From the human T2T-CHM13v2.0 reference genome, Homo sapiens: a stretch of DNA of 64,000 nt. The notes under the pieces are model-generated. The model did not search any database. It was not told the DNA's origin and saw nothing but the letters and a program-made list of their open reading frames with translations. How positions within the stretch are numbered: the first letter of the stretch is position 1; each line of letters opens with the position of its first letter. The DNA lies in NCBI GenBank assembly GCA_009914755.4, contig CP068257.2, positions 25,984,001 to 26,048,000 on the forward strand. Reading direction: 5' to 3'. Below, one piece after another: positions 1-64,000 of the stretch. The position numbers were made by a program, and so were the translations under genes.

Positions 1-127
1 TGTATTTTTTGTAGAGACGGGGTTTCACCGTGTTAGCCAGGATGGTCTCGATCCCCTGACCTCGTGATCCGCCTGCCTCGGCTTCCCAAAATGCTGGGAT
101 TACAGGTGTGAGCCACCGCGCCCAGCC
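1..127 (-). mobile_element. Alu SINE, minus orientation, cut by the window start
   Basis: Bases 1-127 are the reverse complement of the Alu left arm (…gcctcccaaaatgctgggattacaggtgtgagccaccgcgcccagcc). The Alu 5' end lies at 127; the remainder of the element is off-window. Confidence 0.9.
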
Positions 128-1406
128 AGAAGGAATAACTTTTGTCCTGGAGCACCACACACCACCATGAAGGAGGTGAGGAGGGTGACTAAGACAGCTG
201 TAGCTAATTAGGGACAACCATATAGAGAAGTACTTGTGAAAAGATGCATGAATTAGACTTAGCTACACAGAGGAACAGAGAGAGGATCGCAAGAAATTGG
301 ATATGTATATGTGTGATTCAAAGAACTACAGAAAGTTAGAAAGGAAAAATGTTTAACTTAAATGAGGTAAGATACAGGCCAGATCACAAAAAGCACTGGA
401 TCCTATGAAAGGTGTTTGGGTTTTAATTACTAAGAATTTCAAACTGAGCCTAGAAATAATAGATTTTTTTCATGTTAGAATAGTCTGTCTTTATTACTAT
501 GAATGGGAGATTGGCTTAGCAGGAACAGAGAATGAAATGCTAAGGGCCTGAAGGAAGGAGATCAAGACAAAGAGGCAATAAGAAAGATCTAGGCTAAGAA
601 GCTAAACACAAGGTGAAGGGTGGGAATGCTTATGGGAGTACAAAATATTTCTAGGAGGAAGTTGTTTTAATGTGGGGGAAGAGGAAGAAGTTCAGAAACA
701 TGTCAAGGTATGTTGAGCTATGAGAAAACCACTTGAAGGAAATGCAAGAAGGGCAGGGTTTTCTTAATTCTCTTTTTTATTTTTCCTTTTGGTTTTATGC
801 ATTGGCTCAAGTGGGAAAAGTCCCAGGACTCTGGGTATTTCCACTTCCTACCCACACTCCTAGTTCCACTTTCACGGACTCTCTAAAAATCTAAAGAATT
901 AATCCCATCATGCTCTACTTTTCTATTTACATCCTTGCCACCAGCTCAAGTTTCCCAGATTCCTCTTTGCCTGGAATCTTAACCCTTACACGTGGATATG
1001 GATCTCTGAAATTCTAAACCACACTGGGCCCTTCAGATGTCCAACCTAAGCAAAATCTTCTACTTCCTCAAGCGTTCATCAAACATGCCCTTTACCGTCT
1101 TGTTCTAATTGAAATCTTTCTCATTTCTGTGGAAATGCTTTTTAACATTTGTTATTTTTTTCTCTCATAGTCTTTATAAGACTGGACATAGAGGTAGAGT
1201 AAGTTCCCTATTGTCTCTTGATATCATTTTACACCCGTTTGTTGCTCCCTTCTTTTTTCCAAAACTCCCAACTTTGAAACTCATACCCTTAGTCTATGCT
1301 ACCTATTACAACCCCTTGCTGTAATTGTTTACAGCTTTGGGCTCACATCGAACCCTCATTCCATGATGATTTCTCTACCTGCTTTATCTTCCAGCTTTTC
1401 AACATG

Positions 1407-3320
1407 ATAAAGATATATATAGTATATATATACATACACATATATATATCTTTGATAAAGATATATATACACACATATATCTTTGATAAAGATACATATA
1501 CACATATATCTTTGATAAATATATACACACATATATCTGATAAAGCTAGATATATACACATGTATATCTTTGATAAAGAGATATATACACACGTAAATCT
1601 TTGATAAAGATATATATACGCATATATATTTGATAAAGATATATATACGCATATACATCTTTGATAAAGACATATGTAGGCATATACGTCTTAGATAAAG
1701 ACATATATGTAGGCATATACGTCTTAGATAAAGACATATATGTAGGCATATACGTCTTAGATAAAGACATATATGTAGGCATATACGTCTTAGATAAAGA
1801 CATATATGTAGGCATATACGTCTTAAAGATATATATGTAGGCATATACGTCTTAAAGATATATATGTAGGCATATACGTCTTAAAGATATATATGTAGGC
1901 ATATACGTCTTAAAGATATATATGTAGGCATATACGTCTTAAAGATATATATGTAGGCATATACGTCTTAGATAAAGATATATATGTAGGCATATACGTC
2001 TTAGATAAAGATATATATGTAGGCATATACGTCTTAAAGATATATATGTAGGCATATACGTCTTAGATAAAGATATATATGTAGGCATATACGTCTTTGA
2101 TAAAGATATATATGTAGGCATATACGTCTTAGATAAAGATATATATGTAGGCATATACGTCTTAGATAAAGATATATATGTAGGCATATACGTCTTAGAT
2201 AAAGATATATATGTAGGCATATACGTCTTAGATAAAGATATATATGTAGGCATATACGTCTTAGATAAAGATATATATGTAGGCATATACGTCTTAGATA
2301 AAGATATATATGTAGGAATATACGTCTTTGATAAAGATATATATGTAGGCATATACGTCTTAGATAAAGATATATATGTAGGCATATACGTCTTAAAGAT
2401 ATATATGTAGGCATATACGTCTTAAAGATATATATGTAGGCATATACGTCTTAAAGATATATATGTAGGCATATACGTCTTAAAGATATATATGTAGGCA
2501 TATACGTCTTAGATAAAGATATATATGTGGGCATATACGTCTTAGATAAAGATATATATGTAGGCATATACGTCTTAGATAAAGATATATATGTAGGAAT
2601 ATACGTCTTTGATAAAGATATATATGTAGGCATATACGTCTTTGATAAAGATATATATGTAGGCATATACGTCTTAAAGATATATATGTAGGCATATACG
2701 TCTTAAAGATATATATGTAGGCATATACGTCTTAAAGATATATATGTAGGCATATACGTCTTAAAGATATATATGTAGGCATATACGTCTTAGATAAAGA
2801 TATATATGTAGGCATATACGTCTTAGATAAAGATATATATGTAGGCATATACGTCTTAGATAAAGATATATATGTAGGCATATACGTCTTAGATAAAGAT
2901 ATATATGTAGGCATATACGTCTTTGATAAAGATATATATGTAGGCATATACGTCTTAGATAAAGATATATATGTAGGCATATACGTCTTAGATAAAGATA
3001 TATATGTAGGCATATACGTCTTTGATAAAGATATATATGTAGGCATATACGTCTTTGATAAAGATATATATGTAGGCATATACGTCTTAGATAAAGATAT
3101 ATATGTAGGCATATACGTCTTAGATAAAGATATATATGTAGGCATATACGTCTTAGATAAAGATATATATGTAGGCATATACGTCTTTGATAAAGATATA
3201 TATGTAGGCATATACGTCTTTGATAAAGATATATATGTAGGCATATACGTCTTTGATAAAGATATATATGTAGGCATATATGTCTTTGATAAAGATATAT
3301 ATGTAGGCATATATATCTTT
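1407..3320. repeat. AT-rich minisatellite/VNTR of about 60 tandem units; basic units 33 bp (gtcttagataaagatatatatgtaggcatatac) and a 29-bp variant (cttaaagatatatatgtaggcatatacgt)
   Basis: Directly visible head-to-tail repetition. 1407-1690 holds degenerate ~30-33 bp units (…ctttgataaagatatatatacacacatatat…). 1690-3320 is highly homogeneous. Runs of the 29-bp unit (about 1810-1960, 2390-2500, 2670-2790) alternate with runs of the 33-bp unit, giving higher-order structure. Point variants recur (cttag/ctttg; taggcatatac/taggaatatac). The minus-strand ORFs with MPTYISLSKTY… periodicity are artefacts of this array. Confidence 0.95.
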
Positions 3321-3418
3321 CTAAGTGGCATTCATAGCAAAAAAAGATATATATATCTTTATATATATATATATATATAAAGATATATATATCTTTTTTT
3401 GCTATGAATGCCACTTAG
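3321..3418. repeat. Perfect 98-bp AT-rich palindrome: 40-bp arms around a central (TA)9
   Basis: Left arm 3321-3360 is ctaagtggcattcatagcaaaaaaagatatatatatcttt. Centre 3361-3378 is (ta)9. Right arm 3379-3418 is aaagatatatatatctttttttgctatgaatgccacttag, the exact reverse complement of the left arm. The inner arm sequence (aaagatatatat…) resembles the adjacent minisatellite unit. Confidence 0.95.
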
Positions 3419-3611
3419 AAATTTATTCTATTCTCTGAGACTCTCAGTTCATTGACTTTCTCTTCTATAACCACTTTGTTTTCCACTACAACTCTCATGT
3501 CTTATAATAGGCTTAGAACATTGTTTTTTAAACTAGGGAATTAAAAAGAAACAGTATAAAATATTTCCTGAAGGAACATAACGTCTAATAATGAATTATG
3601 CCAATGGATAA

Positions 3612-4917
3612 TTGGACAGATCAAGATGGATCAAAGACTTAACTCTAAGATATAATAGCATAAAAATTATAGAAGACAATATTAGAGAAACCCTTCTAAA
3701 CATTGGCTTAGGCAAAGACTTTATGATCAAGAACCCAAAAGCAAATGTAACAAAAATAAAGATAAATAGATGGGACTTAATTAAACTAAAAGGTTTCCAC
3801 ACAGCAAAACAAATAATCAGCAGAGTTAACAGGCAACCCACAAAGTGGGAGAAAATCTTCACAATCTATACATCTGACAAAGGATTAATATCCAGAATCT
3901 ACAAAGAACTCACACAAATCAGCAAGAAGGAAACAAACAATTCCATCAAAAAGTAGGCTAAGGACATGAATAGACAATTCTCAAATGAAGATATACAAAT
4001 GGCCAATGAGCCTATGGAAAAAAGCTCAACATCACTAATTATCAAGGAAATGTAAATCAAAACCACAATACAATACCACCTTACTCCTGCAAGAATGGCC
4101 ATAATCAAAAAATAATTAAAAAATAGATGCTGTCGTGGATATGATGAAAAGGGAACAATTTTACACTGTTGGTGGGAATGTAAACTAGTACAATCACTAT
4201 GGAAAACAGTGTGGAGATTCCTCAAAGAACTAAAAGTAGATCCACCATTTGATCCAGAAATCACACTACTAGGTATCTACCCAGCAGAAAGGAAGTCATT
4301 ATACAAAAAAGATAATTGTACAGGAATGTTTAGAGCAGAACAATTTGCAATTGCAAAAATATAGGATCAGCTCAAATGCCCATCAATGAACAAGTGGATA
4401 AAGAAAAGTGGATAAAGAAATGTGTGTGTCTGTGTGTATGTGTGTATATATATACGCACACATACACACACACATTTCTTTATACATATATATATATATA
4501 TACACACACATACACATACACACACATACACACACACACACACCATGGAATACTACTCAGTCATGCAAAAGAACAGAATAATGGCATTCAGAAAAACCTG
4601 GATGGAATTGGAGACTATTATTCTAAGTGATGTAACTCAGGGGGATGGAAAATCAAACATCATATCTTCTCACTCAAAAGTGGGAGCTAAGCTATGAGGA
4701 TGCAAAAGCATAAGAATGATACATTGAACTCTGTGGACTCGGGGGAAAGGGTGGGAGGGGTATGAGTGATAAAAGACTACACATTGGGTACAGTGTACAC
4801 TGCTCCAGTGATGGGTGCACCAAAAGCTCAGAAGTCACCACTAAATAACTTATTCATGTAACCAAACACCACCTGCTCCATAAAAAGTTATCAAAATAAA
4901 ACATAAATTAAAATAAG
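3612..4917 (+). mobile_element. L1 LINE 3' portion (ORF2 C-terminal region plus 3' UTR), older L1P/L1M-like, plus strand
   Basis: The ORF 3612-3956 translates to …WIKDL…GKDFM.KNPKA…KI..WDLIKLK.F.TAK…[11 protein letters not shown]…[13 protein letters not shown]…, matching the L1 ORF2 C-terminus. Downstream are the motifs [10 protein letters not shown]…IPFDPAIPLLGIYP and an L1 3' UTR ending in an A-rich tail near 4917. Confidence 0.85.
4418..4547. repeat. Compound (TG/CA)n and (TA)n microsatellite inside the L1 fragment
   Basis: The tract gtgtgtgtctgtgtgtatgtgtgtatatatatac…acacacacacacacacc sits exactly where L1 normally has aaatgtggtatatatacacaatggaatactac, so the short L1 motif appears to have been expanded. 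Confidence 0.85.
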
Positions 4918-5235
4918 CCAGTACCAGCCACTGCAAAAACATACCAAATTGTAAAGACCATCAACACTATAAAGAAACTGCATCAATTAATGGGCAAAAT
5001 CACCAGCTAGCAGCATAATGACAGGATCAAATTCACACATAGCAATATTAACCTTAAATGTAAATGGGCTAAATGGGCTAAATGTCCCAATTAAAAGACA
5101 CAGACTGGCAAATTGGATAAAGAGTCAAGACTCGTTGGTGTGCTGTATTCAGGAGACCCATCCCATGTGCAAAGACACACATAGGCTCAAAATAAAGGGA
5201 TGGAGGATTATTTACCAAGCAAATGAAATGATAAA
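4918..5235 (+). mobile_element. L1 LINE internal fragment (ORF1 3' end, inter-ORF spacer, first ~70 codons of ORF2), L1PA-like
   Basis: …ccagccactgcaaaaacataccaaattgtaaagaccatc…atgacaggatcaaattcacacatagcaatattaaccttaaatgtaaatggg… The ORF 5018-5302 begins MTGSNSHIAILTLNVNGLN..IKRHRLANWIKSQD..VCCIQETH..CKDTHRLKIKGW, which is the L1 ORF2 endonuclease N-terminus. The fragment ends abruptly at the Alu junction. Confidence 0.85.
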
Positions 5236-5241
5236 TGCATA

Positions 5242-5669
<428 letters not shown>

Positions 5670-8244
5670 TTAAGGCAGGTTTAGAGAAACAATTGGGGCA
5701 GAAGCCAAGTTACAATACATGAAAGACTCAATGGGAAGACAGGAGATGAAACCGTGGGCATAGATTGCAGGCGTATTATTCTTGGCTATTAAAGGAAGAA
5801 GTAGGAGATCCACAGAGGGTTAGCTAAAGGTGGGCACAGAGTAAGACATTGAAATTTCATCTGGGAGAGGATATCTAAAGATGCTAAGGAAATTTAATCA
5901 ATAATATGGCAGCATTTGAAGACCTAGGAGGGGATACTTGATAGGATGGGGTTCAGGAACAGATAACGTGTCTAAAAATCGACATCAACAAAAATAGTCA
6001 TTTTATTGCAATTGACCAAATGTTCTTTTATTATCAGTTTTATGAATTTCTTAGTTCTGAGTACTATTAACAGGTCAGTCACTTTCTATGAAGCAAAAAC
6101 AAAGAAAACCTTCTGCAAGCTCCAACCTGATGGCTTTAAACTAAGTAATGTGAAACAAAAGGTATGAACTATATAAAAAAATAGGCTTCTGTACAACCAG
6201 TGATTAACTAGCAAAAGCAGAGGAGGACTCTTTTTTTTTTCCTGCACATTCTCTCCCTGTAGGAAAACTATAAGAGAAGCCAAAATCATATCAAAAGGCT
6301 TGCTCAGTGTAATGATTTGTTCTTGGTAGGAACAATAGTGGTCTTTGGCCTTCCTCCCCATTAGATGCTGTAACTACTGTGACGATATTCTCGTGGAAAG
6401 CTAATTTTAGAACCTACTGAGAATACAACTGCACCCAGGTGGGTTATAGTTACCAGAGTGTATCTGTAAATGTACATAGAATTTAATTAATCCATAAAAA
6501 GACTACTGATATAAAACCGGGGAAAAGCTGGAATGTTTTACTAGCAGGCAATGAATAGTCTCTTGGTAATGAATAAAAATCTTACCTTGCTAATAACCAT
6601 GAGAAAGCTCCTAGGTGTTGAAATGATGTCTCAATAATTAAGTACTAAAGCCATTTTTTTGCACAAAGTAGAAGTAGATGTACAAAGGAGATGAAAGGCA
6701 GGCATCTTCTAAAATTTGCAGGTCCTACACAATAGTACAAGTAGTGTACCACATACCATATATACACATATTTAAAATATTTGTTACTAGTCGTTCCCTA
6801 GGTCGATTAATCTTAACCTTGGCTATACATTTGAATCATGTAAAGAGTGTTTTAAAATGCCTACCCTGAACCTTTCAACTTGCTGAGACTTAGATTTATT
6901 TATTTGATGGAGTAGTTAGTATTTTATTATCAGCTCCCAAGTTGATGCTAATGTGCACCAGGGTAACAAAATTCTTCAAAGAATAATTATAAATACCCTG
7001 GCATGTGGTCTACGACAAGGATGACACTTACCTAACTTAATTCTGTGGAATATGAGAACATTCATGAATCAATCTCTCATTATATTTCTGTTTTTGGCCA
7101 GAGGGTACATTTGGCTGCTTTTAAAATTCAATAAAAAACTGCCTGGGAGGAAGACTGCAAAGCTATGTAGGGAATAAATACATCTCCAAAGATGGAGTTT
7201 TCTGAAACATCAAGACGCACGTGAAAACACCTTGAAACATACATGCAAATTATCTATCTTCTTAACCAATCTTAATGTGATTAGTTTCCTCTAAACTAGA
7301 GATCACAAAGATAAATATTTCTTGGTTCTAAATTTTCCAGGACAATTAAATAATCCACCAAAATAACATGGATATTTTGAATAGATAATTTCCTGTTCAG
7401 TTTAAGTTTACTTATACAAACATGAGGAATCATTTGTAGTTATTATCCAGGATAAGCCTGCAACTATGTAGTAAAGAAAATATTCTGTAGATAATACTTA
7501 CCACAAACATTTTTTAAAATGTAGTAATACATGTGCTTTTTACTTTGAGGGAAACTTGCTGTAGAGTTAGCAAATATATATTCATTGAAGAGAAAGTTCA
7601 ACAATCCTTGTAACAACGTTTTCAATTCCTTCCTTCTTATATAGCTGAGATAACACATTTCTAGAATGACTAAGAAATAGTTTTCTTTTGGTGCTATTTT
7701 TTTCTTAATGTCAGCATTATAAATTTATAGTAAAATGGGATGATTTACTCAAATTAGCAAATAGTTAATTCACAGACATTAAAAGTTCTAAATTTTTTAT
7801 TGAAAGTTTTTAAGAAAAATTACAAAAATGCATTAGTAACCTGTGCAAAAGCATTTGAGTATTTGTTTTTCTTTCATAAGGGACAGAATACTATGTTGAG
7901 CTATTTATTAATACATAACTCATTCTCTTTTTCATAATCATATTTTCTCATACTTGAAAGCTTCTCTAATTCAGAAAGCTAGGACATCCTGCAGTCACTA
8001 ACCTCAGAGAAGGTTTGTTACTTGTTAGAGAAGTACGCATTTCAGTAACACCTTCATTAGGAAAAACTTGGCTTCAAACGAAACATTATTTTCTGAGGTG
8101 GAACACACTTTTTGGCTATTGATAGTCACAGGTTCTTAAAGCACAGTAGTTTTATACATATATACATTTTATACTGGGCTTTATTTTTATATTTGTGTAC
8201 TATTTACTTACTTTGAAAGATATTTTTACTCTTAGATTTACATA

Positions 8245-9178
8245 ATGGAGAGGACACCACTAATCATCAGGCAAATGCAAATCAAAACCACAGTGAGATA
8301 TACTGTCACACCAAACAGGATGGCTATTCTCAAAAAGACAAAAAATAACAAATGCTCATGAGGATGTCGAGAAATGGGAACTCTTATGCATTGTTGGTGG
8401 GAATGTAAACTAGTACAGCCATTATGAAGAACAGCTAAAGATTCCTTTAAAACTACCTATAGGACTACCATATGATCCAGCAATCCCACTACTGGGCATT
8501 TATTCAAAAGAAAGGAAGTCAGTATATTGAAAAGACATTTGTACCTTCGTGTTTATTGCAGCACTATTCACAATAGCCAAAGTATGGAATCTGCCAAGGT
8601 GGCCAGCTTTCAGATACATGGACTTTAAAATGTGGTACATATACACAATGGAATACTATTCAACCATAAAAAATGAACTCTTGTCATTTGCAGCAACATG
8701 GATGAAACTGGAAGAACTCTGGAAGGCATTATGTTAAGTAAAATAAGCGATGTTGTCACTAATGTGTGGAAGCTAAAAAAAATTTAAAAGATGACCTCAT
8801 AGAAGTAAAAATAGAAGAGAGGATATTAGAGGTTAGAAAATGTAGGGGAAAAAGAGATAGAGACAGATTTATTAAAGATTACAAAATTACAGCTAGATAA
8901 GAGGAATAATTTTTAGTGTTCTATAGCACCATAAAATGACTATAGTTAACAATAATATATTCCATAGTTTCAAATAGCTAGAAGGATGATACTTAATGTT
9001 CCCAACACTAAGAAACAATAAATGTTTGAGATGACAGATATGCCAGTTACTGTGATCTGTATATGTGTATATAGTGATCTGTAATGATCACTATACATGG
9101 CACGTATCACAACATGGCTGTGTACTTCATAAATATGTAAGATTACTATATGTTAAATTAAAAATAGATTTAAAAACT
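8245..9178 (+). mobile_element. Old L1 (L1M/L1P-type) 3' end: ORF2 C-terminus plus 3' UTR
   Basis: …caaatgcaaatcaaaaccacagtgagatatac…ttgttggtgggaatgtaaactagtacagccattatgaagaacag…gatccagcaatcccactactgggcatttattcaaaagaaa…atggaatactattcaaccataaaaaatgaa…taagtaaaataagc… This is followed by a divergent L1M-type 3' UTR ending in an A-rich stretch. Confidence 0.8.
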
Positions 9179-9661
9179 GTTTGGATGTTCAAAATGAAAG
9201 AAACACTACAATGCCTTCAGAGGTGGATCTTTCACAGTTCTATTCTCAATACAAATAAAAACTGGGACTTTTTCAGTTAAGAGCACGCAAGGCAACCAAA
9301 GACAAAACAGGATCATGCAAATACATTGAGATACCTGCCACTGTTTAATACACACCAGAATACATAGAAAAGCTCATTGTTAGTCCATATGTTCTTTCTT
9401 GAAGTAAACTGAAATACTATTTGAATTAGCTCAGCAGAAAGAAGAACAAATTTTAATGATAACGAGCTATTTTCCAAAAATGAGACTAAGAAAGCAGTAA
9501 ATAATAATTTACTGCATATCCTATAAATGTGCGCAATTATTATGTACCAATAAAAAAATGTTTGAAAAAGAAAAATAGCAGATTGCTCAAAATTAAGGAA
9601 ACAACATAATGCCTTCAGGGAACGTAATAAGGGGATCTTGTTTCTACAAGGACTCCCTTTA

Positions 9662-9858
9662 GATCAGGGTTTCTCAAACTTGGCACTATTGACATTCTGA
9701 GCTGGATAATTCTTTGCAGCAGGAGGTTGTCCATGTAAGGTTTTCAGCAACGTCTCTGGCATTTATCCACTGGATGCCAGGAACACTTTCATTTAGTTGT
9801 GATAGCCAAAAACTTCCTGAAGGCAAAATTGCCCCTGGTTAAAAACTGCTGCTATAGA
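9662..9858. mobile_element. Ancient non-autonomous DNA-transposon-like (MITE-type) repeat; family not assigned
   Basis: cagggtttctcaaacttggcactattgacattctgagctggataattctttgc…ccactggatgccag…gcaaaattgcccctggttaaaaactgctg resembles a high-copy mammalian repeat whose ends are inverted (…gttctcaac…ggttgagaac…). Assignment is from memory only. Confidence 0.45.
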
Positions 9859-10987
9859 TACACACACAGATTGTCAGGTATTAGATGAATATAGACATTA
9901 GATGCAGATAACTATAGATGGAGACATATACAATATATATATATATGTACTGGTGTAGGTACTACTTGCTTCTCATCATGACTTCATTTTCAAAGTGATA
10001 AATGTGAACATAGAGTCTCACAATTTAAAATTTAGTACCTGGACATAAAATAGTTTTAGACATTTTTCTCATGCCATGTTCAAAAATCTCAGGGACTGAT
10101 TGATTCTTTTTGGTTCACATGCCTCCCTCAGATCAATGAACTTTACTCAGGGTATATGGAGTAATATAAATACAGTAAATCCTAACAAAATACGTAAGGA
10201 TGGTGTCGTGAGAGGAGTAATTAAAAGAAAGAGTCAATGCTGTTCCCCTAAAACAGAAGATTACAAAGAACCTAAATGAAATGGAAGAGGGAATGCTATT
10301 ACACAATTTAATATAGGAGATTTTTCTGAGCAGAAAGCAGACAGAGGTCTTCAATGTGAAAGGGCTTCACCAACCTCCTAAAAAAATTAACAAAAATAAA
10401 TACATAGATTGATGTCTAGCATATCAGTTCAATGTATCAACTAAAAAATCTCAAGAGAAAAGACAGTTTACCTACAACAGAATGAGTATTAATTTATATT
10501 ATTAATCTCATCTACAGTAGCTCAAAATAGAAGAAAATGGAGCTTTAATTTTCTGAGGGGAGTTGTTTTCAACCTATAATTTTATACCTATCAATCAATG
10601 AAAATAACTGGGAAATGAAGGTATTTTAAGAACTCAAAACTTTCAGCTCACTTCATCCAGTTTAAGGATTTAATGGTGAATTTGTTTGTAAAGATAAGCA
10701 GGAAAAAAGAAAACATGAGGAGGGGACAACGGATTCAATGAAGTAGAAAAGCAAAGGGAAGACCCAGAAGGACATTTGTGCTGAGAACCTAAATTGCAAC
10801 AAATCTAGACTAGAACAGGAAATAGCCATAGAGAAAAGCGTCTTTCATGGGATGGTACAAAGAATATTTTAGATATTATTGAAAGTATGACAATGTAATT
10901 GTTTAAGAAAAATAAAGGTCATCACTAACTCTAAAGAAAACAAGCTACAAGAGGATGTGAAGCCTATACAAAGAAAATTAAAAGAAG

Positions 10988-11066
10988 TCATAGTATACAT
11001 ACGTAACTAACCTGCATGTTGTGCACATGTACCCTAAAACTTCAAGTATAATAAAAAAGAAAAAAG
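10988..11066 (+). mobile_element. Short L1 3' UTR terminal fragment (young L1PA-like)
   Basis: atacatacgtaactaacctgcatgttgtgcacatgtaccctaaaacttcaagtataataaaaaag is close to the L1PA/L1HS 3' terminus. Confidence 0.7.
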
Positions 11067-11135
11067 AAGTCATAATGTTGAGCTATTGCTGGAAAATTCA
11101 TAGAAATATATTTCCAAATATTCTCCTTTAACTGA

Positions 11136-11518
<383 letters not shown>

Positions 11519-13259
11519 AACAATAATATTCTTTTTAAAAAAGTCAAATTTTCTCTTTCTGGTTCAGATCGGTTAAATAATAATTTACATATCTTAAGAT
11601 TCACCTTTTTTAGATGTACAGTGCTATGAGGTTGATAAATGTATACAGTTCTGGAACCAATACCACAAATAAGATATGGAATATTCATTTCATCTCAAAA
11701 AATTTGTTCATGTGGATTTGTATGGTTCTCCTCACAATCACTGATCTCGTTTCTGTCCCATTATTTTTTCAGAATGTCATATCAATGCAATGAGACAGTA
11801 GAGAGTCTTTTCTTGTATAGCTTCTTTCACAAGAATACTGTCTTGGGATTTATCCACATAATTAAATCTATCAGAAGTGTGTTTCCTTTTATCACTGATA
11901 AATATTTCATCTTATGGAAATACAAGTATTTTTAGGTATTCATCACTTGATATGTACTTAATTTATTTTCATGTTTTTGGCAATGTATTTATCAGGATCC
12001 CATCAGAAGAGATGGAGTTTCAATAACTGAATAACAGATTTCAGAAAAATTATGAAAAAAAATTATAGACATGTTAATATAAAAAGTATAATTTTAGTGC
12101 ATCGGTTTCTAGTTCAAGGGGTCATAAAATCTCAACCAGATTTTAATAAACTATGATAACAGCCTTCAGATGGAAAGCAGGTCACATAAAAAAAAACTGG
12201 GAATTAGAATGGCATGGTAATTCTCACAGGAAGCACTAACTACAGAGTCTGAGTAAAAATATTTTTCACCCATCCTATACTGATACATCTTAGAAAATAC
12301 AGCATCATAAATGGAATATTGGTAGAAATACGAGCATTAAAGGCATGCCTAGTGAGGGTTCATAAAGAAATGAGGAAAATGCTTATTAGAAAGTGGAGGA
12401 AAAGTAATCGTTATTATGTAGTAGCAGAAAGCTTGGCGGAATTGTGTCCTACAGTTAGTTATGTGGAAAGCAGAACCTATAGGAAATGAACTTTAATATC
12501 TAGCTGAGGGGATTTCCAAGCAATGTGCTGAAGGTAGAGCCTTGTTTCTTCCCATTGCTTACAGTGAAATGTGAGAAAAGAGAGAGATTGACGGAAGCAG
12601 TGTTAGGAAAAAGGGAAACAGGACCTGATGACTTGGGAAATTCTCAGCCAATCCAGATTGCAAAGGCACTAAAATTAGGAGATTCATAATCAAGAAAGCC
12701 TGTTCTGGACAGAAAGCCAAGGTGTGGCTGGACAACCTTTTGCTAGTACTTTGGAAGGATCAAAGGATCAGAGTATTCAATTACACACATGGCCTTTTGA
12801 AAGGATTAGAGCAGTGAATCATGGTTCCCCTCAGCCCTCCAAGCAGAAGCCAGGAATAGAGATGGTATTATAAAAAAAAGATTTGTGGATGAGCCTCTTG
12901 TCTAGTGGAGAGAATCCCTGAAACATACAGGGAATATTTGCAAGATTCTTAAGAATGTTGTGCCAACAGACATACTCAATGTCAGCTTGAACTAAAAGGG
13001 AGACAGAACAAAAGGAGGGAAGGCTATTGAATTCTCCAAATTCTACATGTAGAAAACAAATTGATAAAACTACTCAGCTGCAAACATGTAGAGTCTCTAC
13101 AATAGCAGCAGAGCCAGGAAACACAGAGAATGATTCTCAAGCTTTGAAACCTAATGTTGAATGCAAAAACAGATTTTGAAATTGCTCAGCTCTGGTGATT
13201 CCTTTTGTGAACTGGATATCTATTAGTGTTATCTGATCCCTATCTCACCATAGTATTTT

Positions 13260-13840
13260 AGGAGGCAATATCATGTTTTATAGTTTCACAGATCTCCCAA
13301 CGGAGAATAATTTTGCCCCAGAGTGGATAATAGTGAACGCCCTAACCATGACTAATTTAGATAAATTAGATTACAAGATTTGGGCCTTCCATGATAATGA
13401 GACCTATATCCTAATTTCTGGAACCTGTGAATATGTTGTGTGTAAAGTACGAGACTCTGGGGATATTAAGTTAAGGATCTGGAGATGGAGAGATTATTCT
13501 GGATTATTTGGGTAGACCCAATGTAATCATGAAGGTCCTACAAAAGGGAGGCAGGGGTGTAAGAATCAGAAAAGACCATGTGATTGAAGATTGGAACTGA
13601 AAGAGAGAGAGTGATTAGCAGATATTTGCTGTTGGCTTTGAAGATATAAGATAGGCCACTTCTACAAGTCAAGGATGCAGAAAGTATCTAGAAGCTAGAA
13701 AAGGCAAGGAAACAAATTTTTCTGTAAAACCTTTAAAAGGAATGCAGTTCTATTGATCAATTTTAGACTTCTAACCTCCAGAACTGCATGATAATGCATT
13801 TGTATTATTTTAAGACGTTAAGTTGTGGCTTCCCCTTCCT
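13260..13840 (+). mobile_element. LTR-type interspersed repeat (MaLR/ERVL-like solo LTR; family uncertain), 3'-truncated
   Basis: …ggattattctggattatttgggtagacccaatgtaatcatgaaggtcctacaaaagggaggcaggggtgtaagaatcagaaaag…gctggaaaaggcaaggaaacaaatttttc…gacttctaacctccagaactgcatgataatgcatttgtattattttaag… matches the body of a common mammalian LTR consensus as remembered. Confidence 0.5.
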
Positions 13841-14848
13841 AACTCCACCCGTACTACCACAGCCACCTTGTCCCTCTCCCATTCTCCTACCTTAGGGTAG
13901 AAGGAATAGAGGAAAAATAAACAGAAACCAGAAATTTTAATGCAATATGAAAGATGTGTTTTATGGAGTTTTCAGAAACTTGAAACAATTCAATAGAGGG
14001 GTTTATCAGAGTTCTTAGATTGGGGCCCCATTGGTGTCTTTCCTTCATAGGATAGATGTAAACAGGGTGGACACTGGACCACACGGCAGTGTATTAAACT
14101 GGTGAGTGTCGTTCGGGGGCTCTATGTCCCATTCTGCAATGTAAGGAACCGCCATGTAAGTAGAAGGTTAAGTAATGCTGTCGGGTTTACCAGTCTGGCT
14201 AAAAGTCACAGTAGGAGATCCAGACACAGGTATCCTTCTGGAAAATACTTGAAGAGGAGGCTTTCTCAAAGCAAAAGTCTCCAGGCCAATACAAAGAAAT
14301 TTGTATTGTTTTAAATCATCAACTTTGTGGTAATATTTTACAATAGCAGTAGGGTGCTAATATATCATCCATACTATTAATCTAGGGTGAAAGCAACATA
14401 AAATTACCCTCAGATATAGCTAGATCCCAAAATTCATTTTATGTACTCTTTTTCTAGGAGGATCTTGAAGGACGTGTCTTCCAAACAGAGTATAGTTCCA
14501 AAGAAGACATGGTATCCCAGCAACCAAATGTACAACACAGGAGACAGATGAATTTCTCATTCTTGTAGGCTACCATTTCTTTTGGCTTATTACAAAACAA
14601 CAGGATGCTGCAGCTTTATCAAAGTCTACTTATTTGTCCACTAAAAGTTTATGGCTATACGTTTCCAACTAGAACATCTGAACACCAATATATGGAATTC
14701 TGACAAAGTTAAAACCAGGAAGAGATCCTATGAAGGCTGACATTTTGTACATCTGTTTTATAGAACAATAAAAATAAGAAGAACAAGAATAAGAACAGCA
14801 ACAACATTTGCAGTGAGTCTGCTCTCTATCAATGAGTTAAATTCTTTA

Positions 14849-14878
14849 ACACACACATACGCACACACACACACACAA
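14849..14878. repeat. (CA)n microsatellite
   Basis: acacacatacgcacacacacacacacaaaa. Confidence 0.9.
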
Positions 14879-17633
14879 AATGGGTTTGATATCATTTGGT
14901 TATTAATCACATGTATAGATAAGGAAACTAGATTTAGAAAAGTGACATAACATGCCAATGTCATTATATTATTGAAAAAAGAAATTCAATGAGAATTGAT
15001 GTATTTCTATTTATAATTTAGGGCTATTGTGCCAGCTTCATACTAGAAACCACCAACTCTTATCACACAGGAAAAAAAAATCCAGTTTTACTTAAAGAAT
15101 AAGGAAAAGACAGAATTAGCCACAAAATCAAATATCCCCATATGCCTAGCTGAAATCTCATTAGTGTCACAATCATTTTAAAAATTTAAAATAAGACCAC
15201 TCACCTGGAGGTAAAGAGCCAGAGCATATATTTACTTGCCATGAAAAATGTTTTTCTTATACATAGTGCCTAAGAAGTATGGGATTTTATTTCCTTTTTC
15301 ACAGCTGGAAAGGCTTAGTAACCAATTCACTTTTTGTAGTGTAATATCATCTGGTTTTAGGCAGTGCCAGAAAAGAAATGAAAAAACAATTGAGCAAAAT
15401 ATATGGCTTTAAATGAATGTAAACCATGTGCATGGGTTTCATATCAAATTCTGAAATGTTTTTTCAGTTTGAATGTGAAACTATCTAATAAGGACAACAT
15501 TCTAGCTAGAGATCAATTAACTTATTTGTGATATTGCTTTTATTTAAAAGAGTAAGCAAATATGGACTGGGTGTCTATTATGTACTTGTTTCTATGATAC
15601 CTTTCATTTATTTTATAATACTAGGACTAACAACAATGCTATAGCATCATTTGAAGCAAGTATCCTGACTTCTGTGGTAGTTGTCTTGAGGGCTTTTTTC
15701 CTAACATTTTAAGAGAAAACTGAGTTAGGAAGATGTATTCCATCCAAAATATTTAAGCGAACTGACCTCTATAAGATGATGGATGCCAATAAGCTAATGG
15801 ATACATTCATTCTCTTTTCAAAGAGACAAAATCTTTTTAAAAACATTTATTACTATTTTGGTGCAATTAGAGAGGCAAAAGTCTAATTACAAGTAAAACT
15901 AAGAACACCAGAGTGTTACGTGAAATAGGTTGATTATAATAAAGGTGTTCTGGAAAGTTATAAAAGAGCTGCTGCTTTTGCTTCCAAAGCTCTAAAATAT
16001 TTAATAAATTAGAAAGAAAACACATTAGTTAAGTGTTAATTTCACTCAATTGTTTATCCTTAATTTCAATTTCCAGGGGGAAATTATTACTTGGTTTACA
16101 CAGCAGGATTTTTTTTAACCATACAGAAGTTTCAGGAAATTATTTTATAGAAGTAACGTTTCGACTACTAGTGGAAGGTGGCAGGTTGAGGATAGGAATT
16201 TACCTCCTTCCCTCCCAATATCCTGTGGAAATGAAGAAAAACTCATTTTAAGGTGTGTAAATCCAAAACATAGTTCTGGAAAGCAAGAAAGAGTGCTATT
16301 AATTCATTGCACTAATTTTGAGGACTTTCCAGAGCATAACACTGATATTGGATTAAAGGAGCAACAGAGTAGGAACAGTATAACCCAAAACAAATGCAAG
16401 ATCATTGTATTGGAGAGAGTCATCCTTCCCATCTCTACTTTAGAGAAACTAAACTCTAAGTCAACATTCACAAAGAACAGGGAATGATCCTAGGGACATT
16501 TAAAGGCAGAACCTATAGAAGGTTCTATAAAGGCTTCCATAAAGTCTATAGAAGAATTTAGCCTAATGTAACTCCCCGTCCTGATCACCGGCTATACAGA
16601 TGAGTGAGATATTCTTTTGTCAACTGCTTTACTGACCTCTTCCCATATACCCAAGCTTTATATTAGAGTTCCACAGTGCTAGGTAATGTGCTGTTTATTA
16701 TTCTCTATCATCTCTCCAACTTGATTTAAACTTTCTGTATTGCTTAAGTATCATCTATCTCTTGAAGACTTCCATTTTTCAAGTTTCCAACTCATAGCTA
16801 GATTTGAAGTCTGATTGCCTACTGACATGCCTACTTTGATGTTTCAGGGCTTCTGTAGTGACTACTCATTGGTCAGGGTTCATTCACCCATTTTGTAGTA
16901 ACAATTCATCAATCACCCTTCAGAGAATCAGTAGTTTTCCAATCTTCCCATGTTGTTCAAATTAGGTTGATTTCTTTTCTGCTCCAAGCATCAACCTATA
17001 TTCCATATTTAGTCAATCACATGAATCAGTTCTGATCAATGAGAGACAAATAAGTGGTTTTTGCAAAAGATATTTAAAAAAAAGAAAACATTACTGGGGT
17101 GGACAAGGTGAAAATAATATAAGCATGGATTTTAAAGGGCACATGCATGCACACACACATACGAGGACACATATAGAGACACAGGGCCCAGTGTAGAGGG
17201 ACAAAGACAAAATTGTTACAAAACAATTTGAACCTCATCTTCTAATGTCTTCCTCACATTATCACATTTTTGTCACCTTTGAGATGTTGCCATGTAGTTG
17301 GATTTCTCTTTACCAGGAATGCTCTGTGATCTTGGTCTTTGCCTAGCTGTTTCCTTCTCAAACTTCAGGACTCAGTTTAAATACTAACTCAAGAGAGATT
17401 TTGCTCAACTATCACTCAAAATGGCACCATCAACATTCTCTATAAAGGCTAGAAGATGTGGCTGCTATATCACTGTGTAGTGGTTTCATTCATTTGTTTA
17501 TTTTTATTATCTGTCTTTTCCCTTGAAATTCAAGCTCCGAGTCAGTAGGCACCAAGTCTGTGCTGTTCCCTGTTATAGTCCTAGAAGCTAGATTAGTGAC
17601 TGGCACCTAGTGTGCTCACTAAATTTTTTTCTT

Positions 17634-17925
17634 TTTTTTTTTTGAGATGGAGTTTTGCTCTTGTTGCCCAGGCTGGAGTGCAATGGCGCCACCTCGGCTT
17701 AGATGTCAGCCTCCCGAGTAGCTGATTCTCCTGTGTCAGCCTCCCGAGTAGCTGGGATTACAAGCATGTGCCACCATGCCTCAGCTAATTTTGTACTTTT
17801 AGTAGAGATGCGGTTTCTCCATGTTGGTCAGACTGGTCTCAAACTCCTGACCTCAGGTGATCGGTCCACCTCGGCCTCCCAAAGTGCTGGGATGGGATTA
17901 CAGGCATGAGCCATCATGCCTGGCC
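17634..17925 (-). mobile_element. Alu SINE, minus strand, with target-site duplication and an internal ~31-bp duplication
   Basis: (t)n gagatggagttttgctcttgttgcccaggctggagtgcaatggcgcc…cctggcc. The flanking repeat is ctcactaaat (17624-17633) and tcactaaat (17926-17934). Internally, cagcctcccgagtagctg occurs twice in tandem (17700-17756). Confidence 0.93.
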
Positions 17926-19565
17926 TCACTAAATATTTTCTAATGAATGAATTAATTAATTAATGAATAAAAACAAAAATTGTATAACTACCAAAACTTC
18001 AGAAGTTGAAGAAAGAGTCCTGAAATTATAAGTACACTAAATTCCTCATCTTATATAAAAAGGACTTAATAAATATTGCATAAAATTGGTAAATTTAAAA
18101 AGGAAGGTATAATTATATCAATGTTAGGATAGCAAATAGCAGAATAATTTATACTGAAACTTAACAGGCTTCCTTTCAAATGTAGAACTTGATTAATCAT
18201 AGTGTTAGTCTGCATAGTTTGGTATTTTTTTAATATGTGTGACTAAGGGTGAAGGTAAAGGAAGGAGGCTTTTAAAATTAATTAGATATGCCTCTGCTTT
18301 ATTTATTGACTTTTTCACATGTATTTACTTTTTTCACATGTATTTACTACTCTAAATTACAACAATCTTCATATCAATTTAGTTTAATTCATAGAATAAA
18401 TTCAACTCAGCACTAAAATCTGAAGTATTCCCTATACTATAAACTGATAAGCTTGTTTGTTTTATAACATAAATGAAAATTACTTAAAATATCTTACTAA
18501 AATTTTAATAAAAATTCATAGAAGTTGGATAATAAATCAGTATAAAGTACAGCCATGTATTTTATGTCACTGTTTTCAAGACACTAGCATATCTAAGGAT
18601 GATCAATACTTTGGTCCTGCTCTAAGGAAGAAGAAAAACAGAAAAAAGCTGACATTCATTTAGAAGCTACCTGTATGTGGCCCTCTGCTATGTCCTTGTC
18701 CTTCATAAATTCACACAACAACCCTGAGAGAAGATTTTGTAGTGAAAGGGACATTCAGATATTGGGAAACTACTCTAAGTTTCTACAGTTAAACATGTAA
18801 CAAAACTAGGTTTCACTTTTTTTTTTTTTCTGGCCTATTCTATTTCCCTATAACATATTGTTTTTATTACAAAAACATGAACATTTTGAAAATTTGTATT
18901 TAAAAGCGTAAGATGCTTACTTTAAGGTTTATTTTCATTTTATGCTATTTCTATTTGTCATTTAAATATGTGATGTTTCTTTATACCTATGTTGCCCTAA
19001 CATAAAGTATATTTTGGAGAAAATACGTTATATATTTATGGAGGTAGGCAGGTATGTATGTGTTTATCCAATTTATTTGGAGTGAAGTTGAGCACATTCC
19101 TTAGTATTTTTTTTTCAGTGAAAAATGTAGGACTATCTTCAATGGTAAAAAGTGAAGAAAAACATTAGTGGTTTTTGAAACACAATGTTTCAACAAACAT
19201 GTAAGTGAAATGTACTTCGGGCAATGAGATTTGTTGATTGTGTGATATAGACAGATATTTGTGAAGATGGATTTGGCTTTGGTAAAGGGAAATTAATTTA
19301 TAATATTTAAAATAGAGTTATTACAACTGATTATTACAAAATAATTTGACTTTTTACTTATGCCAACACTCAGATTCTGAAGAAAGCTCAGCAACATTGT
19401 GCAATATCAATTCTTTCCTACTCTTTGCATAAATAACATTTTTTCCATGTGCAGGAAATTTGCAAATTTCCAAATGGAGGATTTGAATATACTCATACTC
19501 CACTAACTAAAAACAGTTATATGTTTTTCATGAGCCCTATAGCAATTCTTATATTGGAAGATGCA

Positions 19566-19945
19566 TATTGACCAGTGATGGTTTGGCTCTGTGTCCCTAC
19601 CCAAATCTCATCTTGAATTGTAATCACCATGCGTTGAGGGAGGGACATGTAATCCCCATGTGTGGAGGGAGGGTGTTGATTAAATCACCGGGGCAGTTTC
19701 CCCCATGCTGCTCTCATGATAGTGTGTGAGGTCTCAGGAGATCTGATGGTTTTATCAGTTTCTTGCATTCCCCTCTTACAATTCTATCTCCTGCTGCCAT
19801 ATGAAGGAGGTCCTTGCTTCCCTTTGCCTTCTGCCATAATTGCGAGTTTCCTGCAGCCTCCCCAGCTATGTGGAGCTGTGAGTCAATTAAACTTCCCTCC
19901 TTTATAAATTACCTAGTCTCTGGTGTGAGAATGAACTAATACAAC
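19566..19945 (+). mobile_element. MaLR-type solo LTR (THE1/MST-like), plus strand
   Basis: tgatggtttggctctgtgtccctacccaaatctcatcttgaattgtaat…cagtttcccccatgctgctctcatgatagtg…tttgccttctgccataattgcgag…tgtggagctgtgagtcaattaaac…tttataaattacctagtctc…gaatgaactaataca. The canonical TG…CA ends and landmark motifs of MaLR LTRs are present. Confidence 0.7.
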
Positions 19946-20340
19946 CACATAATCAAAAAGTCAAATCTGAAGGTCATGTTGAAAGAGATGCCACGGATTG
20001 TTTACCAAAAGCAAAAGAAAGGTAAAAATTAATCTGTCTGCTTCATGTATTTGTCCCCTAAGAGTGATATGGCTTTGAGATTTCCTCAATGAAAACATCC
20101 ATGTCATACTAATAAGGAAAAGTTATGTCTGAGTAAATTTAAATTATTATGTTTATTTAAATATTCAGATAACATTACTTTATATCACTAGTTAATATTA
20201 TTCAAAGTTTATTGATATTTAATTTCATATGGGATTGTCTTCAATAATTTGGAAAACTCTTCCAAATTTGACAATCTTCAAGTCTAAAGTTAGAGGTAAA
20301 GCAAATATGCGTGTAACTATGTAAAAATTATTTGAAAGCT

Positions 20341-20362
20341 AGTGTGTGTGTGTGTGCGTGTA
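20341..20362. repeat. (TG)n microsatellite
   Basis: gtgtgtgtgtgtgtgcgtgt. Confidence 0.85.
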
Positions 20363-20629
20363 TATTTGAATCATGAGGTTCTTTGACACTTACCTTTTAC
20401 AAAAAAATTTGTATTATTTAGTTTTTAGTTCAGATTCTGGGATTGAAGACTTCAGAATACTTACATTGAGCATGCTAGGTAATTATCCTTTATGTTAGAG
20501 ATATGGGTTGGAAGTCAGAAAAAAAAAACAGGGAGAGTAGAGGACAACATGTTCATTCAGCTCATGTTCTCTCTTTATAAATAAGCAATTGAATACTAAG
20601 TACCTTACAAATTACTTCTATTGTTTGCA

Positions 20630-20987
20630 TCCTGTTTTAGTCTGTTCTCACCCTGCTATTAAAAACATACCCAAGACTGGGTAATTTATAAAGGAAAGAG
20701 GTTTAATTGACTCATAGTTCCACATGGCTGGGAAGACCTCACAATCATGGTGGAAAGCGAATGAAGAGCAAAGTCATGTCTTACACAGCCGCAGGCAAGA
20801 GAGCTTGCGCAGGTGAACTCCCATGTATAAAACCATCAGATCTTGTGAGACTTATTCACTATCAGGAGAACAGTATGGGGGAGACTCCCCCATGATTCAA
20901 TTATCTCCACCTGGCCCCACCCTTGACATGTGGAGATTATTACCATTCAATGTGAGATTTGGATGGGGACACAGAGCCAAACCATAT
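20630..20987 (-). mobile_element. MaLR-type solo LTR (THE1/MST-like), minus strand
   Basis: The reverse complement reads atatggtttggctctgtgtccccatccaaatctcacattgaat…gattcaattatctcc… …gtaatttataaagg…; the matching + strand text includes ctgggtaatttataaaggaaagaggtttaattgactcatagttccacatggctgg. It is in inverted orientation relative to the LTR at 19566-19945, about 75% similar to it and probably a different subfamily. Confidence 0.7.
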
Positions 20988-21660
20988 TAGGTGTTCAAAG
21001 TAAATAAGCCCTGAGAAACTCAAATAAAACCATTGATTAACATTAAGTACTTGTTATTGAAACAAAACACACAGCTATCCTTTTATAATTAAGTAAATAT
21101 TTAATGTCTGTGTTTATGTAGAAATATACACTATGTTGTAAATTTATGTGCAGGATTTTTTTTTAATTCTTCAATTAATTTTATGCCTGAAATTTCAAAT
21201 CATAGTTTTAAAGCTGAAATAGGTAAATAGGTGCTGAAATTCATTATGTTGATTTATGCTGAGTACATGTCCCAGTTACCAACTATTGCATGACAAATAA
21301 AAGCAAACTTAGTGCTGTAAAGAATGACTACTTTATTGTGTACCCAGATTCTGTAGGTCAAGAATTCAGTGTGCCAGCAGGAATGGCTTGTTTCTGATTC
21401 ATGGTATCTGGTGACTTAACAGGCAAGATTTCAATTGCTAGGAGTAACTGCAACCTAGAATCATCTGGATACTTTTTCATATACATGTCTGACAAAACCA
21501 GATTGGGAGGATTCAAAGACCAGGCTCAGGTGGGGCTGTCAACTGAGGATCTACCCTGGCTCCTGTCACAATTCCATGTGATGTGAACCTCACTGAAGCA
21601 TGTCACATTACAATAGTTGGTCTTTCTATATGGAAGCTTAAGGCTCTACTGTGATCAGAA

Positions 21661-21986
21661 TGTTTGTACCCCCTCATAATTCATATGCTGAAATTCTCAC
21701 CTTCAAGGTGATGGTTAGGATGTGGGCCTTTGGGAAACTGATGAGGTCATGAAAGAGGAGCCCTCATAAATGGGATTTGTGCCTCTTTTCCCCTTCCCCC
21801 ATGTAAGGATATAGCAACAGGGCACCATCTATGAAAAAAGAAACAGGCCCTCAACAGACAAAATCTGTTGGCATCTTGATTTTGGACTTTCCAGCCTCTA
21901 TAAACATGAGGAATACATTTCTGTTGTTTATAAGCTGCCCAGTTTATGTTATTTTGTTATAGAAGCCTGAATGGACTAAGACAGGC
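21661..21986 (+). mobile_element. MaLR/ERVL-like solo LTR (MLT/MST-like; family uncertain)
   Basis: tgtttgtaccccctcataa…gatgaggtcatgaaagaggagccctcataaatgggatttgtgcc…ccatgtaagga…caccatctatgaaaaaagaaacaggccctcaacagacaaaatctgttggcatcttgattttggactttccagcctctataaa…tttctgttgtttataagctgcccagtttatgttattttgttatagaagcctgaatggactaagaca has a TG…CA structure and matches a common LTR consensus as remembered. Confidence 0.55.
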
Positions 21987-23872
21987 TTCTGAATGAAATG
22001 TTTCAATGAATACAGCAGAAGTTTCATGGCATTTTATGACATAGCTTAGGAAGTCAAATAGTATCTTCTGCTATATTTTATTGGTTATGACAGTCAATTC
22101 AAAGGAGAAGGATACATCCCTATGTCTTGCTGGAAGATTATCAAAGAATTTGTGGCCATGTTTTAAAATCACTAGAGTCGGCCTTCTGTTCACAAATGAT
22201 TTGCATTTCCTCCACATGCAAATTCACTTCTTTCCGAAACCCTCCCTCCTAAAGTCTCATTTCATTCCAGTATCATCAGGTTCAGACTCAAGGTTCAAAA
22301 TCTCAATCTCAATCAAGTCCAGGTGTCCATAATACTTCCCAGGTATAATTGCTCTTGATGCACAAAAAAAATGAAGTATCTTCCTCTCCTCACACCCAGC
22401 GTACAATGGTGAGAGAATCAAGGACAATGTAAAAGAAAAGACCTATCAGAATAATTGCATTTAATGTAAAGTTATTCAGTTATTTCTGCCATATGCAAAT
22501 TCCAATGATTATATTTTAATATGACCAATTTTGAAATGTAATTTTAAGTATTTCATACTTACAGATATCTACTCATCATCAGCATTGGCACATTATCAAT
22601 AAGATGTCATTATTTCAAAGTGGCAAAGGAAGATATTTTAAAACTGTATTCAATTTCCCAGAAACAAAAAGATGAAGACAAAAGCTAGATGATCAAACAG
22701 TTTTAAAAATATTGCCAATAGCTTAACAATATAAGACATGTGTGGAAGGGAAAACTTGCTGAAGCTTGAATTGTGTCTTCTGGGAAATAAAAGGGGCAAT
22801 GACTAATTGCCACAGGATATTGGCAATTGCAGATGCCAGGTTGTTTCACAAAAATAGGAAAAAAATAAAACTACCAATCTCAGATACTTTACTTCACAAA
22901 CTAAGAGCCAATTCCTTTGATCTTAAATATTATAATAATCACAATGTATCCCAAGGTAAAGAAAATAATACTATGCAGTGATCATGGAAGGATAAAAATA
23001 TTAGTAGGTATATGCTACGACACAAAGCCTTTGGTAGAAAACATTCTAATCTGGAAATCAATGACACAATGGCAAAATATTGCAATTCTGAGCAGGAAAT
23101 AAAGAAATGCTTTTTATTGTTCTTTAGTTCCAGAAATAATAACAATAGAAATAGGGTGATTATGTGGATTAAGTCAATCAAGATTTTTTTCTAGTCAGAT
23201 TGTATAAGTACTTGAACTATACAGAAATTAAAATACAAGGAAGACAAAACTTCATGGCCTGGAGTCTGTGAGAATCCTCTATTGACTCAAGTCTGGTGTT
23301 TGAATTAAACAAATCCCATCTGTTCCAGTTCTACTATCTTGAAGTCAATAAATTTTTATTCTAATATTTAAAGTTACAATATCAGACTCCATTTGATAAT
23401 ACCAGTATGTTTAAACTCTGGCCCATTTCCAACATTTTACATTACTCCATTGCTGTACTTACAACATCTGACTTGAGTACAACTATCTGATTTGGCTTGG
23501 TGTATATTTCACTGGTGTACTCACCTGCTCCCTTGATGATTCTAATAACACGGTCTCCAAAGAATGGACAGAAATTCCTGGAGAAAACAGTGTGCTCCTA
23601 AAAATTAAGTAGAATTTTCTTCCGGGTATTGCCCTGGCAAAAGGAGGTAAGAGAGGGGATTCCCTGACAGTGTACAGGAATTTCCACTGCATTTCCTCAG
23701 AAGTGCAGGGAAATCAGAAACTTCTAACAGTCATTCAAGAGTAGAGATAATTAAGGGGAATATAATAATTTACCAATTTTAAAAAGAGACATATTATATG
23801 GTTCATAGGACCTAGTAGTAATCAAGTTTAAAAAATCAGTACATAAATAACTTGAATATATCTACTTATATG

Positions 23873-23901
23873 TTATCTATCTATCTATCTATCTATCTAT
23901 G
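23873..23901. repeat. (TCTA/GATA)n tetranucleotide STR, about 7 copies
   Basis: tatctatctatctatctatctatctatc. Confidence 0.9.
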
Positions 23902-25429
23902 TAAACTTTATAATACCAGAGAACAGAAACTGATTTGTTTTTTATTAGTTTGTTTTCCCCCCGGAAACATTAATGGCATTGGAATGTACTCTGGTTTAGG
24001 CAACTAAGATGTTTCTGAAAAGGAATTGCTTAAATGAAATTACAGTAAATTATTTATTAAAGAGAAATTTAAAACAAGTTATATTCTATAAGTAAATAAT
24101 TCAGGTCTCATATGATGGTTTTAAAACAATATTTGGTTTTGTGTCTTAGGTTTTCTGGTAGTAAAACAATTTGATTAGATAGACGATAGACAGGTAGTTA
24201 TCATTAAACAGCACAGTATTTCAAATAAAGTTCCCCACAGTGAATATTAGCAGATTTTACCATATTATAAATTTTTCAAACATAATTATATGAACATTAA
24301 AACTAAAGATTATAAAGTGACAAGTATTGTAGTTCATGAAATTCTTTCCAGAACATGCCTGACTAGACAATAAGCACACACACTAAATATTCACTGTTGT
24401 AACTTAAGATGATAGCTTGTACACAAAAACATTGAAGAGTTTTGAGATAATTTTGAAAATACCTAAATAAGCAATATTTACATATTATGGCTCAGGGAAT
24501 AGATATTAACAAAAATTATCCTCTCTCAGGCCACTGTCTAGACCACAGGAAACCTGGTCAACAACATATGGGATGTCACCAGATTCAGACTCAGAAGTTT
24601 CCATAATGCCGTTGCCAACAGCTAGACACAGTGAGTCATGGGGGCCCCAGTAACCAAACTCTCATCACACACAGGCTGTTTAGATAGTGATGGAACTAAC
24701 ATGAAATAAAATCAGGCCAAATAACATCTTAAGGTTCTAAAGAAATATTTTAGATTCAACAGATCTTCTAAATTCAGCAGTATCCAGAAAGTTTTGCCAG
24801 AGCAAGAGAAGTATAATAAATTAGAAACAAGTTACTTTCCGCAACTCAGGTTGCTTTGAAAAAGAAATTATTACAAGAAAAGGATTTAATCTAGACAGTT
24901 ACAGGTAGTCACATCCATGTCAATATTTATATCTCTGTCTATATAGTAAGCTTGATATCTGTGTACATCAGTGAATAATAGTACCTACCTCAAATGAAAT
25001 TAAATAAAAAACAAATGAGATACCACAATTGAAGTTGATTAGCATGTTAGTTGTGTAAACAGTCACATGTGAGCACAAGTGTGCACACACTACTTTTATT
25101 GGGTCCTTATATTTCTTGGAAAAAAATTACATTTATATTTACCAGAGGAGCAGAGTTATAAAACATAGCAATATGCTATTCCACATACAACAATAAGCAT
25201 GTCTTGGAAGGCAAGCTAGATCAAAAACTGACGTATAAGATGGAGTTTAGAAATCAACTGTAATTATATGTCTGGAAAATTCATGCACTTTAGGGAAATC
25301 TAGCTCCTGCCAGCTTTATTTGTATGCTGTGATTTATCTTAAAGTAACGTCATGCCTCATGCCAGTGACTGATTCAACACATAACATTCTACAAGTCACA
25401 GGAGTCCATTCAGGAAGGAACGATATGTG

Positions 25430-25567
25430 ACTCACTCACTATCATGAGAACAGCAAGAGGGAATAATCACCATAATCAGCACCTCCCACCAGACCCCTCC
25501 TCCAATTCCACATGGAGGAAGAATTTGGGCAGGGACATAAATCCAAACCATATCAACCGTGCTTTTA
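25430..25567 (-). mobile_element. Partial MaLR LTR fragment, minus strand
   Basis: cactatcatgagaacagcaagagggaataatcacc…ccacatggaggaagaatttgggcagggacataaatccaaaccatatca is the reverse complement of the 5' third of a THE1/MST-type LTR. Confidence 0.5.
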
Positions 25568-26617
25568 CATAACCTACCTTTGTCACCCAGATTTTCAGTA
25601 AAACTTTCCCTCATTCATCACCAATGTGTTCAAGGCACTTCAGGGAGAAAAGTATTTCAATATATTATTTAGAAAGGGAAGAATAAGTTCAAAATACATG
25701 AACCTGATATGGATACTGGTCAGGAGAAAACAAACCCACTGGACAAACTTGGAAAGACAGGGGAGGTTTTTTGCACATGAGTGGGGACAATGTTTCATGA
25801 CTCGGATGAGCTGATGAGTTGGATGATGTTTCACAAGTTGGATGAGTAGGGAATAAACATAGCAGATCTAAGGAAACAGGAACACACTGCACATACAGTG
25901 TATGTGTAATTATGCACATACAGCAGCTGTAAAATGTAGTCTATCCAGTGGGAAATAAGATTCTTTAAATGTAAATATTCTCTAAAAGGCACGTTACTTA
26001 CCTGAAGTTTTTCTGATTTGAACATGTATGTTCTTAGTTGCAAGTATTGGTTGAGTCACATAGTTCATGTATAAGTGTATATAAGGGGTGTGAAATGGGG
26101 ATATAATAAACATAAGAAATGTATATAAATACTCTTCTCTATATGATAAAACTAAACATATTCCAATATACAATTCTTATGTACATCTAATATGGAAACA
26201 GTACAACAAAGATAATATAATATAGTCCACTCACTACTCACCAAAGAGATGGTGAGAATCCTAATCTAGAAGAACCAATAGAAAAATAATAGTGCGTTAT
26301 GCTCATCTTCTCTTTTTCGTATTATGTCCTCTGCTAATTCTTAAACTTTATAGCACTATCATTACATGTAATCTGCACATTTTATAGTTTTTACTATAAC
26401 TTACAGTTTGATTTTAGAGTTGAAAGGCACATAAATCATTTTAAGTAGAGTATTTACACAGATTTTATTTCTACCTACTATGAAGTGCAAAATGCCAATA
26501 GCATACTTTCCTGACTAACCGGGGGTAGCTTTTCTTTTATTCTTTGTCCCTGGAAATCACTCAGACACTGGTGTTCCATGAAGTACCTAGTTAGGGAGTG
26601 TACCTAGTTAGGGACTG

Positions 26618-26903
26618 TTCTCATGCTGCTAATAAAGATATAATTGAGAATGGGAAATTTATAAAGAAAAAGAGGTTTAATGGACTCACAGTTTCACATG
26701 GCTGAGGTGGCCTCAATCATGGCGGAAAATGAAGGAGGAGCAAAGGCACATCTTACATGGCAGCAAAGAGAGCATGTGCAAGGGAATTTCCCTTTATAAA
26801 ATCATCAGATCTCATGAGACTTAATCACTATCACAAGAACAGCATGGGAAAAACCTCCCCATGATTCAATTACCTCCTACTGGGTCCCTCCTACAACAGG
26901 TAC
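26618..26903 (-). mobile_element. MaLR LTR (THE1/MST-like), minus strand, truncated
   Basis: ctcatgctgctaataaagatataattgagaatgggaaatttataaagaaaaagaggtttaatggactcacagtttcacatggctgaggtggcctcaatcatggcggaaaatgaagg…tttataaaatcatcagatctcatgagacttaatcactatcacaagaacagcatggg…gattcaattacctcc. Confidence 0.65.
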
Positions 26904-43128: not shown

Positions 43129-46100
43129 TTCAATTTTATAATGTCTTATCTTTTGTTAATTACTGTACACATGCAAGAAGTAATTATCAATTCTATGAAA
43201 GGCAGGTTTAATCTTTAGGGACAGAAAGCAGATTAGTGTTTATCTACAGCAAAGTGTTCTGAGAAGTGATTGACTAAAAAGGTGCCAAACAAACCTTTCG
43301 GAGGTGATGATTGTGTTCTATGTCTTGATTATACTTGTGAGACCACAGGTGTATGCATTTCTTTAATCTCATCACACTATCCATTTGAAATAGGTATATT
43401 TCTTTTTATCTTATTCATACCTCAATCAAGTTGATTTAAAGAAGAAATAATACACCTAGGGTTTTTACTATTGTTGTCGTATTATCTTTCTTTTGATCTC
43501 TTCTTGGTCACATGATTAATTATAAAAATAAGAAATAGAATTCAATATCTTCATCCATGCCACAGTTGCCTATTAGAGTATGAACATATCCTTCATATAT
43601 TTATCTACTCCCTCAACTTTTGATTAAAATATTTTGATGTTTAGTTTTTAGGTCAAATTACTTAATGAGCAAATTATCATGAAAATGTGTAAGTCATTTT
43701 ATCATCTTTGTCTTCTCCATATGTCTATTAAAAATTTAAATATATGCAAACAAATAATGTGCCAGGAGCACACCTGGTATGTTTTAGGTGTTTAATAAAT
43801 GTTGGTTGAATGAATAAACAAGCATCACTGTCCTGCCTACAGCCACATCCCTACTTTCTTTGACAATACAAATTTGCAAAATTTAAAATGTTGCACCCAG
43901 TGATGATAGAGCAAGAATATCTATTAGTAAAGGAAGTTATAATCTGAAACAAAAGCTTTTTATAAAAATAAATTGATTTATAATAAATGTAATGGCTAAT
44001 AATCCTAATAATCGCCTAACTCCAGAATGCATTTCTGTCAGATGGGCTAACTTTGTTGGCTTTAGTGTCTTATTTATAAATCCATCCCTTGGGATTGTCT
44101 TATCTAGTTGTTGCTTTGCATAACATCAATTTCTTTGATGCTTTTCCATTCATGCACCCTCTTAATAGTTATCTCCTGAAATTACATTGGGATCTGGAAA
44201 TCCCCTTTCAATCTTTCAAAAAATACCCTCAAATTTATTTCTAACTCATAAAAATTAATCTTCCCATTTCTGTGAAAGGATTTATGAATAAGCAGAGATA
44301 TTTATTTATGTGTAACTACCAGACATTAAACTTTGCTCTGGATTTCAACAGTTTTTATTGTGTCTTTTGTTTTCACAATAATCATTGAGCCCTTTGCTGG
44401 CCAAAAGCTCTGATACCCTTAAGGAGAAATGTTTTCCTGTGGTTTTTAATAAAGAGCAGAGAAAATCTTGGTTTATGAAGATTGAGAAGTATATTCACCC
44501 TATTTAAAGTTAATTCCAACTTCCTGCCTAACTCCGTTTCAAAGGGATTTAGCTTCAAATCTTAATTTTTTTTAGAAAATATAAATGGAGAATTTAGATA
44601 AACAGTAATTGTAAAAATTTTTAAATCACAAATTGAGAGAATTTCTATAATAATACATTTATTAATATAATGTTAGCACTCCATTTAATCTGATGTAAAA
44701 TAGCAGCAATAGAAAGCATGGCCACTTGGAAATCATTTTTGTGATAATGCATATGCTTCATATATGGAAATATCTTTCTAAATGGTAATAGGAAACATTT
44801 GTTGACTGTTTACCATTATCAAGTACTATTCTTAATGTTTCACATTTGGTCTTAACAATAATCCTACATATTAGATATTATTACAAACTCTATTTCAGAG
44901 GTAGCTGAAACCCAAATAAGTCCAAGTAAGTGACCCATTGTGTAACTAGAAGTGATAGAGCTGACATGTTTAATTCCAGACAATCTGAGACCAGAGCCCT
45001 TGCTTTTAACCAATATGTGAAATAGCCTCAAAATAATACTAGAAACCTTAAATCATGCATTTAGAATCATCAAATGCATCATCAAAAGCTAGTGGATTGT
45101 TTGAGGAAAATTTTCAAAAATTGAAGGAAAGCTGAAAGAGATTTTATTTTTCCCAACAGAGAGACTTTAAAAGATAAGAAAGATAATGCTGTTATTTCTT
45201 ATTAAAAGGTATATGATCAATTCTCACCAATACCACCAATATCACCAATAGATAATGAGGACTGGAACTCTTTATCTCTAAAAGATGACCTGAAACACTA
45301 TGGAAAAGGAAGATGCATTACAACACACTATCAAAGCATCATTTTCAGATACACTGAGTCCATCTTCTCATGGACATGATGACATAGGTACCATCATACT
45401 GCCCATATCGTGCTACCTCCTCAACTAATTTCCTTTCTCTTTCAGGGACCCTGGCAGTGGCTCCTCCTAGGTTGTTCCTAAGCCCCACATCCCCTGGCAC
45501 AGCTTCCTTGGAAGAGTTGTCCAGCATCTTTGACACCCAGTGACTACATTGATCGTGCTTCTAAGGCACCCTTGTAGTCAGTCATCGCATTGCTGGGATG
45601 CCATAATTAGTGTGAGGAAATAATTATCAGAATCAGACGATCAATTCTATATTTAGGCTTTCATTCCAAGTAGATCTGATGGCTATAGCGCTGTTTGCTA
45701 AGAAAATCTCAAAGAATTTGGAACTGAAATAGTGAATTCTTTGGGGCTCAGGTGGAATAGAATTTCTCTCCTGACTCCAAGTGCGTTTGTCACAACAAAA
45801 GTGCGGGAGAAGGAAACTACTGTAGAAAAGGCACGCAACACCATCAAAGGCCACCAGTGGTTGCAAAAAGCCGTCTATGCAACTGTGATCTCTGGAAATA
45901 CCAGCTCAAGGCTTTTTTGTTTGCCTCAATCTGACGTGGCCTCACCTGCCTCCTTTATTTTCAGTTGTGATCTGGATTAGATGACAATTCCAGTGATTGG
46001 TTTAGACCTATATAGCTAGCTGGCATTTTCTCAATGTATCAAGGAGTCTGTATGTCTCTCTTCCTACACACCTGCTAGGTCTCAACTTAGCTATCTGCTA

Positions 46101-47789
46101 TAGCTTGTATATTAAAAGAATGCCTGATAGGTCTAGGCCTGGCTTACTCCTTATCTGCTACCTCTAAGGCCCACACAGAAACTGCCCATGTGTTATGTAG
46201 TCCCCTTTCCCTCTCAGGTCTTCAAACAGCTACAAAGTATCTCAGCCTTCAGCAGTTCAGATTTCTTCTTCCAGCAAATCTTCTAGAGCACAGCTCAGAG
46301 CAGTAGCCCTGCAGAGCTATTTACTCTTCAGTGACAAGGACCTTCTCTTCCTCTTCACTGTAATGATGCATCCTTATGGTTACTCTGTGGGCCTGCATAT
46401 CACCTAAAATCTGAAACTGCTCCACTTCTAAAATCTTAATCCTCAACATACCAATATTGGAATACATCTTCTTCTTCCACATTCTTATTTTCATTACATC
46501 CCCTTCTTGCGCTTAACTAGATGCTTGTTTCTGTTCCCCCCACATTCACAGAATAAATTGCCAATCCTCTTTCAGCCTTGCTTCCTACTATGTGCCTCTT
46601 GGCTACATCTTATGACTTTATACTATAATGACGCTGCCACCACTAATCCTGACTGCTTTCCCTCTGTGGGTCCGACTAATCTGTTTTTAAATCCCCTATG
46701 GTTGGGTAAAGCCAACTATTCCACCTTTTTGTTCCAAGACCTAGGCTACTCAGGACTGGTTTAGAACATCAGAAAATGGTGACAATCGACAACGCCGCAA
46801 ATTCCCAAACTCCAGCTCTGGACTGGCACTTCAATACTGCCCAGAACCCCTTCTATAAGTGCGATCAGCTCTCTCTGCTTTGCCATCTAATAATTTTCTG
46901 CTTAGTACAAGAATAGTTTAAAAACTCTTGGATTTCTAAAACAAGGACTATCACAACCAATTCCTACTCAGCCTGTCTAAATCTATAATCAACTACTTTG
47001 CAGTAAAACTGATTTTTTTCTCCTACATTATCCATTATAATAAAAGGCAACAAAATGTATTTAGTAACCCTTGTGAAACTTCTGGTATAGCCTTCTCCTT
47101 TTCTCCATTCAAACAGTCACTAAGCATATGAATTGCACTTCTTTATTATTCCTCCTCTCAGTCTCCTGCCCTGCCAGATTTCTGGCCACCATTGCTTCTG
47201 ACACGGTCCCAAGGACACTGGCTATCCTCACACTGCTGTCTGATAAATATTCCTACAATGCAAACCAGGATCAATTATAGGACTGTGCATAATTATGCAT
47301 AGTACAATCCTCCTGCCCTTTTCCTTTACATAAGATTAAATCTAGACTATCATGCAAACCTCTCCCATCTCCAGCCATTTCTCATCTTGAACACCTCAAG
47401 TAGCCTGATTTCCTCACCACTGCCAAAGGCAAAGTGCTACTCTGTGCACTTCTTTCTTTGTTGAAAACACAACCTTAAGTTGTTGCTATTATGCAGATTT
47501 TTCTCTATGTCCAAAGTGGACATGTTAAAGTCTTCTAAAATTCTCCATAAGTCACACATTATATGTGTACACTTGCCAGAGAATGTATATGGGTATTTCT
47601 TGGGATAACTGAATTTAGCTATTGCTATGAAGAAACATACTTGATATCATCTGCAAAAGAATATATTGCAGTTGTAAGTAATGAATAAAATATGTGGTGA
47701 AATCAGTGCACCAACCTAGTGTTTTGAATCATAGTAAAATATTTAGCACTTATCCTGTGCCAACAAGAGTTCAAAATGTTTTATATATA

Positions 47790-47965
47790 TTAACTACTGT
47801 TAATCAGCTTAACAATTGTGTGATTTCTACCATTTTATTTTCACAGATGAAGAAACGGCTATATAGAGAGATAAAGAAGCTTGCTCAAGGATACACAGCC
47901 AGAAAGCAAAAGAGTTGGAGTTTGAACTTCGACAGTCTAACTCGAGGTTCTTTCTCTGTGTTTAA
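47790..47965 (-). mobile_element. MIR SINE core fragment (tentative)
   Basis: …ttttcacagatgaagaaacggctatatagagagataaagaagcttgctcaaggatacacagccagaaagcaaaagagttggagtttgaacttcgacagtctaactc… parallels the MIR core …ttacagatgaggaaactgaggctcagagaggttaagtaacttgcccaaggtcacacagctagtaagtggcagagctgggattcgaacccaggc…. Confidence 0.45.
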
Positions 47966-50900
47966 TCAGTCAACCACACTGCCTCTTCAGAAGCACGCAT
48001 AATGTATGCTCTAAAAAGTAATGTCAATGTATTAGGTGTCAAACAGTAAATGAAATTTCTCAGAATACTGCTCTCTACCATATCAATAGTAGATTTAATA
48101 CAACCACCAGGCAAATCAAGCCAAGAAACTCAGCCCTGGAGATCAGACCAAACTGGTGGCCAGCCAAGAAATAGACAAAGGAATGTTCAGGGGCAGAGTT
48201 TAGGGAGGTTGGAGTGTGTGTTCACAGGGGCAGAGGGAGTAAGGGGTGATGTGCGGTCAAGGTTTACAGGTTAGGGCATGGATCACAGAGGTGATACCAG
48301 GGAAGGGAGTACAGGAAATAATCCCATCCAAGTAAGAAATCATCAGATGCATGGTTCCGTTTTTAAGCTGCCAAAATTAAGAAGGTGGGCATGAATTTGC
48401 ACAGGACTGTGGAAAACAGAAGTTTCTGGGTCTGGCTTGGGATTTTACACAGCTGCATTATGGGGGTATCACTATATGATTTCTAAGCAAAGATCTCTTG
48501 GTTTGAGAAGCTTTCATGGACAGAGAGACTGCTCATATCCCCAGAATGGGGCAGGGATAAATGGGAGAGAGATGGCAGAGAAGTTATCACTAATGAAGCG
48601 TCCCAGGTATTCTGTTGTATGTCTAGAGGTGAAAATAGAAAGCTCTGCTCCTTAAAAGCTATGAGAACTTAAGAAAGTTCATGACCATTTGTAAGCTAGG
48701 GTTATTAAGAGGGTCTGTTTTATATGGATCAATTAAGTAACAAACACCTTTTGAAATATAAGTTGAACACAGCTTTTTTAGAAATTTGTAAACTTTATTT
48801 TGATAAGCCAAAACACATATAAATATTCATATTCCTCTCCTCACATTTTTATAAGAATTCAAGCTAGAAAAAATTAACTATGTTGATAGGCTTAGAGAAA
48901 AATTAGGTGTCAGTGTCCCACAGAATTCTCTCCGTCTATTAGTTACAATGAATCTTAACAGTTTATTTTTTAATAAGTGGAATATGTTAATCAATTAACT
49001 GAGCTAAAGCTATTACCTAATGAGGTAGAAGGGTAAATTAACTGAAATGTGACTGGCATTCTTCAATATAAGAAAGACACTATTAGCCTGGGAATCACGT
49101 GGATATTCTGTGGATTCACAGACACATTAGTCCGTGTGCCTTCAGTACAGCTTTACATGCAGCTTGTTCTAAAATCTCAAGTTAGCAAGTTTCTGTATTC
49201 CTAAAAGGTAATAATTAGAACCAGAGTATCTGGGGAAGTCGCCACACAGCAATAAATATTGGGTCTCTAGAGCCAAGTCTTAACATTTTGTTTTCTTAAT
49301 AGCTTAAATTATTTATGAACATGTGTTTGAACAATTCTTAAATCCAGTAGCTAAATTGAGTTGCATATAGGCCTAGAAGGGTCTAGGCTAGGGCTGTTCT
49401 GTGGAAAATCTGTTAAGTCAGGAAGCAGAAATAATTCTGCTTAATCTTTGATTGTCAACCATAGTGGGGGATGGTAAGAATAATGGGAGACTTTATATAA
49501 AGGCAGCTGCTTATAATTGAGGCATTGTCAGCTGACCACAAACATTTGTTTCCACTGAGATATTCCTAATGAGTGCTACTGTTGAAGGCAATGCATTAAT
49601 ATTTATGTGATTATTGTTTTATATCTAAGAAGGGATCAAGAGGGTAATCAAATATTCATGTTACCAGGCAAGCAATGGGCTCACTGCCTGATGAGCATAG
49701 AAATCAATACCATGGCACCAGCTTTTGAGAAAATAAAAGCTTTATTGCAAGTGATTGGCAAGGAGACAAGAGGCAACACAAATATGTCTCCCAGTGCTGG
49801 GGGCTGGGGCAAATTTTATAGGCAGAGGGTAATGATATGATTGGATCTGGCAATGAGAAATGCTGTGAGGCATGATCGGACTGGATTGTGCCATGAAATG
49901 ATGCCAGGGCTTGATCTGATTGGATCGTATATCAAGACATGAGGTGTCCACTTATTAATTCAGTCCCCCATTTCTTGGTCTGAGCACTTAGGTTCCACCC
50001 ATGCTTGCAGGCTTAGATAATCTGGACATGCTCAGGTTGCATAACTTGCAACCTAGGGAATCCATGGCAACTGAAAACTCACCATTTTATTACACAAAGT
50101 TGAGTCAGATTAGGCTGGTTCTGTGGTTACAATAATCTACCACAGAGTTTTTTAAGATTTAACTTCAAATATCCTGCATCAGAACCATCTGGAAAACTTG
50201 AGAATCATCGCAGAATGTACAAAATGTTTGCTAGTGTAGCCCGGTAATATTCATGTTTTATTCTTTCTGGGCCTCTGCCAATGCTTTCTGAGAATATTCT
50301 TGAGAATCATCCACTTTGTAGCTACTCATAAATATGATGTTTGGTGACAGATCGCCTTCACTTCCCCAGTACTTCCAACACTTGTGAGTGCCTTTACTTC
50401 ACTGTATTATATCTCTTCCTACTCAAAATACACAGAATGCCTTCTGCTTTCCAGACTGAATCCAAACTGATATGCTCAGGTGATAGAGAAAAGACACTGA
50501 AATTAAAAATGTGACTTCCGTTTTACTATTGCTAATAATGAAGCGTCCTTTTACTCTTTTATAGTAGGTGATCTCCCACCAGAGTGTACCAACAAGTGGA
50601 TCGGTCAAGATAAATCATTACAGTGTGTCGAGAAACTATTAGAACACCTATTTAAAGGCAGTCTTAATTTTTCTTAAGTTCTAAAAGCATAAATGAATGT
50701 CAATATTTATATGTGTAAGCTGTTAAAAATTACAACAAATACTCTAATGCTTATCAACAACCCTGGTAACTAAAACATCAGCAATATTTCTGAGTTTCTC
50801 TTCAAATTCATCTTCTCTTTTCTGCTGTTTGTCTCTTTCCCAAAGTATACATTGGTAATAAAACTGAAATTTTGGTCTTCATTTCTTTACTCCATTTGCA

Positions 50901-51689
50901 ACTTGCTTTTATATTAACTAACACAAGGATTTTCAGATTTAATTTATGTAACTTCTCTAGTAGCTACAGTTCACCCTTTTTTACTACAGAAAAGTTTTGT
51001 ATTATGAGAATGTAACACAATATGTTAATTTATTTTTCTCCCTGTAATTATTATGATTCTTTTTTCGGTACTTTTGTTCGTTCGTTTGTCTCATTTGTTT
51101 TGCCAGTATACACAGTGCCACTGTTATAAGCATTCAATATTTGTTATGTAACTACTGGCAAACATAGGTCAATGTTTCCATATATATTCTCTCAGGAGAT
51201 TTCTGTCTTGTTGGGTCTTCACATTCTCAGCTTCATTAGATAATGCCAAATTGCTTTTCAAAATATTCCCACTAGTGTAGAGTCTATCGGGTTTGTATGA
51301 GTTCCCGTTATTCTACATCCTTGCCAAAGCTTCATGTTTTGGGACTTGTTAATTTTTGCCAATCTGGTGGGTGTAAAATGGTATCTCATTGTGGCTTTAA
51401 TTGGAATTTCCCTGATTACAAAAGCGGTTAAACTCCTTTTACAGAATTAAGAGCTATTCATCAAAATGCCCGTTTGTGCATATTGCCAATTAGTATGCTG
51501 AGTTATTTATCTTTTTCTTACTAATTTGTGGGAGGTTTTCATATGTTCTGGAGAGTAATCCTTTGTTCATTACACATTTGTTGAACCAGTCTGCATTGTA
51601 TCTCTTTGCATTTTTTGTATTTATTGCTACACAGAAATTATTAACTTTTTTCTCATTTATTTTTTGACCCTTTAAAAATTAACCCTTTG

Positions 51690-51996
<307 letters not shown>

Positions 51997-54900
51997 TTAA
52001 CCCTTTTAATAGAACAAAGGCATAAAATTTTCTCCTGATTTCACTTAAAAATGTTTCATAACTTTGCATTTTTTTGTATAGATCTTGAATTCACATTACA
52101 AATGTCAAAATTGGCAGGGAATGTAAAATGAACAGGAAAACTCTTAAAGTACCTAAAATAGTAAATAAATGGTGATAATAAATATGAATCCCGTGTTTAA
52201 ACTTTTCATGTTATTTTTTGTTTTGAGATTATTAAGAGAATAAATTCAAAATGAAATTACAAGTAATTTTACTTTGAGGTAAAAAATTTACTAATATGGT
52301 AATTTTATTGGAATATAGAATACTTGTAGGTCACTGGCATATTCGAAAATATACATTGTGAATTGTGCAGTAATCGAACCTAGTCCTTCTTTGAAACTGA
52401 GTGAATGTGCTATAGCTTTAGTAGGAAAACTGATGAGACCTGGTAAAAAGGCACAGCTTTTTATATCTGTTGTATTCTAACTCTTAGGAAATGTTTTTAA
52501 AGCATTCAGACAGAGGCAACAGAAAAATCTAGGTTTATTTATTCTGTTTGTTTTTCATGTAAGAATATTTGATCTTCTTACCCGCTTAATTTCACCTGGT
52601 TTGTTCAATTACTAGTATATAAACTTGTACCGAACTTTCAGAAATGTAATTTATACAACATTCTTGTGAAAATGTTTACTCTTTATCTTAAAAAATTAAA
52701 AATCGAAAGTTTGACTGCATTTGTGTCCAAATTTCTTGAGATTCAAAACATTTTTATTAGTGTTCTAATATGCATACACAGGTAAGTTCTAAATTAAGGC
52801 AGTTTAGGGTCTTTTTCCTCATATAAACATTCTATAAAATAAAATGATGGTAAACTATTATTTCACTTTTTATGAACAAAATGAAAGAGAAAATTTCAGA
52901 TCTCTCTACACTGCATTCTGGACTTCAATGTGCACAGAAAGACATCAAGAGTTAACTTAAGAGGAAGAATAAAATAAATATCTAACGCCCTTTAAAGTGT
53001 CATATTTTTACGGCAAGTATCTGGATTTGTTTTTATAAAGTCTTTTAAAATTACTTTTGTGCAAGCTACCATAAAATATAATATTGATATTTTGGAAAAT
53101 ATCGGGGTTTAATTCTAAACTTTATTAAGTTAATATTTATCTGAATAAATTTGGAAAGTAATCTAACTTCCTTCAGCCACAATTAGTTTTCTCAGCTCCT
53201 ATAGATCACAAAGTTATGTGAAAAGCAAATGAAAAAGTACTTTGTAAACCTTAATATTTTTATATTCCTGTAATATATGATGTGGAAATGAGACAAAACA
53301 ATGTTATCATTTAGAAGTCCCAGAGGAAACTTTTAGTGAGTCCATTAAATTTATGTTAAATCTATTTTGAAGCTAAATATTATTTATTTTTTTGAACTAC
53401 ATATCTTAAAATTAGAAGTTTCCCAAGAGAGGTTATAGATGAAATTATGGATTTAACACTAGTTAGTTAAGAATGTAATCTTGTTTTAATACTGCAGGCT
53501 TTCAGCCAGGATTATACCTCATACATTGCTTGAATATTTTCCTCAAATAATTGAATACTTTGGAATGGAATTTTACATTCACTCTATATGCCAGCCCTCA
53601 AGCCTCAACTAAGCTCAACTTGAAAAACAATGCTGTACACATCACCCAAGCAAAAACTTTCTCACATTAATTAAGAGATTCTGATTGGATCCCAGCAATC
53701 AACTCATATGGCGCCATATCATCCACATTATTTGTAGAGTAGGCCATGATATTTATTACTGTTGGCCTGGCAGCTGTGTCTTTGAAATTTTGAGGTGGTT
53801 ACAAATGGAAATGGGCCACATACCCCAAACTTACTTTCTTTCATTACTTCATTTTTTCTGGCACTTGTAGTTGCATTTATGGAATTTATATATTTCATAA
53901 TACTGTATCCTTAAGCAAGGATTAGCAGCAGCATCAACAATAAATATGACTGAAAAGAAACCCAGGATTTTCTCCAGAACAATAGAATGTTCATTGGTAG
54001 TGGTTATATCCAATTCAAATGATAGATTTGTTAGCCTCTTCTTTTGCTTAGATTTGTTTGGCTCAAAAATAGATTCAAAGATAACCAAATTAGGTAGATC
54101 AGTATGTTCAGGAATAGTGATTGCCTAAATAACAACTAAAAGTTGTATACTAATTTTGATTATTTCATATCAATATTAATTACTTTAAGATTCATAAGAA
54201 AAGAAAATATAAATATACATGTTAATGATCAGTCTTTTTGTCATTTGATAAAGGAATTAATTTTATTTTGATGTGGCTAAGGATAATGTCAGCCAAAACT
54301 AAATCTATAGATTTTATCACATTGAAAAAAATTTAGATGTAAATATGAAAAGAAAATAATATGAAGATAGAAGTATTGCCCTTCAGAGCTTGAAGGAAAG
54401 ACTTCCTACCATGAAGTCTGTTTATACTAAAATAACTTCTGCCTTTTTATCTGTTTCTCTATGTATTTATTAGAATCTCACCCACATAAAACATGTCTAC
54501 TGAAAGAGATTGTTTGCAAATTAGTGCCCAAAATGTACTTCCTTGTACATATGCTTTTGGATAATCGCCCAATCCTGCACTGACTTTTTCATTGCCATGT
54601 GACATTCTCTTTTTAATGGGACAATAATAAATGAAAAGTGCTTGCATGCAGGGCCTAACTTCTTTTGCTACTGAGAACGTGTCCCAAACCATGTGAACAA
54701 GCCCAGGCAAGACTCTTGGAGGGTGAGAGGACACTCAGAGAGGGGGCCCACCTGTCCCCCCATTTCCTCTTAGCCATTCCACCAGTTGGATATAAAGATT
54801 AGTTACATGAGCGCAGACTGGGACCATTACCCAGCTGAACTACATAATCAAAGACAAATATGTGATGATTGTTTTTGCCACTAAGCATTGGAGTTTTTTT

Positions 54901-55379
54901 TAATATGACAAAATGCATTTATCATCATTATATTTTCAATAAAACAGAAAATACAAAAGAAAGCAATTTGTGGTGAGCTTATTAATCTGATCTTTATTCT
55001 TACCTTAATATGTATTTCCAAGAACTGAGTTTTGACAAATTCTCACATTTGCACATTTATACACTAATGGAACATGCAGTCTTACATACAACTTTTTTAT
55101 AGAATGACTTGAACACTACAACTAGCTAAATTAAATTTTTAAAAATGGTTCATGTATAATTCTGAATTAAAATTTTAAAATTAATTTTTAAAAGCCATCT
55201 TAATACATTTTATGTACTGAAATTATGTTTATGTTACTATGAAATGGAATCTTTGTTTAGAGCTTTTATCTTTGGATAATCTGTTGTTTGTATCACTCTA
55301 CCCAAGACAGAATTTGCATGTGATTTTGAATGCCCTATAGGGATGCAAGATTTTTCTAGACTTCTTTGTCAGACTTGCA

Positions 55380-56200
55380 ATGGGGGTGCCTCATTTACTT
55401 GGCCCACCGTGCTCAACCACTTGCGGGAGGGAGCACATGAGTGAGCCACTATGGGATCCAGGGGACTGCTTTGGGCATTGGCAGAAGCAAGCTCCATGTG
55501 AGCCCTGAGGCAACAGCCAGGTGGGGGTGCCTGTGACACCTGAAGCCCCAGACATGTTACAATGCTCTCTTAGCTCCACTGTCCATGGACAGTGGTGTGT
55601 TATCAGCTCGGTGGGCCCCTTGCCTCATCACATGGGGAGGCTGCCCTCCACCAGCGAGGGAAAAGGGCCAGTGTGAAAACCTTTGGGGGGTACCTGCCTT
55701 GGGTGGGTCCCAAGCTCTTGTCCAGAGTCCAAGAAGAATGAGGTCACACAGACACTTGAAGGATAGTGGAAGTGGAGAATTTTATTTAGCAATGGAAATG
55801 TCTCTCAGCAGAGATGGGAGCTGGACAGGGGATGGGATGAGCAGGTAATCTTTCCCTGAAGTCAAGCTGTCTCTCTTCCAAAATCCAGCCATCCTTCTAA
55901 AGTCAAGTTGCCTCTCTACAGTCAAGCCACTTTTCTCTCTTCTACTGACTGAGTCTGGGGTCTTTATAGGCACAGGATGTGGGGCAGGGTGAGCCATAGG
56001 TAGTTTTGGAAAAGGCAATATTCTATTGGTAAAAGTACATTATTCAGAAAGAAGCAATCAGGAGAGAGTGGGAAAACAGGGATAGAAGTTCTAACTTTGG
56101 GCAGCAGGTTTCAGGCTTTTCAGCTCAAAGGTGGGGTTTCACTGGGGACCCTCCCCTGTCTGCCAAGAATTTCCATGCCTCCTGCCTCTATCAACCGGAA
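55380..56200. other. Unclassified GC-rich, CpG-poor block (probable ancient LTR/ERV-derived fragment) containing three tandem ~21-bp imperfect repeats
   Basis: Composition shift. Tandem motif at 55858-55935: gaagtcaagctgtctctcttcc / aaagtcaagttgcctctctac / agtcaagccacttttctctcttc. Only about four CpGs across 800 bp, so it is not a CpG island. Confidence 0.3.
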
Positions 56201-59200
56201 AACATATTCATGAAGTGCAAGAGCTGTTGCCAAGTCTCATGAATATTCTCAAATATATTCTCCTGAAGGAAAAAAATGACGCAAGGGGAAACAATATGAA
56301 ACAGACTTTATAGAAATTAATATACACTCCAAGCCAACAGAAGGATTACAGATCATGCCTTCAGCCACAGAAAGTACAAGAAGAAGCATCTGAGGGAACA
56401 GTGGGCAGAGTAAATGCTGTGGAGTTACAAAAGAAATGTCTATAAGTCAACCCTGCAGGTAATAAAATAGGTTCTGCATAGTGGTATTTGTTTGTCCTTA
56501 AGCTCCACTCACCTATGTGTTTAAAATTTGTATATCTGTTTTATATCAATTTATTTTATTCAAGTCCGTATCAACATGGATTCTAAAAACTGGCTTCACA
56601 GCTATTTCTGCTAACTTCCTGAAAAGCCTGATTTTTGTCTAGAAAACAAATAGAATAAACTCACATTTCTCTCCTCTGGTCTTCTCGTATCAATGGCATA
56701 GCACTATGTTCAATGTTGTCATAGGGACCACCTCTTACACTCTCACAGTGACCTCTGTTGCAAAAGGGAACCAATATTGTCCTGAATCCCTAAAAACACA
56801 CCAGGGACAGGGCTGTGCTTTCTAAGAAGATTTGACAAAACCAAGAAAAAAAAAGAAATTAAAAGAAAAAGTAGCTTATCACTATTATTATGTACTCTTA
56901 AAATCCAGAGTTCTAGGGTGTACCTCATCATCCCTGATTAGAACCTGGTAGTTTTCTATGTAGTAGTGGCCAACTCAGCCTGACCAACAGGAATGCATTC
57001 CTGAAACTCCCTGCTCTTCTTTAATGATAAAAGATTTTATTACTTGTCCAAGTTCAAGTCCCATCCCATTTTCTTCTCAAGATATAAATAATTCATGATT
57101 AATAATAAAACAATTTCCTTGGAGAATCTCTCCCAACAGAAAATTGGCTGTATCCAAGGCACAGTAAACAAACATAGTAGTTGAAAGTACATTATGCCAA
57201 GTTTGTGTTTATTATCTTAATGACACTATAGGTACCTCACCCTCAGTTGGCCTAGATTTTTGATAACCAGAATGGGGCATCTCCTTTACATGATATTTCT
57301 CCTAAAGTTAAATAAAAGTAAAATTAGACATAAAAGTCCTTGTTGCTAAGATCTGGTTTTCTTCTACTGTCTACTTTGAGTAAATGCAGAGACTAAGACA
57401 AACAAACAAATAGGACTAAAAATATATTGCTAAAAATCTATTTTTGATCTTTATAGTACTTTAAATCTCCATTTGGGAACTCTTTTTTTCAAACAATTTT
57501 TTAAAAACAATTATATTATTTTTAAAAAATGGTTTAAAGTTGATGAAGTTATGGTTTATGCTCAATAATAGTTTATAATCAAGTTATTTCACTCAACTTT
57601 TATTGGTGAACAGAATACTTAACATTGTCTTATAAAGCCTCTATGTGGGTTCCTATTTTAGTATGTTCTACCTTATATGTGGATGATATTAAGCAACTCT
57701 TCTCTCAAAATAAAGGTATACACTCCTCTAAAGACAAACGTTGATACCCTGAAAGCAGAAACAAATTTACCTCTGTCCTAATGGTGGTTTTCTGGCCACA
57801 AATCCTACTACAAGTTACCCATAGTAACTTCAAGCAATTCATAGCAATATCCGAGTTGCCAATAGATTATCAGAAGGCACAGTACTGTGAGTCATTCTTC
57901 TGGAATGCTAAGACAGAAATGTGAAAAATAAATTTACTAAAAATGAGCTGAGATATTGAAACCCTTCAGGAGAAACAGACAATGGACCTGAGATATCAGG
58001 AGCTCTTTTGAAGATGGCCTACCAAAGTTATCAAAAATCAACTTAACTTCAGGAAAGCCATGCAAAAAGGAGAGTTGGGCCTTAGAATTCCTATGTTAAG
58101 TAGCTGTTGGATGAGATAAGTGAATATGAAATAATTCAATGCTTACTACCTAGAGGCTTCAGTCCTGCCCTATAGTGAGTGATATGACCTTTGAGGGAAT
58201 TCACTGTGTTAAATTGTCATGCTTACTGATGAGCTCAAAACTGTCTAATAATCTTCTGAGTAGACTGATACCAAGTGTACTTCATGATAGTATTTTGACA
58301 CTGAATACCTAGGTGAACTTAAGAAGGCCTTTGGTGATCACTGCAGGCGTCCTCTGATTACAGATGGTATGTAAAGGAATAGGGCTAGATAAAAATTTTA
58401 AGGAGGGCCAAAAGACAAGAGAAGGGGACACAGGACTGTATTTTGAGGCACTTTAGAAGTTAGAGGTCAAGGAGAGAAGGAGGAATCAGGAGGAAACTGA
58501 AAAAGAAACACCTATTGATGTGGAAATATAATCAAAAGAATGTGGTATACTGAAAACCAAAGGAAAGTTGTATTTTAAAAAGATAGGAGAAATCGCCTGT
58601 GTCAAATGTCACCTAATACAATAAAATAGAATATTGCAAGAAAGAGCGTGGTGTAAGGGGGTAGTTATTTTTGGCTGATCTCTGTTCTGATTGGCTAACA
58701 CCCATGCCACACCCTAAAAGGCAACGTTAGTCCAACTTTTCTGGAATTTGGGCGAGAAGTGCACAGGGAAGTTAGAGTTGGTTTTAAGCCTACTCTACCT
58801 TGTCCCAAAGATGTCATGTTGTCAACATCTTCAGTGGCAAGATTACGTGGAGACAGTGGAAGAATGACTAGGAAGGGAAAGAAAAAAGAAATAGGGCAAG
58901 GGATAGTTTAGCTTGTACATACATCAATATTTCATTCCTTTATAAGAAATTACCAAAGGAAATGAAATAGAAGTTTTTCTCTATTTTTGCTTTTCCTAAA
59001 TACTAAGAATTAAATTCCTTGTTAAAACTAAACTATATCAAAAGAGAAATACATAGAGAATAATAAGTATTTGAGGAGCTCATTGATATTGACACCTATT
59101 AATCATCCTAAATATCTAAGGACAATACACAATTGTGTTTTTATGACTGATTAAATTTCAAGGTGATTACTTCAGAATAGATTGTGTGTTGTTGTATTTT

Positions 59201-59914
59201 TTAAAAATTATATGCTACATTTGGTGCACAGTCATTTCCCATTCTTCATATGGCACATGGCGCTTTCTTTAATGACACATGTGGGCTGGGAAATGTCTCA
59301 ATGAATGGAAGGTGCAATTCCAGTCATTTAATACACCCTGCTGCCAGTCAGTGCATGTTGCTTTTTGCCATTCACTTAAAAATTCCCTTTTGTTTTATCA
59401 ACAACTTCACCTCCGCTAAAAACAGGTTGTCAAGAATGACTACACCTGGCATTTTATTCATAAGGAAATTTCACATTACATCACAGTATTTGGAAAGAGA
59501 ATGTGGAAAGTTGATATTCTCTCTAATCCTTGTGCTTTACTTCACTTTTTTACGTGAAAAGTACTGTTAACAAGTATTTTCATGATTGGCATCAGCAGTC
59601 AGGCTGTAAGAAGTTAAGCATCCAGCACATCTCAACTGTGTAGCCATTGATCCAAATGCTCTCCTTTCCCCCTGAAAAAAGTAGGGGTCACAATCTGGTT
59701 ATGTGGCAGTTATCTTCATGACCAAGCCAATTCATGGTGACAGACTATTCTATTCCATTAATTTCTAACCCAACATGAGGCTGTAGGTGGTGGAAATCAG
59801 GTTACATTTTTAGATATACAATAAAACCCATTTTTTAGAGCTAACTTACTCATAATTAGTATTATCTAGATAAGAGCTAGGATGAGAATTTATCTCTACA
59901 AAAAAAATGTTTTT

Positions 59915-60082
59915 TAATTAGCTGGGCATGGTGGTGCACACTTGTAGTCTGAGCTACTCTGAGGGTTGAGGCAAGAGAATCCTTTGAGCCCAGAGGGTTG
60001 AGAATCTAGTGAGCCATGATTGATCATACCCCTGCACTCTAGCCTGGGCAACACAGTGAGACCCTGTCTTAAAAAGAAAAAC
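59915..60082 (+). mobile_element. Alu right-arm fragment (5'-truncated Alu), plus strand
   Basis: ttagctgggcatggtggtgcacacttgtagtctgagctactctgagggttgaggcaagagaatcctttgagcccagagggttgagaatctagtgagccatgattgatcatacccctgcactctagcctgggcaacacagtgagaccctgtcttaaaaag. Confidence 0.85.
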
Positions 60083-60192
60083 AGACTACCCAATTAATAG
60101 CGCAAACAAAATTTCAGGGGTAAGATATCTGTATTTATTCTATCCATATATAATAGAAAATCCATTTGCTCAAGTAAAAATTTTAGTTGTGA

Positions 60193-60630
<438 letters not shown>

Positions 60631-61139
60631 TAATATTTGGGGCACACTTTCTAGGAAGAAATCAGTAGCGAAATAGATTCTTAGTAATTGAATCTAATTA
60701 CTCAGATAAATTTATCACACACTTGTAAATCACTGAGAAGCAATAGGAATTGGCTGAAGACTCTAGACTTGGAATTAGGAAGCTTGGCTTCAGACCTGAA
60801 GATTTTCTGGATTATTTTTTGACCTTGATAAAGTACTCATAACATCTCAAGCCTTTTTGTAAAGAGAGGAGTAGTTTTCATGATCATTAACCTTTTTGGA
60901 TTGTGAAAATTTCTGAGTCTAGGATGAAAGCTAATGACCCATTTACCCAGAAAAACACAAGAAAGTACAAACCCAAGGTTTAAGGATACTCAAGGCAACC
61001 AAAAACAACACTGCCAGTTAGTTTTTCTGTGCATATACATTTATTTGTGTATGTTCTACAAAATATATTTTATATGTATAGTTTTGTACCTTTCTATATG
61101 TTCCATTTACAGTCCTGTAACTTTTTTTCTTTCATAATG

Positions 61140-64000
<2,861 letters not shown>

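What the first reader, a model, noticed from the sequence alone, without database searches (positions are those of the whole stretch)
1407..3320. Large AT-rich minisatellite (~60 units of 29/33 bp) with higher-order run structure
A 1.9 kb near-perfect tandem array of an AT-rich ~33-bp unit, with runs of a 29-bp deletion variant interspersed in blocks, dominates the first 3.5 kb. Arrays of AT-rich ~30-40 bp units are, from established knowledge, the class of sequence underlying rare folate-insensitive fragile sites (FRA16B: 33-bp AT-rich unit; FRA10B: ~42-bp AT-rich unit). They are typically highly length-polymorphic VNTRs that form secondary structures and stall replication. I do not recognise this unit as either of those named repeats. 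That is the reason it is worth checking rather than an identification. The high homogeneity of 1690-3320 against the degenerate 1407-1690 edge suggests recent or ongoing expansion and contraction. The block pattern of 29-bp versus 33-bp variants suggests unequal exchange of multi-unit segments.
Basis: partly seen in the sequence, partly recalled or inferred. Interest (0 to 1): 0.6.

Follow-up and report, generated by a model that had tools for sequence, protein, structure and literature searches.

The report
AT-rich hairpin minisatellite beside perfect palindrome
A real 1.9-kb, 60-unit AT-rich tandem repeat in primate non-coding DNA, built from hairpin-forming 29/33-bp units next to a perfect 104-bp palindrome, looks like an ordinary, recently expanded minisatellite and not a known fragile-site repeat.

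Summary
Positions 1409-3320 contain 60 tandem units: 8 degenerate edge units and 52 nearly identical core units of 33 or 29 bp. The 29-bp units are strongly clustered, and a 281-bp, 9-unit block is duplicated in tandem with only 2 differences.

Each unit is a quasi-palindrome, AAAGA(TA)n..(TA)nTCTTT plus a GAT spacer. The array also ends directly against an exact 104-bp palindrome (3318-3421) that carries the same motif twice and is the most structure-prone sequence in the window.

The array most likely grew from a self-complementary compound microsatellite by slippage and unequal exchange of single and multi-unit blocks. The core was last homogenised roughly 1-3 My ago, with an upper bound near 9 My.

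The fragile-site link is only a loose class resemblance. The unit is no closer to FRA16B than to plain (AT)n. The array is 73% AT against 91-95%. Its longest A/T run is 8 bp against 32. At 1.9 kb it is below the lengths reported for fragility.

Polymorphism and chromosomal position could not be tested, because no other copy was reachable. This is an ordinary, uncharacterised member of a known kind, and interest is low.

The parts
1409..1665 (.). Degenerate 5' edge of the array. It has 8 units of 25-48 bp of the ancestral type AAAGA(TA)n(CA)n(TA)nTCTTT+GAT. The core motif shifts stepwise from ACACAC to ACGCAT to GTAGGCAT.
   Evidence: 58-85% identity to the core consensus. The TRF (AT)n row covers 1413-1536.
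1666..3320 (.). Homogeneous core with 52 units and the map FDDDGBBBBAABACAAAAAAEABBBBAHAECBBBBAAAACAACCAAACCCIJ. A is 33 bp ending TTAGAT, B is 29 bp, and C is 33 bp ending TTTGAT. It is 72.6% AT with one CpG per unit.
2234..2795 (.). Two tandem copies of a 281-bp, 9-unit higher-order block (2234-2514 and 2515-2795). They differ at 2 positions, 2248 A/G and 2362 A/T. Each carries the rare GGAATA unit and a run of four 29-bp units.
1796..1940 (.). First run of five 29-bp units. The other runs are at 2007-2035 (one unit), 2366-2481 (four) and 2647-2762 (four).
   Evidence: 14 units in 4 runs, with 0 of 20,000 permutations as clustered.
3258..3320 (.). The two 3' terminal units. They have ancestral-like ATATGTCTTT and ATATATCTTT in place of ATACGTCTT, so this is a non-homogenised 3' edge.
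3318..3421 (.). Exact 104-bp palindrome with no spacer, overlapping the last 3 bases of the array. It has a (TA)n centre flanked on each side by AAAGATATATATATCTTT, then by less AT-rich arms, CTAAGTGGCATTCATAGC and its complement.
   Evidence: The sequence equals its reverse complement. It folds with a 50-bp stem at -49.9 kcal/mol, z = -17.7. It ranks 1 and 2 of 639 sliding windows. It is the best inverted repeat in the window. The arm occurs only here.

Best explanation
This is a non-coding, AT-rich, hairpin-prone minisatellite with no detectable gene, RNA-family or protein function.

**Origin (inferred).** It arose from a self-complementary compound microsatellite, AAAGA(TA)n(CA)n(TA)nTCTTT. 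Tandem duplication of that ~31-bp quasi-palindrome plus a GAT spacer started the array.

**Growth (shown by the anatomy, mechanism inferred).**
- A derived unit with the core GTAGGCATATACG, which created a CpG, then spread.
- Spread was by replication slippage and unequal sister-chromatid or allelic exchange, probably helped by hairpins formed by the single strands.
- A 4-bp deletion variant (29 bp) and a T-to-A variant spread as blocks.
- The most recent visible event is a 281-bp, 9-unit tandem duplication.
- The edges kept older unit forms because exchange rarely reaches them.

**Palindrome (inferred).** The exact 104-bp palindrome at the 3' end is most simply a fold-back or template-switch inverted duplication of the original 3' flank across a (TA)n tract. 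The same window shows two more products of this kind of event.

**Consequences (inferred from established knowledge, not tested).**
- The array is probably a length-polymorphic VNTR and a local obstacle to replication.
- The palindrome is the likeliest site for cruciform or hairpin formation.
- At 1.9 kb and 73% AT the array is not expected to show as a cytogenetic fragile site.
For: **Array and its structure**
- Array, unit types and counts.
- Clustering of the 29-bp units: 0 of 20,000 permutations.
- 281-bp duplication with 2 differences.

**Signs of recent homogenisation**
- 50 of 52 units retain the CpG, and there are only 1-2 singleton substitutions in 1625 bp.
- This gives about 1-3 My, with an upper bound near 9 My, under a star-like model.
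- A graded series of ancestral unit forms is present at the 5' edge, and ancestral-like forms at the 3' edge.

**Hairpin potential**
- The + strand folds at -79.8 kcal/mol per 558 nt, z = -7.4.
- The - strand folds at -73.7 kcal/mol, z = -8.7.
- Array windows average -25.2 kcal/mol, against -13.2 for background of equal AT content.

**Palindrome**
- It is exact and the most stable sequence in the window.
- Comparable inverted flank copies occur at other self-complementary microsatellites in the window.
- One is at 4398-4497 inside an L1, and the other L1 copy at about 8600-8663 lacks it.
- Another is at 31794-31923.

**No function found**
- Rfam gathering search gave 0 hits.
- Array ORFs have no homologues and no real Pfam domain.
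Against: - No orthologous or allelic sequence was available. The order of events, which palindrome arm is the copy, and actual polymorphism are all inferred from one haplotype.
- Continuous gene conversion or homogenisation would produce the same picture as a recent burst, so the age figure is model-dependent.
- Hairpin energies are in-silico single-strand predictions.
- The mutation rates and the twist-flexibility parameters are recalled from memory, not retrieved.
- Absence of function is absence of evidence only. Regulatory or chromatin roles cannot be tested with these tools.
Confidence: 0.8

Rival explanations
1. The locus is the normal or intermediate allele of a distamycin-A/BrdU-type rare fragile site. 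When expanded to many kilobases, the AT-rich hairpin-forming array would stall replication and exclude nucleosomes, as FRA16B and FRA10B do.
For: - The unit length is 33 bp and the array is AT-rich.
- Both strands form hairpins with energy per nucleotide about 83% of a FRA16B construct.
- It is the longest twist-flexibility island in the window.
- The reviewed literature states that various AT-rich motifs may become fragile when expanded, and that several such rare sites remain unmapped (PMC9714581).
Against: - There is no specific sequence similarity to FRA16B beyond TA-richness.
- AT content is 73% against 91-95%. The longest A/T tract is 8 bp against 32. Only 56% of bases lie in A/T runs of 5 or more, against 96%, so there are far fewer long minor-groove ligand sites.
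- At 1.9 kb the array is below the >5 kb reported for FRA10B and the tens of kb for FRA16B.
- This allele already has 60 copies, whereas normal FRA16B alleles have 7-12.
- The map position is unknown.
Confidence: 0.04
2. The array is an old, stable tandem repeat of fixed length. It stays homogeneous only through gene conversion and has no ongoing expansion or contraction.
For: Only one haplotype was seen. Homogeneity alone cannot separate a recent burst from continual conversion.
Against: - The 281-bp duplicate with only 2 differences, and the block spread of length variants, are direct traces of length-changing events.
- Retention of 50 of 52 CpGs argues against long residence without turnover.
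- From established knowledge, long homogeneous arrays are usually VNTRs.
Confidence: 0.1
3. The palindrome, and perhaps the array, is transcribed and makes a hairpin RNA that acts as a miRNA-like or endo-siRNA precursor.
For: - As RNA or DNA it forms a perfect 50-bp stem.
- It gives sub-threshold Rfam matches to miRNA precursor families on both strands: mir-5014 at 54.9 bits, mir-3688 at 52.8 and mir-1277 at 51.2.
Against: - Every match is far below the family's gathering score: 101, 84 and 81 bits respectively.
- The matches include unrelated plant families, hit both strands equally, and align mainly through compensatory pairs, so they reflect shape only.
- The gathering-threshold search found nothing.
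- There are no expression data.
Confidence: 0.03
4. The array is protein-coding or part of an exon, because 33-bp units keep three frames open.
For: ORFs of up to 217 aa run through the array.
Against: - The open frames follow trivially from 33 = 3x11 together with the unit's sequence.
- The 29-bp units break every frame.
- No homologues were found among 5.8 billion proteins, and there are no exact records.
- The only Pfam hit, ASK_PH, has no stretch that passes on its own and is an artefact of repetition.
Confidence: 0.01
5. The array or the palindrome is an assembly or cloning artefact.
For: Long tandem repeats and palindromes are error-prone in assembly, and only one sequence was available.
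Against: - The array has an ordered internal variant map with graded edges, which collapse or mis-joining would not create.
- The palindrome arms are only 52 bp. Each continues into a different sequence, the array on the left and unique flank on the right. That is unlike fold-back read chimeras.
- Cloning in E. coli tends to delete palindromes, not create them (PMC7999016).
Confidence: 0.03

Closest known systems
FRA16B 33-bp AT-rich minisatellite (16q22.1; unit ATATATTATATATTATATCTAATAATATATC/ATA)
   Same: - The unit length is 33 bp and the sequence is a non-coding AT-rich tandem array.
- Single strands are predicted to fold into arrays of hairpins of similar stability per nucleotide.
- It forms a twist-flexibility island.
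   Different: - There is no homology: 25/35 at the best rotation, against 23/33 to plain (AT)n.
- AT content is 73% against 95.5%. The longest A/T tract is 8 bp against 32. TA+AT dinucleotides are 0.44 against 0.76.
- Unit self-complementarity is 20-22 of 33 against 26-28 of 33.
- This array has 60 copies (1.9 kb). FRA16B has 7-12 copies normally and up to 2000 when fragile.
- This array has one CpG per unit.
FRA10B ~42-bp AT-rich minisatellite (10q25.2)
   Same: It is an AT-rich minisatellite with variant unit lengths within the array. That family is reported to show independent expansions of differing motifs.
   Different: - The unit is 29/33 bp, not about 42 bp.
- AT content is 73% against 91%.
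- The length of 1.9 kb is below the >5 kb reported for fragility.
- The FRA10B unit sequence was not retrieved, so no direct alignment was made.
Palindromic AT-rich repeats (PATRR11, PATRR22, PATRR17, PATRR8)
   Same: The element at 3318-3421 is a spacer-less perfect palindrome with an AT-rich (TA)n centre. It is predicted to form a very stable hairpin or cruciform.
   Different: - It is 104 bp, not several hundred.
- It is 81% AT, not above 90%.
- It belongs to the common class of about 180,000 human palindromes longer than 40 bp.
- There is no evidence of translocation involvement.
Ordinary human/primate VNTR minisatellites with higher-order variant structure
   Same: - It is a tandem array of 10-100-bp units with degenerate edges and a homogenised interior.
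- It has interspersed variant units and multi-unit duplications.
   Different: Most classical hypervariable minisatellites are GC-rich. This one is AT-rich, has a quasi-palindromic unit, and sits directly against a palindrome built from the same motif.

Membership tests
FRA16B repeat | Unit homologous to ATATATTATATATTATATCTAATAATATATC/ATA | tested here: not met
   The best rotation and strand give 25/35 identity, little above the unit's 23/33 identity to plain (AT)n.
FRA16B repeat | Located at 16q22.1 | not testable with these tools
   No primate reference was available, and scans of the available collections found no copy.
AT-rich-minisatellite rare fragile sites (FRA16B/FRA10B class) | Very high AT content (about 91% or more) with long uninterrupted A/T tracts that bind distamycin-type ligands | tested here: not met
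   The array is 72.6% AT with a longest A/T run of 8 bp. A FRA16B construct is 95.5% AT with runs of 32 bp. FRA10B is 91% AT.
AT-rich-minisatellite rare fragile sites (FRA16B/FRA10B class) | Expanded allele of several kb to tens of kb (FRA10B above 5 kb; FRA16B up to 2000 copies) | tested here: not met
   This allele is 1.9 kb with 60 units. Other alleles could not be examined.
AT-rich-minisatellite rare fragile sites (FRA16B/FRA10B class) | Single strands form stable secondary structure able to stall replication | tested here: met
   This was tested in silico only. The + strand gives z = -7.4 and the - strand z = -8.7. Energy is -0.143 kcal/mol per nt against -0.172 for FRA16B. It is about 12 kcal/mol per 200 nt more stable than AT-matched background.
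AT-rich-minisatellite rare fragile sites (FRA16B/FRA10B class) | Cytogenetic gap or break inducible by distamycin A, berenil or BrdU | not testable with these tools
   This needs cytogenetics on carriers.
VNTR (variable number tandem repeat) | Tandem array of units of 7 bp or more | tested here: met
VNTR (variable number tandem repeat) | Copy number varies among individuals | not testable with these tools
   No second haplotype was found. The motif is absent from the VNTR catalogue supplements held here. Internal traces of length change make variation likely but do not show it.
PATRR (palindromic AT-rich repeat) | Near-perfect palindrome without a spacer | tested here: met
   3318-3421 equals its reverse complement.
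PATRR (palindromic AT-rich repeat) | Several hundred bp long and above 90% AT | tested here: not met
   It is 104 bp and 80.8% AT.
Rfam miRNA precursor families (mir-3688, mir-1277, mir-4536, mir-5014 and others) | Score at or above the family's gathering threshold | tested here: not met
   Scores are 47-55 bits against thresholds of 76-101. The matches fall on both strands and rest on compensatory pairs only.

The most novel reading that the evidence does not exclude
The array and its abutting perfect palindrome are the unexpanded or intermediate allele of one of the still-unmapped distamycin/BrdU-inducible rare fragile sites. Candidates include FRA8E, FRA11I, FRA16E, FRA17A and FRA12C. Expansion of the hairpin-forming 33-bp unit beyond about 5 kb would produce fragility, and the palindrome would act as the preferred break or rearrangement point. 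This would show that a 73%-AT, CpG-bearing quasi-palindromic unit can make a fragile site.
Probability: 0.03. Interest if true: 0.7.

Novelty: new member of a known kind. Interest (0 to 1): 0.2.

Why it matters
- If the array is polymorphic, it is one more AT-rich, structure-forming VNTR that short reads genotype poorly. It could then be a local source of structural variation or replication trouble.
- The anatomy is a clear worked example of how a self-complementary compound microsatellite can seed two things: a minisatellite, by direct duplication, and a perfect palindrome, by inverted duplication. Three such inverted-flank events occur in one 64-kb window.
- It does not open a new question. 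Nothing links it to a gene, a disease or a mapped fragile site.
- A practical caution: 33-bp units keep three reading frames open, and the palindrome imitates miRNA precursors. Automated annotation could mislabel both.

Tried and rejected
**Searches for other copies (other haplotypes or species), all empty**
- A 21-mer from the unit in metagenome, prokaryote-genome and viral contigs.
- A 26-mer from the palindrome arm in metagenome and genome contigs.
- Exact-protein look-ups of three ORFs in or beside the array.
- A homology search with the 199-aa array ORF against 5.8 billion proteins.

**Literature**
- Full-text searches for 17-mers of the unit on both strands found 0 papers.
- Supplements of three VNTR catalogue papers were either not held or contained no occurrence.

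**Mapping**
- Rfam at gathering thresholds found nothing in the window, so no landmark RNA gene was available.

**Readings considered and rejected**
- Coding. The Pfam ASK_PH hit is a repeat artefact.
- miRNA family membership.
- Transposon origin of the flanks: the flanks 130-1407 and 3421-3560 and the non-(TA) part of the palindrome arm have no other copy in the window. Without a repeat library this only excludes a locally repeated element.
- Derivation of the unit from the L1 segment GGATAAAGAAAATGTGG: considered because of the shared GATAAAGA, but dropped because the array's 5' flank does not resemble L1 (reading).
Full report
**Setting.** The window is primate DNA. An Alu fragment fills 1-130. 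L1 ORF2 and 3' sequence starts near 3560, and another Alu lies at about 5240-5500 (read directly, recognised from established knowledge of these repeats). GC content is about 35%. No Rfam family reaches its threshold anywhere in the 64 kb. Long ORFs outside the array show only a weak reverse-transcriptase remnant. This is AT-rich, repeat-rich sequence with no sign of genes.

- There are 8 degenerate units at 1409-1665. They are 25-48 bp long and 58-85% identical to the core consensus.
- There are 52 core units at 1666-3320, giving 60 units in total.
- The core consists of 21 units of AAAGATATATATGTAGGCATATACGTCTTAGAT (33 bp), 13 units of the same lacking AGAT (29 bp), and 8 units ending TTTGAT. 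There are also a few minor variants.
- The unit map is FDDDGBBBBAABACAAAAAAEABBBBAHAECBBBBAAAACAACCAAACCCIJ.
- The fourteen 29-bp units fall in four runs of 5, 1, 4 and 4. None of 20,000 permutations is that clustered.
- Self-identity is 0.84 at lag 33 and rises to 99-100% locally at lag 281.
- The segments 2234-2514 and 2515-2795 are two tandem copies of a 9-unit block. They differ at only two positions.

- The unit is a quasi-palindrome. AAAGATATAT...ATATACGTCTT(T) pairs with itself around GTAGGC, and with its neighbour around the GAT spacer.
- The ancestral form at the 5' edge, AAAGATATATATACACACATATATCTTT, shows this more clearly.
- Both strands are predicted to fold into regular hairpin arrays. 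The + strand gives -79.8 kcal/mol per 558 nt, z = -7.4. The - strand gives -73.7 kcal/mol, z = -8.7.
- In 200-nt sliding windows the array averages -25.2 kcal/mol, against -13.2 for other windows with at least 68% AT.
- The array ends directly against 3318-3421, a 104-bp sequence exactly equal to its own reverse complement. It folds with a 50-bp stem and 4-nt loop at -49.9 kcal/mol, z = -17.7.
- Windows containing the palindrome rank first and second of 639 in the window. It is by far the best inverted repeat in the 64 kb.
- Its centre is (TA)n, flanked on each side by AAAGATATATATATCTTT, which is the seed motif of the array. Outside that lies a less AT-rich arm found nowhere else in the window.

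**How it probably arose.** The 5' edge holds a graded series of unit forms, with the core motif going from ACACAC to ACGCAT to GTAGGCAT. The two 3' terminal units revert to ATATGTC and ATATATC. Both ends therefore keep older states, and the interior is a homogenised derived form. That is the expected outcome of slippage and unequal exchange, which rarely involve edge units (established knowledge of tandem-repeat evolution).

The derived core created a CpG. 50 of 52 units still have it, and only 1-2 singleton substitutions exist in 1625 bp. I assumed a star-like model, a rate of 0.5e-9 per site per year, and roughly a 12-fold higher rate at CpG. These rates come from general knowledge and were not retrieved. 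On those assumptions the core was last homogenised about 1-3 My ago, with an upper bound near 9 My. Continuous conversion would look the same, so this figure dates the last homogenisation, not the origin.

For the palindrome, the right arm runs into unique 3' flank. The left arm is wedged between the last unit and the (TA)n centre. The simplest reading is therefore a fold-back or template-switch inverted duplication of the original flank. This is inference, but the window supplies two independent parallels.
- Inside an L1 fragment, 4398-4497 is a (TG)n(TA)n(CA)n tract carrying an inverted copy of its own 5' flank (ATAAAGAAATGTGTG / CACACATTTCTTTAT). A second L1 copy at about 8600-8663 has the plain sequence.
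- At 31794-31923 a (TA)n tract is bracketed by GTCTTACAGCATTGAAAAGCTATAT and its near-complement. It folds at -32.1 kcal/mol, z = -9.0.

**Comparison with fragile-site minisatellites.** The published FRA16B unit is ATATATTATATATTATATCTAATAATATATC/ATA. Normal alleles have 7-12 copies and fragile alleles up to 2000 (PMC2875025). FRA10B has a unit of about 42 bp, is 91% AT, and is fragile above 5 kb (PMC9714581).

Across all rotations and both strands, this unit matches FRA16B at 25 of 35 aligned columns. It matches plain (AT)n at 23 of 33, so the resemblance is only shared TA-richness.

| Measure | This array | FRA16B construct | Source |
|---|---|---|---|
| AT content | 72.6% | 95.5% | |
| Longest A/T tract | 8 bp | 32 bp | |
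| Bases in A/T runs of 5 or more | 56% | 96% | |
| TA+AT dinucleotides | 0.44 | 0.76 | |
| Folding energy per nt (kcal/mol) | -0.143 | -0.172 | |
| Mean twist flexibility | 13.6 | 16.1 | |

The FRA16B construct is my own, alternating the two published unit variants. The twist-flexibility values use dinucleotide parameters recalled from Sarai et al. as used in TwistFlex. With those values the array sits at about the conventional 13.7 threshold across 1374-3410.

So the array behaves partly like that class, in hairpin formation and flexibility. It fails the class features that could be tested: extreme AT content, long A/T tracts and expanded length. It is not homologous. Cytogenetic fragility, map position and population length variation could not be tested.

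**The palindrome against known classes.** PATRRs are several hundred bp, more than 90% AT, near-perfect and without a spacer (PMC4940405 and PMC7999016). The palindrome here is perfect and has no spacer, but it is 104 bp and 81% AT. The human genome holds about 180,000 near-perfect spacer-less palindromes longer than 40 bp and 718 longer than 200 bp. It therefore belongs to a common class.

Relaxed Rfam searches give hits to miRNA precursor families on both strands, at 47-55 bits. Thresholds for those families are 76-101 bits, and the hits include plant families. The alignments rest on compensatory pairs, so they reflect shape and not membership.

**Other readings rejected.** The array is open in three frames because 33 = 3x11, giving ORFs of up to 217 aa.
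- The 29-bp units break every frame.
- No homologue exists among 5.8 billion proteins.
- The only Pfam hit has no stretch that passes on its own.
- An assembly artefact is unlikely, given the ordered variant map and the short palindrome arms that continue into different sequences.

**What could not be done.** Every route to a second copy failed.
- DNA scans of three collections with two patterns.
- Exact-protein look-ups.
- A protein homology search.
- Full-text searches for the motif.
- VNTR catalogue supplements.

Polymorphism, orthology and chromosomal position remain open, and these are the decisive tests.

**Verdict.** This is a real, well-described array with a correct structural reading. 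The fragile-site association is a loose analogy that fails the testable membership criteria. It is an uncharacterised member of a known kind, the AT-rich hairpin-forming minisatellite. It has a tidy origin story and an adjacent perfect palindrome. Interest is low, at about 0.2.

Noticed in passing
window 3318-3421: An exact 104-bp spacer-less palindrome directly abuts the array and carries the array's seed motif AAAGA(TA)nTCTTT twice. It is the most stable predicted single-strand structure in the 64 kb.
   Followed up: yes
window 4392-4545: Inside an L1 ORF2 3' fragment, the L1 segment ...GGATAAAGAAAATGTGGTACATATACACC... has become a (TG)n(TA)n(CA)n tract. The tract contains an inverted copy of its own 5' flank and forms a 76% palindrome at 4398-4497. 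There is also a 14-bp tandem duplication at 4392-4424. Another L1 copy at about 8600-8663 lacks all of this.
   Followed up: partly
window 31794-31923: A (TA)n tract is bracketed by an inverted copy of its flank, GTCTTACAGCATTGAAAAGCTATAT / ATATAGCTTTTCAACACTGTAAGAC. It folds at -32.1 kcal/mol with z = -9.0. This is the third (TA)n-centred inverted flank duplication in the window.
   Followed up: partly
window 1356-3414, both strands: Because the unit is 33 = 3x11 bp, three reading frames stay open through runs of 33-bp units. This gives ORFs of 126-217 aa, one with an ATG in every unit. They have no homologues and give a spurious Pfam ASK_PH hit, so they are a trap for automatic gene callers.
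   Followed up: yes
window 3317-3422 and array units: Relaxed Rfam searches give many sub-threshold hits to miRNA precursor families on both strands, including mir-5014, mir-3688, mir-1277, mir-4536, mir-3149 and plant MIRs. These families appear to model AT-rich perfect hairpins, so the hits show shape only.
   Followed up: yes
window 1666-3257: Each core unit carries one CpG (ACGTC), giving 50 CpGs in a 73%-AT array. The two 3' terminal units have TG or TA at that position. Methylation of this periodic CpG array could be examined in long-read data.
   Followed up: partly
window 63530-63560: There is a pure A31 tract, probably the tail of a retroelement.
   Followed up: no

What the first reader, a model, noticed from the sequence alone, without database searches (positions are those of the whole stretch)
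3321..3418. Perfect 98-bp AT-rich palindrome immediately abutting the minisatellite
Two 40-bp arms are exact reverse complements of one another around a self-complementary (TA)9 centre, with 0 mismatches over 98 bp. A perfect palindrome of this length is statistically extraordinary. In established knowledge, palindromic AT-rich repeats (PATRRs at 11q23, 22q11, 17q11) extrude cruciforms and mediate recurrent translocations and deletions. Long perfect palindromes are also poorly tolerated and often deleted or under-represented in clones and short-read assemblies. The inner arm sequence (aaagatatatat…atcttt) looks derived from the neighbouring minisatellite unit. This suggests the palindrome arose by a hairpin or template-switch event at the array boundary. 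A perfect palindrome next to an expandable AT-rich array is a plausible instability hotspot.
Basis: partly seen in the sequence, partly recalled or inferred. Interest (0 to 1): 0.6.

Follow-up and report, generated by a model that had tools for sequence, protein, structure and literature searches.

The report
Perfect 104-bp AT-rich palindrome, minisatellite edge
A real, perfectly symmetrical 104-base hairpin-forming sequence sits at the edge of a human AT-rich tandem repeat; it is most likely a harmless by-product of a copying slip during DNA replication or repair, and it is too short to count as one of the known translocation-causing palindromes.

Summary
Positions 3321-3418 are their own reverse complement, and perfect symmetry runs over 3318-3421 (104 bp, 52-nt arms, (AT)9 centre). 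It overlaps the last 3 bp of a 33-bp minisatellite of about 59 copies. Chance cannot produce it: surrogate sequences reach arms of 11 nt at most.

The inner 54 bp are two direct copies of a self-complementary, core-less minisatellite unit around (AT)9, so they are palindromic without any inversion. Only the outer 22-25 nt per arm need a true inverted copy. The right copy is contiguous with the unique flank, and the left copy joins the array at a 3-nt TTT/AAA microhomology. This fits one template-switch or fold-back event seeded at the (AT)n tract, a known process in primates.

It is not a PATRR: 104 bp against 187-600 bp, and 81% AT against more than 90%. It is not a mobile element, since it has no target-site duplication and its inner arms are array sequence. 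It reaches no Rfam gathering score.

A human-gut metagenome contig matches 3388-3842 exactly. That identifies the window as human and confirms the right arm, but not the left arm. Instability is plausible but untested.

Verdict: a new member of a known kind, of modest interest.

The parts
3318..3421 (.). Perfect 104-bp palindrome (52-nt arms, no spacer, 80.8% AT)
   Evidence: It equals its own reverse complement, with the first mismatch at 3317/3422. DNA hairpin energy is -48.9 kcal/mol, z = -19.7.
3318..3342 (.). Left outer arm TTTCTAAGTGGCATTCATAGCAAAA: the inferred inverted copy. Its first TTT is shared with the last minisatellite unit (3-nt microhomology).
   Evidence: It is the exact reverse complement of 3397-3421. 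The 18-mer occurs only at the two arms in the window. The array ends at 3320.
3343..3360 (.). Inner arm AAAGATATATATATCTTT: a self-complementary, core-less minisatellite unit
   Evidence: It equals unit 3291-3320 minus the 12-nt core GTAGGCATATAT. See also the unit map.
3361..3378 (.). (AT)9 centre. It has no G/C in the central 20 bp and is the likely nucleation point for a hairpin or cruciform, and for the template switch.
   Evidence: central 20 bp: 0 G/C; central 60 bp: 4 G/C.
3379..3396 (.). Second direct copy of the core-less unit (right inner arm)
   Evidence: AAAGATATATAT starts at 3291, 3343 and 3379.
3397..3421 (.). Right outer arm TTTTGCTATGAATGCCACTTAGAAA: the inferred ancestral copy, contiguous with the unique flank
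   Evidence: An independent human-gut metagenome contig, L003, is identical to the window over 3388-3842.
1409..3320 (.). AT-rich quasi-palindromic minisatellite. Units are 33 bp with a 29-bp variant, about 59 copies. Degenerate, older-looking units lie at both ends.
   Evidence: Tandem Repeats Finder reports 1442-3320, period 33, 59.4 copies, 94% matches. See the unit map. Each unit folds as a small hairpin.
3291..3320 (.). Last array unit. It is itself a 30-bp hairpin motif with perfect 13-nt arms and a 4-nt spacer, and it is the sequence relative of the inner arms.
3422..3611 (.). Unique right flank between the palindrome and a 5'-truncated L1 fragment that starts at about 3612 on the + strand
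   Evidence: The ORF at 3612-3956 has thousands of relatives among unnamed ORFs, mostly on short metagenome contigs and some on chromosome-sized NCBI records. Reading it as an L1 ORF2 fragment is my own, by eye.

Best explanation
The palindrome is a by-product of the mutational behaviour of an AT-rich, hairpin-prone minisatellite in the human genome. It is not a functional element.

Inferred ancestral state: the array ran through an (AT)n tract and a final core-less unit (AAAGATATATATATCTTT) straight into the unique flank TTTTGCTATGAATGCCACTTAGAAA.

Inferred event: during replication or break repair, a 3' end finishing in ...ATCTTT at the last array unit left its template. It re-annealed through TTT/AAA microhomology to the flank about 100 nt ahead, on the opposite strand or on itself after folding back at the self-complementary (AT)n. 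It then copied 40 or more nt backwards and returned to the original template inside the (AT)n tract, where the return leaves no scar. One event of this kind gives arms that are perfect from the outset.

Consequences: as single-stranded DNA the sequence folds into a 50-bp stem. In negatively supercoiled duplex it can in principle extrude a cruciform from the (AT)9 centre. At 104 bp, the expected consequences are local and modest:
- length changes of the (AT)n centre, which keep the symmetry;
- slippage deletions of 36, 52 or 88 bp between the direct repeats AAAGATATATAT at 3291, 3343 and 3379;
- occasional replication pausing.
Recurrent translocation is not expected.

Shown: the sequence, its symmetry, the unit relationship, the microhomology and the folding energies. 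Inferred: the ancestral state, the direction of copying and all in-vivo behaviour.
For: The palindrome is perfect over 104 bp and is the only long palindrome in the window.

The inner arm equals the last array unit minus its 12-nt core, and the inner 54 bp are two direct copies of a self-complementary unit around (AT)9. Only 22-25 nt per arm therefore need an inverted copy. That is at or below the 28-83-nt template-switch events described for primates in PMC10710096.

The right outer arm runs on into the unique flank, and an independent contig confirms that stretch at 100% identity over 455 bp. The left outer arm is wedged between array sequence on both sides. TTT at 3318-3320 belongs both to the array unit and to the palindrome.

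There is no target-site duplication, no further copy of the arm in the window, and no related copy in three sequence collections; the only 2 matches there are unrelated.

A second, older TA-centred inverted repeat with unique arms lies at 31794-31923, which shows the process recurs.

Energetics: two hairpins total -97.8 kcal/mol against -107.5 for the duplex, a cost of about +10 kcal/mol before the junction term. [quoted passage not shown]
Against: No outgroup or second haplotype could be examined, so the ancestral state and the polarity (right arm original) rest on parsimony only. The mirror-image history fits the junctions equally well.

More than half of the palindrome is low-complexity array sequence. 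The published template-switch pipeline would filter out a case like this (PMC10710096 excludes events overlapping simple repeats by more than 50%).

The independent contig starts at 3388 and says nothing about the left arm.

No data on polymorphism, breakpoints, transcription or in-vivo structure were available.
Confidence: 0.6

Rival explanations
1. It is a PATRR-like instability hotspot: the palindrome extrudes a cruciform in vivo, is cut at its centre and mediates recurrent deletions or translocations.
For: It is perfect, has no spacer and has a pure (AT)9 centre with 0 G/C in the central 20 bp. Central symmetry and central AT-richness are the key determinants of extrusion in PMC1851657. 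The estimated thermodynamic cost is low, about 10 kcal/mol before the junction term. The adjacent 1.9-kb AT-rich array is also hairpin-prone.
Against: It is 104 bp, whereas PATRRs measure 187-600 bp. [quoted passage not shown] AT content is 80.8%, against more than 90% (PMC4940405). No breakpoint data were available. The human reference holds about 1,500 palindromes of 100 bp or more (up to 4 mismatches allowed), and only about a dozen PATRRs are linked to translocations (PMC7680136, PMC4940405).
Confidence: 0.12
2. Mirror-image origin: the left arm and the sequence to its right are ancestral, and the right arm is the inverted copy. Alternatively, the symmetry was built stepwise by quasi-palindrome correction rather than in one event.
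For: The TTT/AAA microhomology and the scar-free return inside (AT)n are symmetrical and fit either polarity. The last units of the array become stepwise more palindromic (ACGTC, then ATGTC, then ATATC). That pattern could reflect correction.
Against: It needs an ancestral core-less array unit separated from the array by 22 nt of unrelated sequence, which is less parsimonious. ATATCTTT-type unit ends also occur at the far left end of the array, so the gradient is more simply explained as older units kept at the array edges.
Confidence: 0.15
3. It is an assembly or sequencing artefact, such as a fold-back chimera or a mis-join at a low-complexity site, or a private allele of the sequenced individual.
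For: Palindromes and AT-rich arrays are hard to sequence (PMC4940405). The only independent contig found stops inside the right arm, so the left arm is unconfirmed.
Against: Fold-back artefacts typically give long arms that run to a read end, to my knowledge. Here the arms are 52 nt, with different and sensible sequence on each side: array on the left, and a flank confirmed at 100% identity on the right. The junction uses the natural end of an array unit, and the centre is a natural (AT)n tract.
Confidence: 0.06
4. It is a miniature inverted-repeat transposable element inserted at the array edge.
For: Its architecture is that of a terminal inverted repeat, and its size (about 100 bp) is typical of such elements.
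Against: No direct duplication flanks either the 98-bp or the 104-bp version (flanks are ...ATATC / TTTAT... or ...CTTT / AAAT...). The inner arms are array units, not foreign sequence. The window holds no other copy. To my knowledge human DNA transposons are tens of millions of years old, so a copy with no mismatch at all would be unusual.
Confidence: 0.03
5. It is a hairpin-RNA gene (a microRNA or endogenous siRNA precursor), like other TA-centred palindromes annotated as human microRNAs.
For: As RNA it folds at -72.3 kcal/mol. The best sub-threshold Rfam matches are to palindromic microRNA families. The mir-3688 consensus is itself a palindrome with unique arms around a (UA)n centre. Template-switch hairpins have given rise to at least 18 human microRNAs (PMC10710096).
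Against: No family reaches its gathering score (52.8 against 84, 51.2 against 81, 47.1 against 76). The matches fall on both strands, include plant families, and consist mainly of compensated pairs, so they reflect structure and not sequence. A 50-bp perfect stem with a 4-nt loop departs from the preferred 35-bp stem with a loop of 10 nt or more (PMC10710096). There is no evidence of transcription.
Confidence: 0.04

Closest known systems
Template-switch mutation hairpins in primate genomes (Loytynoja and colleagues; PMC10710096)
   Same: A reverse-complement copy of nearby sequence is made in one step, giving a perfect stem. The stem length of 52 nt lies inside their 30-55-nt class. It arises in non-functional sequence, and the switch points show microhomology.
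   Different: Here the event sits in and next to a tandem array, so over half of the stem is repeat-derived. The self-complementary (AT)n and core-less units make part of the symmetry automatic.
Palindromic AT-rich repeats (PATRR11, PATRR22, PATRR17, PATRR8 and others)
   Same: AT-rich, nearly or fully perfect, without a spacer, with an AT-only centre, in human non-coding DNA, and predicted to form a hairpin or cruciform.
   Different: It is 104 bp against 187-600 bp, and 81% AT against more than 90%. It has no known translocation partner or breakpoint. By the length dependence in PMC1851657 it should extrude much less readily.
Other disease-linked human palindromes (180 bp at Xq27.1; 160 bp upstream of beta-globin; PMC7999016)
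   Same: Single-copy palindromes of 100-200 bp in non-coding human DNA.
   Different: Those are linked to insertions or deletions in patients. No such link is known or testable here.
FRA16B-type AT-rich minisatellites (comparison for the neighbouring array)
   Same: A 33-bp AT-rich unit that forms secondary structure, in an array of kilobase size.
   Different: The unit sequences are unrelated: the best cyclic match is 18 of 33, no better than shuffled units. AT content is 73%, whereas the FRA16B unit is almost entirely A and T. With 59 copies it lies far below the roughly 2,000 copies of expressed FRA16B alleles (PMC2875025).
Rfam families mir-3688, mir-1277 and mir-4536 (TA-centred palindromic microRNA precursors)
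   Same: The same architecture: unique arms around a (UA)n centre, readable on both strands.
   Different: There is no sequence homology, and scores are well below gathering.

Membership tests
PATRR (palindromic AT-rich repeat) | Several hundred bp long (PATRR17-long 187 bp, PATRR11-long 445 bp, PATRR22 about 600 bp) | tested here: not met
   104 bp. PATRR sizes are from PMC1851657.
PATRR (palindromic AT-rich repeat) | More than 90% AT | tested here: not met
   80.8% AT. The criterion is from PMC4940405.
PATRR (palindromic AT-rich repeat) | Nearly perfect palindrome without a spacer, with an AT-rich centre (1-3 G/C in the central 20 bp) | tested here: met
   0 mismatches, 0 spacer, and 0 G/C in the central 20 bp.
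PATRR (palindromic AT-rich repeat) | Lies at the breakpoint of constitutional translocations, and is size-polymorphic in the population | not testable with these tools
   No human variation or breakpoint resource was available, and the chromosomal location of the window is unknown.
Template-switch mutation hairpin | The new sequence is the exact reverse complement of sequence within about 100 nt; stem 30-55 nt; loop in the central third | tested here: met
   Arms of 52 nt, with 25 non-repetitive nt copied exactly and the centre at 3369/3370. The criteria are from PMC10710096.
Template-switch mutation hairpin | The hairpin is absent from the parent or outgroup sequence | not testable with these tools
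   No primate orthologue could be retrieved. The only related contig (L003) is human and starts inside the right arm.
Template-switch mutation hairpin | Not more than 50% simple repeat (the quality filter of the published screen) | tested here: inconclusive
   54 of the 104 bp are (AT)9 plus two core-less array units. The published filter (dustmasker) was not run.
Rfam microRNA families (mir-3688, mir-1277, mir-4536, MIR2593) | Score at or above the family gathering threshold | tested here: not met
   52.8 against 84, 51.2 against 81, 47.1 against 76, and 54.2 against 96.2. The whole window has 0 matches at gathering.
Miniature inverted-repeat transposable element | Target-site duplication flanking the terminal inverted repeats | tested here: not met
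   The flanks are not direct repeats for either the 98-bp or the 104-bp boundaries.
Miniature inverted-repeat transposable element | Multiple dispersed copies in the genome | tested here: inconclusive
   There is no other copy in the 64-kb window. Only unrelated chance matches turned up in metagenome, prokaryote-genome and viral collections. The human genome itself could not be searched.
FRA16B-type rare fragile-site minisatellite (neighbouring array) | A 33-bp AT-rich unit related to ATATATTATATATTATATCTAATAATATATC/ATA, expanded to hundreds or thousands of copies | tested here: not met
   The period of 33 bp is met. The unit is unrelated in sequence (18 of 33, equal to shuffled controls), and there are only 59 copies. 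The reference is PMC2875025.

The most novel reading that the evidence does not exclude
The perfect TA-centred palindrome and its 1.9-kb hairpin-prone AT-rich minisatellite together form an uncatalogued structure-prone locus in the human genome. That would mean a polymorphic site with recurrent centre-break deletions, array expansions or rare translocations. More generally, (AT)n tracts at the edges of AT-rich minisatellites would regularly seed fold-back copying of their flanks, a route by which new PATRR-like palindromes arise and grow.
Probability: 0.08. Interest if true: 0.55.

Novelty: new member of a known kind. Interest (0 to 1): 0.27.

Why it matters
If the reading is right, this locus is a clean, small example of how a perfect palindrome is born. 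Self-complementary (AT)n and quasi-palindromic repeat units supply a fold-back point, and a short template switch copies 22-25 nt of unique flank. Such cases help explain the origin of cruciform-prone sequences and of new hairpin RNAs. They also mark sites where short-read assemblies tend to break. It does not change current understanding. It would matter more only if population or breakpoint data showed real instability here.

Tried and rejected
1. Independent assemblies.
- Exact-pattern scans of metagenome, prokaryote-genome and viral collections with a 28-mer and an 18-mer of the arm gave only two unrelated chance matches. L001 is unrelated, and L002 is a spacer in a CRISPR-like array.
- Exact-protein look-ups of four ORFs in or next to the palindrome found nothing.
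- A homology search with the L1-fragment ORF next to the palindrome found one human-gut metagenome contig, L003. It is identical to 3388-3842 and then continues into a different L1 copy. It confirms the right arm and flank only.
- A second homology search, with peptides translated across the palindrome and the array junction, scored nothing.

2. Known RNA family. Rfam gave nothing at gathering. The sub-threshold microRNA matches were rejected as structure-only.

3. Larger inverted duplication. The left and right flanks of the array show no similarity above shuffles.

4. Mobile element. Rejected: no target-site duplication, and the inner arms are array units.

5. FRA16B relationship of the array. 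Rejected.

6. Locating the window in the genome. There is no CpG island and no convincing non-repeat ORF. A full-text search for the unit sequence gave one unrelated paper. The chromosomal position remains unknown.

7. PMC1310899, on the evolution of the NF1 palindrome, is not held.

Full report
**The observation**

The sequence at 3321-3418 is exactly its own reverse complement. The symmetry is slightly larger than reported. It runs without a mismatch over 3318-3421, which is 104 bp with 52-nt arms and no spacer. The first mismatch is at 3317/3422. The centre, 3361-3378, reads (AT)9.

Tandem Repeats Finder places a 33-bp minisatellite at 1442-3320, with 59.4 copies and 94% matches. The palindrome therefore abuts the array and shares its last three bases.

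A census of perfect inverted repeats shows this to be by far the longest in the window. The runner-up is a pure (TA)17 at 31864-31897. In 100 Markov surrogates of the window the longest perfect arm averaged 8.2 nt, with a maximum of 11. The chance of matching only the outer, non-repetitive 25 nt is about 4e-15 per site. As single-stranded DNA it folds into one continuous 50-bp stem at -48.9 kcal/mol, z = -19.7.

**Where it is**

The window starts with an AluY-like element, which I identified by eye. It also contains L1 fragments.

A contig from a human-gut metagenome assembly (L003: ENA ERZ980513, run ERR2045086) is identical to the window over 3388-3842, 455 bases. It then continues into a different L1 copy. 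This indicates that the window is human DNA. It also independently confirms the outer right arm and the flank.

The contig begins inside the right arm, so it says nothing about the left arm. No other independent sequence could be found. The chromosomal position could not be determined: there is no CpG island, no Rfam match at gathering, and no convincing non-repeat ORF.

**Anatomy**

Splitting the array into units gives this string:

FGHIJKLMN DDD O BBBB AABAC AAAAAAEA BBBB APAEC BBBB AAAACAACCAAACCCQ R S T

- The middle is homogenised, with 33-bp A and C units and a 29-bp B variant.
- Both ends carry degenerate units that end in ATATCTTT.
- Every unit is a small quasi-palindrome, AAAGATATATATG-TAGG-CATATACGTCTTT.
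- The last unit, R (3291-3320), has perfect 13-nt arms.
- R minus its 12-nt core GTAGGCATATAT is exactly the inner arm AAAGATATATATATCTTT.

That inner arm is itself an 18-bp palindrome. The inner 54 bp (3343-3396) are two direct copies of a self-complementary unit on either side of a self-complementary (AT)9. They are therefore palindromic without any inversion having occurred.

Only the outer 22-25 nt of each arm (CTAAGTGGCATTCATAGCAAAA, plus TTT) require a true inverted duplication. The right copy runs straight on into unique flank. The left copy lies between the last array unit and array-derived sequence. TTT at 3318-3320 belongs both to the array unit and to the palindrome, which is a 3-nt microhomology.

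**Most likely history and behaviour**

The simplest account is a single template switch, or a fold-back during break repair:

1. A 3' end finishing in ...ATCTTT leaves its template.
2. It pairs through TTT/AAA with the flank about 100 nt ahead, on the other strand or on itself.
3. It copies 40 or more nt backwards.
4. It returns within (AT)n, where the return leaves no scar.

This is the mechanism described for primate genomes in PMC10710096. That study reports events of 28-83 nt and more than 6,000 new hairpins with 30-55-nt stems.

The polarity, with the right arm as the original, rests on parsimony. The mirror-image history fits the junctions equally well.

Perfection dates the event only loosely. 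At roughly 0.5e-9 substitutions per site per year (my own figure, not a tool result), 104 sites stay unchanged with probability about 0.7 over 6 million years and about 0.05 over 58 million years. Length changes of the central (AT)n do not break the symmetry.

A second TA-centred inverted repeat with unique arms lies at 31794-31846 and 31871-31923. Its arms pair at 79% over 53 nt, and it folds at -32.1 kcal/mol, z = -9. This suggests that such events recur around (TA)n tracts.

**Comparison with known systems**

PATRRs are defined as several hundred bp long, more than 90% AT, nearly perfect, spacer-free, and located at translocation breakpoints (PMC4940405). This palindrome meets the symmetry and AT-rich-centre criteria, with 0 G/C in the central 20 bp. 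It fails on length (104 bp against 187-600 bp) and on AT content (80.8%).

In PMC1851657 only PATRR22 (about 600 bp) and PATRR11-long (445 bp) extruded cruciforms at physiological salt and were unstable in wild-type E. coli. The 187-bp PATRR17-long, which is nearly perfect, was negligible in both respects, although it did suffer slippage deletions between direct repeats. [quoted passage not shown]

My energy estimate is two hairpins at -97.8 kcal/mol against a duplex at -107.5 kcal/mol. That is a cost of about 10 kcal/mol before the junction term. Extrusion is thus thermodynamically cheap, but the published length dependence argues for a weak effect.

The direct repeats AAAGATATATAT at 3291, 3343 and 3379 predict slippage deletions of 36, 52 or 88 bp. 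The 88-bp deletion would recreate the inferred ancestral arrangement.

**Rivals considered**

- Mobile element: unlikely. There is no target-site duplication, the inner arms are array units, and the window holds no other copy.
- Known RNA gene: not supported. Sub-threshold Rfam matches to palindromic microRNA families, both animal and plant and on both strands, are dominated by compensated pairs and fall well below gathering. They do show that TA-centred palindromes of the same design have been annotated as microRNAs.
- Larger inverted duplication: rejected. The array flanks are unrelated to each other.
- FRA16B: the array unit is unrelated to it (PMC2875025).
- Assembly artefact: cannot be excluded without long-read haplotypes. 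It is unlikely given the short arms and the sensible, partly confirmed flanks.

**How unusual it is**

A published catalogue of the human reference, which allows up to four mismatches, lists 783 palindromes of 100-200 bp and 718 longer than 200 bp. The longest are mostly AT repeats (PMC7680136). A perfect 104-bp palindrome with unique-sequence arms is therefore uncommon but belongs to a known class, and the mechanism that makes such structures is known.

**Verdict**

Membership of the PATRR family is not met, and the hotspot claim is untested. This is a new member of a known kind, of modest interest.

Noticed in passing
window 31794-31923: A second, older TA-centred inverted repeat with unique arms (GTCTTACAGCATTGAAAAGCTATAT / ATATAGCTTTTCAACACTGTAAGAC), 79% complementary over 53 nt, around a TA-rich spacer that includes (TA)17. 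Its DNA fold is -32.1 kcal/mol, z = -9. It suggests that (TA)n tracts repeatedly seed inverted copies of their flanks.
   Followed up: partly
window 31889-31937 and 32024-32072: A 49-nt direct repeat (90% identity, 135 bp apart) that includes the right arm of the second inverted repeat. The arm sequence therefore occurs three times locally, twice direct and once inverted.
   Followed up: no
window 1409-3320: The minisatellite has higher-order structure. Three runs of four 29-bp units (BBBB) are each followed by similar strings of 33-bp units, and degenerate ACACAC-core units lie at the left end. Each homogenised unit carries a CpG (ACGT), which is lost stepwise in the last two units (ACG, then ATG, then ATA).
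   Followed up: partly
window 2732-3414, both strands: ORFs of 199-217 aa run through the array and the palindrome. They exist only because the 33-bp period is a multiple of three and contains no stop codon in several frames. They are not genes.
   Followed up: yes
window 4431-4543: A compound microsatellite, (GT)n-(TA)n-(AC)n, forms an inverted repeat with 14-nt perfect arms simply because GT and AC runs are complementary. This is a trivial route to palindromy, distinct from the finding.
   Followed up: partly
L003 (ENA ERZ980513, human gut metagenome contig k127_1070132), 1-854: Human host DNA assembled in a gut metagenome. It is identical to window 3388-3842 and then switches to a different L1 copy at about 85% identity, so the contig appears to be chimeric across an L1 repeat. 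Its end falls inside the palindrome's right arm.
   Followed up: partly
L002 (PJEL010301194.1) 330-530: The 18-nt arm sequence occurs by chance as part of a spacer between direct repeats (GGTCCACCCCCACGTGTGTGGGGAAAAC) in what looks like a CRISPR array on a metagenome contig. It is unrelated to the finding.
   Followed up: no
window 3300-3440 (Rfam sub-threshold output): Covariance models of many single-hairpin microRNA families, plant and animal, give E-values near 1e-10 on both strands for this perfect AT-rich hairpin, although there is no sequence homology. E-value-only Rfam matches to long perfect hairpins are not evidence of family membership.
   Followed up: yes
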